Of a stretch of 64,000 nt of DNA, positions 1 to 64,000 are shown in pieces (the stretch's first letter is position 1; the number at the start of each line of letters is the position of its first letter). Origin of the DNA: Bacteroidota bacterium. Its GTDB lineage: Bacteria; Bacteroidota; Bacteroidia; Chitinophagales; LD1. The stretch is taken from NCBI GenBank assembly GCA_025963485.1, contig JAOQAO010000041.1, positions 20,114 to 84,113 on the forward strand, in the 5' to 3' direction. The notes below the pieces were generated by a model. That model was not told the origin of the DNA, did no database searches, and saw only the letters and a program-made list of their open reading frames with translations. The translations under genes and the position numbers were made by a program.

Positions 1-1
1 T

Positions 2-364
2 TTGCTAGGCATACTCTATTTGAGAAGAACCGTACCTGACCTTGACCAAATAGGGATGCAAATGATGATATCATTGATGATCGATGGTATGTACAAGGAT
101 GATAGTGCGAAAACTATGTTATTGGACAGATTAAGGCTAAATGGCAATATAAACGTAATAAACAATAAGGACGTTCATATTTCCGAAAAAGGAGTATTGT
201 TTTTATTGGAAGAAGGTGGTTACACAAAGAAGAGGAAGTTTCAACTTATTGATGAGGAAATTAAGGCCAAAACCTTAAAGAAGTTTAGGTGGGATAGAGT
301 TGCAGTTATATTAAGCTTGGCAGCTTTGGCTGTTTCCATTGCGGTCGCATACCACAAGTGGTGA
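2..364 (+). CDS. hypothetical protein, 5' end cut by window edge, C-terminal TM anchor
   Basis: The ORF is open to the window edge; the TTG at 2 is only the first in-frame codon. It ends in the hydrophobic stretch VAVILSLAALAVSIAVAY. It is AT-rich and I recognise no family. Confidence 0.35.
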   Translation: MLGILYLRRTVPDLDQIGMQMMISLMIDGMYKDDSAKTMLLDRLRLNGNINVINNKDVHISEKGVLFLLEEGGYTKKRKFQLIDEEIKAKTLKKFRWDRVAVILSLAALAVSIAVAYHKW

Positions 365-427
365 GTTTCGTGGTGGAAAAGTGAGGGTGCGGGGATCCAC
401 GTTGTAAAGGCGGACTAGTGGAGCGGG

Positions 428-1255
428 TTAGGTGCTTTTAGAAGATGATTGTTTCTTTTTTTCGCGTTTTTCCCTAAAAGTCTTGAATTGCCAATCTTCT
501 ATTTCATTACAATTATCTTTTATTATTGTTTTATCCAAAACACTCGAATACTTAGGATATAATTCAAGAAAGGAATACAGCCTATTTACCGCGCCATCAT
601 AATTGCTGTCAAAGGCTGAGATATGATCATATATATATTGATTTACATTTGGTGAAAATGCTAAATCATATTTTTCATGAAGATAAAATGCCCTTAGAAT
701 ATTTGCTTCTCGTGTAGGGTTATATTTCTTGTACTCAATATTTGCTTGTTGAATATCTAAGATTTTAGATTTAATGCATTTATTATAATACTCGACAGAT
801 AATTTCTTAGATGTGTATGCAAAAACGGGTGAGTCAAAATTATAGAAGGCCCCTCTAGAAATGGATCTTGTTTCATTTGGATCTGAGGTAACAAGGTTTT
901 TTCTAAATGCCCAATTATCAGAGAGGGACCAAATATCCATTTCCATTTCATCAAACAATAGTTTGAAACCATTATGCCTATTTCTTTTGTGGGGAATATG
1001 AAGAATATTGATCAACTTTTGTATCTCCTCTGCAGATACATTACTTATAACATCAATATCTCTACTCGGTTTATCATTTATAAAATCCCTTACAAATCCC
1101 CCTACGAAATATAATTCACCTCTATTTTCAAGCCTATACTCGGTCATCTTTCCAACAAAAAAATCCATCCGACTGTCTTCACCTATAAGGCTTCTTATAT
1201 ATGTGATAAACTCTCGCTTAAATTTATTCTTATCGATAATTTGCTTTAGCTGCAT
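428..1255 (-). CDS. minimal CCA-adding/poly(A)-polymerase head-domain (pol-beta) nucleotidyltransferase
   Basis: GGFVRDFINDKPSRDIDV matches the GGxVRD...DxD catalytic signature of the CCA/PcnB head domain. At 275 aa there is no room for a tRNA-binding body or tail. Its ATG (1253-1255) directly abuts the TAG of the upstream dGTPase gene. Confidence 0.7.
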   Translation of the reverse strand: MQLKQIIDKNKFKREFITYIRSLIGEDSRMDFFVGKMTEYRLENRGELYFVGGFVRDFINDKPSRDIDVISNVSAEEIQKLINILHIPHKRNRHNGFKLLFDEMEMDIWSLSDNWAFRKNLVTSDPNETRSISRGAFYNFDSPVFAYTSKKLSVEYYNKCIKSKILDIQQANIEYKKYNPTREANILRAFYLHEKYDLAFSPNVNQYIYDHISAFDSNYDGAVNRLYSFLELYPKYSSVLDKTIIKDNCNEIEDWQFKTFREKREKKKQSSSKST

Positions 1256-2650
1256 CTATAAAGAAATACCTTTTATGTTTTGATAGAGATTTAAAGCGTA
1301 ATGATCTGTCATGCCACTTAGAATATCAGTAACTAACTGATATTTGCAATAAAGCGGATTAACATTGGAAGAAGCACTATAGGTTTCATATATGAATCTA
1401 TATGTTGAAGATATGGTATAATAAAGTCGTCTCGCTTTGGTATTTTTTCCGCTTAAAGAGAAATCACTCATCGAGCAAGCTGGAATATACTCTTCTAGAA
1501 GGCCAGTTAATACTTTATAGCCCGCTAATTCTGTCTGAATAATTTTTTTATCATCGAGTACAATTTTCATGAGACCTTTATATGCTTCTCGAACTGATTT
1601 ATGTTCAAAACGATCCAGAATTTCTTCGTTGTAGCTTTCATTCATAAAATCTTCGTAATTTTTTAAAAACTCATCAACTACAGCGATGATCATTAAAGAC
1701 TGTGTTGTTATCCTGAAACGTTGAATTGTTATATCTAATCTTCCTAATCCAGTATTTTTAAGTTCCTGATGAGTATCCTCAAGCTCTTTAAGAAGTTGCG
1801 CATAAATCGCATTCTTTTTATCTAAGTGCGTCTCAAACACTTCTTTGATTTTATCAAAATTTAAAATTCCAAGTTTTACTCCATCTTCAATATCTGCAGC
1901 AGAATATGCTATATCATCCGCAGCCTCTAATAGATAGGTTACTGGATGGCGATTACCATTTAGATTTAAGAAAGTGTCAATCTTGTTATAGTCCTCCTGC
2001 TCGGTTATGAAGTAGCCGGATTTCTTTTCATTTATATGAGTTCGTTTGTCTTTTTTGTTTCCGGAAATTGAGCTTCTAGGATATTTTATTATTGCACTTA
2101 AAGTTGGATAAGTAAGATTGTAACTATTCTCATCTTTTAAAAAATGAAGTTTCCTTAAAATGCGAAAAGCTTGAACATTCCCATCAAAATTCTCAAAATC
2201 AGCTATTTCTTGAGGGCTAAATTTCTCTCTAATTGTTTCATCTTTAAAATGAGCCTTGAAAAAATCTTGAATAGCAGTTTCTCCGAAATGACCAAAAGGA
2301 GGATTTCCAAGATCATGCACTAAACCAGCAGTAAATAGAAGAGAGGACATATAGCCCCTTAACTCGGGATTTAGTATTTTTTTTTCAATTAGCGCTTCCT
2401 CTACGCTTTTCCCAATGCTTTTAGCTATAAAACTTACTTCAAGGGAATGAGTTAATCTTGTTCTTATAAAATCACTTTTTTCCAAGGGAAAAACTTGAGT
2501 TTTATCTTGTAATCGTCTGATTGGAGGACTAGATATTAATCGAGAATAGTCATCCTCGAATGGATTTCTTTTATCAAGAGGATTTCTCTGCCCTAATGTT
2601 CTGAATCTTTTGTCCGTTAAAAGGACACTCCAGCGATCATCATAGTTCAT
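1256..2650 (-). CDS. dgt: dGTPase-family dNTP triphosphohydrolase (HD domain)
   Basis: Family motifs present: RTRLTHSLEVSFIAKSIG, HDLGNPPFGHFGE, and an N-terminal DDYSRLISSPPIRRLQDKTQVF. The 464-aa length fits the family. The coding sequence is AT-rich. Confidence 0.85.
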   Translation of the reverse strand: MNYDDRWSVLLTDKRFRTLGQRNPLDKRNPFEDDYSRLISSPPIRRLQDKTQVFPLEKSDFIRTRLTHSLEVSFIAKSIGKSVEEALIEKKILNPELRGYMSSLLFTAGLVHDLGNPPFGHFGETAIQDFFKAHFKDETIREKFSPQEIADFENFDGNVQAFRILRKLHFLKDENSYNLTYPTLSAIIKYPRSSISGNKKDKRTHINEKKSGYFITEQEDYNKIDTFLNLNGNRHPVTYLLEAADDIAYSAADIEDGVKLGILNFDKIKEVFETHLDKKNAIYAQLLKELEDTHQELKNTGLGRLDITIQRFRITTQSLMIIAVVDEFLKNYEDFMNESYNEEILDRFEHKSVREAYKGLMKIVLDDKKIIQTELAGYKVLTGLLEEYIPACSMSDFSLSGKNTKARRLYYTISSTYRFIYETYSASSNVNPLYCKYQLVTDILSGMTDHYALNLYQNIKGISL

Positions 2651-2748
2651 GTCTTAAATTTTAATAATTAAAGATAAGTTTTTGTAATAAATCAGCTTTA
2701 TAAATTTATCCTAACGGTACCTTAATTTAGTCATCGCTTGTCGCCGGA

Positions 2749-2838
2749 CAGGGATAGAAGCGGATAGCCCGGAGCGAGCGCAGTCCCGAAGGGCAAGCGA
2801 ATGAGGACTAGGAGCGGATAGCCCGGCCCGAAGGGGTC
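2749..2838. repeat. GC-rich intergenic repeat (GGGATAGAAGCGGATAGCCCGGAGCG / GAGGACTAGGAGCGGATAGCCCG blocks)
   Basis: Both blocks recur at 49494-49625 with a few substitutions and a longer spacer. Confidence 0.7.
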
Positions 2839-2845
2839 CACCCTC

Positions 2846-2878
2846 AATTGACAATTGATAATGGATAATTGACAATTT
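2846..2878. promoter_or_regulatory. two copies of the palindrome AATTGaCAATT (operator-like)
   Basis: The 19-nt string aattgacaattgataatgg is identical to 54639-54657. A second AATTGACAAT copy lies 11 nt downstream. The site is about 140 bp upstream of rplU. Confidence 0.4.
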
Positions 2879-2965
2879 AACAGCTGGGAATGCAAATCCC
2901 CCGGCCTTCGGCCACCCCCTTTGTAGAAGGGGATTCAATACATTTAAACAAAAATCCACGGAGGT

Positions 2966-2996
2966 TTTGTTTATTTGATGCAAAAGACTACATTTG
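2966..2996 (+). promoter_or_regulatory. candidate Bacteroidota promoter for rplU-rpmA
   Basis: TTTG at 2966-2969 and TAcaTTTG (TAnnTTTG -7 box) at 2989-2996, about 20 nt before the rplU ATG. Confidence 0.4.
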
Positions 2997-3016
2997 CACT
3001 CCCTAAATGTAAAATA

Positions 3017-3325
3017 ATGTACGCAATAGTAGAAATAGCAGGACAGCAGTTTAAGGCCGAAGCAGGCAAAAAGCTCTATGTCCACAGGCTCGAGGGCAAC
3101 GAAGGTGACAAGCTGACCTTTGACAAGGTTTTGCTGACTGATAACGGCAGCGCAGTGAGTGTAGGTGTACCTACAGTAGCGGGTGTAGCTGTGACGGCAA
3201 CGATCCTCAGGCACCTGAAGGGTGACAAGGTGATCATCTTCAAGAAGAAGAGGAGGAAGGGATACAAGAAGCTGAACGGACACCGTCAGTCTTTCACTCA
3301 GATCAGCGTAGACAGCATAGCTTAA
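3017..3325 (+). CDS. rplU: 50S ribosomal protein L21
   Basis: [25 protein letters not shown] is a typical L21 N-terminus. I chose the ATG at 3017 rather than the upstream in-frame start at 2975. Confidence 0.9.
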
Positions 3326-3357
3326 TCTTATATAACTAAAGTAAGGAGAATCAACTC

Positions 3358-3624
3358 ATGGCACACAAGAAAGGTGAAGGTAAAGTAAAGAACGGTAGGG
3401 ACTCGCATAGCAAACGTCTGGGTATCAAGATATTCGGCGGCCAGACTGCTGAGAATGGCAATATCATCTGCCGTCAGAGGGGTACAGCGTACCATCCTGG
3501 CAAAGGTGTCGGAATCGGCAAGGACCACACAATATTCGCAGTAGTGGATGGCGTGGTGAAGTTCACTAAGGGTGCTAACGACAGGAGGTTCATCCACGTG
3601 CTCCCGGTAGCTGCAGAAGCTTAA
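3358..3624 (+). CDS. rpmA: 50S ribosomal protein L27
   Basis: [29 protein letters not shown] is an L27 signature. The gene follows rplU. Confidence 0.92.
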
Positions 3625-3650
3625 TTTAGTCTTTTAAACATACTATAGAA

Positions 3651-3682
3651 TCCCGTCTCTAAAGGACGGGATTTTTGTTTTT
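3651..3682 (+). terminator. rho-independent terminator after rpmA
   Basis: Stem tcccgtc/gacggga with a 7-nt loop, followed by tttttgttttt. Confidence 0.7.
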
Positions 3683-3685
3683 GGT

Positions 3686-3815
3686 CCTCACCCAACCCTC
3701 TCCCAGGGAGAGGGCTTTGCTTATAGCTCCCTGAGGGGAGCATTAACAGCCAATACAACCTCACCCTGCCCTCTCCGAAGGAGAGGGTTCCGTACTATAG
3801 CTCCCTGAGGGGAGC
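3686..3815. repeat. tandem (2x, 73-bp period) double-hairpin intergenic element
   Basis: Each unit reads cctcaccc..ccctctcc-NNNN-ggagaggg...tatagctccc-tgag-gggagc. A related copy lies at 34463-34535. Confidence 0.75.
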
Positions 3816-4159
3816 GTGTATCAGGTTTTTAGGGTAGGACACGTCTTGGGCCAATGTCATTGACTTAGGCTGTTGCATTATGCTATTTGCATTAAACCCA
3901 TTGCAATGTATTTAAGTCCCTTTAGGATTTAGGGCGAGGCAGAAGCAATAACAGCTAAATTTTAGATGTTGAAATCCCGACAAGCGCAGCCCCTTCGGGG
4001 CTTACTGTTTGTAGATACAGGAAGTCAAGAATACAAAGCTCCGTAGAAGCGGCCTGTTTCTTAAGTCAATGAAAGGCTTCGCTATAGTGCTTAAGGGGCA
4101 TGCCTTGGGGCATCGAAAAGCTTCGTCGTATGAGGGAAAGGGAATAAGAAAGAAGCTGT

Positions 4160-4840
4160 TTAGACCTTCTCAGGGAGGGTGCCGATGACGGTGATGCCGC
4201 CTTTGACCTTTTGCCTGAGGTCTACGTCGATCACGGTGCCGACGGGGAGGAAGAGGTCGACACGGGAGCCGAACTTGATGAAGCCGAACTCGTTGGCCTG
4301 GCCTATGGAGTCGCCTTCGGCTACGTAGAAGCGGATCTTGCGGGCGAGTTTGCCGGCGATCTGGCGGATGAGGATCTCTATGCCGTCCTTATCTTCTATG
4401 ACAACGGTGTTGCGCTCGTTCTTCTCAGATGACTTAGGATGCCATGCTACGAGGTATTTGCCCGGGTGGTACTTCTGGTAGGTCACCACGCCGCTCACGG
4501 GACTGCGGTTCACATGGACATTGGCAGGAGACATGAAGATGGACACCTGTATACGCTTGTCTTTGAAGTATTCGTTCTCCTGGACCTGCTCTATGACGAC
4601 AACCTTGCCGTCAGCGGGGGCTATGATCTTGTTATTCTCTATATGGAAGTCGCGGTGCGGTATCCGGAAGAAGGACACGAAAGCCAGTATGACTACTGTG
4701 GAGAGCAGGGCTACCATGACGGCGAGGAACACACTCTCGGTAATGATGGCCAGTGGCAGATTGATGGCTACGGCTATAAGGCCTGCGACGATAATGATCC
4801 CGTGACCTTCACGATGGATCGACATTTTTCTTGGGCGCAT
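4160..4840 (-). CDS. psd: phosphatidylserine decarboxylase family protein (short type)
   Basis: Two N-terminal TM helices, then PADGKVVVIE, and a C-terminal GFIKFGSRVDLFLP typical of the Psd proenzyme cleavage region. ATG at 4840; 4825 (MSIHREG) is an alternative. The 4858 start in the track is TTG. Confidence 0.8.
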   Translation of the reverse strand: MRPRKMSIHREGHGIIIVAGLIAVAINLPLAIITESVFLAVMVALLSTVVILAFVSFFRIPHRDFHIENNKIIAPADGKVVVIEQVQENEYFKDKRIQVSIFMSPANVHVNRSPVSGVVTYQKYHPGKYLVAWHPKSSEKNERNTVVIEDKDGIEILIRQIAGKLARKIRFYVAEGDSIGQANEFGFIKFGSRVDLFLPVGTVIDVDLRQKVKGGITVIGTLPEKV

Positions 4841-4933
4841 GAATTGTTTTCTAAACAAGACTCAAAGTTATAAAAATTGTAATAACAAAGCACAATTTTC
4901 GCTACTGGCGATATAACTGGTCATAGGGCTCTC

Positions 4934-4965
4934 AATAAAAAGCCCTGCTCTTGAGGAGCAGGGCT
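4934..4965 (-). terminator. rho-independent terminator after the 888-aa gene
   Basis: Stem agccctgctc/gagcagggct (4941-4950/4956-4965), with a T-run on the minus strand. Confidence 0.6.
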
Positions 4966-4985
4966 TTATGATCTATAGTTGGGTT

Positions 4986-7652
4986 TTAGCGGCTGATGAC
5001 GAATGGGATACGGACAGAGCCGGATCCTCCGAGTACTGTCAATATATATGATCCGCCGGTGATATCGCTAAGCTTTATGGACTGCCTGTCAGCGGTGACC
5101 GGCTGCCTGCCCACGATACGGCCAAGCATATCTGATACGATATACTCCTGTGCTTCCATGGTCTCCAATACGAAGCTGCCGTTATTAGGGTTAGGGTATA
5201 GCTTCACAGCACTTGTATTGCTCGCTTCATTGATACCGATGATCATATAGTACACCGGTGCAGATGTATCGACACAGCCATTGGCATTGCTGACAATGAC
5301 GCGATAGTAGCCTGTCTGTGTGACGGTGTGCGTGACGCTATCGGCACCCGGTATGATAGTGTTGTCTACCAGCCACTGATAGCTGGTGAACGATGGAGAG
5401 GTAACTACAGAGTTGCCCAGAATAGAGGCTACCGGAGCCGGTTTGGCTATAACTGCCAAGCTCAATGTCACAATGCTGTCGCAACCACCTACTGCATGCA
5501 GAGAATCGACAAAAGTACCCGCTGCAGTCAGTACCTGACTGCCAAATGTATATGAAGTACCGGCGCAGATCGTATCTGTCAGTGATGTGCTGGCAAAGCT
5601 GCTCACTGTCAGATGGAGGGTCACTGTGCTGTCGCAGCCATTGACCGACCCGCCATTGATGGTGACGTTATAGTTGCCCGAAGTAGCAAAGCTCTGTGTG
5701 CCTACTGTATAAGATGAACCTGTACAGATACCTGCAGTGATGGTAGAGGTAGCAGGGGTTTTCACCGTCAGGTGGAGAGTCACGATGCTATCGCAACCGC
5801 CTGCTGCGTGGAGTGAGTCAACATAAGTGCCCGCAGTGGTCAGGTTCTGTGTACCAAAGTGGTATGAGCCACCGGTGCAGATGCTTTGATTCAGCGTAGT
5901 GCTGGCAAAGGTATTTATACTGAGGTTCAGGTTGATGATACTATCGCATCCGTTAGCCGCTGCACCTGTGAGGGTCACTGTGTGAGGACCTGCGGTATTG
6001 AATGATTGGCTACCGATGGTGTAGCTCGATCCCTGGCAGATAGAAGCCGTGATCGCATTGACGGCCGGCTGTTTGAGGGTCAGGTTCAGCGTGATGATGC
6101 TATCGCATCCGTTGGCCGCTGCGCCTGTGAGGGTCACTGTGTGAGGACCTGCAGTATTGAATGACTGCGTGCCTACCGTATAGCTGGAGCCCTGGCAGAC
6201 AGATGCATTGATCGTCCTTGTAGCAGGCTGTTTGATGGTGAGGTTCAGTGTAATGGTACTATCACATCCGTTAGTAGCGGCGCCGGTGAGGGTCACTACG
6301 TGAGGACCTGCGGTATTGAATGACTGCGAACCCACCGTATAGCTCGATCCCTGGCAGACAGCAGTATTGATAGTATTGGTAGATGGCTGCTTGATGGAAA
6401 GGTTCAGCGTGATCGTACTATCGCATCCATTGGCGGCGCCACCTGTGAGCGTGACGACGTGAGCGCCTGCTGTATTAAACGATTGCCCGCCTATGGTATA
6501 GCTGGATCCCTGGCAGACAGATGTGGTGATGGTCCTTGTAGACGGTTGCTTGATGGTGAGGTTCAGTGTGATGGTACTGTCGCAGCCGTTGGCTGCACCA
6601 CCGGTCAGTGTGACTACATGCGGACCTGAGGTATTGAATGATTGCCCACCTACTGTGTAGCTCGAGCCCTGGCAGATCGATGTGGTGATGGTCTTCGTGG
6701 CAGCTTGCTTGATGGTGAGGTTGAGTGTGATGACACTGTCGCATCCGTTGGCTGCAGCGCCTGAGAGTGTCACTACGTGTGCGCCGCCGGTGTTGAATGA
6801 TTGCCCGCCCACTGTATAGCTCGACCCTGAGCAGACCGAGGCATTGACAGTTTTGGTAGCGGATGGTTTCATAGTCACAACGACTGATGCTGTAGCGCTA
6901 TTCCCGCCATTGGTGACTGTGACGGTATAAGTGCCGGATGTTTTGACTGTGATAGCACGCGCGGAAGAGGGCGTATTCCAAAAGTAAGTAGAGCCTGCAG
7001 GTCCCGCAGTGAGTATCACTGAGTCACCCTGGCAGAAAGTAGTAGCTCCGCTCGGCGTGATAGTAGCTGTGAGCGTAGAAGTGGCGCAAGATGCAGTGGT
7101 ATATGCTATGAATGGATTGGTAGCTCCGTTCACTGTATCCAGTGCAGGACAGTTAGCTGATGCGCATTTCACACGCAGGTAGTAGCGGATGGCCGGAGGG
7201 AAGAAATTTGCGGAAAGTGTCTCCAGGTTCTGGTTGGGAAAAGGAAATGCACCGCCTCCCGCGCTGGCGCTGACTATGATCCTTAGCTTATACTGGCCAC
7301 GGGGCGCAATACAGCGGCCGCTGATCAGGATAGCACCGGTCTGCCCTGCAGTATATGTGTTGTTGGCCACATTGGTGGTCCAGCAGAGGCCTGCGGGGAG
7401 ATTCTCGATAGAGTCAAACCTGACAAAGTCGACCGGGAGACCCGATATAGTCGTAAAGTTCTCAAAGTAGAGCGTATCAGATACGTTGGTCGCGGAGTCG
7501 ATACATGGTATCCGGTCCGTAGATGGCGAGAAGCCCGGACTGCCTGAAGCCGTATGTGGAGTGACGCTATTGGTCGCAGCTGCACAGTGTTGCGCATAGG
7601 TCGCTACAGAAAAGAGGCTAAATACAATAGCAAAGAGTAGGACTTTTTTCAT
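4986..7652 (-). CDS. secreted tandem-repeat surface protein with T9SS C-terminal sorting domain
   Basis: Signal peptide MKKVLLFAIVFSLFSVATYAQ. Nine repeats of 51-53 aa, each with two Cys. C-terminal KLYPNPNNGSFVLE...YILTV is a Por-type secretion tail. Confidence 0.85.
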   Translation of the reverse strand: MKKVLLFAIVFSLFSVATYAQHCAAATNSVTPHTASGSPGFSPSTDRIPCIDSATNVSDTLYFENFTTISGLPVDFVRFDSIENLPAGLCWTTNVANNTYTAGQTGAILISGRCIAPRGQYKLRIIVSASAGGGAFPFPNQNLETLSANFFPPAIRYYLRVKCASANCPALDTVNGATNPFIAYTTASCATSTLTATITPSGATTFCQGDSVILTAGPAGSTYFWNTPSSARAITVKTSGTYTVTVTNGGNSATASVVVTMKPSATKTVNASVCSGSSYTVGGQSFNTGGAHVVTLSGAAANGCDSVITLNLTIKQAATKTITTSICQGSSYTVGGQSFNTSGPHVVTLTGGAANGCDSTITLNLTIKQPSTRTITTSVCQGSSYTIGGQSFNTAGAHVVTLTGGAANGCDSTITLNLSIKQPSTNTINTAVCQGSSYTVGSQSFNTAGPHVVTLTGAATNGCDSTITLNLTIKQPATRTINASVCQGSSYTVGTQSFNTAGPHTVTLTGAAANGCDSIITLNLTLKQPAVNAITASICQGSSYTIGSQSFNTAGPHTVTLTGAAANGCDSIINLNLSINTFASTTLNQSICTGGSYHFGTQNLTTAGTYVDSLHAAGGCDSIVTLHLTVKTPATSTITAGICTGSSYTVGTQSFATSGNYNVTINGGSVNGCDSTVTLHLTVSSFASTSLTDTICAGTSYTFGSQVLTAAGTFVDSLHAVGGCDSIVTLSLAVIAKPAPVASILGNSVVTSPSFTSYQWLVDNTIIPGADSVTHTVTQTGYYRVIVSNANGCVDTSAPVYYMIIGINEASNTSAVKLYPNPNNGSFVLETMEAQEYIVSDMLGRIVGRQPVTADRQSIKLSDITGGSYILTVLGGSGSVRIPFVISR
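5436..6854 (-). repeat. 9 tandem coding repeats (about 153-159 bp each)
   Basis: Consensus unit: xTIxxSVCQGSSYTVGxQSFNTAGPHVVTLTGAAANGCDSTITLNLTIKQPxT. Units 1-6 are near-identical; units 7-9 have diverged. Confidence 0.9.
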
Positions 7653-7869
7653 TTGTAGGTTGTTTTTGAGGTGGTATAAAACGTTGATTTTAAGGCGCGA
7701 AAATAGGCTTTTTAGCTTGTTTAAAAAATGAGATCCGGCTTTTGGGTGAATTAACCTTAAAGCTTGGGCAAATATATCTTAGGGTAGGCAATAGAATAAC
7801 GAAATATTCCGCAATAAATCGGAACGCTGAGGAGATGTTTTGATCGCAAACGAAGGAGCAGAGAAGCTG

Positions 7870-8754
7870 TTAGCCCTTGAGGAAATCCACAAGCAGGCCG
7901 ATCTGGCTGATGCGGTCTATGATCCATATGGTAAGGACCGAAAAAGGAATAGCCACCAGAATAGCATCCAACCTGTCGAGGAAACCGCCATGCCCCGGCA
8001 TGATAGAGCCGGAATCTTTGATATTGAGGCTGCGCTTGAGCAGGGACTCTACCAGATCGCCAAAGGTGGCAAAGATCAGCGTGATAAAAGCGATGATCAG
8101 CCACTGGACATTGGTATAGGCCTCGGTCTTGAAGTGGTATTTCACAGAGAGGAAGGCCAGTATCTTGTCAAAAAAGAAGACAAAGATGAGCGAAAGGATC
8201 ATGCCTCCGATCATTCCCTCCACGGTCTTTTTGGGAGAGATGCGTTCCATGAGTTTGGTCCGCCCGAGGAGCGAGCCGCAGATGTAGCACATAGAATCAT
8301 AAAACCAGATCAGGAAAAGTATGCCCAGGGCAATGAGGGGGCCCTTGTCAAAATACAGCCAGTTGAGCAGCATGACGGGCAGTACTACATATATGAAAGG
8401 CAGGATGTTCCATCCGATATTCTGGAAAGGGTTTTCGGCTTTGGAGAAAAGTTCGCGGACAAAGAAGAAGAAGAGTACCGCTGGGAGCAGGACGGCCACA
8501 TCTGCAAAGATGAAAGGCCTTTTATTGAACAGGACAGATAATATGGTCATGACCGCAGCCAGGATCACGGTAGTCTTACGGCCTTTCTGGCTACCCTGGC
8601 GGGCAGGGGCTGATATGGTATAAAATTCATATACGCCACCGAGTACCCCTATGAGTATCACCACGCCGTAGGTAGTCCAACTGTATAAGGTGCCTGCTAT
8701 GAAGAGCGCTGCGACTATGAGTCCTGAGGCTAAGCGTACTAGAAAAGTATTCAT
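7870..8754 (-). CDS. cdsA: phosphatidate cytidylyltransferase
   Basis: SLLKRSLNIKDSGSIMPGHGGFLDRLDA matches the CDS signature. The protein is polytopic. Confidence 0.88.
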   Translation of the reverse strand: MNTFLVRLASGLIVAALFIAGTLYSWTTYGVVILIGVLGGVYEFYTISAPARQGSQKGRKTTVILAAVMTILSVLFNKRPFIFADVAVLLPAVLFFFFVRELFSKAENPFQNIGWNILPFIYVVLPVMLLNWLYFDKGPLIALGILFLIWFYDSMCYICGSLLGRTKLMERISPKKTVEGMIGGMILSLIFVFFFDKILAFLSVKYHFKTEAYTNVQWLIIAFITLIFATFGDLVESLLKRSLNIKDSGSIMPGHGGFLDRLDAILVAIPFSVLTIWIIDRISQIGLLVDFLKG

Positions 8755-8782
8755 CCTGTGTATTGATGTTTTTCAAATATAG

Positions 8783-9706
8783 TTAATTAGGCAAAGCGGT
8801 CACTTTTTTGCCAGACCATTTGGACAAAATGACCAAACCTCCGACCATAATAATGCCTGCCGGTATGGTATAATAAAGAGGCAGAGCCTCTGAAGATGTC
8901 AGGTCAGAATGAATGCTGCCGGACATAAAAGCGTATTTGCCCGCTACGACAGAGAAATTATTGAAGAAATGGGCCGTGATCGCTACCCAGAGGCTATCGG
9001 TATAGAAGTACAGCATGCCGAGGACTATGCCCATGCACCAGATACCCAGTACATTGTCAAACTCAAAGTGCATAACAGCGAATACGAATCCGCTGATCAG
9101 GATAGCTGCGACAGGTGTGAAACTGAAATCCCTGAGGATATTCATCACCGTGCCGCGAAAGAATATCTCCTCTGCACAGGCCGGCAGAACGGCGATGCAC
9201 AGCGTAAGTATGACAAAATGGAAAGGCGATCGCTGTGTAAAGAATGAATCCACAAGTTTTTGCAACAGGTCGGCGCTGGCGCGGAGTGACTGCAGCTTTG
9301 GCGGCAGATGGATCTGCTGCATGAGCTGTACCAGCAGCTGGATAAAGACTCCGGCAGCCATCATCACTATGATAGCTACAAGCCAGTATTTCAGGGATGG
9401 GGCAGTGCGCAGTTTTAGCCGGGCTGGTATGTCTATCCTGAACATGTAATGAAAAGCTAAAGCCGGAAGGAGGAAAAGGCCAAGAGGCGATAGCAGCATC
9501 TGCATATATAGAGAGGCCATTGGGTTTGCGATCTGATCCTGAGTAGAGAGCATGAAGGCATTGGCATCAGCGACGTCAAAAAATAGCGGAAGTGTAAGCC
9601 TGAAAACAGTGGTAACCACCCAAAAGCTGACCAACATCAGCATAATCAGTATAAATGCTACTGTCAATCCCTGGAGCGTTTTATTTTCAGGAAATGGATA
9701 TTTCAT
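8783..9706 (-). CDS. CPBP-family intramembrane glutamic endopeptidase
   Basis: CPBP/Abi motifs: AEEIFFRG, FAVMHFEF, TAHFFNNF. Multi-TM protein. ATG at 9706; the track start at 9715 is TTG. Confidence 0.75.
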   Translation of the reverse strand: MKYPFPENKTLQGLTVAFILIMLMLVSFWVVTTVFRLTLPLFFDVADANAFMLSTQDQIANPMASLYMQMLLSPLGLFLLPALAFHYMFRIDIPARLKLRTAPSLKYWLVAIIVMMAAGVFIQLLVQLMQQIHLPPKLQSLRASADLLQKLVDSFFTQRSPFHFVILTLCIAVLPACAEEIFFRGTVMNILRDFSFTPVAAILISGFVFAVMHFEFDNVLGIWCMGIVLGMLYFYTDSLWVAITAHFFNNFSVVAGKYAFMSGSIHSDLTSSEALPLYYTIPAGIIMVGGLVILSKWSGKKVTALPN

Positions 9707-9796
9707 CTCTCGCAAATGTAAATAATAGCTTCACATACAGGAAAAAAAGTGACATACATCAGGATTGACCGAATTACTTTGGTCTTTGGCATGTGA

Positions 9797-10192
9797 TTGC
9801 ATAACTTTACGCTCAGATTGAAAAAAGGTCTATCCATATTATTGGCATTCGCTATACTGGCACAGGGCATGATGAACCTTGGGTTGTGTGCGTACTATGA
9901 GCTTAATAAAAAGATGATAGCCGATAGGCTCTGCGTGAATAAAAGCAAACCAGAGCTTCATTGCAACGGGAAATGCTTCCTCTCCAAACAGCTCAAAAAG
10001 GCAGAGGAAAATGAGAAGCGCCAATCTAAATCCCTGATGGAGAAAGACGAAGTACCCGCCATCCATGACCAGGAAATAGCATTCAACTATATTCCCTCTT
10101 ATAGTTTTGTCAGCTTCATGGGGTACTATAGCGGGCAGAAGCTGAGTTCTCCGCACATCATCCCCGACCAGCCCCCGCGTGTTTTAGCTTAG
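9797..10192 (+). CDS. hypothetical small membrane-anchored protein (Cys-rich CVNKSKPELHCNGKCFLSK)
   Basis: TTG start, N-terminal TM helix, and co-directional tight spacing with the four genes that follow. No family recognised. Confidence 0.45.
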   Translation: MHNFTLRLKKGLSILLAFAILAQGMMNLGLCAYYELNKKMIADRLCVNKSKPELHCNGKCFLSKQLKKAEENEKRQSKSLMEKDEVPAIHDQEIAFNYIPSYSFVSFMGYYSGQKLSSPHIIPDQPPRVLA

Positions 10193-10256
10193 TATTTATC
10201 GTTCTCTGATCATGTATCAGGGTGCGGTCTTTCTTTTCAGCTAAAACAATTTAATA

Positions 10257-11165
10257 ATGAAATGCAGAATAGTGCTGTGCATGTGCCTCATATGGCTGTG
10301 CAGGGCAAACATAAAAGCTCAGTCCTGCTGTGCGACAGCATCAGGGTGCAATAGCACCATCCTGCCCGACCTGGATAAACATCTGGCAGGGCTGAGGTGG
10401 ACATACAGCCAGTATGACAATCGCAACTTCAGCCTCGATCCTGAGAAGAACGGCATTAAGAATAATGAGATGGTCAATACTCTGGAGCTATTCGGCCGGT
10501 TCAATCTGCCGAAGCGCTTCCAGCTATCGGTATTTGTGCCTGTCACATTCATTCATCAATACTCCTCCCTGTCTGATACACATGATCGCGGTCTTGGCGA
10601 TGCCAGCCTCCTCGCTCAGTACCAGATACTGAACCCGGTCAAATTTGCCGCAGGCAAAGTGAAGCATCAGCTACGTGTGGGTCTGGGAGTCAAGCTGCCA
10701 ACCGGCAGGTACAAGACGGACAAAAACGACCTCTACAATACTAGCGTGCAGCTGGGGTCTGGCAGTGTGGATGTACTCATGAATGCCACATACAGCCTGA
10801 CCTACAAAAAGATGATAATGAATGCACGGCTGGCCTATAAACTCAATACGGTCAATAGTTCTTCATTCCGCTTTGGCGATAAGATCGAAAACGGAGTGAG
10901 GTTCTCCTATGTGGTCCGGGCTGGCAAGATCACCCTGATGCCTACGGCCGGAGCGAACTATGCTTATACGTTTGACAATCATAATCATCATCAGCCTGTG
11001 TATGAGTCGCATTCACATCTGGTCACTGCTTCAGCGGGATTGGAGGCATATGTCCGTCATTTTGCATTTAGTGTCATGGTGCTGCCGGTACTGTATCACG
11101 AGGTATATGTATTGGCCTACAAACAGCGTTTCACTACTGAGGTGGGCGCATTTTATACATTCTAA
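10257..11165 (+). CDS. outer-membrane beta-barrel, MetA-pathway/transporter-like family
   Basis: Signal peptide, alternating beta-strand pattern, GLGDASLLAQYQIL motif, and a C-terminal aromatic residue (AFYTF). Confidence 0.5.
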   Translation: MKCRIVLCMCLIWLCRANIKAQSCCATASGCNSTILPDLDKHLAGLRWTYSQYDNRNFSLDPEKNGIKNNEMVNTLELFGRFNLPKRFQLSVFVPVTFIHQYSSLSDTHDRGLGDASLLAQYQILNPVKFAAGKVKHQLRVGLGVKLPTGRYKTDKNDLYNTSVQLGSGSVDVLMNATYSLTYKKMIMNARLAYKLNTVNSSSFRFGDKIENGVRFSYVVRAGKITLMPTAGANYAYTFDNHNHHQPVYESHSHLVTASAGLEAYVRHFAFSVMVLPVLYHEVYVLAYKQRFTTEVGAFYTF

Positions 11166-11182
11166 TAAACGATCAAACAGAA

Positions 11183-11596
11183 ATGAAAAATGAACAGCCC
11201 ATTTTTATAGCATTATTTTCAGTCCTCATCCTCCTGGCATCCTGCAGTAAGACATCGGTCACTGATGCCCCACCGGTACTGGCTATCACCTCACCGTCTG
11301 CTGCGCAGAATTTTGCAGCCGGATCATCAGTTCATATCACAGGTACTGCCACCGCCTCAGGCACGGACGATGCGCATCTGCTTCATGAACTGTCCATTAC
11401 CGTCACCAGAGCTTCAGACCATATGCAGGTTTGGATCGCGGATATATCTGTGCATGAGGAGCAGAGCCATATGATAGATACATCCTTTGCACTACCCCAC
11501 CCGTCTGTGAGAGATAGCTTGGTACTGGAAGCCGTGGTGGTAAATCATTTGTTAAATAAAGCCACTCAGAAAATTGGCTTCATCGTAAATCCGTAA
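11183..11596 (+). CDS. small lipoprotein, Ig-like fold likely
   Basis: Lipobox LLASCS. 137 aa, Ser/Thr/Ala-rich with several His. Confidence 0.45.
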   Translation: MKNEQPIFIALFSVLILLASCSKTSVTDAPPVLAITSPSAAQNFAAGSSVHITGTATASGTDDAHLLHELSITVTRASDHMQVWIADISVHEEQSHMIDTSFALPHPSVRDSLVLEAVVVNHLLNKATQKIGFIVNP

Positions 11597-11630
11597 ATAC
11601 ATTTATAAAACTCATAAAAATCAAATCAAA

Positions 11631-12401
11631 ATGAGATCAACTATCAAAATGTCCGCAATGCTCATGGTAGCAGTTGTACTATTTCTGACCGGCTGCAAAG
11701 ATCCGGCACCAGCGACGCAAACTGGTATGCTGATGTTTCACCTGCATACCAACCTTGATGCCGATGAGGTTGATGCAGGCGATGTGCATACCAACTGGAA
11801 TGGGAAAAACATTCAGCTCGACCGCGCGCAGTACTACATATCCGGTGTCAAACTGATCAAAGCGGATAACTCAACAGTATCTGTGCCCGGCACTATACTG
11901 GTGAGGATGGGTCAGGAAATATATATGGTAGGCAATGCGCCGGTAGGCACTTACAAAAGCCTCTCGTTCAATGTAGGTGTCCAGCCTGCCGACAATCACA
12001 AAGCGCCTGCGACCCACTCAGCTACTGACGACCTGTCTGAGCAAACTCCTACTATGCATTTCGCATCCACTGCGGACGGCTATATTTTTATGGCTGTAGA
12101 GGGAATGATAGACAGCAGCGCGGGAGGTACCGGTACACCTGATAAATCATTTAGCTATCATATAGGTACTGATGCGCTACTCAAAACTGTCACTATGCCT
12201 GATCACTCAGCTGCTCCTTATAATACGTCATTTGTGGTGAGCGCGACCAGTGGTGCGACAGTGCATATGATGGCGGATTATAATAAGCTATTTAACACAG
12301 TCGACATGAGTACAAACAACATCACCAATACTACAGATATCAACTGGATCGCGACTACCTTAGCGGGTAACATACCGAATATGTTTAGCTACGAAGAATA
12401 A
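11631..12401 (+). CDS. MbnP-like family lipoprotein (putative metal-binding)
   Basis: Lipobox LTGC. LDRAQYYISGVKLIKADNS, PVGTYKSLSFNVGV...NH and MHF...DGYIFMAVEG resemble MbnP-family blocks. This is recognised from memory only. Confidence 0.45.
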   Translation: MRSTIKMSAMLMVAVVLFLTGCKDPAPATQTGMLMFHLHTNLDADEVDAGDVHTNWNGKNIQLDRAQYYISGVKLIKADNSTVSVPGTILVRMGQEIYMVGNAPVGTYKSLSFNVGVQPADNHKAPATHSATDDLSEQTPTMHFASTADGYIFMAVEGMIDSSAGGTGTPDKSFSYHIGTDALLKTVTMPDHSAAPYNTSFVVSATSGATVHMMADYNKLFNTVDMSTNNITNTTDINWIATTLAGNIPNMFSYEE

Positions 12402-12403
12402 GA

Positions 12404-12787
12404 ATGAAACTGCTGCACAAAATATGGATCGTCGCGATAGGTCTTCCTTTGGTTTTGAGTGAATGCTCAAAGCCAAAGGAGATCAGTTGCAGTGGTACTA
12501 TGTCTTTCAAAAAGGATATCATACCGATCATCACGACCCATTGTGCCATATCTGGCTGCCATACTGGTCCCACTCCTGAGGCCAATCTCAATATGGACTC
12601 AGCCAATGCTTATCATAACCTCATCAGTAAAGGCTATGTGATAGCGGGTAAATCCAATTACAGTATCATGTATAACCAGATGCTCGGTACAGGAGGCGTG
12701 CCCATCATGCCGCCGACAGGCCAGCTCGATCATAGCTTGACCGATAAGGTATACTGCTGGATAAATGAGGGAGCACTGGATAATTAA
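12404..12787 (+). CDS. small exported protein with PSCyt-like C-x4-CH motif
   Basis: FKKDIIPIITTHCAISGCHTGP resembles the Planctomycete-type cytochrome c domain, but with CxxxxCH spacing. Starts 3 nt after the preceding gene. Confidence 0.4.
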   Translation: MKLLHKIWIVAIGLPLVLSECSKPKEISCSGTMSFKKDIIPIITTHCAISGCHTGPTPEANLNMDSANAYHNLISKGYVIAGKSNYSIMYNQMLGTGGVPIMPPTGQLDHSLTDKVYCWINEGALDN

Positions 12788-12793
12788 ATAAGA

Positions 12794-13489
12794 CTAATTA
12801 ACCGGAGGGCCTGCAAAAGAATTTTGGCGATAAACTGCCTTTATCCGATTGTAATCAATCTTTGCTGCATATCCCAACGCTTCAAGTTCCTCAAGGGTTT
12901 TGGTTTTTAGAGTTTTGGCTATTACTTTCTTCTCCTCATTCATATTAGATGTCCAAATTTCTCGGAGACCACTACCCGTGTAGTACTCAACTTGAAATAA
13001 TTCGTTTATACCTAAGATTCCGGCAGCGAAAATTTGTTCGGAAACATCAATTAATTGTAATGCAGATCCCGTCCTTAATAGTTCGAGTTTTTGCGAATAG
13101 CATAAAAAACTATAAGGAATAGGTACCCCACCTATTACTGTTTCACCGACTTCGAAAAGATCAGTTTTGAATGGGAATACCGCGTTAATGTTTTGTACGA
13201 AGGGGTGATTCGAGTTAACTACTTCTATATGAGAGACCAATAAGTATTCCCTATCAGTTTTTAAGTATTCTCTAAGTTGAAGCAATATATCTTTTGCTAA
13301 ATGCTCATTATCAAAACGGTCGAATAAAGTAGCACTAAGAATAATTTTGTACTTGGACAATGGATTGCCATTATCCGTTGGAGTAATTAGCATTAGCGAA
13401 TAGTTGTCACCTCTTAAATGAAATCCAGCAGTTTTTAAGAAGTACATTTCTAATGCGGTCCTAATTCTAAATATTACATTATTCAACAT
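12794..13489 (-). CDS. hypothetical protein, partner of the HEPN gene
   Basis: 231 aa, AT-rich. Its ATG (13487-13489) abuts the TAA of the upstream HEPN gene. I could find no GSx(n)DxD nucleotidyltransferase motif. Confidence 0.5.
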   Translation of the reverse strand: MLNNVIFRIRTALEMYFLKTAGFHLRGDNYSLMLITPTDNGNPLSKYKIILSATLFDRFDNEHLAKDILLQLREYLKTDREYLLVSHIEVVNSNHPFVQNINAVFPFKTDLFEVGETVIGGVPIPYSFLCYSQKLELLRTGSALQLIDVSEQIFAAGILGINELFQVEYYTGSGLREIWTSNMNEEKKVIAKTLKTKTLEELEALGYAAKIDYNRIKAVYRQNSFAGPPVN

Positions 13490-13906
13490 TTACCATATTT
13501 TTTTTAACCAACTTAAAATCCCATTTCCTGGGTTTTCCAATGCGACAAGTAGTTTTTCAACGAATAAAACTGTTTTACCTGATTCATATCGCCAAGATTC
13601 ATTCCAACCGTTAATTGTACTATAATTTAATTGGAAATCTGGATCAGCTGCAGCCTTATCATCGAATTTTTTTCTAATTCCACCCAATCTAATCAGTTGA
13701 TCAAAATTATGCGTTTTATATACCTTTCCAAGGTCACCGGTATCAGGGTAATCCGCATCTAGAATTTTACATATTCTTGCTTTTAAAGCTAATTCCAAGC
13801 TATATCCTGTGAGATAGGCGGCGCCCTCATAACATCCGTTATCTTTTAAAATTTTAGCCTCTTTTAATCGAATTTTGGAAAGACTCTTTAATTCTGCTCT
13901 AGTCAT
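13490..13906 (-). CDS. HEPN domain protein
   Basis: AKILKDNGCYEGAAYLTGYSLELALKARI...THNFDQLIRL...WRYE follows the four-helix HEPN (PF05168-type) pattern. 138 aa. Confidence 0.6.
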   Translation of the reverse strand: MTRAELKSLSKIRLKEAKILKDNGCYEGAAYLTGYSLELALKARICKILDADYPDTGDLGKVYKTHNFDQLIRLGGIRKKFDDKAAADPDFQLNYSTINGWNESWRYESGKTVLFVEKLLVALENPGNGILSWLKKIW

Positions 13907-14001
13907 AAGTTTGTCACATAATAAATATAAAGATACTCAAAGGTGTTGGATAAGTGGCAATTTCAGAAGGAGCTTCATTTTCCTTATCTTTGCGCGCTCA
14001 A

Positions 14002-15039
14002 ATGGCAAAAATAGCACATATAGACCTCGGTGAGAATCCACTGCTCCTCGCTCCAATGGAGGATGTGAGTGATCCACCTTTTCGCCGTCTCTGCAAAAAA
14101 CACGGGGCTGATATGCTGTACACCGAGTTTATCTCTTCGGATGGACTGATACGCGATGCTGAGAAAAGCACCAAGAAACTCGACATTTATGAAGATGAAA
14201 GGCCTGTCGGTATCCAGATATTCGGAGGCGAAGAGGAAGCCATGTCCCTCAGTGCAAAAATAGTCGAGCGCGCTAATCCCGAACTGCTGGATATCAACTA
14301 CGGCTGCCCGGTCAAAAATGTGGTTTGCAAAAATGCCGGTTCCGGTATACTCCGCGATATTGACAAGATGGTACGCCTTACGGAGATCATTGTCAAGTCT
14401 ACCAATCTGCCTGTCACTGTCAAGACCCGCCTCGGCTGGGATGCCAATTCGATCCGGGTGGTGGAAGTCGCAGAGAGGCTACAGGACATAGGTATCAAAG
14501 CCATATCCATACACTGCCGCACCAAGCATCAGATGTACACCGGCAAAGCTGACTGGAGCTGGATAGAGAAAGTCAAAAACAATCCAAGACTGCATATACC
14601 TGTCTTCGGCAATGGAGACGTGACCACACCGGAGCATGCCAAAAGCCTGATCAACGACTATGGCGCTGATGGAGTGATGATAGGCAGGGCCTCTATAGGC
14701 CATCCATGGATATTCCGCGAGATCAAACATTACCTCAAAACAGGTGAACATCTGGCCCAGCCGACGCTCAGTGAGCGCCTCGATGCCTGCCGTGAGCATG
14801 TCATGCACTCCATAGAGTGGAAGGGCAATAACCTCGGTCTGTTGGAGATGCGCCGCCATTATGGTCCATATTTCCGGGGCCTGGAGAATATCAAAGGCTA
14901 CCGTTCCCGCCTCGTCCAGACTATGAGCGCGCAGGAGATATATGATATACTTGGTGAAATAGAAGAGCACTATAAAGATGTGGAGAATATATACGCCAAA
15001 CCCAATGTCAGGGAAGAGTATGCGGGATTTGATGCCTGA
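14002..15039 (+). CDS. dusB: tRNA-dihydrouridine synthase
   Basis: LLLAPMEDVSDPPFRRLCKKHGADMLYTEF, INYGCP and HCRT motifs. ATG at 14002; the track start at 13954 is GTG. Confidence 0.88.
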   Translation: MAKIAHIDLGENPLLLAPMEDVSDPPFRRLCKKHGADMLYTEFISSDGLIRDAEKSTKKLDIYEDERPVGIQIFGGEEEAMSLSAKIVERANPELLDINYGCPVKNVVCKNAGSGILRDIDKMVRLTEIIVKSTNLPVTVKTRLGWDANSIRVVEVAERLQDIGIKAISIHCRTKHQMYTGKADWSWIEKVKNNPRLHIPVFGNGDVTTPEHAKSLINDYGADGVMIGRASIGHPWIFREIKHYLKTGEHLAQPTLSERLDACREHVMHSIEWKGNNLGLLEMRRHYGPYFRGLENIKGYRSRLVQTMSAQEIYDILGEIEEHYKDVENIYAKPNVREEYAGFDA

Positions 15040-15082
15040 GGTGATCGTAACGAGGATCTGAATTTTGAAATATAGAAGCGCA

Positions 15083-16246
15083 ATGAGAGTTTTTTTTGTC
15101 TGCAGTTGGTTTCCCAATAGAGTCAGTAAATCAGAGGGTTTTTTTCTCAAGCATTATGCAGAGGCAATATCGCTTTATAATGACGTCACTGTGTTCTACG
15201 TAGGTGAGGATACTTCTCTCACAGCACCCGAAGAGCTCACAGAGAAAATACACAACGCCAAAGTCAAGATCATTTTTTTCAAACCGTTCAGGTCAGGTAT
15301 CAAGCAACTTGATGAGATCATTAACGCGCTGAAAAGAAACATCCACTTGCACAAACTGGTGGCCCGGGAGTTCAAGGTAGCACGTCCCGATATCTTTCAT
15401 TTCAATGTGATGTCGCTGTGTGTGCTCATTGTATGGTACTATAAATTATTTTATCGCATACCTTATGTCTATTCCGAACATTGGGATGTGCCCCTGCGGG
15501 TGCGACTGGGGTTGATAAAGAAATGGCTTCAATATAGGGTTGGGATGACTGTTTCGGCGCTATTCACATCGAGCCTGATCGTATGTTCGCAGGCGATGAA
15601 AGATGCCTTTGAATATTTCCATATCTCGGATAAAATGAAGATCATATCCAGTGTGGTATTTCTGGATAATCAAAACATAGACGATGAGAAGCGTAAGCAC
15701 GGCAAGAAGGTCATGCTGCATGTCTCCTCTCTCGGAGACTGGCAGAAGAATATATCAGGTATGATCAGGGCCACAGCAGAGGTGGCAAAAACACGTTCTG
15801 ATTTTGAATTCCACATACTTGGGTATGGGCCGGAATTTGATAAGCATAATCAGCTGGCCGCATCACTCGGAGTGCTGGACTCTGCTGTTGTATTTCACGG
15901 TTTCGTCAGTGACGAGGAGAAGAGAAGCTGGTTTGAGAAGTCCCTGTTCCACGTGCTTTTCAGCAATTTCGAAGGATACTCTCTCGTGACTGCAGAATCC
16001 ATATACTACGGTCGTCCTGTCATAGCCACTCACTGCGGCGGGCCGGAGGACTTCGTCAATGACAAAAATGGTGTACTCATACAGCCCAATGACGAGAAGG
16101 CACTCGCAGAGGCCATACACTACCTGCTTGATAATTATGAGAAATTCCAGCCAGAAGATCTCCGCAGCTATGGGGAGAGTATATTTTCTCCGCAGATGGT
16201 GGGTATGAAGCATACCAGGCTCTATGAAGAGGTGCTGCGTCGCTGA
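15083..16246 (+). CDS. glycosyltransferase family 4 (GT-B)
   Basis: MRVFFVCSWFPNR start and a C-terminal EGYSLVTAESIYYGRPVIATHCGGPEDFV (E-x7-E region). Confidence 0.75.
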   Translation: MRVFFVCSWFPNRVSKSEGFFLKHYAEAISLYNDVTVFYVGEDTSLTAPEELTEKIHNAKVKIIFFKPFRSGIKQLDEIINALKRNIHLHKLVAREFKVARPDIFHFNVMSLCVLIVWYYKLFYRIPYVYSEHWDVPLRVRLGLIKKWLQYRVGMTVSALFTSSLIVCSQAMKDAFEYFHISDKMKIISSVVFLDNQNIDDEKRKHGKKVMLHVSSLGDWQKNISGMIRATAEVAKTRSDFEFHILGYGPEFDKHNQLAASLGVLDSAVVFHGFVSDEEKRSWFEKSLFHVLFSNFEGYSLVTAESIYYGRPVIATHCGGPEDFVNDKNGVLIQPNDEKALAEAIHYLLDNYEKFQPEDLRSYGESIFSPQMVGMKHTRLYEEVLRR

Positions 16247-16248
16247 TT

Positions 16249-17154
16249 CTATTTCAGCAGTGATTTAGGGATAGATGGCAGCATACTTCTGGTAATGCAG
16301 ACTATATTGTCCTGGTCAGGCAGCTCATCGGCAGTCTTGACCTCTACTAGTTTTGAGAGCCTGTCTTTGCCCATATCCGATCTGTAAATTACATAGTCAT
16401 TGACCGACTTGATATACTTAAATATCTCCGAAGGAGATCCTATGGTATTTTCTCTATCCATAAAACACTCTACGATCAGGATAGGAGCATCAGGACCAGA
16501 CAATACATTCTTAGCGCCTTTGAGGACTTCCAGTTCCCATCCCTCCACATCGGCTTTCATCATTTTAGGCTTGATATCCCCGATGGTATCGTCTAGCTTT
16601 TTGATGGAGATGTCATACTTGAGGGTGCCCTGACCTTCACGCCTGACCATTGATGCTGCTCCGCGGTTATTCTCGACAGTTTCGGGGTAGATTTCACCCT
16701 TACCTTCCTGAGAGCCCAGGGCGTATTCGCAGATGGCGATGTTTGTGAATTTATTGAGGGCGATATTATTCTTCAGGAGTTTGACCGTATCGGGGTTAGC
16801 TTCATAGGCGATCACCTTTCCGGAGTTACCCACACAGATCGAGGCATAGAGGGAGACCACGCCTATATTAGCACCGACATCTATGAATGTATCACCTTCG
16901 CTGAGGCAGGATTTGATGACATGCATGGTCGCCTTTTCATAGGTACCCTTGTAGTATAGCTCGTGCTCCAGTCCATTGATATCCTTTACGGGTTCTGCAT
17001 TGATCGTAAATCCAAGCATGGTTTTGATGGTCTCCATTCCATTGGGCTTGGGGATCAGCATATAGCTGAGGTATTTGGCCAGCTTGCGCGTGCCAAATGC
17101 ATTCATATTAATGATAGCATCAAAGAATTTATACCTGGCTGTAAAGTCTCTCAT
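16249..17154 (-). CDS. FkbM-family SAM-dependent methyltransferase
   Basis: FIDVGANIGVVSLYAS SAM-binding motif and FkbM-like layout. Confidence 0.7.
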   Translation of the reverse strand: MRDFTARYKFFDAIINMNAFGTRKLAKYLSYMLIPKPNGMETIKTMLGFTINAEPVKDINGLEHELYYKGTYEKATMHVIKSCLSEGDTFIDVGANIGVVSLYASICVGNSGKVIAYEANPDTVKLLKNNIALNKFTNIAICEYALGSQEGKGEIYPETVENNRGAASMVRREGQGTLKYDISIKKLDDTIGDIKPKMMKADVEGWELEVLKGAKNVLSGPDAPILIVECFMDRENTIGSPSEIFKYIKSVNDYVIYRSDMGKDRLSKLVEVKTADELPDQDNIVCITRSMLPSIPKSLLK

Positions 17155-17270
17155 ATTTGCAGCGATGATAGTATTATTACCAGAGATTTCAAAATAGGCG
17201 TTCAGGGTGGTTTTTATGCCATATTCAGATTATTTATTTATATTCGCATTTAAACCAAAAACGTCAACAT

Positions 17271-19337
17271 ATGAACAACGTACACAAACTTCTGCTTATT
17301 CCCTTTTTATTATTGGGAAGTCTTATATCCCGGAGCCAAAACCTCACCTGGACTCAGGAACCTTCATACCATGCTACAGTTTTCAGTAATTCCAGCTTTG
17401 CAATAGGCAATGATGTCTATGTAATGGGGGGATATTATGGTCCTTATACCGGCTACCCGGCTACTATGGAACATCAGGTATGGGATTTCAATACAACCAC
17501 AAATACCTGGACCCGGAAAGCTGACTTTCCCGGTGAAGCAACTTACGGTGCCAAGGGTTTTACCATCGGTAGTTATGGATATTTAGTATCAGGATGGGAC
17601 TCTACAGGCTCAGGTTCTGGACCTAATAAGACCTGGCAATATGATCCGACCAATGACACCTGGACTGCGAAAGCGGCTTTCCCGGGTCCCACCAGGTATA
17701 CTACTGCTACCTTTGCTGTCGCTGGCAAGGGTTATGTAGCCTGCGGTTTTAGCCCTTACAATCATGATGTATACTGCTATGATCCGGTTAATAATACCTG
17801 GACACAAAAAGCAAATTTTCCAGGCACACCCCGTCAGGACTTACCGTATTTTGTCATTGGCAATTACGCTTACGTCGGTATGGGCGCTACCAGCAACAAC
17901 ATGGGGGGATACTTTCTGGAGAGTGATTTTTACAAATATGATCCATCTACAGATACATGGACCCGTTTGGGTAACTTCCCCGGAGATGCCATTAGCGGTG
18001 CATTCAGCTTTGTGATCAATGGAGAAGGTTATGTACTGAACGGCAACAACCAAAATAGTGTTCTTTATAATACACCGGTGGGATCGTCCAGAAAGGTGTG
18101 GAAATATGTACCATCTACGGATACCTGGACACTTTGGGGTATATTTCCGGACTTAGCTACCTTTGGTGGTATGTCCGCTTCCTGTAACGGTGCGGGATAT
18201 ATGGGACAGGGTGGCTATAACTTTGCCCTAAGCGCTATAGCCAGCTATTTTTATAGATTAGGCCCCGGGACTGCACCATACTCGTGCAATATCGTGCTTA
18301 AAAAGTATCAGATAAGCAATGCAGTCTATAACTTCCAGGCTAATGGGAATTTTTCTCCTACGGCGGAGATCACATGGGATTTCGGCGATGGTCACACCGA
18401 TGTAGGAACATCTGTGATACATAACTACACAGCAGTGGGTTCATATACTGTATCGGTCAGCGTCAATGATACTGCTTCTACCTGTACTAATAGTGCCACT
18501 GACAGCGTAGTCATATCAAACATAAATAACTGTTCGGTCGCTTTACAAAACACAAATTATGGCACGCTGTATACCCTCTCCACAATCGTGACAAATGGCG
18601 CGGGTCCATATCACTATGAATGGTCAAATCCTGCAGATAGCACATTCACCAGTACATCACCAGATCCTATTGTCACTATCCCTTACAATACTCCAACTAC
18701 TTATTGTGTTTCTGTCACTGATACGAGCGGCTGTGTCGCTACTGCTTGTACTACAATAGCAGATTCCCAGATTGTTTATACACCATGCCAGATATATCTG
18801 GTGGTATATCCCGATCCTAATGTACCAGGTGCTTACTATTCGGTACTCTATACTACGGGCGCTGGAAACCTGACCTACCTTTGGGATTTTGGAGATGGTT
18901 CGACTTCAAATGTTGAATTCCCGACACACACTTATACGACTCCGGGCAACTATACCGTTTGTCTGACTGTGAGTGATGGAGTAGGGTGCTCATTTACTTT
19001 CTGTGACTCGGCGTTTTATGCTTATAAATATGGCGGCGGCCCTATGCAGAAATTCTCTGTAGCCAGCCAGGTCACATTGGGTTTCCATGATGTTAATAAC
19101 GATAAAGCTGTCAGCCTTTATCCTAACCCTGCCAATAAAGAGATAAGCATTATCACCAATGGGCAAAAAATAGACAACGCTACGATTTATAATATACATG
19201 GTCAGGCAGTTTCATCTATTGATAGTCCATCTCAAAACAAGATCAATATTGAAGCTCTTCCTGATGGCGTGTATATGATCGAAGTGAAGATCAAGGATGC
19301 AGTCTCCAGGATCAAATTTGCAAAAGTCAGTAAATAA
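17271..19337 (+). CDS. secreted Kelch-repeat / PKD-domain protein with T9SS C-terminal domain
   Basis: Repeated W(T)xKAxFPG Kelch blades, two PKD cores (WDFGDGHT..., WDFGDGST...), and a VSLYPNPANKEISI...YMIEV tail. Confidence 0.85.
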   Translation: MNNVHKLLLIPFLLLGSLISRSQNLTWTQEPSYHATVFSNSSFAIGNDVYVMGGYYGPYTGYPATMEHQVWDFNTTTNTWTRKADFPGEATYGAKGFTIGSYGYLVSGWDSTGSGSGPNKTWQYDPTNDTWTAKAAFPGPTRYTTATFAVAGKGYVACGFSPYNHDVYCYDPVNNTWTQKANFPGTPRQDLPYFVIGNYAYVGMGATSNNMGGYFLESDFYKYDPSTDTWTRLGNFPGDAISGAFSFVINGEGYVLNGNNQNSVLYNTPVGSSRKVWKYVPSTDTWTLWGIFPDLATFGGMSASCNGAGYMGQGGYNFALSAIASYFYRLGPGTAPYSCNIVLKKYQISNAVYNFQANGNFSPTAEITWDFGDGHTDVGTSVIHNYTAVGSYTVSVSVNDTASTCTNSATDSVVISNINNCSVALQNTNYGTLYTLSTIVTNGAGPYHYEWSNPADSTFTSTSPDPIVTIPYNTPTTYCVSVTDTSGCVATACTTIADSQIVYTPCQIYLVVYPDPNVPGAYYSVLYTTGAGNLTYLWDFGDGSTSNVEFPTHTYTTPGNYTVCLTVSDGVGCSFTFCDSAFYAYKYGGGPMQKFSVASQVTLGFHDVNNDKAVSLYPNPANKEISIITNGQKIDNATIYNIHGQAVSSIDSPSQNKINIEALPDGVYMIEVKIKDAVSRIKFAKVSK

Positions 19338-19356
19338 TATCACCAAATACATTGAG

Positions 19357-19390
19357 AAAGGGCTGCCTGCATGGCGGCCCTTTTTATTTG
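19357..19390 (+). terminator. rho-independent terminator
   Basis: GC-rich stem gggctgcc/ggcggccc followed by tttttattt. Confidence 0.6.
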
Positions 19391-19588
19391 GTTAGCTGCA
19401 CCGTCCTTAAATAAGTTGACACAAAAGCAGTGTCAACGGTATGAATAAAGGACAATTCAGAGTATCTAAACGGACTCAAAAAGATTACAGTTTACTTTTC
19501 AAAATGCAAGTGGTAGATGATGTAGGTGTCCTGTACATTTCATGTATCACTGCTAATCTCTTATACTTGTATTCACAAAAGAAGGATT

Positions 19589-21082
19589 TTGGGAATCATA
19601 CAGAGACAGGGTATCAGAAACAGCATCATCACATATGTGGGGATCGCCTTGGGTGCTATTAGCCTGATCATTATCCAGCCGCGCTTCCTGACTAAGGAAG
19701 AGATCGGCCTTACACGTATATTATTTTCCTTTTCTGCCCTGGTAGCCAATTTTGCACCGCTCGGAATGAACTCCACAATACTTCGCTATTTCCCATATTT
19801 TCGCAATAGGGATGAGCGCCATTACGGATTTTTTGGCTTTATGCTTCTTTTTCCCTTGTTAGGTTTTTTACTGATCGCCCTCACTCTTTATGCTTTCAGG
19901 GATTATATCATTGCCCGCTATGTCGGCCAGTCGAAACTCTTTACGGACTATTTCTATTATATTTTCCCCCTGACATTCTTTCTGTCTTTTATCAGTATTC
20001 TTACTGCATACTCTTATTCTATTTTCCGCACATCACTTCCGGCCCTGCTCAATGATATCGTGGTGAGAATAGGTGGTATGCTGCTATTTACGGCTTATTT
20101 TATTAAATGGCTGGATAGAGACCAGTTTGTGGCTTTGTTTGTCGGCATTTATGGTACGCAATTGCTGGTTCTGGTCTTTTATCTTTTTTATGAGGACCGG
20201 CCGTCTATATGGGTGAAATGGGAACACTATAAAGAGCACCGGCCTATCAGGATGTTTACATACGGATTGTTTATGAGTTTGGCGGGGATGTCATCTATGG
20301 GATTGCGCTATATGGATACACTGATGTTGGGTACATATAAGCCACAGCAGGCTTTTCTCAATGCGCTGGACATAGTGGGGATATATTCTATCGCTGCTTT
20401 TGTGGCTACCTTCGTAGAAGCGCCTATGAATGCTCTGGAAAAGATCATAGTCCCTCAGGTGGCGGATGCCTGGAAGCGAAATGATATCGAAAATATCCGG
20501 GACATCTATTATAAGTCTTCCAAATATTTGTCACTACTAGGTGGATTGCTATTTCTGCTGATCAACTTAAATATAGATTCCCTGTTTCAGTTGATACCGG
20601 ATAAGGATTATTCGCTTGCAAAAGGAGTAATATTCATTATCAGCCTGGGTACCTTGATCAATATGTCGACGGGTAATAATGACTGCATCATATATACTTC
20701 CACGAGGTACAAGATTCTCACATGGCTGCTAGTGGGGCTGGTATTTATAGCCTTTATCAACTATAAGATATTCATACCTCTTTTTGGGATGGAAGGTGCT
20801 GCAATAGCTACAGCCCTGTCTGCGACGTTATATAACCTTGCTAAATTTGGTATTATATGGCGCCTTTTTCATCTGCAGCCCTTTACTATAGCTAATCTAA
20901 AAGTCCTCGGTGTGATAGTTGTTACGGGTTTATCTGTCTATTTTATCCCTTCCGTGAATAATCCTTTTGCTGACATAGCGATCCGGTCGTCTATCACCGG
21001 CAGTATATTCGGAGCGCTGGTTTATATGCTGCGCATCGTGCCTGAGTTCCACCACCTGATCCCTTTCCTGAAAAAGAAGTAA
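19589..21082 (+). CDS. polysaccharide/oligosaccharide flippase (MOP/Wzx-type)
   Basis: About 12-14 TM segments. The N-terminus (M)GIIQRQGIRNSIITYVG is typical for the family. There is no in-frame ATG near it; TTG at 19589 is the most plausible start. Confidence 0.7.
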   Translation: MGIIQRQGIRNSIITYVGIALGAISLIIIQPRFLTKEEIGLTRILFSFSALVANFAPLGMNSTILRYFPYFRNRDERHYGFFGFMLLFPLLGFLLIALTLYAFRDYIIARYVGQSKLFTDYFYYIFPLTFFLSFISILTAYSYSIFRTSLPALLNDIVVRIGGMLLFTAYFIKWLDRDQFVALFVGIYGTQLLVLVFYLFYEDRPSIWVKWEHYKEHRPIRMFTYGLFMSLAGMSSMGLRYMDTLMLGTYKPQQAFLNALDIVGIYSIAAFVATFVEAPMNALEKIIVPQVADAWKRNDIENIRDIYYKSSKYLSLLGGLLFLLINLNIDSLFQLIPDKDYSLAKGVIFIISLGTLINMSTGNNDCIIYTSTRYKILTWLLVGLVFIAFINYKIFIPLFGMEGAAIATALSATLYNLAKFGIIWRLFHLQPFTIANLKVLGVIVVTGLSVYFIPSVNNPFADIAIRSSITGSIFGALVYMLRIVPEFHHLIPFLKKK

Positions 21083-21089
21083 GCTTCGT

Positions 21090-22616
21090 TTACAGCTCAA
21101 ACTTAATGCCCTGAGCGAGTGGCAGCTTGGTACCGTAGTTGATCGTATTGGTCTGGCGGCGCATGTATGCCTTCCAGGCATCGGAACCTGATTCGCGTCC
21201 GCCGCCGGTTTCTTTCTCGCCACCGAATGCTCCGCCGATCTCCGCACCTGAGGTACCTATGTTGACATTGGCGATGCCGCAGTCTGATCCATTTGTGGAG
21301 AGGAACATCTCTGCCTCGCGCATATCCCTCGTCATGATAGAGGACGACAAGCCTTGTACCACTCCATTCTGTAGTTTGATAGCTTCGTCGATGTTTTTAT
21401 ACTTCATGATGTACAGTATCGGAGCGAAGGTCTCATGCTGCACGATGGCCAGTGAATTCTTCGCTTCTATTACAGCAGGTTTGACATAGCAACCGCTTTC
21501 GTAGCCTTTGCCTTTGAGCACGCCGCCTTCGACCCATATCTTGCCCCCTTCTTTGACTGCTTCGGTGATAGCTTTCTCATACATTTTCACCGCGTCTTTG
21601 TCTATGAGCGGGCCTACATGGTTTTTCTGATCGAGAGGGTCGCCTATTTTCAGTTGAGCGTAGGCTTTTTTGATCTTGTTTTTCACCTCATCGTAGCGGG
21701 ACTCATGTATGATGAGCCTACGTGTCGTAGTACAGCGCTGTCCTGCCGTGCCTACTGCTCCAAAGACCACAGCTACCATCGCTATATCGAGGTCAGCTTC
21801 GGGAGTGATGATGATGGCGTTATTGCCTCCCAGCTCGAGGAGGCTCCTGCCCAGGCGTCCGGCCACTGCCTGCGCGACGAGTTTGCCCATGCGTGTAGAA
21901 CCGGTAGCGGATACCAGAGGTACATTAGGGTCATTAGAAAGCAGCGCGCCGATCTTGTGATCGCCGATGATCAGGTTTGAGATGCCCTCCGGCAGGTTGT
22001 TTCTTTTGAAGACTTTAGCTGCTATATGTTGGCAGGCTATGCCGCAGAGAGGCGTTTTCTCAGATGGCTTCCAGATGCAGACGTCGCCGCAGACCCATGC
22101 GAGCATAGAGTTCCAGCTCCAGACCGCGACCGGGAAATTGAACGCCGAAATAATGCCTACAATGCCCAATGGGTGATATTGCTCATACATCCTGTGGAGC
22201 GGACGCTCAGAGTGCATGGTCAGACCGTGAAGCTGGCGGGAAAGCCCTACTGCGAAGTCGCATATGTCTATCATTTCCTGCACTTCCCCGAGGCCTTCCT
22301 GCAGCGATTTGCCCATCTCGTAGGAGACGAGTTCGCCTAGTGGCTCTTTGTACTTTCTCAGTTCATCGCCTATCTGGCGTACTATTTCGCCACGCTTGGG
22401 CGCAGGGATATTTCTCCATACGGTGAATGCCTGCTGTGCTGTGGCGACGATGGTATTGTATTCTTTTTCCGTACCGGCTATGACCGATCCGATCTCTTTG
22501 CCATCTACGGGTGAGAAGCTCTTGATGAGCTGGCCTTTTGATTTGAGCCATTTGGAGCCGGTAGAGGATCCGATGTTCTCCTTGCTGAGATTGAGTTGCC
22601 TGAGGAAGCTTTTCAT
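21090..22616 (-). CDS. ALDH7-type aldehyde dehydrogenase (aminoadipate-semialdehyde/piperideine-6-carboxylate dehydrogenase-like)
   Basis: GEVQEMIDICDFAVGLSRQL, LELGGNNAIII and HETFAPILY motifs, plus a catalytic Cys region GQRCTT. Confidence 0.8.
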   Translation of the reverse strand: MKSFLRQLNLSKENIGSSTGSKWLKSKGQLIKSFSPVDGKEIGSVIAGTEKEYNTIVATAQQAFTVWRNIPAPKRGEIVRQIGDELRKYKEPLGELVSYEMGKSLQEGLGEVQEMIDICDFAVGLSRQLHGLTMHSERPLHRMYEQYHPLGIVGIISAFNFPVAVWSWNSMLAWVCGDVCIWKPSEKTPLCGIACQHIAAKVFKRNNLPEGISNLIIGDHKIGALLSNDPNVPLVSATGSTRMGKLVAQAVAGRLGRSLLELGGNNAIIITPEADLDIAMVAVVFGAVGTAGQRCTTTRRLIIHESRYDEVKNKIKKAYAQLKIGDPLDQKNHVGPLIDKDAVKMYEKAITEAVKEGGKIWVEGGVLKGKGYESGCYVKPAVIEAKNSLAIVQHETFAPILYIMKYKNIDEAIKLQNGVVQGLSSSIMTRDMREAEMFLSTNGSDCGIANVNIGTSGAEIGGAFGGEKETGGGRESGSDAWKAYMRRQTNTINYGTKLPLAQGIKFEL

Positions 22617-22741
22617 ACTTAAAATATTTGAAGTGCGAAGTTAAACTAATGTCCTAAAATGCCAATGTTTGTCAACAGTCAACACCAAAGCGTCAGCAGA
22701 TGAGGCAGGTAATAGCAAGTTTTAGGTAAATTTGTAGGATA

Positions 22742-23356
22742 ATGTCATCTGCCGCCATACAAATGCTCCCTGTGATGGAGCACTTCTATACCATACAGGG
22801 TGAGGGTTACTATCAGGGCCGTGCTGCGTACTTCGTGCGGCTGGGTGGCTGTGATGTGGGCTGCCCCTGGTGTGACGTGAAGGAAAGCTGGGACGCAGAT
22901 GCGCATCCAAAGATGTCAGTCGCGGAGATAGTCGCGGCTGTGGTCGAGTCCGGCGCCAAAATATGCGTGATCACAGGAGGCGAGCCGCTGATGTACGACC
23001 TCACTGACCTCACAGCACAACTTAGAGCGCATGGTATCCGTTCTCATACGGAGACATCGGGTGCTTATGCTGCCCGTGGGACATTTGACTGGATCACAGT
23101 GTCACCTAAGCGGTACAAGCCGCCCGTAGAAAGTATACTGCCGATGGCTAGTGAACTCAAGGTGGTCATCAATCACAGGAATGACTTCAGATGGGCGGAG
23201 CAATATGCAGCGCAGGTCGGCCCTGAGTGCAAACTGTATCTCTCACCCGAGTGGGAGCAGGAAGAGGAAATGGTACCGATGGTGATAGAGTATGTGAAAG
23301 AGAACCAGCAGTGGGAGATATCGCTACAGATACATAAGTATTTGAATGTGCCTTAA
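22742..23356 (+). CDS. queE: 7-carboxy-7-deazaguanine synthase (radical SAM)
   Basis: FYTIQGEGYYQGRAAYFVRLGGCDVGCPWCD, ending in ISLQIHKYLNVP. Confidence 0.88.
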   Translation: MSSAAIQMLPVMEHFYTIQGEGYYQGRAAYFVRLGGCDVGCPWCDVKESWDADAHPKMSVAEIVAAVVESGAKICVITGGEPLMYDLTDLTAQLRAHGIRSHTETSGAYAARGTFDWITVSPKRYKPPVESILPMASELKVVINHRNDFRWAEQYAAQVGPECKLYLSPEWEQEEEMVPMVIEYVKENQQWEISLQIHKYLNVP

Positions 23357-23414
23357 CAGAGAATAGAGGATAACGAGTAAAGAATAGTTAAATCCGGATC
23401 AAACCAATCAATCA

Positions 23415-25334
23415 ATGAGAAAAAGCATCCTGTCTTTGGTCTTGTTACTTATCGCAGTTCATTTTTCTTTTTCGCAGGCTGTGACGTATGAGCACGCTAA
23501 GAAAAGAGCGCAGACGCATTTCGATGCGGGGAATAATGCCTACGCATTTGGACGCTATGCAGCAGCGGACTCATTGATAAAAATAGCGATAGAGAGTGAG
23601 AAAAATTTCATCGATGCGCACTGGCTATTGGGTAATATGTACCTGGAGAACCAGCGTAAATTTGATGCGGCAGTGACCGAATTGAAACTCGTAGAACAAC
23701 TCAATCCTGATTACCAGGCGCAGCTGAAACTGAAGATCGGTTATGCTCTGTTCAATAAGGGCGACTATGACGAGGCCAAGAAATACTTCCAGGCGTTCCG
23801 TGCACAGAAGATCACTCCGGACTATGAGAAAGAAGCTGACCATATGATCGCAAATTCGGACTTTGCAAAGGAGGCTGTGAAGCATCCGGTAGCATTTAAA
23901 CCTATCAGCCTTGGTAGTGGCGTCAATTCAAATGAGGATGACCTGATGCCTGCGCTGACTGCTGATGAGCATTGGTTGTACTTCACGAGGCTGGAGCGGA
24001 TAGGCCGGTTTCATGATGAAAATATCTTCGTCTCGGAGAATAGAAATGGCACCTGGTCTGAGGCACAACCTCTGGGAGAGACCATCAATACCTTGCAATA
24101 TAATGAGGGGGCACATTGCATCGCGCCAAGCGGCAAATACCTTTTCTTTACCTCATGCGACAGGCCGGGTAGCTATGGAGGCTGTGATATTTATTTCTCC
24201 AAAAGAACCGGCGGCGAATGGGAGCCCGGTAAAAATCTCGGTCCTGTGATCAATACAGCGGCTAAAGAAACACAGCCTTATATCACGGGAGACGGACGCA
24301 CTTTATATTTTGTGAGTTCGCGCAAAGGGGGCTACGGCGGCGGAGATATATACTCCTCGACACTGGGTGATGATGGCAAATGGAGCGAGGCACATAACCT
24401 CGGCCCGGAGATTAATACAGACCAGGAGGAGGAGCGGCCGTTCATACATCCGGATGGATTTACATTGTTCTTCACATCGCGCGGTCATGAAGGGATGGGA
24501 GGCGCGGACTTATTTATGTCGCGCAAGCAGGCTGACGGGACCTGGGGCAAGGCTATCAATATGGGCTATCCGATCAATACTCCCGGCGATGAGATCGGAA
24601 TATACGTGACCACTGACGGCCATTGGGCCTACTTCGCATCGGAGCAGGCCGATACCAGAGGAGGCATGGATATCTATAAATTTGAAATGCCGGAAAACCT
24701 CAAACCATACCCCGTGAGCTATGTGAAAGGCGTGGTGACGGATAAGGACAATGGCAATCCATTGACATCTAAGATCCAGTTCTTTGATCTCGCTTCGGGA
24801 GTGATCTACTCGACTGCGTCATCTGATCCGAAGACTGGTGAATACCTGGCGACCCTTCCTACCGGAAAGAACTATGCCTGCCAGATATCCAAAGAGGGTT
24901 ACCTGTTTTATTCAGCTAATTTCTCGCTGAAAGACGTAAAGGAGGGAGGAGCCTATATCATGGACATACAACTGCAGAAGATCAAGGTCGGCAGCAGTGT
25001 AGTATTGAATAATGTGTTCTTTGAATCAAACAGCTATGAGCTGAAAGAAGAATCGAAAACAGAACTCAATACGCTGATAGAACTGATGACAAAGAACCCA
25101 TCGTTGAAAATAGAAATAGGTGGCCACACGGATAACTCCGGTATCGAAAAGGAAAATGAAACACTATCTCAAAACAGGGCAAAGGCAGTCAATGACTATC
25201 TGGTATCCAAAGGTATCTTAGCGGGACGCCTGACATACAAAGGCTATGCTGCTACTAAACCTATCGCTGATAATAAAACGGCGGAGGGTAAAGCAAAGAA
25301 CAGGCGTACGGAGTTTATGGTGACGGGAATATAA
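23415..25334 (+). CDS. OmpA-family protein with TPR and TolB-like (PD40) repeats
   Basis: N-terminal TPR, repeated PD40-like blocks (YFTSxR..GGxDIY), and a C-terminal OmpA core GHTDNSG...NRRTEF. Confidence 0.8.
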   Translation: MRKSILSLVLLLIAVHFSFSQAVTYEHAKKRAQTHFDAGNNAYAFGRYAAADSLIKIAIESEKNFIDAHWLLGNMYLENQRKFDAAVTELKLVEQLNPDYQAQLKLKIGYALFNKGDYDEAKKYFQAFRAQKITPDYEKEADHMIANSDFAKEAVKHPVAFKPISLGSGVNSNEDDLMPALTADEHWLYFTRLERIGRFHDENIFVSENRNGTWSEAQPLGETINTLQYNEGAHCIAPSGKYLFFTSCDRPGSYGGCDIYFSKRTGGEWEPGKNLGPVINTAAKETQPYITGDGRTLYFVSSRKGGYGGGDIYSSTLGDDGKWSEAHNLGPEINTDQEEERPFIHPDGFTLFFTSRGHEGMGGADLFMSRKQADGTWGKAINMGYPINTPGDEIGIYVTTDGHWAYFASEQADTRGGMDIYKFEMPENLKPYPVSYVKGVVTDKDNGNPLTSKIQFFDLASGVIYSTASSDPKTGEYLATLPTGKNYACQISKEGYLFYSANFSLKDVKEGGAYIMDIQLQKIKVGSSVVLNNVFFESNSYELKEESKTELNTLIELMTKNPSLKIEIGGHTDNSGIEKENETLSQNRAKAVNDYLVSKGILAGRLTYKGYAATKPIADNKTAEGKAKNRRTEFMVTGI

Positions 25335-25343
25335 AGGAACCTG

Positions 25344-26864
25344 TTATTCCTCCGTTTTCTTCTTCAAGCCTGCGATGATCCCGGATATGATCAGTACAGG
25401 TATCGTCAGCTGTGCATACAATACCGGCATCATGTAGCGGAAGTTATTAATAGGTGCGGCGATGGTGCTGGCTCCGCAGAAGGCGCCTATGAATAATACC
25501 AATGCCGCCACGACTAATTTTTGCTCTTTGGTCCAATTGAGTTTGCGAAGCATGATCAAACCGGCGATGAAGGATATTATAAGTACTATCCAGGCTATTG
25601 TATCGCAGAGCTGCCTGATACCAGTGAGAGGTTTGAATACTTTTTTCTTATAGGCATATACATCCTTGTCTACTGTGAATAGCCCCTTCATGTTCTGGTC
25701 CACTTTGAACGTATCATATTCACTGATGTCATACACTTTGAATACGTTTTTGAAATTGGGTACGATGTAGTGTTTGATGTACTCTGAGCGATAGTGTGAC
25801 TGGAGGAAATCGCCATAAATCTCCATCTGTGTACTCATATATACCCAGGCCTGCAGATATGGGGTGCGTGTCTGCTGGATGTACTGGCTGAGGCAGAGTT
25901 TGCCGGGATAGTTGCGTGTCCACATGAAGCTCGTGGCTATAATATCCTCTGTCTTGAAAAACGAATCGGGAAACTGGCGTACGAGCTGATGTATGACCTT
26001 GACCTGCGGATCTGTGATCAGGCTGGTATCTACTTTGACATAAGGGAGAACTGCGACACCATTATTGGCCTTTTGCCAGCCTCCGAATGCGGAGAAGGTT
26101 TCTACACCGAATTCTTCTTTCATTTTGTCCGTAGCTGAAGAGCGATAAAACAATAACATAAGGACCGGTACGATGGCTCCGGCTATCGCTACCCATTTGA
26201 ATCTCTGCCAGAATGCCCATGCCAGAGCTGCTGCGCTAAAAAGGGGATAGAATAAACCGATATAGCGCGTATCCATACACCACCAGAGGAGGAGAATATT
26301 TGCAGCTATGGCGAAATAACTGCCGTTGTATATGATCCAGATGAGAGTGGTGAGAAATAGCAGCGTGAGGCTCACGAACAGGCTGTCGCTCATCATATAT
26401 GAATCCATGAATATCACAGACGGGTTGAGTATAGTGATGAGGCACAGCAGATAGAAAGCAATACGCGGCAGACCGCGAAAGATGAACTTGATAGTAAATA
26501 AAAAGGAGACCGCAGATATAAAAGTAATAAACCACTGCCAGGTCACTACAAAACGGACGTCAGCAGAGAAGCCGGAGAAGAATTTGAGGAAAGCGGAGTA
26601 TCCATATGGGCGATAGCCATTGATCTTGCCTGTGATGGCAGAGAGGACATAATTTCCGGAGTCGGTTTCGGTCTCCGGATAGGGGTAGTACAGTTTGAGA
26701 AAAATAAGGATGGCGATGAACAACCCACCCATCAGCGCCCAGTCTATCCATTGCTCGCGGGCTATGAGAAATTTCAGGAATGGCCAGCCCATCGAAGCTG
26801 GTTTTGGTTTTGGTTTCGGTCTGGTAGTTTCTTTTGAAGCAGGCTTGGGTTGAGGTTTTGCCAT
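25344..26864 (-). CDS. polytopic membrane protein, unknown function (Pro/Lys-rich N-terminus)
   Basis: Many TM helices in the N-terminal half and at the C-terminus. MAKPQPKPASKETTRPKPKPKPAS leader. No family recognised. Confidence 0.5.
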   Translation of the reverse strand: MAKPQPKPASKETTRPKPKPKPASMGWPFLKFLIAREQWIDWALMGGLFIAILIFLKLYYPYPETETDSGNYVLSAITGKINGYRPYGYSAFLKFFSGFSADVRFVVTWQWFITFISAVSFLFTIKFIFRGLPRIAFYLLCLITILNPSVIFMDSYMMSDSLFVSLTLLFLTTLIWIIYNGSYFAIAANILLLWWCMDTRYIGLFYPLFSAAALAWAFWQRFKWVAIAGAIVPVLMLLFYRSSATDKMKEEFGVETFSAFGGWQKANNGVAVLPYVKVDTSLITDPQVKVIHQLVRQFPDSFFKTEDIIATSFMWTRNYPGKLCLSQYIQQTRTPYLQAWVYMSTQMEIYGDFLQSHYRSEYIKHYIVPNFKNVFKVYDISEYDTFKVDQNMKGLFTVDKDVYAYKKKVFKPLTGIRQLCDTIAWIVLIISFIAGLIMLRKLNWTKEQKLVVAALVLFIGAFCGASTIAAPINNFRYMMPVLYAQLTIPVLIISGIIAGLKKKTEE

Positions 26865-26935
26865 TGGTCAGACTAATTTTTGAACAAAATAGGGAAATTC
26901 GGCTAATTCGGCGGTTCGGTTCGGGCCAATAATTT

Positions 26936-27307
26936 TTACATAGACAACTCCAGGAACTTCTTTCTAAACTCAATAGGGTGGGCGATGTTAGAGAAAACTT
27001 CATTGGTACCGCCTGTGCCTACTATTCGTATCGTGCCATATCCGAATATCCTGCCAAAGATGCTTTGGTCCACATTGACGGTTTCCACCTTATTGAGGTT
27101 CATCTCGAGTGTACGGCGGCTGATGAGGCCGGTCTTGATGATGATGCGATGATTGGTGATAGCAAACTCATCAGACCAACGGAGTAGTACCGGCCTGATA
27201 AAGAGTGTAAGGATCGACCGCCAGTTTAGAAAAATGATCCAGTGGTATGCAGTTTCAAAAGCGACGGTTTCACCTTTGATGAGGTTATTATTGACGTAAT
27301 TTCCCAT
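26936..27307 (-). CDS. membrane-flanked bacterial PH (bPH_2/YdbS-like) domain protein
   Basis: Two N-terminal TM segments, then ITNHRIIIKTGLISRRTLEMNLNKVETVNVDQSIFGRIFGYGTI. ATG at 27307. Confidence 0.65.
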   Translation of the reverse strand: MGNYVNNNLIKGETVAFETAYHWIIFLNWRSILTLFIRPVLLRWSDEFAITNHRIIIKTGLISRRTLEMNLNKVETVNVDQSIFGRIFGYGTIRIVGTGGTNEVFSNIAHPIEFRKKFLELSM

Positions 27308-27517
27308 GACTGTGTTCGTTTTATACAAAAGTAAGCTATTTCACCCGTCTAATCATTATGTTGGCTTAAAGTCATATGTGTTTATTCATGTTTTGTTAAG
27401 GAAGTTTAAAAGTTGATATCTTTGGTCTTTATAAGATGTAATGAAGTTAGCTTTGACCCGTTAAATTAAAACTATGTGCTCTGTAGCCTTTATATTAACC
27501 CCTCAATTAATCATTCT

Positions 27518-28384
27518 ATGAGATCAGTCAGGATCATACTGGTGTTGGCTGTCATGAGTGCCCTGCTGAGTGCATGCGTCACAAAGAAGCAATACAATGC
27601 GCTGGATGCCAGCCTCAAAAAGACCGAATTTGAAAAAACGGATTGCGATACGAAGCTCGCACAAAGCAGATCTGCCAATGAGAAGCTGAACACGCAAAAC
27701 GGTTACCTGCAGTCACAGGTAGATGACCTCAAAAAGCAGCTTGACGATGCGAAGAAAAGTAATGCACAGGTGCTCACCACGCTGCAGGACATGTCGGTAT
27801 TGTCTAACAGGCAGGCGGAAAGCGTAAAGCAGTCGCTGCAATCCCTGGGCGAAAAGGATAATCTCATCAATGGTTTGAATTCGGCAATGGCCCGCAAGGA
27901 TTCCCTGAATATGGCACTGGTAATGAACCTCAAAGGCGCTATCGGTGACTTGGGTGATAAGGACATAAATATAAAGGTCGACAAGAGCGCCGTATATATA
28001 GATATATCCGACAAAATGCTTTTCAGCAGTGGCAAGTCTACGGTGACTGACAATGCTAAAGTCGTATTGGGGAAAGTGGCAAAGGTGCTGGACGCATATC
28101 CTGATATTGAGTTTCTCGTGGAGGGTCATACAGATTCTGTCAGTGTCAAGACCGACTGCCTGGATGATAACTGGGACCTCAGCGTAAAGCGTGCCACTGC
28201 CGTAGTCAGAATATTGCAGAAACAATACGGGATACAACCGTCGAGGATGACCGCTGCCGGCCGTGGCCAGTATGTACCGGTCGACTCAAACGATAATGCC
28301 GATGGGAGGGCGCACAACAGAAGAACACGAATAGTCATTTTGCCACAGATGGATCAATTTTTCAAGCTGCTGGTCAAAAAGTAA
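27518..28384 (+). CDS. OmpA/MotB-family lipoprotein with N-terminal coiled coil
   Basis: Lipobox LLSAC, a heptad-rich region, and C-terminal VEGHTDS...NRRTRIVI. Confidence 0.8.
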   Translation: MRSVRIILVLAVMSALLSACVTKKQYNALDASLKKTEFEKTDCDTKLAQSRSANEKLNTQNGYLQSQVDDLKKQLDDAKKSNAQVLTTLQDMSVLSNRQAESVKQSLQSLGEKDNLINGLNSAMARKDSLNMALVMNLKGAIGDLGDKDINIKVDKSAVYIDISDKMLFSSGKSTVTDNAKVVLGKVAKVLDAYPDIEFLVEGHTDSVSVKTDCLDDNWDLSVKRATAVVRILQKQYGIQPSRMTAAGRGQYVPVDSNDNADGRAHNRRTRIVILPQMDQFFKLLVKK

Positions 28385-28571
28385 GATTTCATAAATTGGG
28401 TTTTAGGGACGGGTCTTGACGGAAGTCAGGACCTGTTTCTTTTTGGGGATAAGTTAAAGTGAATAGTAGAGTGGGCGACAGTCGTACCCGATGGGTATAA
28501 ACCAAGTCTGAGATTTGGCGATTAGCCCTTAGGTTTACGGGACTAAATAACCCCAATCTAACCCATAGAGT

Positions 28572-29423
28572 ATGAGAATAATTAGACTCACTATCATTTT
28601 GATCACTATCAGTGCCTTTCTTAGTGCCTGTGTGACCAAGAAGAAATACAGCGAACTGGACCAGACACTGAAAATGTCGCAAAACAGCACAACTGACTGT
28701 GAAACCAAGCAGGCTAAAAGCGCAGTGGCTATCAAGAAGCTAAATGAGCAGATCAAGGAACTCCAGGGTGCACTCGATAGCACTGTGAAGCAGGTAATTG
28801 ATGCGCAGTCGGCAACAAAGAACAACGACAATAACCAGCTCATCAATGTGCTCAAGGATATGTCGGTGCTCACACCATCCCAGGCCGAGGGTGTCACACA
28901 ATCCCTGCAGGCGATCAGCACGAGCGGCCAGACCCCCGATGCGCTCAAAGCCAACCTCATCAGCAACCTGAAGAGCTCGATAGGAGGAGACAACGATACT
29001 GATATATCCATACAAAACGACAAAGGCAGTTTGTACATAGACCTGACGGACCATATGTTCTTCAATAGCGGCAGCTCGGACCTGACCGACCGTGCCAAGA
29101 TGATCATCGGCAAAGTGGCAAAGATACTTAATGCATATCCTGATATGCACTTCATGATAGAAGGCCATACGGATAATAAACCGATACATACGGCTACCGT
29201 AGCGGATAACTGGGACCTGAGTATACGTCGTGCTACTACTGTAGTACGTGTGCTCCAAAAACAATATGGTATAAAGCCTGAGCGCATGGCCGCCGCTGGC
29301 CGCGGGGAGTATATGCCTGTAGCGGCAAACGATACGCCTGTACACAGAGCTGAGAACAGGAGGGTATCTATCGTGATCACTCCCGGACTGGATGAGTACA
29401 TGAAGCTACTTATAAAGAAATAA
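28572..29423 (+). CDS. OmpA/MotB-family lipoprotein (tandem paralogue)
   Basis: Lipobox FLSAC with the same architecture as its neighbour: IEGHTDN...NRRVSIVI. Confidence 0.8.
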   Translation: MRIIRLTIILITISAFLSACVTKKKYSELDQTLKMSQNSTTDCETKQAKSAVAIKKLNEQIKELQGALDSTVKQVIDAQSATKNNDNNQLINVLKDMSVLTPSQAEGVTQSLQAISTSGQTPDALKANLISNLKSSIGGDNDTDISIQNDKGSLYIDLTDHMFFNSGSSDLTDRAKMIIGKVAKILNAYPDMHFMIEGHTDNKPIHTATVADNWDLSIRRATTVVRVLQKQYGIKPERMAAAGRGEYMPVAANDTPVHRAENRRVSIVITPGLDEYMKLLIKK

Positions 29424-29442
29424 GAATACTCGATTGAGGCAA

Positions 29443-29475
29443 AGAAGCCCGGCCATTGGTCCGGGCTTCTTTGTG
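29443..29475 (+). terminator. rho-independent terminator
   Basis: Stem agaagcccgg/ccgggcttct followed by ttgtgt. Confidence 0.55.
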
Positions 29476-29527
29476 TATGTAAGCTTTGTATATGGGCGAC
29501 GTTTGAGGATTTATTTTTACCTTAGGC

Positions 29528-30430
29528 ATGATGAAGTCGATCGTCGAGAAACATCCGCTGGCTATCCGCTGGTTTCACTGGGTAAACTTCCCGGTGCTGG
29601 GGGTGATGATCTGGAGCGGGCTGCTGATCTACTGGGCCAATGATGTCTATCGAATCGGCTGGGGCGATACGACGATACTTAAATTCTTTCCCGATTCATT
29701 TTACAAAGCGCTCCATGTGCCATTTAATTTATCTAAGGGCATGGCCTTTCACTTTGTTTTTATGTGGTTGTTTTTAGTGAATGGATTGCTGTATGTACTG
29801 TACACGATCTTCTCCGGAGAGTGGAGGTACCTGCTGCCGGACCGGCATTCATTCAAAGAAGCTTTTCTGGTCGTGCTTCATGATCTGCATATAATTAAGT
29901 CGTCTCCTCCTCAGGGAAAGTATAATGCAGCGCAGCGTATCGCATATTCAACAGTGATCGTGATGGGTTTCGGTTCCTTGGTCACAGGATTGGTAGTTTA
30001 TAAGCCTATTCAGTTTAACTGGCTATGTACTTTGCTCGGCGGCTATGAGGCGGCGAGAATAGAGCATTTTGTTCTCACCATCGGCTATGTGTTATTTTTT
30101 GTCGTACACGTGGTGCAGGTGATATTGGCGGGATGGAATAATTTCCGGGCAATGGTGGCGGGTTTTGAAGTGGTAGAAAAGGCAGAACCGATAGTGCTGG
30201 CAGTCGTCAATGAGCTGCAACCGATATCAGAGGTGGAGATACACGATCCGACCCCCCCGGATGTGAAAGAGGAACTACAAGCGGATCACGAGCCGTTAAT
30301 AGAACCGGAATCGGAGGTCGTAGAAGTGAAGGAAGAAAAGGAGCCTCTGAAGGAAGTATTACCATCGAAAATAGAAGAAGCTCCTGAAACAGAAGATACA
30401 AAATCAACAACAGATGAGCGACCTGAATAA
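29528..30430 (+). CDS. cytochrome b561/Ni-hydrogenase-type cytochrome b with acidic C-terminal tail
   Basis: HPLAIRWFHWVNFPVLGVMIWSGLLIY with four TM helices carrying His. The last ~90 aa are Glu/Pro/Val-rich low complexity. Confidence 0.7.
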   Translation: MMKSIVEKHPLAIRWFHWVNFPVLGVMIWSGLLIYWANDVYRIGWGDTTILKFFPDSFYKALHVPFNLSKGMAFHFVFMWLFLVNGLLYVLYTIFSGEWRYLLPDRHSFKEAFLVVLHDLHIIKSSPPQGKYNAAQRIAYSTVIVMGFGSLVTGLVVYKPIQFNWLCTLLGGYEAARIEHFVLTIGYVLFFVVHVVQVILAGWNNFRAMVAGFEVVEKAEPIVLAVVNELQPISEVEIHDPTPPDVKEELQADHEPLIEPESEVVEVKEEKEPLKEVLPSKIEEAPETEDTKSTTDERPE

Positions 30431-31163
30431 TGATCAGAAGAAAACCGTAAGGCGCCGAACGATCATTTCGTTTGCAGTGTTTGCGGCGTGTATCGTAGCC
30501 GTTGTGATCGGATGGTGGAAGCTCTATAACCAGCCGCAGGATAGCGGTGTACAAAGGACGCTCCGCAAGGGGCTAGAGGTGAATGAAAAGGTTTTTGAAA
30601 AAGTATATGATACAACGCATCTGGCTAAAACCTACCCGAAGTCTGCAGCCGTCAAGGAAGTGAGGGTCAATGGCGATGTGGGTATGGGTAAAGACTTTAA
30701 TGCAAAGGTATGGGTGCTACGTGTAGTGCGCAAGCCGGGTGATACGTTGTATGTTCCGCTCGATAGCATCAGGGCGCTACCGAAAACGGAGATCGTGTTT
30801 GACTTCAAATGTATAGAGGGCTGGAGCCAGGTGACGCATTGGGGTGGGGTGAGGTTCAGTGACTTCTTGGCACACTATGGGCTCAGGGATCAGGCTTCAA
30901 AAAAATACGCAGGGCTAATCACTCCTGATAAGGCATACTATGTAGGCATCGATATGCCTAGTATGATCAACCCGCAAACGCTGCTATGCTATGAGATGAA
31001 TGGGAAGGCACTGCCTGATGACCAGGGTTATCCGTTGCGGTTGATCATTCCGGTCAAGTATGGTGTGAAGCATCTGAAGCGGATAGGTGCAATATACTTC
31101 CAGGACGAGAAGCCAGCGGACTATTGGGCGGAGCAGGGATATGATTACTATGGAGGACTCTAA
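30414..31163 (+). CDS. molybdopterin-dependent oxidoreductase (YedY/MsrP-like, sulfite-oxidase fold), membrane-anchored
   Basis: KCIEGWS, LLCYEMNGKALPDDQGYPLRLIIPVKYGVKHLKRI. An N-terminal TM helix replaces a Tat signal. Overlaps the cytochrome b gene by 17 nt. Confidence 0.7.
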   Translation: MSDLNNDQKKTVRRRTIISFAVFAACIVAVVIGWWKLYNQPQDSGVQRTLRKGLEVNEKVFEKVYDTTHLAKTYPKSAAVKEVRVNGDVGMGKDFNAKVWVLRVVRKPGDTLYVPLDSIRALPKTEIVFDFKCIEGWSQVTHWGGVRFSDFLAHYGLRDQASKKYAGLITPDKAYYVGIDMPSMINPQTLLCYEMNGKALPDDQGYPLRLIIPVKYGVKHLKRIGAIYFQDEKPADYWAEQGYDYYGGL

Positions 31164-31185
31164 GTATTTCGGAATTTAATAGAAA

Positions 31186-31290
31186 GCACGGATGACACGA
31201 ATCAAACGGATTCAAAATGGATTAATGCAAGTTGATTTTCGATGATGGGTTTGCGCGGAGGAGATTTAAGGTTTGAACGCGGATGATGTA
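31186..31290. repeat. intergenic repeat (ACGGATGACA...AAATGGATyAATGCA...AACGCGGATGA)
   Basis: The same three blocks occur in the same order at 40549-40648. Confidence 0.6.
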
Positions 31291-31369
31291 ACATAACGTC
31301 AAACTGGCTTTGTTATTGCGTTTCGCACTATGGTGTGGCGATGTTTCGTTTAAATATGAAACAAAAGCC

Positions 31370-32206
31370 ATGAACAGCCTACGATCACTACTTGTACTTA
31401 TTTGCGGCATAGCCGCTATGATGCCTCATTCACTTCTCGCTCAGGAGGAACCCCTGGACCGCCTGCCCTGGCAGGAGCGTGACCGGGCCGAGCATAAACC
31501 ACTGCCATATGAATATGTCCGCGAGGCGGATGTGATGTGGAGCAAAAAGATATGGCGCACGATAGATACGCGGCAGAAGATGAACCTATCCTTCGTCTAT
31601 CCTCAGCGCCCACTTGCGCAGATACTGCACACTGCTGCTATGCGCGGGGATATTACGGCTTATGATCCTACGGTGGAGAATGCAGACCAGTTTAAGCAAG
31701 TGATGAGCGCGGCAGATGTCGCGGTTATAGGTGTCAGGAAGGACACGGTAATATTCACTGAGCCGGTGAGCCAAGAGGACGTGACTAAAGTGGTAATAAA
31801 CGAATTGACCTGGGACCAGATCACAAAATTTAAGATCAAGGAGGTCTGGTTTTTTGATACGAAAACATCATCGATGCAGGTGCGTATCATAGGTATAGCT
31901 CCGGTAATGGAGGACAAAGATGCTAATGGTAATGTGCGTGGCGACAGGACCATGTACTGGCTATATTATCCCGACCTGCGCGATATGCTGGCCAGGGAAG
32001 AAGCCTTTGAGCCGAAGAATGATATGAAAGCGCTAAGCTGGGAGGATATGCTGGAGAGCAGGAGATTTGAGAGTTATATCTATAAGGAAAGTAACGTATA
32101 TGACCGGGCCATCGCTGAGTATGCTTCTGGCAAGGACATTCAGCTGGAAGCTGACCGGATCAAAAATGAAATGATGGAATTTGAGCATGATCAGTGGAGC
32201 TACTGA
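31370..32206 (+). CDS. gldN: GldN-family gliding motility/T9SS protein (stand-alone paralogue)
   Basis: IKEVWFFDTKTSSMQVRIIGIAP, RRFESYIYKESNVYDR, and the C-terminal FEHDQWSY match my recollection of Flavobacterium GldN. Signal peptide present. Confidence 0.65.
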   Translation: MNSLRSLLVLICGIAAMMPHSLLAQEEPLDRLPWQERDRAEHKPLPYEYVREADVMWSKKIWRTIDTRQKMNLSFVYPQRPLAQILHTAAMRGDITAYDPTVENADQFKQVMSAADVAVIGVRKDTVIFTEPVSQEDVTKVVINELTWDQITKFKIKEVWFFDTKTSSMQVRIIGIAPVMEDKDANGNVRGDRTMYWLYYPDLRDMLAREEAFEPKNDMKALSWEDMLESRRFESYIYKESNVYDRAIAEYASGKDIQLEADRIKNEMMEFEHDQWSY

Positions 32207-32229
32207 CGGAAAAATCTCCCCATTTGGGC

Positions 32230-32270
32230 AAAAAAATGGCCGCCTCTTATAAGGCGGCCATTATATTTTC
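32230..32270. terminator. bidirectional terminator between convergent genes
   Basis: Stem tggccgcc/ggcggcca (32237-32244/32253-32260), flanked by an A-run upstream and a T-rich run downstream. Confidence 0.6.
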
Positions 32271-32281
32271 ATGATGCTTGA

Positions 32282-32602
32282 TCACATTTTTTTCTCTGAT
32301 TTCTTGTGCATCATGCCATCGGGCTTGACACAGTCGCCATTGGCGAGGGTCTTCTTTGTACCGTCTTTCATGACGACTGTACCATCTGTCATTACCTTGG
32401 TGCCATTGGTCATGGTCTTGTCTGAGATGAGTCCGACCCAGTTGCCATCCTTCATTTCCATCATTTTTCCATTTTTCATCATCACGCTTCCATCTTTCAT
32501 TTTTTCCATCTTCTTTTCTTCCATCTGAGTCTGTGCAAATGAGGAAGAAACGTAGGCGCTACAACACAGCACAATGCCTGTGAGGAGAATTAGCTTTTTC
32601 AT
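32282..32602 (-). CDS. small secreted Met/Lys/Gly-rich repeat protein
   Basis: Signal peptide MKKLILLTGIVLCCSAYVSSSFAQ, then repeated (M)KDG(S/T)xxM motifs. ATG at 32602. Confidence 0.6.
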   Translation of the reverse strand: MKKLILLTGIVLCCSAYVSSSFAQTQMEEKKMEKMKDGSVMMKNGKMMEMKDGNWVGLISDKTMTNGTKVMTDGTVVMKDGTKKTLANGDCVKPDGMMHKKSEKKM

Positions 32603-32842
32603 TTTGTTTGATTTAGTTATTAATTGAATTCGGGGACGTACCACAAACTCAAAGCCAAAAGTGGAGGAAATGACCGGTCATAGCCAGCTGTGTTCTATGT
32701 ATCTGAATGTCTGTATGGTTTATAATTCAGCTTTGTCTTCAATCCACATTTGCCGGGCGGATAATTTGTTAAAAGAGTGATCTATTTGGTTTACTTTGAG
32801 GTTGGTTTAGGTCTCTCAGAAGGTCAGGCCGCCTCCACCCTG

Positions 32843-34459
32843 ATGCAAAAGCGACATTACATACTACTGGTACTCATACTTGTAGTGTACTTTACCGGGC
32901 TCATGGTCGATGTCATGGCCGTAGATGCTGCGCAATATGCCGAGATGACACTGGAGATGATCGGGAGCAAAAGTTTCCTCAAGGTCTTCTGCCTCGGCCA
33001 GAATTATCTCGATAAACCGCCTTTGCTTTTTTGGCTGAACTCTGTCAGCTTCTTCATATTTGGCGCGGGCAATTTTTCTTACAAGCTACCATCCCTGCTC
33101 TTTGCCCTGTTAGCGATCTATTCTACCTATCGTTTTGCGCTGTTGTATTATAGCAGGGAGACAGCGATGCGTGCGGCGCTTATGCTGGCAACGACGCAGG
33201 CGCTTTTTCTCATCACCAATGATGTGCGGACGGATACGCTGCTTTTAGGCTCAGTAATATTTTCGACCTGGAGACTGGCACAATACCTCGAAATGGGAAA
33301 ACCCCGCGATCTGCTCTGGGGTTGTGTAGGGATAGCCTTGGCACTTTTGTCCAAAGGACCTATAGGGCTGATAGTGGTCGGGGCAGCCATCGTACCACAA
33401 ATAATATGGAAGAAGAAATGGACAATGTTTCTCCGGCGGGAGATGATCTATGGCGTTGGCATTGTAGCATTGATGTTGCTGCCAATGTGTATCGGGCTTT
33501 ATCAGCAGTTCGGTGTGCATGGCCTGAAATTTTATTTCTGGACGCAGAGCTTTGGGCGCATCACCGGTGCGAGCCAGTGGAATAATCATCCGGATACTTT
33601 GTTCCTGCTTCATACTACGGCCTGGGCTTTTATGCCATGGTCGCTGTTTTTGTTTCCGGGATGGGGGGTAGCGCTGGTTGCTTTTGTGCGGGGCAGGTTT
33701 GCTATGAGGGAGATCATCTCTGTGTGTGGTTTTACGCTCACGCTTATTGCACTGATGTTGTCGAAATACCAGCTGCCGCATTATATCTTTGTGGTGTATC
33801 CGCTGGGCGCGGTGATGGCTGCAGATTATTTTGAGCGGCTGCAGCAGGATGAGCCTTTGTACAAGGTGCTAGCTGCGATACAGGTCATCATTTTATTTGT
33901 CATCATAGCTGCTGCTTTCCTGCTACAGTATTGTTTCAAGGGGTTGGACCTGGTGTCAATGGTTTGCCTCGTGGTATTATTCCCGGCAGGGATCTTTATT
34001 TCTTTGTGGCAAAGCCGCTGGCGAAGCCTTTTTGCTCCATCTATCGCGGTCATACTTGTTTTCAATTTTTTGCTAAGCGCTTTTTACTTTCCCGCCATCA
34101 TGAAATATCAACCGGGTAATGACATTGGACGATATGTGAGAACGCATAAAACGCCGGACAATGATTTTGTGACCTATCAATACCAGGTAGGATATGAGGA
34201 CCTGTTTTATTCCAGGCTGTCTTTGCCACTGCAGATATGGGATGCGGGCCGATTCAAAGATACGCTGGACTGCAGGATGCACCTGATGGTAGAAACCTCT
34301 GAGGATGGACTGGCCGACCTGCAGAGAGCAGGTGTAAACTGTAAGATCATCAATGAATATTCTGCATTCAGAGTGTCTGCGCTCAATCTGACCTTCCTCA
34401 ATCCGGCTACGAGAGAGAGTGTCTGCAGGAAGGTGTATCTGCTGGAGGTAGACAGATAG
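32843..34459 (+). CDS. ArnT/PMT-like glycosyltransferase (GT39/GT83 type)
   Basis: DAAQYAEMTLEM...YLDKPPLLFWL N-terminal signature. Polytopic protein. ATG at 32843. Confidence 0.75.
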   Translation: MQKRHYILLVLILVVYFTGLMVDVMAVDAAQYAEMTLEMIGSKSFLKVFCLGQNYLDKPPLLFWLNSVSFFIFGAGNFSYKLPSLLFALLAIYSTYRFALLYYSRETAMRAALMLATTQALFLITNDVRTDTLLLGSVIFSTWRLAQYLEMGKPRDLLWGCVGIALALLSKGPIGLIVVGAAIVPQIIWKKKWTMFLRREMIYGVGIVALMLLPMCIGLYQQFGVHGLKFYFWTQSFGRITGASQWNNHPDTLFLLHTTAWAFMPWSLFLFPGWGVALVAFVRGRFAMREIISVCGFTLTLIALMLSKYQLPHYIFVVYPLGAVMAADYFERLQQDEPLYKVLAAIQVIILFVIIAAAFLLQYCFKGLDLVSMVCLVVLFPAGIFISLWQSRWRSLFAPSIAVILVFNFLLSAFYFPAIMKYQPGNDIGRYVRTHKTPDNDFVTYQYQVGYEDLFYSRLSLPLQIWDAGRFKDTLDCRMHLMVETSEDGLADLQRAGVNCKIINEYSAFRVSALNLTFLNPATRESVCRKVYLLEVDR

Positions 34460-34462
34460 GGA

Positions 34463-34535
34463 ACCTCACCTATCTGCCTTCGGCATCTTCCCTCTCCCAT
34501 CGGCTGAGCCGAGACACGGCGAAGGAGAGGGAGGA
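34463..34535. repeat. hairpin element related to the 3686-3815 repeats
   Basis: Starts aacctcacc and ends cgaaggagaggg, with ccctctcc/ggagaggg arms. Confidence 0.55.
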
Positions 34536-34662
34536 ACCTACTGAGCAATTTTCTAGCTATAATCTATTTTTAATCAACTTCTGAAAGGGAAGCATACTTT
34601 CACGCAAATATGAAAATTGACCAGAGAGAAAGCTGACGCAAGGATATTTGGTATGGGGAAGC

Positions 34663-34944
34663 CTATTTTGTATCCATATTTTTCAATGCTTTTTCCATCT
34701 CTGCTTCTGCTGCTTTGATATCGGGTACCACGCGTGAGACTTTACCATCTTCTATCACTACCAACTGGTTATCGCCATAGTGCCACCAGGCGATATTCAT
34801 AGGCATTTGCTGTTTTGAACTGGGCTCTCCGATCTGGGCGGTGACCTGGCTTTCGGTCATTCCATTTTGTATCTTGCTTAGGTCTTTATGACTGCAGGAT
34901 GTCAGGAGCAGCACAAACAGCATAAGCGATAGTAGGTTTTTCAT
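34663..34944 (-). CDS. small lipoprotein, BamE/SmpA-like
   Basis: Lipobox LLTSCS. KIQNGMTESQVTAQIGEPS resembles the BamE-like fold signature. Confidence 0.45.
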   Translation of the reverse strand: MKNLLSLMLFVLLLTSCSHKDLSKIQNGMTESQVTAQIGEPSSKQQMPMNIAWWHYGDNQLVVIEDGKVSRVVPDIKAAEAEMEKALKNMDTK

Positions 34945-35083
34945 TTTTGAGTGTTTATATTAAGTAATAGGACAAATATATATTATTTTCCGGCTGGTTA
35001 TTTTCTAAAACCAGAGTTATTTTTTTGTATCCGTAAGAATAAAAAGCGCAGTTAAACAGGCGATCTTACCAACCCAAACTAAC

Positions 35084-36676
35084 ATGCCAAATCCTGTAAA
35101 AATATTCCTAGCATTTATTGCCTGCATCTTTTTTGTGTATCGCGTAGAGGCGCAGGCCTATCCAGCGATGACGGGCTTTGTAGATATGCATGCGCATCCG
35201 CGCGGAGACCTGGCATTTGGTACAGAGTTATTCTATGGTGCGCCATATGGAGATATAGCTGTCGCGCTCGGCGACTGTAAACATGACCATAGCAAGAACC
35301 TGCTAAGGTCAGTGCTCGCTGCGCAAACGGAACGGCAAAACAGTCCGGCGTGGAGAGATGGGAAAGCGGGTTATCCGGACTTTACCACGTGGCCGAACTG
35401 GTGCTCGATACTGCATCAGCAGATGTGGGTAGACTGGATCGAGCGGGCGCATAAAGGTGGACTGAATATCATGGTGGCTCTGGCCGTCAGTAGCCATACT
35501 ATCGCCTACGCTGCTCAGACACATGGCCCCCGGGATGATAAGCAGGTCATGCTAAATTGTATACAGGGGATCAAAGACCTGGTGGCTCACACGACATTTA
35601 TGGAGATAGCCTATACGCCAAATGATGTGCGGCGAATCGTAGCTAGTGGTAAGCTGGCTGTGATACTGGGCAGTGAGATGGATAATATCGGCAACTTCTA
35701 TAATCCTGCCGATCATTATAAAGATGCGACCTTCAATCCTACGCCTACTAATGAGGAGATACAAACCGAACTCGATAAACTGTATGGTCTCGGTATCCGG
35801 TATATTTTTCCGGTGCACCTGAATAATACAGTGTTTGGCGGGACGGCTATTTTTAATGCTACGCTGAATGTGCCAAATAAGTTTGTGAGCGGTGTGGAGT
35901 GGAAGCCGGAGCAAGTGAGTACAAAGGAAAGCGGGATCGCATTTCACCTACAGCATCCGGGGGCGGGACTGCCGGCGGTAGCTAAAATGTTCATGCCGCT
36001 GCTGATGCCGAAAGATGTGAATCCTGCGAAGAAGAAGAATTATACTTTCTGGGACACGCTACCGGGGTACGGTCATCGCAATTCGCTAGGGCTAACAGAC
36101 AGAGGGCGCTTTGCTATCGTGTATATGATGAAGAAGGGTTTCCTGATAGACATCGACCATATGAGTGAGAAGACGGCCAATGAGGTGCTCGACAGTGCGC
36201 TGAAGTATAGCTATCCGGTCAACAGCGGGCACAATGGCCCGCGCGGCGATGCAGGCAATGAGGCTGGGCGCACGCTCAAGCAGTATGCTCAACTCAAGCA
36301 GCTCGGTGGGATGATAGGAGTGGGGCATGGCGAAAGAGCGAGCGATTTCGTCAAGACCTACCATCAGGTGGCGCAGATCATGGGCAATACGCATATGGCT
36401 ATCGGTACTGATGTAGGTGGCTTCTCTGCGCAGCCGCAGCGGGATACCACGATCACGCTGGTATATGATGATAACTATCCCCGCTGCAAAACAGGTAACC
36501 GCACCTGGGATATCAATACTGATGGCATGGCGCACTATGGATTGCTGTCGGACTATGTACGCAGCTGGACGCTGGCAGGGATGACGGCACAGGAGAAGCA
36601 GACGTTTATGAGTTCAGCAGAGGACTTTACGGAGATGTGGGAGAAGTGTGATGAGAGGCGGAATAGTGTAAAGTGA
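35084..36676 (+). CDS. secreted metal-dependent hydrolase, distant membrane-dipeptidase (M19)/amidohydrolase-like
   Basis: FVDMHAHP, IDIDHMSEK, PVNSGHNGPR and IGTDVGG loosely parallel M19 metal-ligand blocks. Signal peptide present. Confidence 0.35.
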   Translation: MPNPVKIFLAFIACIFFVYRVEAQAYPAMTGFVDMHAHPRGDLAFGTELFYGAPYGDIAVALGDCKHDHSKNLLRSVLAAQTERQNSPAWRDGKAGYPDFTTWPNWCSILHQQMWVDWIERAHKGGLNIMVALAVSSHTIAYAAQTHGPRDDKQVMLNCIQGIKDLVAHTTFMEIAYTPNDVRRIVASGKLAVILGSEMDNIGNFYNPADHYKDATFNPTPTNEEIQTELDKLYGLGIRYIFPVHLNNTVFGGTAIFNATLNVPNKFVSGVEWKPEQVSTKESGIAFHLQHPGAGLPAVAKMFMPLLMPKDVNPAKKKNYTFWDTLPGYGHRNSLGLTDRGRFAIVYMMKKGFLIDIDHMSEKTANEVLDSALKYSYPVNSGHNGPRGDAGNEAGRTLKQYAQLKQLGGMIGVGHGERASDFVKTYHQVAQIMGNTHMAIGTDVGGFSAQPQRDTTITLVYDDNYPRCKTGNRTWDINTDGMAHYGLLSDYVRSWTLAGMTAQEKQTFMSSAEDFTEMWEKCDERRNSVK

Positions 36677-36715
36677 TGAATAGCCTTTTATATTTGCACA
36701 TCAGAAAATTCAGAC

Positions 36716-37210
36716 ATGAAATCTCCATCTAACTGGGCACACATACGGGATATACTCATATTGCCAGGTATCGTATGCATTGTGATACCATTTGCATTAT
36801 ATCAAATACATAGTAAGCCATTTCCCGATAGTGACGTGTTGAAGTATTTGGGGGCGACGATCTTTGCTATAGGATTGATAGTGTGGGCGATACCGGTGTA
36901 TCTGTTCTGGAAGATGGCAGGTGGGACGTTGGCTCCCTGGGTGCCGACGCAGAAGCTGGTGATCTATGGTCCATTTCGCTATACCCGCAATCCGATGATC
37001 ACAGGAGTACTATTCATCCTGCTTGGTGAGGCGCTATGCCTGAATGCGACGGGTGTCTTAATATGGACAATCTGGTTCTTCTTTATGAATACGATGTATT
37101 TTATCTTCAAGGAAGAGCCGAGTATGACCAGGCGGTTCGGAGATGACTATCTCAAGTATAAGGCGAATGTACCGAGGTGGCTGCCTCGATTTACACCTTA
37201 CAGGGGATAA
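36716..37210 (+). CDS. ICMT/PEMT-type membrane methyltransferase family protein
   Basis: Four TM helices and GPFRYTRNPMITGVLFILLGEA near the C-terminal half. Confidence 0.55.
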   Translation: MKSPSNWAHIRDILILPGIVCIVIPFALYQIHSKPFPDSDVLKYLGATIFAIGLIVWAIPVYLFWKMAGGTLAPWVPTQKLVIYGPFRYTRNPMITGVLFILLGEALCLNATGVLIWTIWFFFMNTMYFIFKEEPSMTRRFGDDYLKYKANVPRWLPRFTPYRG

Positions 37211-37272
37211 GCTTGAAACCGGTGAAGAATTTTATTTATTCTTTTTTGTTTTACCTTGTTGCAAAAAAGAGC

Positions 37273-39612
37273 ATGCCTCGTCTCAGACCCTTTTTGATCT
37301 TTTTCTGTTTCGCCATGTACACTCAGTCGTCATTCTCACAGGCCTATGACCCTGTGGCAAAGACAAGCTCTGTGGTGATATCGGATAAAGCGCGTTTCTC
37401 TATCCTCACAGATCACATCATCCGAATGGAATATGCGGCGAATGATATTTTTACGGATCAGGCTACGCTGACTTTTGTGAATCGCAATTTGCCTACTCCT
37501 TCGTTTAGTAGTACTGACAATAGCGGATGGCTGATCATCAAAACCAAACTTTGCACGCTTCATTATCAAAAGAACTCAGGGCCATTTACTTCACGCAACC
37601 TGTATATAGAGTATAATGATTCTTCCCGTACATTCACCTGGAGGCCGGGTATGAAGGATAAGAAAAACCTAAAGGGCACCACACGCACGCTGGATGCTGC
37701 TTCAGGTAAATTCAGCTATATCGGTTTGAAAAAGATCAAGATCGAAGATGGGATATTGTCGCGGAGCGGCTGGACATTGATCGATGATTCTGAGCGGCCG
37801 CTCTTTGATAATAGCGACTGGCAATGGGTACAGCCGCGAAATGGCGGAGGTGCTCAGGACTTTTACTTCTTCGGATACGGCAGTGACTACAAAGCTGCCT
37901 TGCGTGATTTTACTTTGATAGCTGGCAAGATATCCATGCCGCCGCGCTATGCTTTTGGTGTCTGGTACTCGCGCTATTGGGCCTATACTGAGGCGGAGTT
38001 TAAGCAAATCGTAGCGGACTATGATAATCATAATATTCCTCTCGATGTGCTGGTCATAGATATGGACTGGCACCTGACGACTAAGTCGAGTCCTGAGATA
38101 TTTGACCGGTATACGCCCAAGCCTGATGGCTGGACGGGCTTCACCTGGGAGAAGAAATATTTTCCGGACTATAAGGAGTTTCTGGGGTGGACCGATGCGC
38201 AGAAACTGCAGACCTGTATGAACATCCATCCTGCATCAGGTGTGCAACAGCATGAGGCGACTTATCCTGCTTTTGCGAAAGCGATGGGAGTGGATACTGC
38301 GACACATGCAGCGATCCCTTTTGATATTACGAATAAAAAGTTTGCACAGAATTATTTCGACGTGTTGCTACATCCGTACGAGAAGGCGGGGGTAGACTTC
38401 TGGTGGCTGGACTGGCAGCAGTGGGGAGGGACCAATATCAAGGGTGTGAATCCGACCTTCTATCTGAATTATGTGCACTTCAGCGATATGCAGCGTCAGG
38501 GCAAACGGCCGCTCATCTTCCACCGCTGGGGCGGGCTGGGCAATCACCGCTATCAGATAGGCTTCTCCGGCGACTATATGATCAACTGGAAGTCGCTAAA
38601 ATACCAGCCCGAGTTTACAGCCAATGCATCGAATGTTGGGTTCGGATATTGGAGCCACGATATAGGCGGGCATATGAACCCCATCAGCAAAAAGGACAAA
38701 CAAAACCCTGAGCTATTTACACGCTGGGTGCAGTGGGGGGCTTTCAGTCCCATCTTTCGCACCCATGCGACTAAAGACCCAGGAATAGAGCGCCGGATAT
38801 GGATGTATCCTGAGGCGAATTTCAAGGCTATGCGCAAGGCGTTGCAGGAGCGGTATGCGCTCGTGCCATATATCTATACGATGTCACGTTATGCATATGA
38901 CTCGGGTGTTTCTATTATCCGTCCGATGTATTATGAGTTTCCCGACATGGATGCGGCCTACCATATGGAGAGACAGTATTATTTTGGCAATGATATGATC
39001 GTGGCGCCTATCACGCACGCGATGCATGATGCGGAGAAGATCGCCCAGACGGTTTGGCTGCCGGAGGGCAACTGGTATGATTACCGTAATAACAATATGA
39101 TCAAAGGCGGCAAGGCGGTCACGCAAAACTATGGGCTGGATGAGATACCAGTGTTCGTCAGAGCGGGAAGTATCATCCCTATGCAGACCACTAGGCTGAG
39201 GATCACAGGCAGCGTACTGGATACACTGGTATTGACCGTCTTTCCTGATTGCAATCTCATTCAGGCGCCACACTGCAATAGCATGCATACCGGCAACTAC
39301 CGGGCGGACTTCACGCTATATGAAGATGAAGGCAATACTGAAGACTACAGAAAAGATGCCTGCTCATTTACGCACTTCGAATACCGTGAGCGGAATGATG
39401 GTTATACTTTTGACATAATGCCTGACGGCAAAAGTTATCCGGGGCAGGTCACGGAGCGCAGCTATGAGGTGCGTATCCTATCGGTAGATAAGCCTAAGCA
39501 AGTAACCGCGAATGGCAAGGCGCTGGAGTGGAGCTATGATGAGGAGCGGAAGATGGTTGTTATCAAAACTGCGATGGAGAAAGTGGGAAAGGTGATGATG
39601 GAGATCAGGTAA
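37273..39612 (+). CDS. glycoside hydrolase family 31
   Basis: GH31 catalytic-region motifs: PLDVLVIDMDWH, FWWLDWQQ, WSHDIGGH. Signal peptide from the ATG at 37273. Confidence 0.8.
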   Translation: MPRLRPFLIFFCFAMYTQSSFSQAYDPVAKTSSVVISDKARFSILTDHIIRMEYAANDIFTDQATLTFVNRNLPTPSFSSTDNSGWLIIKTKLCTLHYQKNSGPFTSRNLYIEYNDSSRTFTWRPGMKDKKNLKGTTRTLDAASGKFSYIGLKKIKIEDGILSRSGWTLIDDSERPLFDNSDWQWVQPRNGGGAQDFYFFGYGSDYKAALRDFTLIAGKISMPPRYAFGVWYSRYWAYTEAEFKQIVADYDNHNIPLDVLVIDMDWHLTTKSSPEIFDRYTPKPDGWTGFTWEKKYFPDYKEFLGWTDAQKLQTCMNIHPASGVQQHEATYPAFAKAMGVDTATHAAIPFDITNKKFAQNYFDVLLHPYEKAGVDFWWLDWQQWGGTNIKGVNPTFYLNYVHFSDMQRQGKRPLIFHRWGGLGNHRYQIGFSGDYMINWKSLKYQPEFTANASNVGFGYWSHDIGGHMNPISKKDKQNPELFTRWVQWGAFSPIFRTHATKDPGIERRIWMYPEANFKAMRKALQERYALVPYIYTMSRYAYDSGVSIIRPMYYEFPDMDAAYHMERQYYFGNDMIVAPITHAMHDAEKIAQTVWLPEGNWYDYRNNNMIKGGKAVTQNYGLDEIPVFVRAGSIIPMQTTRLRITGSVLDTLVLTVFPDCNLIQAPHCNSMHTGNYRADFTLYEDEGNTEDYRKDACSFTHFEYRERNDGYTFDIMPDGKSYPGQVTERSYEVRILSVDKPKQVTANGKALEWSYDEERKMVVIKTAMEKVGKVMMEIR

Positions 39613-39711
39613 AGTAGCCCTGTCAGTTTTACCTTTCTGAAAGCCCGGGCACCCGTTTAGAATATTCATTTCACTCTATCGTCTACTTAGTTATCTAAAC
39701 CAATAGACGAT

Positions 39712-40536
39712 ATGAAACAAGTAATACTCATCACAGGTGCCTCATCGGGCATAGGCATGTCGGCTGCACGACTGCTGGCTAAAGACGGTCACATAGTATA
39801 TGCTGCGGCCCGCCGCACAGACCGCATGAAGGAACTCGAAGCTGATGGCATAAAGCTCCTATCTATGGATGTCACTGATGACGCCTCTATGCAGGCCGGT
39901 GTCAAAACCATACTCGACCGGGAGAAGCGCATAGATGCACTGGTCAATAATGCGGGATACGGATCGTATGGCGCGCTGGAGGATGTGCCGATCAGCGAGG
40001 CGAAATATCAGTTTGAGGTGAATGTCTTTGGGCTCGCACGCCTCACGCAGCTGGTGCTGCCGCAGATGCGCGCGCAGAAGTCCGGCAAGATCATTAATAT
40101 CTCCTCTATAGGCGGCAAGGTGGGTGAACCGCATGGCGCCTGGTACCATGCGACGAAGTTTGCCGTGGAGGGACTGAGCGATAGCCTGCGCATGGAGCTG
40201 AAAGAATTTGGTATCGATGTGGTAGTCATACAGCCCGGTGCGATCAAGACCGAGTGGGCAGAGATAGCCCGCAAAAAGATGCTCGAAACCTCCGGCACCG
40301 GAGCCTACAAAGAGCTAACGATCAAACATGCCAAGATGTTTGAGATGGCGGATAAGCAGGGGGATGAACCGATAGTAATCGGACGCGCTATCAAGAAGGC
40401 AGTAGAGGCACGTAAGCCTAAAACCAGATACACCACTGGCGGCGGAGCGAAGCCTGCGCTATTCCTCCGTAAGATACTTTCGGATAGGGCTTTTGATAGC
40501 TTTATGCTGATGATGATCAATAGGATGGGGAAATAG
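39712..40536 (+). CDS. short-chain dehydrogenase/reductase
   Basis: ITGASSGIG, NNAGY, and YHATKFAVEG (YxxxK). Confidence 0.88.
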   Translation: MKQVILITGASSGIGMSAARLLAKDGHIVYAAARRTDRMKELEADGIKLLSMDVTDDASMQAGVKTILDREKRIDALVNNAGYGSYGALEDVPISEAKYQFEVNVFGLARLTQLVLPQMRAQKSGKIINISSIGGKVGEPHGAWYHATKFAVEGLSDSLRMELKEFGIDVVVIQPGAIKTEWAEIARKKMLETSGTGAYKELTIKHAKMFEMADKQGDEPIVIGRAIKKAVEARKPKTRYTTGGGAKPALFLRKILSDRAFDSFMLMMINRMGK

Positions 40537-40548
40537 TGCCGAATTAAA

Positions 40549-40648
40549 GCATACGGATGACATGGATTTAAATGGATCAATGCAGATGTGACTGGTCGCG
40601 GTGCAAACGCTGAGGTGTGGGCATCCGCGTTTTAAACGCGGATGAGTA
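40549..40648. repeat. intergenic repeat plus perfect 22/23-nt palindrome (catccgcgttttaaacgcggatg)
   Basis: Shares ordered blocks with 31186-31290. The palindrome at 40622-40644 lies between convergent genes and is a likely bidirectional terminator. Confidence 0.6.
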
Positions 40649-40659
40649 GGGAGTGGGAA

Positions 40660-42213
40660 TCAATTGCTATTTAATAGTAATAGATTATCACGACAATGAC
40701 TAGCCCTAATTAGATTAGATTCAGAAGGAAAGAGTTCAAATGTGCGAATCGCTGATTCAAGATTCTCCTTGGCTTTTTTCTTGTCATTTAGCTTATAACA
40801 TGCATGAGCCATATTGGAGTATACTAAAGCCATGTTTGGATGTCCTGAATCAAATCGTTTTTGGTATATTTCTAGGGCATCATTATAAAAGACAAGTGCC
40901 TCTTTATATTTAGATTGATCTTGTAGAATCAAACCAATGTTATTTAATCTTATGGCTATCGTTGGATGCTCAAAACCATAGGTGTCGATATCTAAATTTA
41001 AAGATATAATATATAATTCTTTAGCTTGTTTAAAATCCCCAAGGTTATGCCAAGCAGCTCCCAAATTGCTATACACAGTTGCTATATGAGCATTGCTATC
41101 CTCCCTACTGATAAGATGTATTTTTAAGGCTTTGTTATAGTAGTTTATGGCTTCTGCCGGCTTTCCTTGTTCATCCAAACAACATCCTATATTATTATAT
41201 CTTATGGCTATTTTGGGATGTAAACTGTCGTACAACCTTATTTCTATTTCAAGAGCTTTAGAATAGTAGAAAATTGCCTTTTCATAGTCGCCAGAAATTT
41301 TCCAAGCCATTCCTAAATTATTACATAGTATTGGATAAACCTCATCTTCGACTTCATTATTATTTGAATGTATTTTAACTGCTTTTTCAAAAATTAATAT
41401 CGCATCCTTATGAATGCCTAATGTGAGCGTCATAAAACCAGCTTCATTTAGATACAATAAGTTGCTTGGATCTAATTCGGATGCCTCTATATAATATTTT
41501 AGTGCATCTGAATATTTCAATTGTAAACTGGCATATCCTCCTATTTGAAAATATGTTTCCGCTAATTCTTTTTTTTGTTTTTCTGCTATTTGCTCCTTTA
41601 ATAGTTTTTCAGCGTCAGCGAAATTATTGTGAGCATCAAAATCTCGGAGCTGATCTTTAATTTTCTCAGTAAAGGTGCCTTTATTCCTTTCTTTCTCCAG
41701 TTCGCTTTTTAAGCGAATTATTTCATCAACGGATAGTTGTTGCGTTTGATGGAACTGAGCTTTTTCCTGAGTAATGCTTTCTAGGTCTTTTTTTACTTCT
41801 TTCAAAGCAGTTAAAACATCTGCATACTTTTCTGGATCGATTCCAGTAATATTTTGATTTTGAATAATTGTAGTTTGGGTAAAGTCTCTGCTTTTAATCG
41901 AGACGTTTTGAGAAAGATTATAATTATTTACAATGGTATTTAAAGCTTCAGTATCTTCTGGTTTACTCTTTAAAGCTAAAGCCAATTCTTCTATTAAAGC
42001 TTCTTTTCCTTCCTCACTAGGCTTTGCCTCATACTGGGCTAATACTTCTTCAGATTTTTTATCTCCATTAAATATGTCTTTGATCTTTGTATAGATATCT
42101 TTGCCTATTTCCTTGGCAATGCCCTTTCCCACTTCTTTAGCAGATTCTGTTAGAAAGGCGATAGTGACGGCGGAAGTGGCAAGTTGAAGAAGCTCGGGAG
42201 GCGAGAAAATCAT
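40660..42213 (-). CDS. TPR-repeat protein (kinesin-light-chain-type TPRs) with unknown N-terminal domain and coiled coil
   Basis: At least seven 42-aa TPR_12-like units (A...Y..AL.I......HP..A..Y.N.G) in the C-terminal 300 aa. Charged helical region at about aa 120-215. The gene is AT-rich. Confidence 0.75.
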   Translation of the reverse strand: MIFSPPELLQLATSAVTIAFLTESAKEVGKGIAKEIGKDIYTKIKDIFNGDKKSEEVLAQYEAKPSEEGKEALIEELALALKSKPEDTEALNTIVNNYNLSQNVSIKSRDFTQTTIIQNQNITGIDPEKYADVLTALKEVKKDLESITQEKAQFHQTQQLSVDEIIRLKSELEKERNKGTFTEKIKDQLRDFDAHNNFADAEKLLKEQIAEKQKKELAETYFQIGGYASLQLKYSDALKYYIEASELDPSNLLYLNEAGFMTLTLGIHKDAILIFEKAVKIHSNNNEVEDEVYPILCNNLGMAWKISGDYEKAIFYYSKALEIEIRLYDSLHPKIAIRYNNIGCCLDEQGKPAEAINYYNKALKIHLISREDSNAHIATVYSNLGAAWHNLGDFKQAKELYIISLNLDIDTYGFEHPTIAIRLNNIGLILQDQSKYKEALVFYNDALEIYQKRFDSGHPNMALVYSNMAHACYKLNDKKKAKENLESAIRTFELFPSESNLIRASHCRDNLLLLNSN

Positions 42214-42392
42214 AAGTAGACGTTTTGTACCTTAAACATAAGAAGATTTCCGTTTACCCTGTTTTCCACTAAATAAGACACAAAAGCAGTATCTTGCAAC
42301 CTCGTTTTGGCGGTGAAAGCTAATAATGGTGGTTATTCTGTCTACATTTCAACTTTTTTTCACCTTTCGTTGTGTATTTCGGGGAATAAAAT

Positions 42393-42400
42393 TAATTTTG
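42393..42400 (+). promoter_or_regulatory. candidate -7 box (TAATTTTG) for rpsL
   Basis: Matches the Bacteroidota TAnnTTTG consensus, 20 nt upstream of the rpsL ATG. Confidence 0.35.
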
Positions 42401-42420
42401 CCGTCCCAAAAATAGCGTTA

Positions 42421-42828
42421 ATGCCAACCATTCAACAGTTAGTTCGTAAGTCAAGGACGATCATTCGTGCCAAATCTAAGAGCCGCGCGCTCGATAGCTG
42501 CCCTCAGCGTAGGGGAGTTTGTACTCGTGTATACACGACTACTCCTAAGAAGCCAAACTCAGCTCTCCGTAAGGTAGCGAAGGTGCGTCTGACCAATTCT
42601 ATAGAGGTGATCGCCTACATCCCAGGTGAAGGCCATAATCTGCAAGAGCACTCGATCGTTCTGATCCGTGGCGGCAGGGTAAAAGACCTTCCAGGTGTAC
42701 GTTATCACATCGTACGCGGATCCCTCGATACCGCAGGTGTAGAAAACAGGAAGAAGAGCCGTTCTAAGTATGGTACCAAGCGTCCTAAGGCAGGTGCTCC
42801 GGCAGCAGCAGCAGGCAAGAAGAAATAA
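42421..42828 (+). CDS. rpsL: 30S ribosomal protein S12
   Basis: [12 protein letters not shown]...[15 protein letters not shown] at 42421. Confidence 0.95.
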
Positions 42829-42859
42829 TTAATAAGACTATTATTATCAATATAATATA

Positions 42860-43327
42860 ATGAGAAAAGCAAGAGCACCCAAAAGATTCCCTCAGCCGGA
42901 CCCTAAGTTCGGTGACACGGTTGTAACACAGTTTGTGAACAATATGATGTATGAGGGCGAGAAGGCCGTAGCATACAAGGTATTCTATAACGCGCTGAAC
43001 CTCATAGAGGAGCGTACTAAAGAAAACCCACTGGAAGTATGGAGAAAAGCGGTACAGAATGTATCTCCGGCAGTAGAAGTAAGAAGCCGCCGTATCGGTG
43101 GAGCTAACTTCCAGGTGCCATCTGAGGTACGTCCTGAGCGCAGGCAGTCACTGGGTATCAAGTGGATCATCTCCTTTGCCCGCAACCGTAACGGCAAGAG
43201 CATGGAAGACAAACTGGCCAACGAGCTGATCGCAGCATCTAAAGGTGAAGGCGGTGCATTCAAGAAGCGTGAGGATGTACACCGTATGGCAGAAGCTAAC
43301 AAGGCTTTCGCACACTTTAAGTTCTAA
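42860..43327 (+). CDS. rpsG: 30S ribosomal protein S7
   Basis: DPKFGDTVVTQFVNNMMYEGEKAVA...VEVRSRRIGGANFQVP. Confidence 0.95.
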   Translation: MRKARAPKRFPQPDPKFGDTVVTQFVNNMMYEGEKAVAYKVFYNALNLIEERTKENPLEVWRKAVQNVSPAVEVRSRRIGGANFQVPSEVRPERRQSLGIKWIISFARNRNGKSMEDKLANELIAASKGEGGAFKKREDVHRMAEANKAFAHFKF

Positions 43328-43471
43328 GAAAAGAAAGTTTTTACCGCTAAAGCGCAAAAACGCAAAAATTGAAAGATGATGCGGCTTTGCGCTTTCGTGA
43401 TGAAAGAAGAGGGAAGTTTTATAAAAAGTAAAAATGGCGGCGACGCCGGAAAAATATAACAAAGAGCAATA

Positions 43472-45595
43472 ATGGCAGCTAAAGATCTCACCCACACGAG
43501 AAACATCGGAATCGCAGCACACATCGATGCTGGCAAGACTACAACTACAGAGCGTATCCTGTACTACACAGGTGTAAGCCACAAAATAGGTGAGGTGCAT
43601 GATGGTGCAGCGACTATGGACTGGATGGAGCAAGAACAAGAGCGTGGTATCACGATCACATCTGCTGCTACACGCTGCTCATGGACATGGAAGAACGAAA
43701 AATACGATATCAATATCATCGATACCCCGGGCCACGTGGATTTCACCGTAGAGGTGAACCGCTCGCTCCGTGTACTCGAAGGCCTGGTGTTCCTGTTTAG
43801 CGCAGTGGATGGTGTAGAACCACAATCTGAGACTAACTGGCGCCTCGCTAATAACTACGGTGTGGCACGTCTCGGTTTCGTAAACAAAATGGACCGTCAG
43901 GGTGCTGACTTCATGATGTGTGTAAATCAGGTGAGCACGATGCTGGGTTCTAACCCGCTGGTCATGCAACTGCCTATCGGAAACGAGGAACACTTCAAGG
44001 GTGTAGTAGACCTGGTGACAGGTGAGGCTATCGTCTGGAATGAGCACGATAAAGGTATGACATACGAAGTCATCGACATCCCTGCCGACATGGTAGATGA
44101 GGTGAAAATATACAGAGAGAAACTGCTCGAGCAAGTAGCTGAGTTTGATGATACGCTGATGGAGAAATATTTCGCTGATCCTAACTCTATCTCTGCGGAG
44201 GAGATTCGCGCGGCTGTACGCCAGGCGGTGATCGCTGACAAGGTAGTACCTATGTTCTGCGGATCTTCATTCAAAAATAAAGGTGTGCAGGCTGTACTCG
44301 ATGCAGTATGCGCGATCCTCCCATCGCCTACAGACAGGAAAGAAGTACACGGTACCAATCCTGATACTGACGAGCCGATGATACGCCAGGCTACAGTTGA
44401 GAATCCTTTTGCCGCTCTTGCATTCAAGATCGCTACGGATCCCTATGTAGGCCGTCTGTGCTATTTCCGGGTTTACTCCGGTGGACTGGACGCTGGTTCG
44501 TATATATACAACACACGTACAGGAAAGAATGAGCGTATATCTCGCCTCTTCCAAATGCACGCTAACAAGCAGAACTCTGTACCACGTGTAGAGGCCGGTG
44601 ATATCGCTGCAGGTGTGGGATTCAAGGACATCCGCACAGGTGATACACTCTGTGATGAAAAACATAAAATCGTACTGGAAAGTATGGTATTCCCTGAACC
44701 GGTGATCTCTATCGCGGTAGAGCCTAAGACTCAGAAGGATATGGACAGGATGGGTATGGCCCTCGGCAAGCTGGCTGAAGAAGATCCTACATTCAAGGTT
44801 AGCTTTGATGACTCTACGAGCCAGACCATCATCGCAGGTATGGGTGAGCTTCACCTCGAGATCATCGTAGACCGTATGCGTCGCGAGTTCCAGGTCGAGC
44901 TGAACCAGGGTGCACCACAGGTAAACTATCGTGAGAAACTGACTAAGACTATCGAACACCGTGAGCAGTACAAAAAGCAATCGGGTGGTCGTGGTAAATA
45001 TGCTGATATCCAGTTTGAGATCGGACCAACCGCTGAGACTGAAGATTCTAAACTCGGCCTTACCTTCATCAATGATATCTTCGGTGGATCTATCCCACGT
45101 GAGTTTGTACCAGCTGTGGAGAAAGGCTTCAAGGAAGCAATGAAGACAGGTGTACTCGCAGGATACGAGATCGATGCGCTGACAGTTCGTTTGTTTGACG
45201 GTGGTTTCCACGCAGTGGATTCCGACGCCCTCTCATTCGAGTTGGCTGCTAAGCTTGGATTCCGTAACTCTGCTAAGCTCGCTGGTCCTCAACTCCTCGA
45301 GCCGATCATGAAGCTCGAAGTCATCACTCCTGAAGAAAACATGGGTGGTGTGATCGGTGACCTCAACAGAAGGAGGGGTATCATCGAAGGCAGCGAAACC
45401 AAGATGAACGCAGTAGTGATCAAGGCGAAAGTGCCACTGAGCGAAATGTTCGGATACGTGACGCAGCTGCGTACGCTGTCATCTGGCCGTGCTACATCTA
45501 CGATGGAGTTCTGGAGCTATCAGCCGGCACCTGAGTCAGTGGCTAAGCAAGTAATGGCTAAGAACACAGGTAAACTCAAACCAATCGACGACTAA
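43472..45595 (+). CDS. fusA: elongation factor G
   Basis: [38 protein letters not shown]. 707 aa. Confidence 0.97.
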
Positions 45596-45631
45596 TAATA
45601 TTTTAATAAACTCAATAAACGTTCTTTCAAA

Positions 45632-45937
45632 ATGAGTCAAAGGATCAGGATCAAGCTTAAGTCATACGACCACAACCTCGTAGACAAGAGTGCAGAAAAA
45701 ATTGTCAAGACTGTGAAAAACACAGGTGCAGTAGTGAGCGGACCAGTGCCACTGCCTACGCACAAAAACATCTTTACTGTATTGCGTTCGCCGCATGCTA
45801 ATGCAAACTCTAAGGAGCAATTTCAACTTTGCACTTACAAGAGATTGATAGACATCTACTCATCTTCGTCTAAAACCGTAGATGCGCTGATGAAACTCGA
45901 GCTCCCAAGTGGTGTAGAGGTAGAGATCAAGGCGTAG
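45632..45937 (+). CDS. rpsJ: 30S ribosomal protein S10
   Basis: [23 protein letters not shown]...GPVPLPT. Confidence 0.95.
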
Positions 45938-46128
45938 TAACCTTCTCGTCCCGCGCCGCCGAAAGGAGGGTGTCTGCAAACGTGCAACGGTAGAGTAAAA
46001 ATATATTGACAGCTCCGGCTGTTTCCCTTCTTCCGCCAGTGCGGGAGGATGAGGATAGGATTTTAGTCTTTATTTAATCATTTTATGAGTCCCGGCGAGA
46101 GCCGCGATTCCGCTAAAAACAAACAGCA

Positions 46129-46746
46129 ATGAAAGCAATAATAGGAAAGAAGGTCGGAATGACCAGCATCTTCGCAGACGGCAAGTACGTAGGCGTGACA
46201 GTAATAGATGTACAAGGTAACGTAGTAACTCAGGTCAAGACTCAAGACATAGATGGCTATACAGCTATACAGGTGGGCTTCGATGACAAGACTGAGAAAG
46301 CAGCAAACAACGCAGAGAAGGGACACGCTAAAAAAGCAAACTCAGTGCCTAAGCGTAAATATGTTGAGTTCCGCGATTACGATTTCGAGAAGAAGATCGG
46401 CGAACTGATCACTGCTGAGACATTTGCTGAAGGCGAGAAAGTAGCCGTAGTGGGTGTATCAAAAGGTAAAGGATTCCAGGGTGTGGTAAAACGCCACGGA
46501 TTCAGCGGTGTAGGTATGGCATCGCACGGACAGCATGATCGTGCAAGAGCTCCGGGATCTCTCGGTGCATCATCTGATCCATCACGTGTATTTAAAGGAA
46601 TGCGCATGGCAGGCCGTATGGGTGGCAATCGCATCAAAACCCAGAATGTAAAGATCGTAAAGATCATGGCTGACAAGAACCTCATCCTCCTCGGTGGATC
46701 GGTACCTGGCGCTATCGGTGGATACGTAGTACTGGAAAGGAACTAA
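46129..46746 (+). CDS. rplC: 50S ribosomal protein L3
   Basis: GKKVGMTSIF...GKGFQGVVKRHGFSG...GSLGASSDPSRVFKGMRMAGRMG. Confidence 0.95.
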   Translation: MKAIIGKKVGMTSIFADGKYVGVTVIDVQGNVVTQVKTQDIDGYTAIQVGFDDKTEKAANNAEKGHAKKANSVPKRKYVEFRDYDFEKKIGELITAETFAEGEKVAVVGVSKGKGFQGVVKRHGFSGVGMASHGQHDRARAPGSLGASSDPSRVFKGMRMAGRMGGNRIKTQNVKIVKIMADKNLILLGGSVPGAIGGYVVLERN

Positions 46747-46818
46747 ATACAAGGTCCCGCTATATCTCCCCTAAAGGGGAGACTTAAATACAAAAGGTCG
46801 AACGATAATTTTTTTTTG

Positions 46819-46848
46819 CCCCTTCGCTTTACGGTGAAGGGGTTTTTT
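46819..46848 (+). terminator. rho-independent terminator after rplC
   Basis: Stem ccccttc/gaagggg followed by tttttt. A second small hairpin, tctcccc-taaa-ggggaga, lies at about 46773-46790. Confidence 0.65.
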
Positions 46849-46887
46849 ATTTGTGGAATGGCGAATGCCCTTGTTGGTGACGCTTCG

Positions 46888-47154
46888 CTAAACACCAACA
46901 AGGGTGGAAAAAGCTTCAGCATGAGAAGCTTTGAAAAGAGACAGATATGTTGTCCCGGGATTACTTTTTACAGTGTATTTTGCATCTAAAAGGGTGATAA
47001 AATTACATTCCGGACTAGTGATAAAATAATTTAAACTATCAGAAAGCTTTTCAAAGAAGGTGTCGAGGGGAGTTGGATCCTGAGGCACCTGTGGAGGATA
47101 ATAATAGTAATACAATATCATTATCGCTTGCTGGCCAGACATTCTATTTTTCAT
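46888..47154 (-). CDS. hypothetical small protein (weak call)
   Basis: 88-aa ORF in an AT-rich gap. It has an odd YYYYYPPQVPQDP stretch and no recognised family. Confidence 0.25.
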   Translation of the reverse strand: MKNRMSGQQAIMILYYYYYPPQVPQDPTPLDTFFEKLSDSLNYFITSPECNFITLLDAKYTVKSNPGTTYLSLFKASHAEAFSTLVGV

Positions 47155-47255
47155 ATTCCCTTATATTATAAGATCGGTATTAAACTTTAATGTAAATTAA
47201 TAAAAAAGCCATCCTGTTTTAGCAAGATGGCTTCTATTTATTTTACAATACATTA

Positions 47256-49394
47256 TTACATCTTCACAAACCTTTTCTGCACCGATGACTTGCCATCTGA
47301 TACATGGATCATGTAGATGCCGCTTGAGATATTTTGTGTGTCGAATGAAATGTTCTTCTCGCCTGCCTGCAGCTGACCATTGAAGAGTGTCATCACTTCC
47401 CTGCCGGTCATGTCGAGCATATTGATCGTTGCATTGGTGTTGGTGCTATTCATGAGTGAGAGGGTAGCTGATCTTTGTGTTGGATTTGGCTGGATAGTAA
47501 CTGCGCTTATGTTGGACCTGACATGGCCGATACCATCCGGTGACTGGCCGATATTGATATTGTCTACATAGAATTGATTGGCTGCTTTGGCGCTGCCGAG
47601 GACAAACTTAAAGTTGAAATTGGGCACCTGATAGGCAGGCGGGAGATTGATTGTGATATTCTGCCAGTACTCATCCTGCTGACCCGGTACGTATGGGCCT
47701 GTGGAGAATGCGCCGGCATTGAAGAGATTGAAACCTCCTTCGTTATAATAGAGCCTGTTCCACGTATCCCCGCAGTCTCTCGATCCATATACGGCCAGAG
47801 AGGTGATGGAATCACTCATGTGATTGGCATCATAGGTGGCAAATGAATAATCAAATGAAAGGGTCATCGCACTTGGATCTACATTCATGAGGTCAAAAAT
47901 AGGAGAGACCAGTTCATCCCTGTCACCGTCCGTCAATGCATTATACTCGTTTAGCCTGTAGCAGGCATTGCTGTAGTGGCCTACGCCGGTAAAGTACTGG
48001 AAGCTGGTATTGTTATTGTCATAGTTGAGCGCATGCCAGTTGGCCTGGCTGGCAGTAGCATCTTCAAATCCTTCGAAATACGGGGCGGCGATGGCGCTGC
48101 CATCAGAGACGTATACCATTGATTTAACCTTTTGCGAGCTGCCATTTGTGTTGGTGACCTCGAGTGTGACCTGCTGCCAGCCGGGAGTAAAGAATGTCAC
48201 AGTCGGTGACACATCAGTATTGGTAGAGCTACCCAGGTCTGCGTCTGCAGGAAATGTCCATGTTCTGCTTTGTACCTCTGCATTCCACGATACGTCTGTG
48301 AACTTTACAGTCTGTCCGGAGCAGATATACCGGTTATTGACCGCGAAGTCGGCTACCGGTACTGCGCAGGAGTTGGGATTGGGATAGGTGAGTGGCTGAT
48401 CAGTGCCAGTGGCGACCAGATTGGTCTGCGACCAGAGATTGGTCCTGCCGGATATAGGAGAGTTGAGCGCAGCGTGCATCCTTTCGACCTGGCCCTTAGT
48501 AAACATAATGTGACAGGAAGAATAGTTCATGATGTTCTGCGTGTTCTCGAGCACGCCGGGGGTGCAGCTACTGTCTGCGAGATTGCAACTGCCATAACTG
48601 CCATCGGTTAATGGTGTATCGTCTACGAAGTCGTCTCCCGAGCAGTCGACACCAGGATCATTAGTATTGCCCCAGATGTGGGAGAGGTTCATCCAGTGGC
48701 CGCACTCGTGAGCGAGAGTAGGGCGCGACCATGAGTCATTGATCGTGCCTACGCCTACGGACATGACGATGATGCCATCTATGATATCATTATTAACGTA
48801 TTGCGCTACTGAGCCGGGATAGTAAGCATAAGCGAGGGCGGAGTTATTGGCGCGGCTCATGGTTTTGATGACCCAGACGTTGAGGTATTTCTCGCGTGGC
48901 CATGGGTGTTGCTTATTATTGTCATCGCCGTCGTAGGTGCCTTGTGAGTATATGCGCTCGATACCATTTGTGCAGTTGCCAAAAGGATCTATCTGTGCGA
49001 GGCGGAACTCTACCTGCGCATTGCCGATGAGGGTATCGAAGGGAGGTACTACGGTAGGCAGCTCGGGATTGGTCATACTCATGTATTCGTTCCACTGAGA
49101 CATCTCCCTGTATATAGTCGCATCGGAGAGATCCTCCGCGCCGGCATCATGTACTATGTGAAATACGACAGGGACTACGTAAGGACCCGTACGCTGTACA
49201 CCTTGTGCCCTGTTATGGCGGATATATTCACGGGTGAAGGAGTCGAGCTGTGCTTTGGCGATCAGGCGTTCAGGATACTGGTCGTATTGCTTCTGGCTGA
49301 GCTCACCGGCGAGGCAACCGTGCGGTGTCTGCGTCTGAGCCTGTGCACTGCCGATGACTACTATGCATAGCATGAGCAGGTATATGTTTTTCAT
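47256..49394 (-). CDS. M43 (cytophagalysin/pappalysin-like) zinc metalloprotease with T9SS C-terminal domain
   Basis: HECGHWMNLSHIWG (HExxHxxxxxH), a signal peptide, and the tail VTIQPNPTQRSATL...IYMIHV. Confidence 0.85.
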   Translation of the reverse strand: MKNIYLLMLCIVVIGSAQAQTQTPHGCLAGELSQKQYDQYPERLIAKAQLDSFTREYIRHNRAQGVQRTGPYVVPVVFHIVHDAGAEDLSDATIYREMSQWNEYMSMTNPELPTVVPPFDTLIGNAQVEFRLAQIDPFGNCTNGIERIYSQGTYDGDDNNKQHPWPREKYLNVWVIKTMSRANNSALAYAYYPGSVAQYVNNDIIDGIIVMSVGVGTINDSWSRPTLAHECGHWMNLSHIWGNTNDPGVDCSGDDFVDDTPLTDGSYGSCNLADSSCTPGVLENTQNIMNYSSCHIMFTKGQVERMHAALNSPISGRTNLWSQTNLVATGTDQPLTYPNPNSCAVPVADFAVNNRYICSGQTVKFTDVSWNAEVQSRTWTFPADADLGSSTNTDVSPTVTFFTPGWQQVTLEVTNTNGSSQKVKSMVYVSDGSAIAAPYFEGFEDATASQANWHALNYDNNNTSFQYFTGVGHYSNACYRLNEYNALTDGDRDELVSPIFDLMNVDPSAMTLSFDYSFATYDANHMSDSITSLAVYGSRDCGDTWNRLYYNEGGFNLFNAGAFSTGPYVPGQQDEYWQNITINLPPAYQVPNFNFKFVLGSAKAANQFYVDNINIGQSPDGIGHVRSNISAVTIQPNPTQRSATLSLMNSTNTNATINMLDMTGREVMTLFNGQLQAGEKNISFDTQNISSGIYMIHVSDGKSSVQKRFVKM

Positions 49395-49493
49395 TTTGGA
49401 GAGTTTTGATGAATACTCAAAGGAGGCGAAAAAATGTCATATGAACAATGGTGTGACAGTTAAATGACGGAAAGATGACATGTGTGCGAGCGT

Positions 49494-49625
49494 CAGGGAT
49501 AGTAACGAATAGCCCGGAGCGGTAAGATAATCTGCATTAGCGCTGTTTTACTATTCCAGGCTTCTCCCGAATAGGAGAGGTATAACAGCCGCGAGGACTA
49601 GAAGTGGATAGCTCGCCCGGACGCC
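49494..49625. repeat. second copy of the GGGATAG..ATAGCCCGGAGCG / GAGGACTAG..GGATAGC repeat
   Basis: Block-wise match to 2749-2838. Contains the extra hairpin cttctcc-cgaata-ggagagg. Confidence 0.7.
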
Positions 49626-49630
49626 CTATA

Positions 49631-50071
49631 TCAAAGTCCTCCGTCACTGACATCGAGGAAGAGAGTCTTCAGCCCGAGCATCATACCGTAAGCGACGACC
49701 ATATAGAAGGTGGTAGTGATGAGGATGATGCGGACCTCCCATGAGTTGGAGAAGTACTTGCCGGTCATGAGGTAGACGATGCCATACATGAGTATAGCGA
49801 TGAGGAAGTAAAGTATAAAGGAGGTGATAAGATACTTCTTATTGTCAGTGCCGAGGAGGCAGAGCCAGGGGTTGAACATGACGTAGAACACTACGCCGAA
49901 GCAGCCAGCATACATGACCATGTCGTTGGAGTGGAGGATGTATTTGGATACCAAAAGACATACGAGGCCGAGGGTGCCGATAAACAGGAACTGACGGAGG
50001 GGAGTGGCACTTTTGAGCACAGAGGCTGTAAACATCTCTCCCGGCTTGCGTAGATTATCATCTTCTGACAT
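49631..50071 (-). CDS. small 4-TM membrane protein, unknown function
   Basis: Four hydrophobic helices. Lies between the two M43 genes on the same strand. ATG at 50071. Confidence 0.5.
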   Translation of the reverse strand: MSEDDNLRKPGEMFTASVLKSATPLRQFLFIGTLGLVCLLVSKYILHSNDMVMYAGCFGVVFYVMFNPWLCLLGTDNKKYLITSFILYFLIAILMYGIVYLMTGKYFSNSWEVRIILITTTFYMVVAYGMMLGLKTLFLDVSDGGL

Positions 50072-50154
50072 AGCTGGAATATTTGCCCGCAAAGATAACC
50101 TATATAAGCCATAAATGGCTGTAAAATCTATGTAAGACTGACTAAAGTCAGCTA

Positions 50155-52092
50155 CTACTTCTGGACGATGACCTTGCGGATCTCGGTACTGTGGCCGTCT
50201 GTGATGAGAACATTATAGATGCCGGTGGCGGCATTGGGGATATTGACCTCAAAGGAATACATGCCCTCGATGTGGTCATACTCTTCTATCAGGATACTAC
50301 GCCCTATGGCATCGGTGATCTTCAGTGTGACCTTCGGGAGTAGCTCTGACGAAGCGATCATGAGGTGGAATTTGCCGGCACATGGATTGGGGTAAACATT
50401 GTACTGGATCTCAGCTTTGGCGTCTGCTATGCCTGTGGCCTGTGCGGCGTCCTGCCAGGTAGTGGCAGATAGAGCGGCACTAAGCGTGTAGCAGTCCGAA
50501 GCGTGGAAAGCAGTACCACCGCCAGAGACGTGAGCATAATAAGTGCCCACAGGAGCATTGTTGAAAGTGATGTATTCATTGTTAGTTCCATTGTTTTGTG
50601 ATGTAAATAGGAGGTTTCCTTCGATATTATATAGTTTGAGATCGTAGTCAGCAGGGAGGTCGGTGAGAGAGAGTTTGATGTGCGGTTCGATGGCTGTATT
50701 GCTGAATGCAAAGTAGTCCTTGTCATCTGCGGTGCTGATCATGGCATGGATGTCGGTGTTAGTTGCGATGGATTTGGCTGCGGTACGGGACTCGTTTGGC
50801 TCATATATATCGCTGCATGTAGCTGAAGGTGCAGTGGTGAATGAGTTGACCGCAGAATAGGTGCTGCTACCTGTGTGGCAGACCGCCTCTACATGGTACG
50901 TATAGGTAGTACCGGGTGTGAGGCCTGTGAGGTATTTGGCCGTAGATGTAGTGGTAGCGGATGCCCATATGGATGACGCGGATGGTTTGTACTCCAGTAT
51001 ATATGATGTAGCACCGGCTACTGCGGACCAGCGGATCGTATCGGTAGGTGATGATACGATGCCAGTAGTATAGGTAGCAGGTGTAGTGCAGCTGGCGGTG
51101 CCTGAAGAAGGTGGTACACAACCCTGAGAACTCGTCAGCGATGCCCTCGCACCTCCGGGAGCAAAGAGTGACTGTATGCGGGTAGCTTGTCCCGCAGAGA
51201 ACATGAACATACAAGGGTCGTCGGTATAGTCCATAAAGTTCATGAACATATCGCCGGTCGATCCATTAGTACAGGAGATGTGCGGGAAGAGCGGGCAGCC
51301 GAAGTTCTCGCCGGCCTGATTGGGTGTATCGTCTACGTAGTCGGTGCCGGTGCAGGCGCCATTGTCATTGCCCCAGATGTGGTATAGATTCATCCAGTGG
51401 CCTATCTCGTGCGTGGCAGTGCGGCCTTTGTCATAGGGTGCGGATACGGTGCCGGATGTCCCAAATGCAGTATAGTTGATCACTACTCCATCAGTCGCTG
51501 ATGCCCCGCCAGGGAACTGAGAATAACCCAGCAGTCCGCTGCCGAGGTTGCAAACCCACAGATTGAGATAGGAAGATGAAGCCCATGCGTCATCACCTCC
51601 GGTAGAAGTGTGCTTGACAGCGTCCGTGACAGTGAATGAGCTAACGGTAGTAGATGTCCGGACGATACCGTTGGTAGCATTGCCGTTTGGATCGCGCTGC
51701 GCCATGCAGAACTGTATGCCGGGATTGCCCAGTACAGGCTGGAAGGCTGAGGGAGTGCCGGAGCGGTCTGCGTTGGTCGCGCCATAGTCGGCATTGAGTA
51801 CTGCTATCTGGGAGAGTATTTGGGCATCGGAGATGTTTTGAGTGGCATTGGTATAGACCACATGGACTACTACCGGTATCGTAATGGATGAGCGGGAGGC
51901 AGAAGTGCCTCTACCGGCGATAAACCTCCTGGTTTGCTCCTCGATGCCCTGGCGGGTGACGGCGATGGAAGGGTTGTCCGCGATCATTTGGTCCAGGGAC
52001 TCCATGGCGCCACATTTCCTGTGCTGCACCTGTGCCTGCGTAGAAGCGGCAAGGGCGATCAGAAGGAGGGATAAGAGGCAGGTCTTTTTCAT
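50155..52092 (-). CDS. M43 zinc metalloprotease paralogue with FN3-like and pre-peptidase C-terminal-like domains and T9SS tail
   Basis: HEIGHWMNLYHIWG, a signal peptide, and the tail YNVYPNPCAGKFHL...IYNVLITDG. Confidence 0.85.
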   Translation of the reverse strand: MKKTCLLSLLLIALAASTQAQVQHRKCGAMESLDQMIADNPSIAVTRQGIEEQTRRFIAGRGTSASRSSITIPVVVHVVYTNATQNISDAQILSQIAVLNADYGATNADRSGTPSAFQPVLGNPGIQFCMAQRDPNGNATNGIVRTSTTVSSFTVTDAVKHTSTGGDDAWASSSYLNLWVCNLGSGLLGYSQFPGGASATDGVVINYTAFGTSGTVSAPYDKGRTATHEIGHWMNLYHIWGNDNGACTGTDYVDDTPNQAGENFGCPLFPHISCTNGSTGDMFMNFMDYTDDPCMFMFSAGQATRIQSLFAPGGARASLTSSQGCVPPSSGTASCTTPATYTTGIVSSPTDTIRWSAVAGATSYILEYKPSASSIWASATTTSTAKYLTGLTPGTTYTYHVEAVCHTGSSTYSAVNSFTTAPSATCSDIYEPNESRTAAKSIATNTDIHAMISTADDKDYFAFSNTAIEPHIKLSLTDLPADYDLKLYNIEGNLLFTSQNNGTNNEYITFNNAPVGTYYAHVSGGGTAFHASDCYTLSAALSATTWQDAAQATGIADAKAEIQYNVYPNPCAGKFHLMIASSELLPKVTLKITDAIGRSILIEEYDHIEGMYSFEVNIPNAATGIYNVLITDGHSTEIRKVIVQK

Positions 52093-52367
52093 CCGAAGGG
52101 TGGTGTCCTAACAATATAATATGGCCGTGGCCAAAACGCAAGAGCTGACCTCCATTTACAATATTTTAGTTGTAAATTGGATATCAGCTGTTTATACCAT
52201 AGGGTTTACTGATTTTGACTATGAATGTTTCAGTGAAATACATGTTTTGTTCAACATGATGAAAATCAGAGCTGTTCACCGATAAATTCTAACAGGATAA
52301 GGAAACAAAAACTATATTTATCGGGATTCATTAAAGCAATTTTTCATCCCAATATCTTACCGTTCTG

Positions 52368-54626
52368 ATGGCAAAAAAACTCTCTACTCCTGTTTCTGCT
52401 TTTTTTCCTCCTGACTGGCCTAAAGAAGGTCCTATTGATCTTAATATACATGATCTCCCGCATATATCATCTACGACTGAGTGGTGGTACATGCATAGCC
52501 ACATCAAATGCGGGGAAAGGAATTTTTCGCTCTTTGCGTCTTTTTTCAAGTCAGCGTTTGGCTATGACAAGAAAACTAAAAAAGCGGAGTATGGCTACTC
52601 TGTGATATGGGCGATCTCAGACCTGGATAAGCAGAAATACCATACTGTATCCCTGGTGGACCGGAGGGCGCCAAAGATAGGTATCGAAAGAATAAAGAAA
52701 GGACAGCTCGTCAAAGACCCGCACCTCAAACGTGCGGCTCTGGAGATGCTGGAGAAAGGCGTGGTTCCTTATCCTGATGAATTGCTGACACGCGATGTGA
52801 TCATCGCATCTGATAAACTGCATTTGGATTTTGACGGCAATACTTTTACAAAGAAAAAGAATGGCAACTATGTCCTGCATCTGGATCACAAGGAGCTAAA
52901 CATAAGCGCCGACCTGGAGTTTACGCCACAAAAACCGCCTACACGTCACGGTGATAATGGCGTGGTGCGCGGCGTGTCTGCAGAGGATATGTTTTATTAT
53001 TTCATCCCGCGCAATGAAGTCAAAGGCAAACTGAATGTGAAGGGCGAGAAGCTAAAGATCACATCGGCTACGGGCTGGTATGACCATGAGTTTGGTGCGC
53101 ATCCGGAGAAAAAAAATGACGAGCAAAAGAAAGATGTCTCGTGGAACTGGATCGCTGTGCAGCTGAGCAACGGTTGTGAGCTATCTGCATACGACCTGAT
53201 AGACCTAAAGACCGGTGAAGACTGCGGATCTTTTATCATACTCATAGATGAGAAAGGTAATCGCCATCACTCTACAAACTATCACCTGAAACCAGTAGGA
53301 GAGGAGTGGACGAGTACCAGGACATTTAATACTTATCCTACAATGTGGGAGTTAGTAGCTCCTGACTTTAAACTTGACCTGAAGATCGAAGCGGCGTTTC
53401 CAGCGCAGGAGTTTGCCACAGTGATATCCAAGCCTGCCTTCTGGGAGGGAAGAATGAATGCTAAAGGAAAAATGCGCGGAAGGAATGTGACAGGGCCGGC
53501 ATTTATCGAGCGGCATGGTTTTGTAAATAGCTCTGACCTGAATACTTTCCTCAAGGCTGTATCAAAGCAGACGTTGAAGTCTGTTCGCAAAATAATCCCG
53601 CTGTCATTCGGACAGGAGAAATTTGAAGAACTGATCTCTAAGAGAGGCAATAAGCACTTGACAGAAAATATAGACAAGGAGGCATACATCAATACATTCA
53701 TCAAACCTATCCGCGAGATCACGGACCGCAGTGGCAAATCATGGCGCTCATACGCAACCATCGCCTGCTGCGATGTGGTGGGTGGCAACTCGCAAGTCGC
53801 TATAGACTGGCTCGCACTACCGGAGCTGATGCACGTCGGCTCGCTGATGGTAGATGACGTACAGGATGAATCGACTGTACGCAGAGGCGGGCCCACAGCA
53901 CATGTGGTACACGGACAGGCTACAGCGATCAACTCGGGTACAGCGGCCTACTTCCTCGGACAGATATGTATCTATGAGGCAGATATGCACTTTGAGGAAA
54001 AGGTACAGGTATACAACTGGTACTTCGAAGCAATGCGTGCGTCGCATAGCGGACAGGCCATGGATATCAAGGGTCTGGACTATATGATGCCTGAGGCACT
54101 GGTAGATGACAACGTGGCGCGCCTGCTGAGCAAGCGTGTACTGGCTACGCACCGCCTCAAATCGGCCGCACCTGCGAGCTATCTGGCACAGATAGGAGCA
54201 CTCATCGGTGGCGCGTCGAAGGAGCAGATAGCGGGATTGGGAGACTATTATGAGAAGCTGGGCATAGCCTTTCAGATCATAGATGATACCCTCAATCTGA
54301 AAGGGTTTAAGGATCACCTGAAGACAAAGGCAGAAGATATCACAGCGGGTAAGATCACCTATCCTATCGCTGTCGCGATGGCGCATCTGGATAAAGCTGA
54401 TCGCAAAAAACTCTGGAAAATAGTTAGCTCCAAGACAAGCGATATCAAGCAGCTATCCCAGGCGGTAGCGCTGCTCGATAAGCACAAGGTCATAGAAAAA
54501 TGTGAGCGCGAAGCGAGGACCATGCTCGATAAGGCATGGTGGAGGCTCGATCCGCTGATCAAAGACTCAATGGTCAAACTTAATATGCGTGCCTTCGGAT
54601 GGTTCGTACTGGAGAGGACTTACTAA
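52368..54626 (+). CDS. fusion protein: N-terminal AttH/CrtC-like (lipocalin-like hydratase fold) domain + C-terminal polyprenyl diphosphate synthase
   Basis: N-terminal half: TTEWWYMHSHI and GWYDHEFG (AttH/CrtC blocks). C-terminal half: GSLMVDDVQDESTVRRGGPT (first DDxxD) and GIAFQIIDDTLNLKG (second motif reads DDTLN). Confidence 0.7.
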   Translation: MAKKLSTPVSAFFPPDWPKEGPIDLNIHDLPHISSTTEWWYMHSHIKCGERNFSLFASFFKSAFGYDKKTKKAEYGYSVIWAISDLDKQKYHTVSLVDRRAPKIGIERIKKGQLVKDPHLKRAALEMLEKGVVPYPDELLTRDVIIASDKLHLDFDGNTFTKKKNGNYVLHLDHKELNISADLEFTPQKPPTRHGDNGVVRGVSAEDMFYYFIPRNEVKGKLNVKGEKLKITSATGWYDHEFGAHPEKKNDEQKKDVSWNWIAVQLSNGCELSAYDLIDLKTGEDCGSFIILIDEKGNRHHSTNYHLKPVGEEWTSTRTFNTYPTMWELVAPDFKLDLKIEAAFPAQEFATVISKPAFWEGRMNAKGKMRGRNVTGPAFIERHGFVNSSDLNTFLKAVSKQTLKSVRKIIPLSFGQEKFEELISKRGNKHLTENIDKEAYINTFIKPIREITDRSGKSWRSYATIACCDVVGGNSQVAIDWLALPELMHVGSLMVDDVQDESTVRRGGPTAHVVHGQATAINSGTAAYFLGQICIYEADMHFEEKVQVYNWYFEAMRASHSGQAMDIKGLDYMMPEALVDDNVARLLSKRVLATHRLKSAAPASYLAQIGALIGGASKEQIAGLGDYYEKLGIAFQIIDDTLNLKGFKDHLKTKAEDITAGKITYPIAVAMAHLDKADRKKLWKIVSSKTSDIKQLSQAVALLDKHKVIEKCEREARTMLDKAWWRLDPLIKDSMVKLNMRAFGWFVLERTY

Positions 54627-54657
54627 TTGACAATGTAAAATTGACAATTGATAATGG
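54625..54657. promoter_or_regulatory. two copies of the palindrome AATTGaCAAT(T) (operator-like), filling the 27-bp gap between the fusion gene and the GyrI-like gene
   Basis: 54639-54657 is identical over 19 nt to 2846-2864. Another AATTGACAAT lies at 54625-54634. Confidence 0.4.
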
Positions 54658-55139
54658 AACCACGCATAGAAGCAATAGCAGAGAAGAAACTTGCCGGCAA
54701 AAGTCTTCAAATGACTATAGTTCAGGATCGCACCGCGGAGCTATGGCGCAGTTTCATGCCCGAGAGGAAAAAAATAACAAATGCCATAGGCAGTGATCTC
54801 TACTCCCTTCAGGTTTATGATGCAGCGATGGAGTTTAAAGACTTCACTCCGCAAACAGTATTTACGAAATGGGCGTTGCAAGAGGTGTCCAATCTTAATG
54901 AGGTACCTGAGGGAATGCTGTCATTTGTATTGACGGGCGGACTCTATGCTGTATTTAACTATAAAGGCAGGCCGCAAGATTATGCGCCCACCTTTCAATA
55001 CATATTTTCCGAGTGGATGCCTCTGTCAGGATATGAGGTGGATAAAAGGCCGCACTTCGAGCTACTCGGAGAGAAGTACAAAAACAATGACCCGGATTCG
55101 GAAGAGGAGATATGGGTGCCTATAAAGAAGAGGATATAA
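54654..55139 (+). CDS. GyrI-like small-molecule-binding domain protein
   Basis: MEPRIEAIAEKKLAG..., YAVFNYKG, and HFELLGEKY...EEEIWVPIK fit the GyrI-like/AraC-effector-binding layout. ATG at 54654. Confidence 0.6.
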   Translation: MEPRIEAIAEKKLAGKSLQMTIVQDRTAELWRSFMPERKKITNAIGSDLYSLQVYDAAMEFKDFTPQTVFTKWALQEVSNLNEVPEGMLSFVLTGGLYAVFNYKGRPQDYAPTFQYIFSEWMPLSGYEVDKRPHFELLGEKYKNNDPDSEEEIWVPIKKRI

Positions 55140-55180
55140 GCCCTTTCGTTATTAGGTTTTCATTATTCCCTATTGATTTA

Positions 55181-55188
55181 TATATTTG
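55181..55188 (+). promoter_or_regulatory. candidate -7 box (TATATTTG) for the tRNA
   Basis: Matches the TAnnTTTG consensus, 15 nt upstream of the tRNA 5' end. Confidence 0.35.
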
Positions 55189-55203
55189 TCGTCCTTCGAA
55201 AAG

Positions 55204-55278
55204 GGGTTTTTAGCTCAGCTGGTTCAGAGCGCTACGTCGACAACGTAGAGGTCATTGGTTCGAACCCAATAAGACCCA
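55204..55278 (+). tRNA. tRNA-Val (anticodon GAC)
   Basis: I folded the cloverleaf by hand. Acceptor stem gggtttt/aagaccc; D arm gctc/gagc; anticodon stem ctacg/cgtag; loop tcGACaa. Variable loop aggtc; T arm attgg-ttcgaac-ccaat; discriminator A. No encoded CCA. Confidence 0.85.
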
Positions 55279-55295
55279 CACTTCATTTATGATTT

Positions 55296-55333
55296 AAGAT
55301 TGCTGATTTACGATTTATCAGCAATCTTATTTT
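55296..55333. terminator. bidirectional terminator between the tRNA and the fadB-like gene
   Basis: 12-bp stem aagattgctgat/atcagcaatctt followed by attttg. Confidence 0.65.
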
Positions 55334-55338
55334 GACCT

Positions 55339-57465
55339 TTAGAACTCCTTGCCTTCCTTTTCCATCTGCACGAGCAACGCCGGTACGGCGAAGCGGTCGC
55401 CGTATGCTGCTTGCAGTTCTTTAGCACGTGCGATGAATTTGGCGAAGCCGTAATCGTTGATGTATTGCAGTGTACCCCCCTTGAACGGTGCGAAGCCCCA
55501 GCCGAAGATAGAACCGATATTGCCATCAGCTACAGAGGTGAGCACGCCCTCCTCCATGCAGCGGACAGTTTCTATACACTGGATGAACATCATACGCTCT
55601 ATCATCGTCTTCTGGTCGAGGTCTATCTTATGAGGGAATGCCTCCGCCAGTCCCGGCCAGATAAATTTCTTTCCCTCTTTAGGGTATTCGTAAAAGCCGC
55701 CGCCAGCTGCTTTGCCCGGGCGCTTGTATGTTTCTACCATTTTATTGGCGATGCCATATGCCGGATGATCTGGCAGGTCTTTGCCTTCGGCTTTCATATC
55801 CTCTGCTGTCTGAGCGCGGATATGGACCATGAGATTGAGGCTGACCTCATCAGTGAGTGCGAGCGGCCCCACAGGCATACCGGCCTGGAGCCCTGCGCCC
55901 TCTATGGCGCGTGGATTATTTCCTTCACCCAGCATCGCCATGCCTTCGAGTACATAGGTGGCGAATACACGCGATGTGTAGAAGCCGCGTGAATCATTGA
56001 CCACGATAGGGGTTTTCTTTATTTGCTTGACGAAGTCAAATGCGCGGGCGAGTGTTTCTTCGGAAGTTTCCTTGCCGACGATGATCTCTACGAGGGGCAT
56101 ACGGTCAGCGGGAGAGAAGAAGTGTAATCCGATGAACTGCTTCGGGCGGGATGATTTCTCAGCGAGGCCTGTGATCGGGAGTGTTGATGTGTTTGATGCA
56201 AATACACCTGTTGTTTCCATTTGTGCTTCCGCCTCTGCTGTGACGATTGCTTTTATTTTCCTGTTTTCCGTGACTGCCTCTATGATGAGGTCACAGCCCG
56301 CGAGGTCCTTGGCATCAATGGTGGCTTTGATGCGATTCAGGATTTCTTCTGCTTTTTCCTTGGTCGCTTTGCCTTTGCTGACACGCTTTTTGAGCAGGTC
56401 GGCAGAGTATTGTTTGCCTTTATCAGCCACGGCCTGGTCGACATCTTTCAGTACTACTTCGAGCCCGCTCATGGCGCAAGCATAAGCGATACCACTGCCC
56501 ATCATACCAGCTCCGAGGATACCTACTTTTTTAAATGAGAATTTTTCCTTGATGGCAGGACGGGATTTACCGGCATTGAGTGCGTTGAGTTGTTTCCAGA
56601 ATACGTTGATCATATTCTTCGCGACCTGACCGGTAGCGAGATGTGCGAAGTAGCGCGACTCAATGCGCGTAGCTGTATCTATATCGACCATGGCGCCCTC
56701 CACGGCAGCGGCCATGATAGCAAGGGGAGCAGGATAGTTATTGTGTGTCTTCTTGGCGAGCATGGCAGGCGCTACGGGGAGCATAGATGCTACCTTGGGC
56801 GTGAGCGGAGAACCGCCGGGTATTTTGTAGCCGTCTACATCCCATGGCTGTTTTGCCGATTTATTGGCATTGATATAATCAAATGCTTTTTTCATCATGT
56901 CCTCTTTATCGGTAGCGAGTGCATGAATGAGGCCATCGCTTAATGCTTCTTTAGGAGAAACTTTTTTGCCTTCCGTGAGATATAGGAATGCCGGTTGCAG
57001 GCCCAGGAGCCTAACCATGCGTGTCACACCACCACCGCCGGGGAGCAATCCCAAGGTGACTTCGGGGAGGCCTATTTCGACTTTGGGTTTATCTATCACC
57101 ACGCGGTAGTGGCAGGCCAGCGCCAGTTCGAAGCCCGCACCGAGAGCGGTGCCATTGATAGCAGCTACGACAGGCTTGCCTTGTGTCTCGAGCCAGCGGA
57201 GGCCGGCTTTGAGTTCTTGCGCACGATCGAAGAATAGTTTGGCATCGTTGACAGCAAACATCTCATCGATGTCCGCACCTGCGAGGAAGGTTTCCTTAGC
57301 CGAGGTGAGAATAATGCCGCGCAGGTCTTTCTCTGCCTGGAGTTTGGCGAGCGTTTCACGGAATGAAGCTCCGAATGCCATATTGATAACATTGGCGGAC
57401 CTGCCCTCGAGGTCCATGGTGAGGGTCACTATATTGTTTTCGTCCTTGCTGTATTTGAAAGCCAT
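55339..57465 (-). CDS. bifunctional enoyl-CoA hydratase / 3-hydroxyacyl-CoA dehydrogenase (FadB/FadJ-like)
   Basis: N-terminal crotonase fold (FLAGADI), a central Rossmann VGILGAGMMGSGIA, and a HFFSPA block. 708 aa. Confidence 0.88.
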   Translation of the reverse strand: MAFKYSKDENNIVTLTMDLEGRSANVINMAFGASFRETLAKLQAEKDLRGIILTSAKETFLAGADIDEMFAVNDAKLFFDRAQELKAGLRWLETQGKPVVAAINGTALGAGFELALACHYRVVIDKPKVEIGLPEVTLGLLPGGGGVTRMVRLLGLQPAFLYLTEGKKVSPKEALSDGLIHALATDKEDMMKKAFDYINANKSAKQPWDVDGYKIPGGSPLTPKVASMLPVAPAMLAKKTHNNYPAPLAIMAAAVEGAMVDIDTATRIESRYFAHLATGQVAKNMINVFWKQLNALNAGKSRPAIKEKFSFKKVGILGAGMMGSGIAYACAMSGLEVVLKDVDQAVADKGKQYSADLLKKRVSKGKATKEKAEEILNRIKATIDAKDLAGCDLIIEAVTENRKIKAIVTAEAEAQMETTGVFASNTSTLPITGLAEKSSRPKQFIGLHFFSPADRMPLVEIIVGKETSEETLARAFDFVKQIKKTPIVVNDSRGFYTSRVFATYVLEGMAMLGEGNNPRAIEGAGLQAGMPVGPLALTDEVSLNLMVHIRAQTAEDMKAEGKDLPDHPAYGIANKMVETYKRPGKAAGGGFYEYPKEGKKFIWPGLAEAFPHKIDLDQKTMIERMMFIQCIETVRCMEEGVLTSVADGNIGSIFGWGFAPFKGGTLQYINDYGFAKFIARAKELQAAYGDRFAVPALLVQMEKEGKEF

Positions 57466-57631
57466 TTTCTATTTATGATTTAGGATTTATGATCTCTGAT
57501 CGAAATGCCGTGCTAATGTGGCAATAATTGGGGAAAAAGCAAGGCTGTGGCTGGAAATTAATCCGATCTATGGACAAAAAATGCCGCTTGGGAAAGCGGC
57601 ATTTTGTAAAAAGTATGATCGTAGTAATAAA

Positions 57632-60187
57632 TTATGGACAAGTAGGGCTGGTGCCTACTGGTGCCGTCCCGAGATAAACATATGGCAGTGTATTGTCTTT
57701 CACTCCGCAGCCCGGTTGTCCAGGATTGCCCCTAGGGCAAACTCCGGCTGCACCGGCAAAGTTAGATGTACCTGCACCTCCCGGGCTACCATTAGGAATA
57801 CCTGGCATACCCAGATCACCTCCATTTCCACCGTTGCCATTATGATATGTGCTACCGAAGCTCAGGAAGCATGGTCCCCAAACAGTTTGAGCACCTCCTG
57901 TTCCGCCGGTATTAAGTGTTCCTGCATTACCTGCATTACCAGGATTGCCACCGCCAGCATTAGATCCTGCGGCACCGGGCTGTGCGCCTGCGCCGCCGCC
58001 GCCGCCTGATCCTGCACGTACGCTGAATGTACAAGGAGTGATAGAAAGGTCAGCTCCTGCAGCTCCACCGCCACCGCCACCGCCGATGACGCCTTGATTA
58101 ATAATGGTTACGCCTGATGTACTTATAGTTATAGCATTACCACCGTTACCGCCATCGCCTACTCCAGTACAGCTGGCAAAGAATCCATATCCGGCTTTGT
58201 CTCCACCAGCACCACCGGCTCCGGCGATAGTACCGTTATTGATAATAACTATACGTGAGCCGTTGGTAAAGCCTCCGGTCACCATGGATGACTGTCCCGT
58301 GGTAGCACTGCCGACGATCACACCCGCATCTACGATCACAGTATCTACTACTGCGCAGGTAGGCTGTCCTGCCAAAACAAAGAGATTAACATTTTGCACG
58401 CTTGCAGAAATATGGATCGGGGCTGGCCCGCTGATAGTGATAGTATAGATAGCTGTAGATGTACTCACTCCAACTACCGATGTAACTATGACCTGATAGG
58501 TGCCTTGTAGCGCACAGCTAGAAGTAATATCCATCGTAGTGGATCCAGGCACTGACGGATTTGGATTGGCGAAACTAACTAATATACCAGGATTGACCGG
58601 TGTGACAGAATAGCTCAGCGTTGCGTTGCCGGCACTTGCAGTACATGCGCTTGGGTTACCTATCGTAACAGTACTCGATGCTACTATACCGCCAGCCTGA
58701 GCCTGAGCTAGGGTGATGGTCGAGCTGGCAGGAGACAGCGTCACCGCGAAGTCAAACACAGTCAATGTATAAGTGAGCGTCCTGATCGTAGATCCTGACG
58801 CTGCTAATATCGTGATGGTATAAGTACCATTGGCTGCGCTAGGCAGGGCAGTCATGGTCATGATGGATGTAGTTGTCGGGATCAGGTAGTTGTTGGAGAA
58901 GTTCACCAATACACCTGCAGGTACACCAGCAGCTGACAAGATAACTGGGGAAGCTGTACCTGAAACGAGGCTCACAGTGATCGTATCTGATACGCTACCG
59001 AAATTTGATTTGAAGAGACAGTCAGTCGAGTGACTCTGAGATACAGAATAGTCAAATGAACAAACGGTCTGACCGACATTGGCCCAGCAGGTACCATTCC
59101 AAAACTGATGTACGTTGATCGTATTATTATATACCGTCAATCCTACAGTCGGGGTTGCGATGGCAGCGATTTGGCCGCTGGTAAGCGATGGGAAGAGGAC
59201 ACCTTTAGTCGTGCTATTGATATCGAGTATAGCATTGATATCTGGTGTAGGCTGATTGATACCTACTGCACCTGCAGTCGTAGCGCGGAGCACTTCGGCA
59301 TTGTTAGATTTCAAAACGAAGTCCTGTGCATCTGTGGTTCCTGCGAAGTTAGTACCTGCAGTAGTACCTGAGTTGCCCGATGTGAGCCATGCCGACTGAG
59401 GGCTGGTGACTGAGTGGAGGCCGAGGCTATCTACCACTGTCACAGTACCATCCGGATTGAAATTTACGCTTGTATTGAATGCAGGCCCGAGATTGACATT
59501 AGGTACGCAGAGGTTTTTCCAGTTGGTGCCATTATATACTACGTAGCACGAGCTATCCGTATCGTATATGATCAGGCCGGCTATCGGAGCTGCGATCAAC
59601 GCCACCTGCGACCTTGGTGCCAGGAAACCCCTTGTAGCAGATGTCAGATCGAGTACCGCGCTGGTATTGGGTGTGGTAGTGCCGATACCTACATTGAGGA
59701 GCTGGGTAGCACGCATCACTTCATTGTTATTTGTTTTCACCACCAGGTCCTGACCATCTGTAGTACCTATGAAGTTAGTACCTGCTGATGTGCCGGAGTT
59801 GCCGGTAGTGAGCCATGCCGCGAGCGTGCTGGTCAGGACACGGTTGCCGTTGCTGTCGATGACAGTGACTGTACCATCAGGATTGATGCGCACCACGTCA
59901 TTGAATGCATTAGGAGAAGTAGGGATACTTGGATTACAAAGATTTTTCCAGCTGGAGCCGTTATACATTACATAGCACAAGGTATCTGTGTCGTATATAA
60001 CGAGCCCCCTGACTGGAGCGCCGATCAGAGCCACCTGAGTCCTTGGGACGAGGAAGCCCTGAGAGGTTGATGTCAGGTCGAGCACCGCACTCGGATCGGG
60101 GTTCGGAGTGCCTATACCTACATTGTTCTGACCGTAGGAATTAAAAATTAAACATATAAGTGCAAAAACGAATAAAATCTTCTTCAT
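57632..60187 (-). CDS. large secreted protein: tail-fibre-like N-terminal repeats, Ig-like middle, glycine-rich C-terminal domain
   Basis: Signal peptide from the ATG at 60187. 2.5 copies of a 143-aa module (NVGIGTxxPxxSAVLDLTS..GFLxPR...WLTxGNSGTxAGTNFxGTTD). The last 204 aa are Gly/Asn/Ala-rich with 6 Cys. I recognise no Por-type tail. Confidence 0.7.
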   Translation of the reverse strand: MKKILFVFALICLIFNSYGQNNVGIGTPNPDPSAVLDLTSTSQGFLVPRTQVALIGAPVRGLVIYDTDTLCYVMYNGSSWKNLCNPSIPTSPNAFNDVVRINPDGTVTVIDSNGNRVLTSTLAAWLTTGNSGTSAGTNFIGTTDGQDLVVKTNNNEVMRATQLLNVGIGTTTPNTSAVLDLTSATRGFLAPRSQVALIAAPIAGLIIYDTDSSCYVVYNGTNWKNLCVPNVNLGPAFNTSVNFNPDGTVTVVDSLGLHSVTSPQSAWLTSGNSGTTAGTNFAGTTDAQDFVLKSNNAEVLRATTAGAVGINQPTPDINAILDINSTTKGVLFPSLTSGQIAAIATPTVGLTVYNNTINVHQFWNGTCWANVGQTVCSFDYSVSQSHSTDCLFKSNFGSVSDTITVSLVSGTASPVILSAAGVPAGVLVNFSNNYLIPTTTSIMTMTALPSAANGTYTITILAASGSTIRTLTYTLTVFDFAVTLSPASSTITLAQAQAGGIVASSTVTIGNPSACTASAGNATLSYSVTPVNPGILVSFANPNPSVPGSTTMDITSSCALQGTYQVIVTSVVGVSTSTAIYTITISGPAPIHISASVQNVNLFVLAGQPTCAVVDTVIVDAGVIVGSATTGQSSMVTGGFTNGSRIVIINNGTIAGAGGAGGDKAGYGFFASCTGVGDGGNGGNAITISTSGVTIINQGVIGGGGGGGAAGADLSITPCTFSVRAGSGGGGGAGAQPGAAGSNAGGGNPGNAGNAGTLNTGGTGGAQTVWGPCFLSFGSTYHNGNGGNGGDLGMPGIPNGSPGGAGTSNFAGAAGVCPRGNPGQPGCGVKDNTLPYVYLGTAPVGTSPTCP

Positions 60188-60332
60188 ATCAAGTGTTTGT
60201 TTATCCAATGAATATAGGGTTTTTAATTATTTCTTCAACATATTATCCGGAAAAAGCGCCTCTTACGATACCAAACGATGGTCGATAAAAAAAGGTAAAA
60301 TCCTGACTGTAAATCTATGACGGGTAAAGGGC

Positions 60333-61115
60333 TTAAATGGTTGTTTCACCGGAGTATACCTGCACGGCGGGACCAGTGAGCCAAATATTCGTGAAATGAA
60401 GGTCGTGGAGGTCAAATTGAACATTGAGCTGGCCGCCAAGGGTTTTTATATTGATATTAGTATCACCCGGGTCTTTGTCATAAAAGTAGGCTATCGCTGA
60501 TGCCACTACTCCGGTGCCACAGCTGAAGGTCTCATCCTCTACCCCACGCTCGTAGGTGCGGACATAGATATTGCCACGTGAAAGTTCCTCTGCGAAGTTG
60601 ACATTGATGCCACCTTCTTTATAGGTGTCGGAGTACCTGACCTCGCGGCCTTTCTCCACGACGGGATAGTGCTGTATATCTTTGACAAACCGGACAAAAT
60701 GAGGGGAACCTGTATCCAGGGTATAATGATCACCGCGATGGAGGGTGGCCGTCACATCCTGCATTTGTATGGATACAATGCCGTTTTCGAGGATCTTGCC
60801 GCGATGGGGGCCGTCTATGGCGAGAAAGGAAAACTCCTTGTCTCCAAGTCCCAGGTCGTGAGCGAACTTAACAATGCACCTGCCGCCATTGCCACACATG
60901 GTGCTCTCGCGTCCGTCGCTATTGAAATAGACCATCTCAAAATCAAAACCGTCCCGATTCTGCAGATAAATAAGTCCGTCGCCGCCAATGCCGAAACGGC
61001 GGTCGCAAAGACGGCGTATCAATGCAGTATCTTCTTTGGTGAGGCCGAGGCTACGATTGTCTATAATGACGAAATCATTGCCGGTGCCTTGATATTTATA
61101 AAAGGGGAGTTTCAT
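60333..61115 (-). CDS. dapF: diaminopimelate epimerase
   Basis: YQGTGNDFVIIDN, MCGNGGRC and FSCGTG, giving both catalytic Cys. ATG at 61115. Confidence 0.92.
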   Translation of the reverse strand: MKLPFYKYQGTGNDFVIIDNRSLGLTKEDTALIRRLCDRRFGIGGDGLIYLQNRDGFDFEMVYFNSDGRESTMCGNGGRCIVKFAHDLGLGDKEFSFLAIDGPHRGKILENGIVSIQMQDVTATLHRGDHYTLDTGSPHFVRFVKDIQHYPVVEKGREVRYSDTYKEGGINVNFAEELSRGNIYVRTYERGVEDETFSCGTGVVASAIAYFYDKDPGDTNINIKTLGGQLNVQFDLHDLHFTNIWLTGPAVQVYSGETTI

Positions 61116-61250
61116 GGAGTAGTGCAAAGGAAATCAGGAAATCTGTAATTCAGAGGAAAGTTATTTGTGTAAGGGTGTTAATACAAGTATCGCAGAGAGC
61201 ATGGAGAATATGGAGAAATACAATTGAGTCCGCCGAGGAATGCAATTGGA

Positions 61251-61724
61251 TCAGGCATTCATTTTTTTGAGTAGGGAGATCTGGGCGGAGTGGTAGATAT
61301 CGTGATGAATAACGCCGTGAAGGAGTACATACCATTTGAACTTCCTCTCCGGGACGAGTTCATCGAGTTTTTCGTCAGTGACGCTGCCAAGGTTGGAGAT
61401 AAGTTCGGCCTGGAGGGTCTCGAGTTCCTGAAGGGCAGCCTTCCAGTTAGCTTCTGTTATTTCATATTCCACCTGCCAGTCCTCCGGTGAGTTTAGTTCT
61501 ACCCGGTAGCTGGCGTTGCCTTTGAGCTGCTCTACTGTCCAGCGCCTCCATGCGCTCATGTGGCGCACATATTCATATATATTATGGGAAGCGTTTTGTG
61601 GCTTGGCAAAAGCTTTCTCCCAGGAAATGTCTTTAAGCACTTCGGACAGGTTTGTTCCGTGCCACATGGGCCCATTCCAGTTTCGCTCCAATAGTTTTGC
61701 GATGCGGTTTATTTCTGTGTTCAT
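61251..61724 (-). CDS. DinB-family (DinB_2) metal-dependent four-helix protein
   Basis: WHGTNLSEVL...NIYEYVRHMSAWR...HGVIHHDIYHSAQI pattern. Confidence 0.65.
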   Translation of the reverse strand: MNTEINRIAKLLERNWNGPMWHGTNLSEVLKDISWEKAFAKPQNASHNIYEYVRHMSAWRRWTVEQLKGNASYRVELNSPEDWQVEYEITEANWKAALQELETLQAELISNLGSVTDEKLDELVPERKFKWYVLLHGVIHHDIYHSAQISLLKKMNA

Positions 61725-61765
61725 GTGCTATAGTTATGGACACAAAAATAGGTCAAAATATTTAT

Positions 61766-63358
61766 CTATCTGGCGATAGCCATCGTCCTCACCTGCTGTA
61801 TGACGCCATTCTGAAATCGGGCATAATAAACGCCGGTTGAGTAGTTCTCATTCTCAAATGTGACACGGTAGTCGCCGGCCTTCATGTCCTGATCTATAAG
61901 ATTGCGCAGCAGGTGGCCTGAGCCGTCGAATACCTGCACGAGTGTATGGCCTCCTGCTGTAGTGAAGGTGATATTGGTGGAAGTAGTAAATGGATTAGGC
62001 GAATTGGAAATGAGGGTCACCCCAGCTTTGCTATTGATATCATGCAGGGCCGTAGTACAGTCTGTCGCATCTATCAGCGGTAGTGCCTGGAAATTTTGCA
62101 GGAGAATAACGCTGTCAATATCCGGTTTAGGTACACAGAGCCAGTCCTGAAGTATAGATGCATACACCGAACGGAAATCATATTGCATCGGGATATTGTC
62201 ATTTACTGTTGCTGCGGATGGCAGCTGCGGATTGGTGCCGAGTATGCCGGATAGCACTTTATTGCCAAAAATAAATAATGGCGCTGCTGCACCGTGATCG
62301 GTGCCCACGCTGGCATTGGACAATATACGGCGGCCAAACTCGGAGAAGGTCATCCCCAGGACGCGATCGGCACTGCCTGATGCCGTCAGGTCATCGTGGA
62401 ACCCTTTGATACAATCTGAGAGATTTTGGAGCAGGCCTGCATGTGTACCAGTGGTAGTGGCCCCGCTCACTACTTGTGAATGGTGTGTGTCAAAAGTACC
62501 GTCATTAGCCGTGCTGACCATATATATCTTGGTCTTGAGGCCACCGGAGATCAGCTTGGCTACTGCCTGGAGTGCGCCTGCCAGTTTGCTGCCGGTGGGA
62601 TACAGCGACGGGGTAGTCGACCCGGCATTGTAGGCGGTAGCGAGAACGGTCGCATACTGATTGGTCTGCTGGGCTACCTCCCTGATATAGGTCAGCTCTG
62701 TGCCCGCCGGTGTAGCGGGTGCGGAACTTTGGATGCCATTGGCAAGATTGTAGATCGACGAAGGATCAGTCACTGCCATAGCCATCGCTGCTGACGGTCC
62801 CTGAAAGACGGGTGACAAGGAAGTGCCTATCTCTATAGCGAGAGGATCTGGCATCGTCGTATTGGGATAACCGGCAGGAAAGTTTGGATACTCATAATTG
62901 AGATAACGGCCATTCCATCCTGTGGTCAGGGTCTGATTTGAGTCCTCGGCGGTCACCCAGATATCCGTGGCCTTGAAGTGCGAGAAGCTGGGATTGGGGT
63001 AACCGACAGACTGTACTATTTTGAGAAAGCCGTTATTGTACATCTGCTGGAGGCCTGTCATGGAGGGATGGAGACCGGTGACTGTCGACCCGGTGAGTGC
63101 GAGCACCTGACCCGAAGGGATCATGATATTGCTGCGAGCAGCAGAGAGTGCGCTGTATTGGTCGAGCGGTATGACAGTATTAAGCCCGTCATTGCCACCG
63201 ACTACCTGTATGATGACCAGGACGTGGTCATTGGCAGCAGCGGATGCAGCAAGTGCCGCGAGCATCGGTGATGCACCCAGTGCCTGTATGCTCATGCCAG
63301 AGAGTACCACCGGTAAAGCCGCTAAGGGCGCTGTCTTGATAAAATCTCTTCTTTTCAT
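61766..63358 (-). CDS. DUF1501-family (sulfatase-fold) protein with twin-arginine signal and T9SS C-terminal domain
   Basis: MKRRDFIKTAPLAALPVV, DUF1501 blocks (GGNDGLNTV, TDHG), and the tail SNSPNPFTTSTNITF...VYYARF. Confidence 0.75.
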   Translation of the reverse strand: MKRRDFIKTAPLAALPVVLSGMSIQALGASPMLAALAASAAANDHVLVIIQVVGGNDGLNTVIPLDQYSALSAARSNIMIPSGQVLALTGSTVTGLHPSMTGLQQMYNNGFLKIVQSVGYPNPSFSHFKATDIWVTAEDSNQTLTTGWNGRYLNYEYPNFPAGYPNTTMPDPLAIEIGTSLSPVFQGPSAAMAMAVTDPSSIYNLANGIQSSAPATPAGTELTYIREVAQQTNQYATVLATAYNAGSTTPSLYPTGSKLAGALQAVAKLISGGLKTKIYMVSTANDGTFDTHHSQVVSGATTTGTHAGLLQNLSDCIKGFHDDLTASGSADRVLGMTFSEFGRRILSNASVGTDHGAAAPLFIFGNKVLSGILGTNPQLPSAATVNDNIPMQYDFRSVYASILQDWLCVPKPDIDSVILLQNFQALPLIDATDCTTALHDINSKAGVTLISNSPNPFTTSTNITFTTAGGHTLVQVFDGSGHLLRNLIDQDMKAGDYRVTFENENYSTGVYYARFQNGVIQQVRTMAIAR

Positions 63359-63400
63359 CCTGATAGTTTTATGAGATCAACTGATCGCTTATTCTGTTTT

Positions 63401-64000
63401 TTACTGCAATTGATATTCGGGCAGGTCCATGATATACTGGTAAAAGGGCTTCAATCTGGTGGTTACTGTGTTTTGGTAACCGGTATTACCAGGAGTGCCT
63501 GCATAATCGGTCCATGCTGTGGTCCAATAGGAGTTGCTGCTCTGGCCGGAGAGCAAAATGCTTTTGAGGTAATCTTTCACCGTCTGATCGACATCGATGC
63601 TTAGCAATAAACTGAGCACATCATCTACCAGTGCGACCGGGTCATCGGGTGTCGGCATGGTGGCGGTGAAGGCAAGCGTATCTATGATTATCTTTTTACC
63701 GGCCCGTGTGTACCCGGTATTGATCATCATGTCGGCGAAGGCATTCCTGTTAGGCAGTGTATTTGAGTTGATCCACAGTTCATGATATTCGGGTATCTGA
63801 TAGTAGGCCGGCCAGCCGGCTACATTGGGAGGATTGAGCAGGTCCTGTGCGCACAGGGCGCTGAAACCTTCCAAATAGCCCCACATATAATACTGTGTAG
63901 CGAGGTCTGTATTGTCAGGAAATACTACGCCCATCTGACGCATCATCCCGACGAAGAAATCTACAGGCGGCTTGATAAAGCACCCCATATTGAGCGTGTC
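63401..64000 (-). CDS. DUF1800-family protein (C-terminal part; continues past the window)
   Basis: The ORF is open to the window edge in frame. It sits upstream of and co-directional with DUF1501, which is the usual DUF1800-DUF1501 pairing. Confidence 0.55.
   Translation of the reverse strand, partial: DTLNMGCFIKPPVDFFVGMMRQMGVVFPDNTDLATQYYMWGYLEGFSALCAQDLLNPPNVAGWPAYYQIPEYHELWINSNTLPNRNAFADMMINTGYTRAGKKIIIDTLAFTATMPTPDDPVALVDDVLSLLLSIDVDQTVKDYLKSILLSGQSSNSYWTTAWTDYAGTPGNTGYQNTVTTRLKPFYQYIMDLPEYQLQ

Follow-up and report, generated by a model that had tools for sequence, protein, structure and literature searches.

In the 64,000-nucleotide stretch of Bacteroidota DNA analysed here (the window), a gene for a dGTPase-family HD protein directly adjoins a gene for a very small nucleotidyltransferase (NTase). 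A sequence-only reading proposed that the two constitute an anti-phage defence module, which raises the questions of whether the genes belong together, whether the unit they form is a known one and what the NTase contributes to it. The locus comprises the following features:

1256-2650, minus strand: cloA-like gene for a 464-residue dGTPase-family HD triphosphohydrolase, the predicted effector (HMM, PDB sequence and fold matches)
428-1255, minus strand: cloB-like gene for a 275-residue minimal Pol-beta NTase, head and neck only (Pfam, SeCloB homology, hhalign, model)
1253-1258, minus strand: TAG-ATG stop/start junction of the pair (read directly)
1-2700, no strand: AT-rich islet with the pair, GC 0.334 (composition)
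2-364, plus strand: convergent ORF fragment in the islet, 120 residues shown, cut by the window edge, with a C-terminal hydrophobic helix (GC 0.375)

The sequence-only reading had described dGTPase/HD motifs in the longer ORF, a CCA/PcnB head signature in the shorter one, a TAG touching an ATG between them, an NTase too short for a body or tail and an AT-rich islet, and this description was borne out throughout. On the minus strand the junction reads ...tta TAG ATG cag..., with the stop codon (1258-1256) adjoining the ATG (1255-1253) without a gap, an arrangement that suggests translational coupling of the two genes. The pair region (428-2650) has a GC content of 0.324, as against a mean of 0.473 ± 0.030 and a minimum of 0.370 for same-size windows elsewhere in the window; the islet lies approximately 5 SD under the window mean. 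Its right edge falls at about position 2700, just ahead of a Flavo-1-like repeat and rplU, and its left edge lies beyond the window start. The visible neighbours of the pair are housekeeping genes, the ORFs at 2975-3325 and 3358-3624 presumably encoding, from a reading of their translations, ribosomal proteins L21 and L27 (rplU-rpmA). Neither a tRNA gene nor a flanking direct repeat was seen at the islet border in the window. The ORF at 2-364 had no match in Pfam, PADLOC or NCBIfam and no homologue beside any other HD-NTase pair examined; it is probably outside the system.

The pairing had been thought undescribed, a claim that does not stand. It corresponds to Clover, an anti-phage system that couples a dGTPase, CloA, with an NTase, CloB (Yamaguchi et al., bioRxiv 2025, published 2026; 10.1101/2025.07.09.663793). 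CloA is a dTTP-activated dGTPase that assembles into an octameric "four-leaf" particle (PDB 9P8S-9P8V), and CloB is a constitutive inhibitor synthase whose product, the dinucleotide p3diT, is bound by CloA and restrains it; p3diT is the CloB product in both Salmonella and Xanthomonas (10.1101/2025.07.09.663793). It is the inactivation of CloB, not its activity, that is strongly toxic, and Clover systems confer more than 10,000-fold protection against T5-like phages (10.1101/2025.07.09.663793). The Clover paper credits Nicastro et al. 2023 with first noting the dGTPase-NTase pairing bioinformatically; the taxa it names are proteobacteria, Bacillus, Clostridia and Myxococcia, not Bacteroidota, with about 650 CloB homologues itemised separately in its Supplementary Table 1 (10.1101/2025.07.09.663793).

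The 464-residue HD protein contains RTRLTHSLEV and HDLGNPPFGHFGE and belongs to the dGTPase family by its match to TIGR01353 (327 bits, cutoff 152). In window-protein numbering, the metal ligands are H68, H112, D113 and D245 and the catalytic dyad is H121/E124; all six of these CloA catalytic residues are kept in the window protein and in every member of its clade. Among NCBIfam models the general dGTPase equivalog NF002205 scores highest, at 407.9 bits and under its cutoff of 439, and the scores against the anti-phage dGTPase models NF041026 (191.5 bits, cutoff 400) and NF003701 (166.4 bits, cutoff 383) are likewise under the cutoffs. The PADLOC dGTPase model, itself a general one, matches with an E-value of 1.5e-69, so that automated tools would label the gene a stand-alone dGTPase; PADLOC 2.0 and NCBIfam indeed flag only "dGTPase" at the locus and miss the NTase partner.

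Salmonella CloA (9p8t) is the best PDB sequence match of the HD protein (229 bits, E 7.8e-67, residues 25-461), the alignment extending through the C-terminal helical bundle. Entries 7tu0 and 3bg2 score about 199 bits with alignments that end at residue 396, E. coli Dgt (4x9e) 197 bits over residues 26-460, and the stand-alone SpdGTPase (9p8w) 100.7 bits. Foldseek also placed CloA entries first (TM 0.81-0.83), by a small margin over E. coli Dgt; because the alignment behind the model consisted of CloA-like sequences, the fold match may lean toward CloA. By sequence alone the protein is about equally close to housekeeping Bacteroides Dgt (245 bits) and to SeCloA (227 bits); it is chiefly the NTase and the operon that place the locus in Clover. 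A neighbour-joining tree grouped the paired HD proteins with CloA, apart from the Dgt proteins of Bacteroides and Haliscomenobacter; having three comparators, short deep branches and no support values, this tree counts as weak evidence.

The 275-residue NTase contains GGFVRDFINDKPSRDIDV, and Pfam recognises a PolyA_pol head domain in its residues 48-108 (E 3.5e-7; 31 bits with a cutoff of 23). Its motifs comprise G52-G53, the carboxylates D66, D68 and D107, and a neck motif, N179-P180...E183-A-N185-I-L-R188. D66-I-D68 and M-D107-I occur unchanged in all 50 sequences compared and follow the CloB active-site pattern [D/E]h[D/E]...h[D/E]h, and D66 and D68 align with D71 and D73 of SeCloB, the residues mutated in the Clover study (10.1101/2025.07.09.663793). 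The AlphaFold model shows a compact fold (pLDDT 92.8), and its top 46 PDB matches are solely class II CCA-/A-adding enzymes and PcnB. The match is limited to head and neck, with TM-scores of 0.46-0.57 when normalised to the query and 0.3-0.4 when normalised to the target, which agrees with the view that the protein is too short to carry a body or tail.

Comparison with CloB employed the authentic SeCloB, taken from a contig encoding a protein 100% identical to the PDB CloA sequence. The window NTase matched it pairwise with an E-value of 1e-9 and matched the partner of a CloA-like gene of B. thuringiensis, from a Bacillus plasmid, with an E-value of 8e-23; hhalign against the CloB clade gave a probability of 99.35% and an E-value of 6.3e-21 over 200 columns. 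These alignments point to the window NTase as a distant but clear CloB homologue. A tblastn search of plasmids with the NTase returned only Bacillus genes (E 5e-27 to 2e-14), located directly behind a dgt gene. The family consists of conserved full-length proteins of 250-277 residues with approximately 20 invariant positions; an early impression of a very rare family, based on 10 relatives from a word-index search, was ruled out by an exhaustive profile search that found 1743 representatives at 50% identity. A PADLOC match of the NTase to PDC-M23A (E 0.011) was treated as chance.

That the two genes form a functional pair was upheld by their recurrence. In 29 of 31 genome loci from relatives, nearly all of them Bacteroidota, the NTase gene is immediately preceded by HD-homologous sequence; of these, 23 are intact, 2 carry frameshifts, 2 are degraded and 2 run off a contig end. 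HD-homologous sequence also precedes the NTase gene in 4 of 4 metagenome loci and lies upstream of three further, more divergent CloB-like genes. Most related loci with both ORFs intact have a gap of -4 to +10 nt, and in Salmonella cloA and cloB overlap by 47 nt; gene order and tight junction are common to the window pair and Clover. An NTase without an upstream HD gene in one gammaproteobacterial MAG, considered as an alternative architecture, proved to be a truncated 169-residue remnant.

The GC content of the pair is below that of its flanks in 27 of 28 loci. Defence genes lie near the pair in several of the relatives examined (CBASS, AAA_21/RloB, Schlafen-like, GAPS4, PLD, PDC-M30/M41 and type IIG R-M genes), and its neighbourhoods vary, other settings being plasmids, an ICE-like region that also encodes an ArdC-family protein with ArdcN and MPTase-PolyVal domains, and a site beside a transposase gene. 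AT-richness and, in relatives, mobility and defence-island neighbourhoods are further likenesses to Clover. Since the visible neighbours in the window are housekeeping genes and the left flank lies outside it, the defence-island context is seen for relatives only. The pair was not found in phages, either in IMG/VR searched with the Bacteroidota NTase profile or in GenBank phages searched by tblastn. The proposal of a two-gene defence module is supported by the homology to Clover and by the defence neighbours of relatives, and the module was not refuted on any of the four grounds named against it beforehand: fixed synteny as the sole dgt gene, a decayed cca gene, ordinary GC content and a lack of wider co-occurrence.

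The locus is therefore read, with good though not full confidence, as a horizontally acquired anti-phage system of the Clover family, belonging to a divergent, mainly Bacteroidota clade and probably working, by homology, as Salmonella Clover does. The reading draws on the homology of both proteins, the operon layout, the intact active sites, the partly kept pockets, the co-occurrence, the AT-richness and the defence islands of relatives; from these it is inferred, for the window pair, what the enzymes do, in which direction regulation works and which nucleotides serve as activator and inhibitor. The HD protein would be a dGTP triphosphohydrolase that is off by default. A phage-driven rise of a dNTP, most likely dTTP, would switch it on allosterically, and the active enzyme would drain dGTP so that phage DNA replication stalls. 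The NTase, made from the same message, would constitutively synthesise a short 5'-triphosphorylated deoxy-oligonucleotide that binds where the subunits of the dGTPase dimer meet and lifts the threshold for activation, protecting uninfected cells. Of the roles suggested earlier for the NTase, that of regulator agrees with CloB and its inhibitory dinucleotide, whereas those of sensor, second effector and tRNA modifier do not fit Clover; nothing was found to support a tRNA-directed or second-effector role.

The allosteric pockets of the HD protein are kept in part. Six of the nine residues of the CloA dTTP pocket are identical in the window protein (R47, D61, K256, S418, T449 and Y452), among them the base readers D61 and T449 and the stacking residues R47 and Y452; the changes are Q172 to H, N420 to T and A444, a main-chain contact, to I. 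D61 is V, V and A in three housekeeping-type comparators (two from Bacteroidota and E. coli Dgt). In the p3diT pocket, the anchor half for the triphosphate and first thymidine (R29, R38, N181, Q311 and R314) is kept entirely in both the window protein and the rest of its clade. None of the three housekeeping comparators has Q311 (A, A and M instead), and N181 is V and R in the two from Bacteroidota and N in E. coli Dgt. The octamer-interface residue H263 is D in the window protein and varies also among close relatives of SeCloA.

The window proteins nonetheless differ from Clover as described, being 32% (CloA) and 23% (CloB) identical to their Salmonella counterparts and falling in a distinct clade drawn mainly from Bacteroidota. 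Of the ten residues that contact p3diT, four are changed throughout this clade (R34 to N, D37 to G, F41 to S and N75 to Y; D, S, S and F, respectively, in the window protein). These are the second-thymidine readers D37, N75 and F41 together with R34, and they include both residues that read the second thymine. Their replacement across the whole Bacteroidota clade argues against p3diT itself as the ligand, not against use of the pocket, and implies that the inhibitory nucleotide may differ; with Q172 and N420 changed as well, neither ligand can be assumed. The NTase has a shorter loop ahead of the DxD motif, and its neck reads NPT.EANILR rather than the NPxxxGA..R of CloB. Judging from motif spacing, the changed neck motif would sit at the site that chooses the incoming base in class II CCA enzymes. 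The change is concerted in both partners, the dGTPase pocket set (G/S, Y/F, S and N/D at D37, N75, F41 and R34) being altered along with the NTase neck. A tentative proposal on these grounds, with something like one chance in three of being correct, is a Clover variant whose inhibitor is not p3diT but, say, a pppdT-dN with a second base other than thymine or a nucleotide that differs in length or phosphorylation.

The same remodelled pocket bears on the sign of regulation: because of it, the regulatory logic may not be conserved. Pol-beta NTases make activating signals in other systems, and the layout could conceivably operate in the opposite direction, with the NTase as sensor or signal synthase and with a product that turns the dGTPase on once infection begins, along the lines of CBASS, Pycsar and Thoeris. 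This is improbable, as the NTase consists of head and neck without an extra sensor domain, its homology over 200 columns is to a constitutive inhibitor synthase, and the largely kept dTTP activator pocket of the HD protein leaves a separate activator unneeded. Distinctly improbable is an addiction module of toxin-antitoxin type, in which the dGTPase is the toxin, the NTase serves as an enzymatic "antitoxin" and the two stabilise a mobile element rather than truly defending against phages. The toxicity that follows loss of CloB activity in Clover does resemble a toxin-antitoxin system, and the pair is AT-rich and changes context (ICE-like region, plasmids, transposase neighbour), but homologous systems protect more than 10,000-fold against T5-like phages, defence genes overwhelm among the neighbours in relatives, and the pair is missing from the phage and IMG/VR collections searched.

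The fold of the NTase is that of class II tRNA nucleotidyltransferases, and tRNA-targeting NTase toxins exist. It is nevertheless very improbable that the NTase is a further effector or toxin, of the MenT or AbiEii kind, modifying tRNA 3' ends or other RNA beside dNTP depletion: the body and tail for tRNA binding are lacking, scores against NCBIfam CCA and PcnB models are 17-25 bits with cutoffs of 290-702, and in the homologous CloB it is inactivation that is toxic and the product is a dinucleotide bound by CloA. A housekeeping dgt gene that merely happens to lie beside a decayed cca or pcnB fragment, with no functional pair, would account for NF002205 being the best NCBIfam model and for a Pfam match confined to the head domain. 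The NF002205 score is, however, under its cutoff (407.9 < 439), the NTase belongs to a conserved full-length family (1743 representatives, about 20 invariant positions, a confident compact fold) and accompanies an HD gene at 29 of 31 genome loci, the islet GC is lower than the window mean by about 5 SD, and a genuine Bacteroides dgt adjoins dut without an NTase; chance adjacency is for practical purposes refuted.

With the Clover-family reading thus preferred, other systems can be set against the window pair. One is the stand-alone anti-phage dGTPase (reportedly described by Tal et al. in 2022; NCBIfam NF041026), represented here by Shewanella SpdGTPase. It shares with the window pair a dGTPase-family HD effector predicted to act by dGTP depletion, but its relationship to the window HD protein is far looser (100.7 bits to 9P8W). 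No NTase accompanies SpdGTPase, which according to the Clover paper is constitutively active in vitro (10.1101/2025.07.09.663793). Housekeeping dGTPases (E. coli Dgt, Leeuwenhoekiella blandensis 7TU0 and Bacteroides dgt) have the fold and catalytic machinery in common with the HD protein, NF002205 and TIGR01353 as best models, and similar sequence distances (215-245 bits). They differ in lacking an NTase partner, in their conserved housekeeping context outside AT-rich islets, and in the absence of D61 and Q311 and, in the two Bacteroidota comparators, of N181.

Class II CCA-/A-adding enzymes and PcnB share with the window NTase the head motif GGxxRD...DxD and a helical neck. The NTase lacks their body, tail and RRD motif, and its product, by homology, would be a free dinucleotide rather than an extended tRNA or RNA. 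Inhibitory nucleotide signals also occur, as summarised in the Clover paper and a review, in Hailong (HalB oligodeoxyadenylate) and Panoptes (2'3'-c-di-AMP) (10.1101/2025.07.09.663793). There too an NTase constitutively produces a nucleotide that holds an effector off, but these systems draw on other families of NTase, on other effectors (an ion channel or a membrane protein) and on other triggers; the likeness noted here is one of logic.

The type of two-gene system is already published, and the window pair is otherwise an ordinary instance of Clover in a new, divergent Bacteroidota version. It extends Clover, in which the dNTP pool is read and depleted under opposing nucleotide signals, into a phylum not named in the describing paper. 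The changes in pocket and neck provide a lead that Clover signals are not always p3diT; if the variant inhibitor is real, the signal-receptor code would have diversified within the Clover family, much as nucleotides have in CBASS.

The AT-rich islet at the left end of the window carries the HD and NTase genes together with an ORF fragment:

2-364, plus strand: partial ORF cut by the window edge, in convergent orientation to the NTase gene, GC 0.375, with a C-terminal hydrophobic helix
428..1255, minus strand: NTase gene, a 275-aa ORF with the CCA/PcnB head motifs noted in the sequence-only reading
1256..2650, minus strand: HD gene, a 464-aa ORF with the dGTPase/HD motifs noted in the same reading

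The ORFs, the motifs and the stop/start contact are all present as originally described, with the TAG of the HD gene followed by the NTase ATG with zero spacer. The AT-rich character attributed to the pair is also evident, as its GC content is 0.324 versus 0.473 +/- 0.030 (minimum 0.370) for same-size windows of the remaining 61 kb. No second dgt-like gene occurs within the window. The 2-364 ORF belongs to the islet by composition; it has no family match in Pfam, PADLOC or NCBIfam, and a homologue is absent beside every other HD-NTase pair. Between the islet and rplU, positions 2738-2832 (+) give a weak match to Flavo-1 (RF01705; 26.6 bits, E 0.018, gathering score 42) that contains two copies of the 14-mer AGCGGATAGCCCGG. 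Relatives of this 14-mer with one or two mismatches lie at 23995, 29557 (-) and 49504, so that 5 are found in the window versus 0.34 expected by chance. The Flavo-1-like element is probably a dispersed Bacteroidota repeat at the right edge of the islet.

Other features of the window were also recorded. A second low-GC patch (0.39) at 12794-13906 (-) comprises two abutting ORFs, one of 138 aa that scores 21.7 bits against HEPN (PF05168), barely below the threshold of 22, and one of 231 aa without a Pfam match; the two might form a compact module with a HEPN component. The third low-GC patch (0.389), at 40660-42213 (-), holds the gene for a protein of 517 aa in which TPR repeats (TPR_12, E 4.8e-41) make up the C-terminal half, and the adjacent ORF from 42307 looks, by translation, like ribosomal protein S12. 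An 888-aa ORF at 4986-7652 (-) is built mostly of tandem modules of ~75 aa (…C.GSSYTVGGQSFNT.GPHVVTLTG.AANGCDS.ITLNL…), and by translation it resembles the secreted surface proteins of Bacteroidota.

HMM searches upheld the assignment of the HD protein to the dGTPase family (TIGR01353, 327 bits, cutoff 152; PADLOC dGTPase model, E 1.5e-69). Its top NCBIfam model, NF002205, scored 407.9 bits, slightly below the 439 cutoff, and both PADLOC and NCBIfam call the locus 'dGTPase' only. The closest PDB sequences are 9P8T/S/V/U (229 bits, E 7.8e-67, residues 25-461), titled 'Structure of CloA ...' in the fold library, followed by the L. blandensis dGTPase (199 bits, with the alignment stopping at residue 396), E. 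coli Dgt (197 bits, residues 26-460) and the stand-alone anti-phage SpdGTPase 9P8W (100.7 bits). CloA is also the top fold match of the AlphaFold model (pLDDT 79.7) with a TM-score of 0.83 and a narrow lead over E. coli Dgt, a match to be read with the caveat that the input alignment was made up of CloA-like sequences.

The dGTPase-NTase pairing, thought undescribed in the sequence-only reading, has already been described as the anti-phage system Clover (Yamaguchi et al., bioRxiv 10.1101/2025.07.09.663793). In that account, the dGTPase CloA forms octamers and shows no activity by itself; dTTP, whose level rises when T5-like phages infect, activates it allosterically. CloB, a Pol-beta NTase, produces 5'-triphosphothymidyl-3'5'-thymidine (p3diT), which occupies the interface of the CloA dimer and counteracts this activation, and CloB inactivation is toxic. 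More than 650 Clover systems were reported from proteobacteria, Bacillus, Clostridia and Myxococcia (10.1101/2025.07.09.663793). The preprint credits Nicastro et al. 2023 with noting the pairing first, bioinformatically, and a 2026 review cites Clover as published in 2026. Under Data Availability, the preprint gives 8P9S-8P9V for the CloA structures; in the PDB, the CloA sequence and titles belong to 9P8S-9P8V. This is a known kind of system, structures and mechanism included. The window copy is one of its divergent members, and the mainly Bacteroidota clade to which it belongs is missing from the taxon list of the Clover paper.

The CCA/PcnB-type head recognized in the NTase was borne out by a Pfam PolyA_pol head domain at residues 48-108 (E 3.5e-7), a weak top PDB sequence match to E. 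coli poly(A) polymerase, and a structural model (pLDDT 92.8, pTM 0.88) that matches solely class II CCA-/A-adding enzymes and PcnB, across head and neck. A search with the CloA sequence recovered the 100% identical Salmonella protein P0052 (471 aa), from whose contig the authentic 277-aa CloB (SeCloB) was read. The window NTase shares 23% identity with SeCloB over 149 residues (pairwise E 1e-9) and 33% identity (E 8e-23) with the product of the gene 3' of a CloA-like dgt on B. thuringiensis pBT62A, which itself matches SeCloB at E 3e-15; the NTase partner on a Phaeobacter plasmid matches SeCloB at E 2e-46. Profile-profile comparison aligned the Bacteroidota NTase clade with the proteobacterial CloB clade over 200 columns (probability 99.35%, E 6.3e-21). 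Among 72,556 plasmids, tblastn with the NTase found matches in six Bacillus plasmids only (E 5e-27 to 2e-14), all just 3' of a dgt match obtained with CloA. Across 50 NTase sequences, G52, G53, R56, D66, D68, N92, G96, D107, W109, W115, A116, F137, N139, D141, L166, N179, P180 and R188 are invariant, and D66/D68 align with SeCloB D71/D73, the residues mutated in the Clover paper (10.1101/2025.07.09.663793).

A word-index search with the NTase yielded 10 relatives, and each one whose contig was examined had a 456-465-aa HD protein encoded immediately upstream on the same strand. Scanning GTDB with the NTase profile, each species represented by a single genome, gave 31 loci, a lower bound because the scan used a single peptide pattern typical of the clade. 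Nearly all are from Bacteroidota (Flavobacteriales, Bacteroidales, Cytophagales, Chitinophagales), the others being one MAG each under the labels Cloacimonadota, Erythrobacter and Gammaproteobacteria. By tblastn and ORF extraction, an intact HD gene (49-56% identity to the window HD protein) lies directly upstream in 23 of the 31; the HD gene is frameshifted in two, degraded in two and, at its 3' end, cut off by the contig end in two, one locus is without upstream sequence, and one (L036) is a truncated orphan NTase. Most loci with both ORFs intact have an intergenic gap of -4 to +10 nt, and in 27 of 28 loci GC content of the pair is below that of the distal flanks. When 1.84 billion representatives were searched exhaustively by profile, 1743 CloB-like clusters were recovered with E <= 1e-3, of which 529 reach E <= 1e-30; 13 of the best 149 are nearer the Bacteroidota-type profile, and an HD gene likewise precedes the genes for three more divergent CloB-like proteins.

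Decayed copies in several genomes (L030 4527-5892; L010 4014-5438; L035; L037; L036 2069-2578) comprise frameshifted HD genes (Psychroflexus tropicus, a Saprospiraceae MAG), an HD gene that has lost half its length and the orphan truncated NTase, which suggests that the system is often lost.

Several relatives lie among defence genes, namely a CBASS patatin and DncV-like pair, HicA and an ArdC-family gene with ArdcN and MPTase-PolyVal domains (L001), AAA_21/RloB, a Schlafen-like gene and GAPS4 (L002), PLD and AAA_15 genes (L004), and a type IIG R-M enzyme (L025). TcmP-like and DUF5131 (Gp37/Gp68) genes, matching PADLOC candidate systems PDC-M30/M41, adjoin the pair in Dyadobacter and Epilithonimonas (L020 2626-4496, L007 6842-8702) and the Clover-like pair of the Phaeobacter plasmid (L005 1860-3878); this neighbourhood recurs across phyla. 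Taken with the co-occurrence, tight gap and low GC, these neighbours support the proposed defence function and describe a mobile two-gene module. On the Haliscomenobacter hydrossis plasmid pHALHY02 (L039 2426-5770), a dGTPase sharing 44% identity with Bacteroides Dgt has, in the position of the NTase, an AAA-family ATPase of 615 aa after it, which may represent a different dGTPase-partner arrangement.

A housekeeping dgt beside a cca fragment is excluded by conservation, co-occurrence, composition and the sub-cutoff equivalog scores. The NTase head could suggest a tRNA-modifying toxin, but this is unlikely for a protein without body or tail, and in the homologous Clover toxicity follows loss of NTase activity. 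An activating, CBASS-like signal as the NTase product appears quite improbable, and a pure addiction module slightly more so; each demands a departure from Clover that no evidence here calls for.

The best reading of the window pair is a Clover-type mechanism, in which a dGTPase effector would be turned on by a raised dNTP, probably dTTP, and kept off by the NTase product. Residues named in the Clover paper were mapped onto an alignment of 40 HD proteins and onto matched pairs. The metal ligands H69, H117, D118 and D242 of SeCloA correspond to H68, H112, D113 and D245 of the window protein, and the H126/E129 dyad to H121/E124, so that all catalytic residues are present; dGTP contacts are kept apart from Q127, where the window protein, like E. 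coli Dgt, has F. The dTTP pocket shares R47, D61, K256, S418, T449 and Y452 with CloA but differs at Q172 (H or Y) and N420 (S or T). D61, a base-specific contact in CloA (10.1101/2025.07.09.663793), is V, V and A in the three housekeeping-type comparators. The anchor half of the p3diT pocket (R29, R38, N181, Q311, R314) is conserved as in CloA; Q311 is missing from all three comparators and N181 from the two Bacteroidota ones, being retained by E. coli Dgt. In contrast, in the second-thymidine half, R34, D37, F41 and N75 of CloA are replaced by N, G, S and Y across the Bacteroidota clade, the window protein having D, S, S and F instead; the replaced set includes both readers of the second thymine and the residue packing against the second thymidine's sugar. 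The NTase neck motif likewise differs (NPT.EANILR in Bacteroidota, NPQIELNLLR in Bacillus, NPxxxGA..R in proteobacteria), and the loop ahead of the DxD motif is shorter in Bacteroidota. Such concerted changes in pocket and neck fit a changed signal and are also expected from plain co-divergence of two linked genes; that the Bacteroidota inhibitory nucleotide may be a ligand other than p3diT is a tentative possibility. The altered inhibitor pocket offers a sensible starting point for experiments.

Follow-up and report, generated by a model that had tools for sequence, protein, structure and literature searches.

A widespread bacterial fusion of an AttH/CrtC-fold domain with a prenyl diphosphate synthase: a candidate enzyme for hydroxylated C20 isoprenoid lipids

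Why would a bacterium carry, within a single polypeptide, both an enzyme that builds isoprenoid chains and a domain that resembles the hydratases acting on such chains? This question is raised by a gene, designated P0001, in a 64,000-nucleotide stretch of DNA from a Bacteroidota bacterium (GCA_025963485.1 JAOQAO010000041.1:20114-84113), the whole of which we call the window. An initial annotation had described a single ORF of 752 amino acids in which an AttH/CrtC-like domain is joined, with no intervening stop or frame break, to a polyprenyl diphosphate synthase. We find the frame to be open from position 52368 to 54626 on the plus strand, and every string quoted in that annotation is present in the protein (EWWYMHSH at residues 38-45, GWYDHEFG at 236-243, DDVQD at 496-500 and IIDDTLN at 637-643). 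The domain profile search that it had recommended places CrtC, Lipocalin_9 and polyprenyl_synt above their curated cut-offs, with CrtC and Lipocalin_9 spanning residues 37-382 and polyprenyl_synt following at 445-702. Pfam, the ORF and the homologues described below agree that one real polypeptide contains both a domain of the AttH/CrtC fold and a complete trans-isoprenyl diphosphate synthase. The features of the gene and of its downstream neighbor, by position in the window, are as follows.

52368..54626, plus strand: whole fusion gene P0001, 752 amino acids, one ATG-to-TAA ORF with no internal stops
52401..52475, plus strand: conserved segment before the barrel, residues 12-36 (PxDWP..GPIDL.IHDLPH), preceding the Pfam CrtC match
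52476..53096, plus strand: CrtC N-terminal lipocalin domain, residues 37-243 (Pfam PF07143, E 6.8e-20), with EWWY at 38-41 and GWYDHEFG at 236-243
53082..53084, plus strand: codon of D239, the residue proposed as catalytic acid in the hydratase-like domain, from conservation and from spacing relative to RgCrtC D268
53127..53513, plus strand: second barrel, Lipocalin_9, residues 254-382 (PF17186, E 2.6e-18), with W259-x-W261, S316, Q347-E348 and W359-E360
53523..53699, plus strand: domain junction, residues 386-444, in open frame, with modelled helices directly after the barrel
53700..54473, plus strand: trans-isoprenyl diphosphate synthase domain, residues 445-702 (Pfam PF00348, E 2.9e-46)
53853..53867, plus strand: first Asp-rich motif DDVQD (496-500), with G491 and S492 at -5 and -4, from conservation in 72 members
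53949..53954, plus strand: Y528-F529, chain-length 'floor' residues corresponding to Y107/F108 of yeast GGPPS, by alignment with the Y-F in PvCPS 'NSGNYVYFL'
54045..54047, plus strand: H560, corresponding to H139 of yeast GGPPS, by alignment with the H in 'LHRGQG' of the PvCPS domain
54276..54296, plus strand: second Asp-rich motif IIDDTLN (637-643), DDxxN type, from conservation and the precedent of human GGPPS
54654..55139, plus strand: GyrI-like/Cass2 small-molecule-binding protein (Pfam GyrI-like 3e-20, Cass2 1.8e-18)

The source assembly is a draft in 279 contigs, and one relative (L055) is broken into two ORFs, so that two adjacent genes might have been misjoined, or an ordinary GGPP synthase might carry a dead domain. 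This explanation is extremely improbable, and we consider it effectively refuted. Independent assemblies, some of them from cultured strains, have yielded more than 1000 proteins with the identical architecture, and constraint is similar on both halves: among distant members identity is 48% in the N-terminal half and 53% in the synthase half, and conservation is thus about equal. At 48.3% G+C the gene differs little from the window as a whole (46.8%), and an AlphaFold (AF2) model of the single chain is confident (pLDDT 89.7, pTM 0.88), with both halves forming one body. The fusion is a genuine gene architecture and not an assembly artefact.

A homologue search returned 1280 matches, of which the best 120 all have the three domains, at 56-93% identity and on contigs of up to 2.3 Mb. 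The full-length homologues, more than 1000 in number, come from Chitinophagales, Saprospiraceae, Cytophagales, Myxococcota, cyanobacteria and Streptomyces, and the family comprises at least 401 clusters at 50% identity scoring below 1e-30, from several phyla. Cultured carriers include Telluribacter humicola KCTC 42819, Iningainema tapete BLCC-T55, two Spirosoma species, Streptomyces canus and Tolypothrix PCC 7601. Presence is patchy within the order Chitinophagales, where 29 of 201 genomes have the fusion. An NCBIfam search of P0001 reached no equivalog, with its best matches (IdsA and encapsulin cargo prenyltransferase) far below cut-offs, and our literature searches for the fusion found no published description of it. 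A report on a 'non-canonical class II cyclase' for atolypene was considered as a precedent and rejected because it concerns an unrelated protein.

The synthase domain matches PF00348 over 246 of the 251 positions in the profile and scores 158.2 bits, where the cut-off is 27. Sequence matches to PDB entries reach down to 1e-24, and Foldseek superimposes the domain on the GGPPS structure 1WY0 with a TM score of 0.88. The catalytic motifs, among them the basic and polar residues that bind IPP and the diphosphate, are all present, comprising GK457xWR460, the first Asp-rich motif or FARM (D496/D497/D500), R505-R506-G, G562-Q563xxD566, K598, F635-Q636, the second Asp-rich motif or SARM (D639/D640), K652 and G661-K662. 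Each of these residues recurs in at least 62 and up to all 72 members of a diverse family set with mutual identity at or below 50%; for the Asp-rich motifs the counts are 71 (D496), 72 (D497), 70 (D500) and 68 each (D639 and D640). The initial annotation regarded the DDxxN form of the second motif as an unusual variant. DDxxN is, on the contrary, an ordinary type-III SARM, known for example as DDYAN in the human enzyme (PMC4106277, PMC7484799), and residue 643 alternates between N (41) and D (27) among the 72 members, while N643 is invariant in a closer set of 46 sequences.

Type-III GGPP synthases are recognized by small residues at -4/-5 and by a FARM that lacks a two-residue insertion, and in the yeast enzyme Y107, F108 and H139 have a role in setting chain length (PMC9729869). 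P0001 has small residues at both positions (G491 in 65/72 and S492 in 61/72 members), no insertion in its FARM, the floor residues and the DDxxN motif. The proposed chain-length residues are likewise conserved in the diverse set (Y528 in 64, F529 in 66 and H560 in 69 members), and the coordinates of the match to 2DH4 are consistent with their assignment. From the FARM to GQxxD, the best matches are fungal, human and yeast GGPP synthases (the PvCPS prenyltransferase domain at 1.2e-11, 2Q80 and 2DH4), whereas over the whole domain the archaeal/bacterial entries 1WY0 and 3MZV score as well as or better than the type-III enzymes. Because all catalytic motifs and the type-III residues Y528, F529 and H560 are kept, the predicted product is C20. 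Judged by its motifs, the synthase half is most likely a catalytically complete, type-III enzyme that yields all-trans GGPP.

The N-terminal half scores 72.8 bits for CrtC and 66.9 bits for Lipocalin_9, both over the cut-offs. These matches are insufficient to identify it as CrtC proper because the same Pfam models also cover AttH-like proteins. Its closest solved folds are the putative AttH protein NE1406 (2ICH; Foldseek TM 0.84, E 6.7e-19; phmmer 9.6e-13) and kievitone hydratase of Nectria haematococca (7A0Q/7A0T; TM 0.76 for 7A0T). In the diverse set, position 239 is Asp or Glu in 68 of 72 members, and S316 (72/72), E348 (71/72), W40 (67/72), W259 (56/72) and W261 (55/72) are also retained. 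The alignment of 46 sequences, which extends down to 47% identity, has position 239 invariant, together with D16, W17, D29, P31 and H32 of the segment that precedes the barrel.

The catalytic residues of CrtC from Rubrivivax gelatinosus (RgCrtC), including H239, W241, Y266 and D268, have been described (PMC4717167). Among stand-alone relatives of the N-terminal domain, mostly fragments of the fusion, our search returned no authentic CrtC, and therefore we mapped these residues by spacing and not by alignment. On this basis Y210-F212-25 residues-W237-D239 of P0001 would correspond to H239-W241-25 residues-Y266-D268 of RgCrtC, and W259/W261 to W283/W285, such that the acid and the aromatics appear to be kept and His239 of CrtC is apparently replaced by Tyr. 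A tblastn search of plasmids for a real crtC gene also found none; the Tolypothrix and Streptomyces fusions surfaced instead.

Both halves appear to be physically coupled. The modelled junction consists of helices at 391-409, 416-423 and 437-452, with pLDDT mostly 90 or above, and the AF2 model has no long low-confidence linker between the halves. Given that the fusion is maintained across phyla, that pTM is 0.88 and that helices begin immediately after the barrel, the most reasonable reading is that chain synthesis is coupled to hydration or to other carbocation chemistry.

Several known systems share parts of this arrangement. CrtC (EC 4.2.1.131), known from Rubrivivax gelatinosus and Thiocapsa roseopersicina, has the same PF07143 and PF17186 two-barrel fold and hydrates a terminal isoprene unit in Markovnikov fashion, without a cofactor, using an acidic Asp flanked by Trp residues. 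P0001, in contrast, is located outside any carotenoid or photosynthesis cluster, is fused to a prenyl synthase, and has the conserved DWP...HDLPH segment before the Pfam match. It also differs in having neither a signal peptide nor a transmembrane segment (the maximum Kyte-Doolittle 19-residue window is 1.36), whereas an N-terminal membrane anchor has been described for RgCrtC (PMC12402844). The hydroxy-GDGT synthase Hgs of Bathyarchaeota and ANME is an AttH-family hydratase that places a tertiary hydroxyl on a membrane isoprenoid and is genetically coupled to an enzyme that supplies its substrate, but it is an archaeal, separate protein that is paired with a radical-SAM desaturase and acts on a finished tetraether lipid (Garcia et al., bioRxiv 10.1101/2025.10.20.683597). 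Kievitone hydratase adds water to a prenyl side chain and so forms a tertiary alcohol (PMC5805349). This enzyme and 2ICH share only 15-18% identity with P0001, and both stand alone as secreted or periplasmic proteins; the export signal and the AttFG/MacB-type ABC locus of AttH-like proteins of the 2ICH type are absent here.

For the synthase half, the type-III GGPP synthases (S. cerevisiae BTS1, human GGPS1) and the corresponding domains of the fungal chimeras PvCPS and PaFS have in common with P0001 the DDxxD and DDxxN motifs, small residues at -4/-5, AINSG..YF and HxGQ. The fungal chimeras also resemble P0001 in joining a prenyltransferase to the enzyme that acts next in a terpenoid pathway. 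The parallel with fungal prenyltransferase-terpene synthases drawn in the initial annotation thus holds for the prenyltransferase half but fails for its partner. P0001 is bacterial, and its second domain is an all-beta, hydratase-type CrtC/Lipocalin_9 barrel; the protein has no alpha-helical cyclase domain, whether of class I (DDxxD/NSE) or of class II (DxDD).

The genes adjoining the fusion offer hints of what might become of the product. We clustered 914 neighbor ORFs from 80 loci and tabulated the neighbors of 76 loci, and no universal operon partner emerged among them. A GT28-type glycosyltransferase adjoins the fusion in Telluribacter, two Chitinophagaceae and one cyanobacterium. Among these, the three Bacteroidota loci share the operon order glycosyltransferase, fusion, LMF1-like membrane protein; further along, an FkbM methyltransferase follows at two of them and one or two P450 genes at all three. 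A GT4 enzyme adjoins the fusion in two Myxococcota-type loci, and some relatives unite a sulfotransferase, a GT1 enzyme, the AttH/CrtC domain and the isoprenyl diphosphate synthase in a single polypeptide. On a Tolypothrix PCC 7601 plasmid, the gene for a four-domain protein of this kind, 1509 amino acids long, is flanked by DevB-like, DevC and ABC ATPase genes, and in Streptomyces canus ABC transporter genes are divergent from the fusion. Mevalonate-pathway genes are located divergently upstream in seven Chitinophagales loci. A crude regular-expression scan of the neighbors for ABC exporters returned almost nothing and missed the Pfam-confirmed ABC ATPase at one locus (L048), and so we do not rely on it. 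The locus of the source genome and those of its clade have no tailoring, glycosyltransferase or exporter gene near the fusion, there are no ABC genes at the source locus, and homologues of the c32 glycosyltransferase, LMF1-like and FkbM proteins are found nowhere in the source assembly.

Characterized members of the AttH/CrtC fold use no cofactor: an acidic residue protonates a trisubstituted C=C bond and water traps the tertiary carbocation. All of them convert an isoprenoid double bond to a tertiary alcohol, RgCrtC accepts C12-C20 terpenes (PMC12402844), and hydroxy-GDGT is the product of an AttH-like enzyme (bioRxiv 10.1101/2025.10.20.683597). We therefore lean, by a little more than an even chance, toward the hypothesis that P0001 is a bifunctional terpenoid enzyme that makes a hydroxylated C20 isoprenoid lipid precursor. 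In this cytoplasmic protein, the C-terminal domain would condense IPP onto an allylic primer and stop at C20 GGPP, and the N-terminal double beta-barrel would hydrate a double bond, probably that of the terminal isopropylidene unit, in the C20 chain made next to it, whether still a diphosphate or a later product. D239 is the candidate proton donor, W237, W259, W261 and W40 are likely cation-stabilizing aromatics, and E348 and S316 are additional invariant polar residues. In other lineages the resulting tertiary hydroxyl appears to serve as a handle for glycosylation, sulfation, methylation or oxidation before export, while the source genome has the core enzyme alone at this locus. Counting against this reading, the gene lacks tailoring neighbors in the source genome and its clade, the His239 position of CrtC would be Tyr on the spacing-based mapping, and free hydroxy-GGPP has no known use in cells. 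The initial annotation had proposed that the product is channelled into hydration or cyclisation; hydratase folds are indeed the closest, and specific support is absent for cyclisation.

Other fates of the chain, and other roles for the barrel, must be weighed against hydration. The N-terminal domain may direct a different carbocation reaction on the prenyl chain, such as a class-II-like cyclisation initiated by protonation, or a loss or relocation of the (di)phosphate that leaves a tertiary alcohol or an alkene, and the fusion would then be an unconventional terpene synthase. The mechanism of CrtC has been likened to that of squalene-hopene cyclase, with its acidic Asp and aromatic residues (PMC4717167). 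Cyclisation was also the earlier suggestion for this gene, and Foldseek gives a weak match (TM 0.46-0.49) to 25-phosphosteroid lyase, which removes phosphate from a tertiary isoprenoid carbon. Such chemistry nevertheless seems unlikely to us given that the best structural matches are hydratases (TM 0.76-0.84), that our literature searches found no AttH-fold cyclase and we know of none, and that the glycosyltransferase partners require a hydroxyl acceptor, which hydration would directly supply. A non-catalytic barrel, acting as a lipid-binding or hand-off domain that passes the synthase product to the membrane, a transferase or an exporter, would suit the lipocalin-like fold, the Tyr that spacing places at the His239 position of CrtC, and the exporters that flank some relatives, since AttH-type proteins classically accompany ABC exporters. 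However, D/E239, E348, S316, E38 and E360 are invariant or nearly so within the CrtC/Lipocalin_9 matches, and such a pattern is more usual for an active site than for a hydrophobic binding pocket. Moreover, the domain is conserved as strongly as the catalytic synthase half, and GGPP synthases normally need no carrier, and hence we find a purely binding role rather unlikely.

A role in the carotenoid pathway could also be envisaged, in which the C-terminal half is a CrtE-type GGPP synthase for carotenoids, the N-terminal half is a true CrtC-type 1,2-hydratase that gives pigments of the saproxanthin, flexixanthin or myxol type their 1'-hydroxy psi-end, and the glycosyltransferases make carotenoid glycosides. 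Saprospiraceae, Cytophagales, Myxococcota and cyanobacteria are known for 1'-hydroxy or glycosylated monocyclic carotenoids, the fused glycosyltransferase is GT1/EryCIII-like, which we take to be the same broad type as CrtX, and some family fragments are named 'carotenoid 1,2-hydratase' by NCBI. SQS_PSY is also found in all 29 fusion-bearing Chitinophagales genomes, compared with 167 of 201 overall, but this co-occurrence is indecisive because the background frequency is already 83% and these are related genomes. The remaining evidence speaks against a carotenoid role, which we judge quite unlikely. The carotenoid cluster of this genome is located on another contig (C217), where a CruF-type PF04240 gene, and thus already a 1',2'-hydratase-type gene, accompanies CrtI, CrtB and lycopene cyclase. 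Neither crtB nor crtI was identified among the annotated recurrent neighbor families (more than two occurrences) of 76 loci. Of the 172 fusion-negative genomes of the order, 138 still have SQS_PSY, and pigment synthesis is therefore independent of the fusion, which was found in two of the four other genomes of the window's own genus. The protein lacks a membrane anchor like that of RgCrtC, the sulfotransferase and the DevBCA-type and other ABC exporters suit an exported lipid better than a membrane pigment, and the fusion would join the first and a late step of the pathway while skipping the intermediate enzymes.

Both halves of P0001 are well-understood kinds of enzyme, but they form a widespread, fixed combination for which we found no described product or role. 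Extending our hypothesis of a hydroxylated C20 precursor, we propose, at somewhat below even confidence, that this family, present in Bacteroidota, Myxococcota, cyanobacteria, actinomycetes and apparently archaea, supplies the founding enzyme for a class of hydroxy-diterpenoid (C20) lipids not yet described, which in some lineages would be glycosylated, sulfated and exported to the cell envelope via DevBCA- or MacB-type systems. It would then be the first AttH-fold hydratase to act directly on the product of a fused synthase, possibly the diphosphate. If the hypothesis of a hydroxylated C20 precursor is correct, it would point to bacterial terpenoid lipids or glycolipids of a new family, and the large, mostly unassigned AttH/CrtC superfamily would gain a second physiological context, apart from carotenoids and archaeal tetraethers. 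A further outcome would be a self-contained biocatalyst that converts IPP and DMAPP to a tertiary terpene alcohol, a type of compound that is hard to make chemically (PMC12402844). The cultured carriers Telluribacter humicola, the Spirosoma species, Tolypothrix PCC 7601 and Streptomyces canus allow direct testing.

The gene downstream of the fusion was originally noted as a GyrI-like gene beginning 27 bp away, and this distance is borne out with the likely ATG at 54654, the longest ORF starting from a TTG at 54648. Such a gene follows the fusion only in the window and at two other loci (L007 and L010), those of its closest relatives, among the 80 surveyed. It is probably not a conserved functional partner, but it is probably co-transcribed with the fusion in this genome.

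The initial annotation of one intact open reading frame (ORF) fusing an AttH/CrtC-like domain to a prenyl diphosphate synthase is borne out by three Pfam domains, CrtC, Lipocalin_9 and polyprenyl_synt, each matching far over its curated cut-off. The strings quoted in its support are likewise all present (EWWYMHSH at residues 38-45, GWYDHEFG at 236-243, DDVQD at 496-500 and IIDDTLN at 637-643). The gene and its product, whose halves we call the barrel and the synthase, are arranged as follows:

52368-54626, + strand: fusion gene, ATG to TAA, 752 residues, zero internal stops
Residues 12-36: conserved segment DWP..GPIDL.IHDLPH ahead of the Pfam CrtC match, five invariant positions
Residues 37-243: CrtC N-terminal lipocalin domain (E 6.8e-20)
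Residues 254-382: Lipocalin_9 (E 2.6e-18)
Residues 445-702: polyprenyl_synt (E 2.9e-46)

In an AlphaFold2 model built with 46 homologues (mean pLDDT 89.7, pTM 0.88), helices at residues 391-409, 416-423 and 437-452 start right after the last barrel strand, and thus no floppy linker separates the two halves. Sequence analysis of the 752 residues found neither a signal peptide nor a transmembrane segment. At 48.3%, the GC content of the gene agrees with that of the window (46.8%). That this gene is an assembly or sequencing artefact, or is decaying, seems extremely improbable, because the identical three-domain architecture recurs in many homologues, including those of cultured strains. At one locus from a Bacteroidetes MAG (L055:7989-10236), a frameshift, whether genuine or introduced during assembly, breaks the fusion gene into a pair of overlapping ORFs (244 and 520 aa).

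Among 5.8 billion proteins, a word-indexed search gave 1280 matches, and the best 120 of these all have the three-domain architecture at 56-93% identity, many on long contigs labelled Chitinophagales, Saprospiraceae or Bacteroidetes. Searched exhaustively with HMMER, 1.84 billion cluster representatives yielded 401 clusters below 1e-30, many of which are full-length fusions with identities down to 27-30%. The phylogenetic survey proposed in the initial annotation places the fusion in several groups (Bacteroidota, Myxococcota, cyanobacteria and Streptomyces). Carriers among one-genome-per-species contigs are Chitinophagales, Saprospiraceae, Telluribacter humicola KCTC 42819, many Myxococcota and the cyanobacterium Iningainema tapete; two Spirosoma species also carry it, and plasmid-borne copies occur in Tolypothrix PCC 7601/7712 and Streptomyces canus. 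The family is widespread, with carriers in culture, and our literature search found no publication on an AttH/CrtC-prenyl synthase fusion. Within Chitinophagales the fusion behaves like an accessory gene, present in 29 of the 201 genomes searched, in 8/16 genomes of the window's family, in 14/16 of one other family and in two of four other genomes of the window's genus. In a quick tree, the window's gene groups in a Chitinophagales/Saprospiraceae clade of stand-alone copies. Bacteroidota copies from glycosyltransferase operons cluster with cyanobacterial and Myxococcota sequences, which suggests that the operon form spread by horizontal transfer.

The synthase half keeps all catalytic elements of trans-isoprenyl diphosphate synthases. 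The following are conserved in a set of 72 family members sharing no more than 50% mutual identity:

GK457-x-W-R460
D496, D497 and D500 of the first Asp-rich motif (FARM)
R505-R506-G
G562-Q563-x-x-D566
K598
F635-Q636
D639 and D640 of the second Asp-rich motif (SARM)
K652
G661-K662

Of these 72 homologues, 41 have N and 27 have D at the third SARM position, indicating that the two residues are interchangeable in the family. Moreover, type-III GGPP synthases are known to carry DDxxN as their second motif, an example being 188-DDYAN-192 of the human enzyme (PMC4106277; PMC7484799), and so the motif initially singled out as a variant is ordinary. When the PDB is searched with the FARM-to-GQxxD core alone, the best matches are all GGPP synthases of eukaryote type, namely human and yeast GGPPS and the prenyltransferase domain of Penicillium CPS; across the complete domain, archaeal synthases and long-chain synthases from bacteria reach comparable scores. 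In the core alignments, Y528-F529 align with the Y-F of 'NSGNYVYFL' and H560 with the H of 'LHRGQG'. Their counterparts in yeast GGPPS, Tyr107, Phe108 and His139, halt chain growth at C20, and in type-III enzymes positions -4 and -5 are occupied by small residues (PMC9729869), which in the fusion are S492 and G491. Because of these matching chain-length residues and small residues, which the fusion shares with type-III GGPP synthases along with its DDxxN SARM, we predict from sequence that the synthase half makes C20 GGPP. The window's genome encodes two further stand-alone synthases, one of short-chain and one of long-chain type, so the fusion is an extra enzyme and not the housekeeping one.

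The sole solved sequence relative of the barrel is the putative AttH NE1406 (PDB 2ICH, 9.6e-13), which also matches its fold (TM 0.84), as does kievitone hydratase (7A0T/7A0Q, TM 0.76). Characterised superfamily members (CrtC, kievitone hydratase and an AttH-like enzyme) add water to a trisubstituted isoprenoid C=C to give a tertiary alcohol (PMC4717167; PMC12402844; bioRxiv 10.1101/2025.10.20.683597; PMC5805349). CrtC hydrates carotenoids and C12-C20 acyclic terpenes (PMC4717167; PMC12402844), archaeal hydroxy-GDGTs are products of an AttH-like enzyme (bioRxiv 10.1101/2025.10.20.683597), and the substrate of kievitone hydratase is a prenyl side chain (PMC5805349). The barrel is conserved to the same degree as the synthase domain (48% and 53% identity, respectively, among the most distant aligned members), and the 72-member set retains these residues:

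W40: 67/72
Acid at 239: 68/72
S316: 72/72
Q347-E348: E348 in 71/72
E38, P136-D137, W237, W259, W261, W359-E360 and E381: kept

Rubrivivax gelatinosus CrtC (RgCrtC) requires H239, W241, Y266, D268, W283, W285 and W110 (PMC4717167; PMC12402844). The fusion's Y210-x-F212-(25 residues)-W237-x-D239 has spacing identical to RgCrtC H239-x-W241-(25)-Y266-x-D268, and W259-x-W261 comes after a slightly longer, low-confidence loop. Equating positions by this spacing, not by alignment, we infer that the catalytic acid and aromatics are kept and that the fusion differs from RgCrtC in having Tyr in place of His239. It also differs in having no membrane anchor.

The best description of the fusion is thus a type-III-like GGPP synthase joined rigidly to an AttH/CrtC-fold isoprenoid hydratase. 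The synthase half would make a C20 chain and the barrel would add a hydroxyl, which would be a natural sugar acceptor for a glycosyltransferase. As judged from sequence, the product is probably a hydroxylated C20 isoprenoid that in other lineages is glycosylated, sulfated and exported. Of the initially proposed channelling into hydration or cyclisation, hydration is probable given the hydratase fold matches and conserved acid, and cyclisation is kept as a rival.

No universal partner gene emerged when 914 neighbour ORFs from 80 loci were clustered. A GT28-type glycosyltransferase adjoins the fusion in Telluribacter, two Chitinophagaceae and Iningainema, and a GT4 glycosyltransferase abuts it at two Myxococcota-type loci. 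Three Bacteroidota operons have the order glycosyltransferase, fusion and 760-aa LMF1-like membrane protein; P450 genes (one or two) follow in each of these operons and an FkbM methyltransferase in two of them. Polypeptides of ~1050 aa carry a GT1 domain ahead of barrel and synthase, and those of ~1500 aa add a sulfotransferase. One of 1509 aa, from Tolypothrix PCC 7601 (WP_096622351.1), comprises Sulfotransfer_3, Glyco_transf_28 N, EryCIII-like_C, CrtC, Lipocalin_9 and polyprenyl_synt, with an 'ABC exporter membrane fusion protein' upstream and DevC and an ABC ATPase downstream. Pumps of the DevBCA kind are known to export heterocyst glycolipids. The four-domain order reads like a putative pathway in reverse: synthase, hydratase, glycosyltransferase, sulfotransferase. 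The Streptomyces canus fusion gene runs divergently from ABC ATPase and permease genes, and genes for HMG-CoA reductase, diphosphomevalonate decarboxylase and a GHMP kinase lie divergently upstream at seven Chitinophagales loci. The window's genome has mevalonate-pathway genes away from the fusion, and no homologues of the glycosyltransferase, LMF1-like or FkbM partners were found in it.

The Tolypothrix module (L089; NZ_CP064882.1, record 126388-136407) resides on a mobilizable 175-kb plasmid, where the four-domain gene and DevB/DevC/ABC ATPase genes lie beside IS701 transposases, a tyrosine recombinase and Tn7-like TnsA genes, and the module in its entirety looks mobile. An ENA metagenome contig (L087:10001-14599) encodes a 1532-aa sulfotransferase, GT1, AttH/CrtC and IDS protein in an archaeal-looking neighbourhood (DUF7331, DUF7411 and PF01984 domains), and the four-domain form may therefore also exist in archaea. 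Close barrel relatives (P0325 and P0259, 41-42% identity) are joined to a phosphoinositide-binding PX domain, with no synthase, and may be eukaryotic; one of the clusters counts 48 members.

Because the N-terminal half bears the CrtC name, the obvious rival is a carotenoid-pathway enzyme. Taxa with the fusion are known for 1'-hydroxy or glycosylated carotenoids, and all 29 carriers have an SQS_PSY gene; however, so do 138 of 172 non-carriers, and the genome's own carotenoid cluster, which already holds a hydratase-type gene, is on a separate contig:

C217 (L005:3-3535), outside the window: CruF-type PF04240 (cut by contig end), CrtI-type desaturase, CrtB and lycopene cyclase

This cyclase is of the fused heterodimer type, and a hydroxylated monocyclic carotenoid is probably produced from this genome without involvement of the fusion gene. 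The fusion is the genome's sole PF07143 protein and is located away from this cluster, crtB and crtI are absent among annotated recurrent neighbour families (those seen more than once or twice), and sulfotransferase and exporter partners suit an exported lipid more than a membrane pigment. We consider the carotenoid reading the least likely of three unlikely alternatives, and suggest that the fusion should not be filed as CrtC, since its gene context is not a carotenoid cluster and the membrane anchor is absent. Slightly ahead of it is a barrel serving as a non-catalytic lipid hand-off domain, against which stand the invariant acidic and polar residues. The least improbable of the three is another carbocation reaction, such as cyclisation or (di)phosphate loss, in keeping with a mechanistic analogy to squalene-hopene cyclase and a weak fold match to 25-phosphosteroid lyase (TM ~0.47).

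Many Chitinophagales genomes, both with and without the fusion, have a second SQS_PSY paralogue of ~400 aa that outscores the 285-aa CrtB. In another genome (G095:C2:867404-868222) it is separated from the fusion gene by just 9 kb, and the window's assembly (91% complete) yielded no such paralogue.

The window itself contributes a solitary fusion copy with an ordinary 'variant motif' and uninformative neighbours:

54654 (probable ATG), downstream, 27 bp past the fusion stop: GyrI-like/Cass2 protein, 161-163 aa
47256-52092, - strand, upstream: two paralogous M43 metalloproteases with T9SS C-terminal sorting domains

Among the 80 loci, the GyrI-like gene, initially reported at this same distance, follows the fusion nowhere but in the window and two close relatives. 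Between the fusion stop and its ATG (54625-54657, ttaCTAATTGACAATgtaaAATTGACAATTGAtaATG) are two copies of AATTGACAAT(T), which could be an operator or terminator-like element. The sorting tails of the M43 proteases place the organism in Bacteroidota. These paralogues differ in accessory domains (PKD versus FN3 plus PPC) and are separated by a 153-aa ORF that matches no Pfam family, and their arrangement is conserved among the nearest relatives (clusters c4 and c7; loci L007-L010 and L072).
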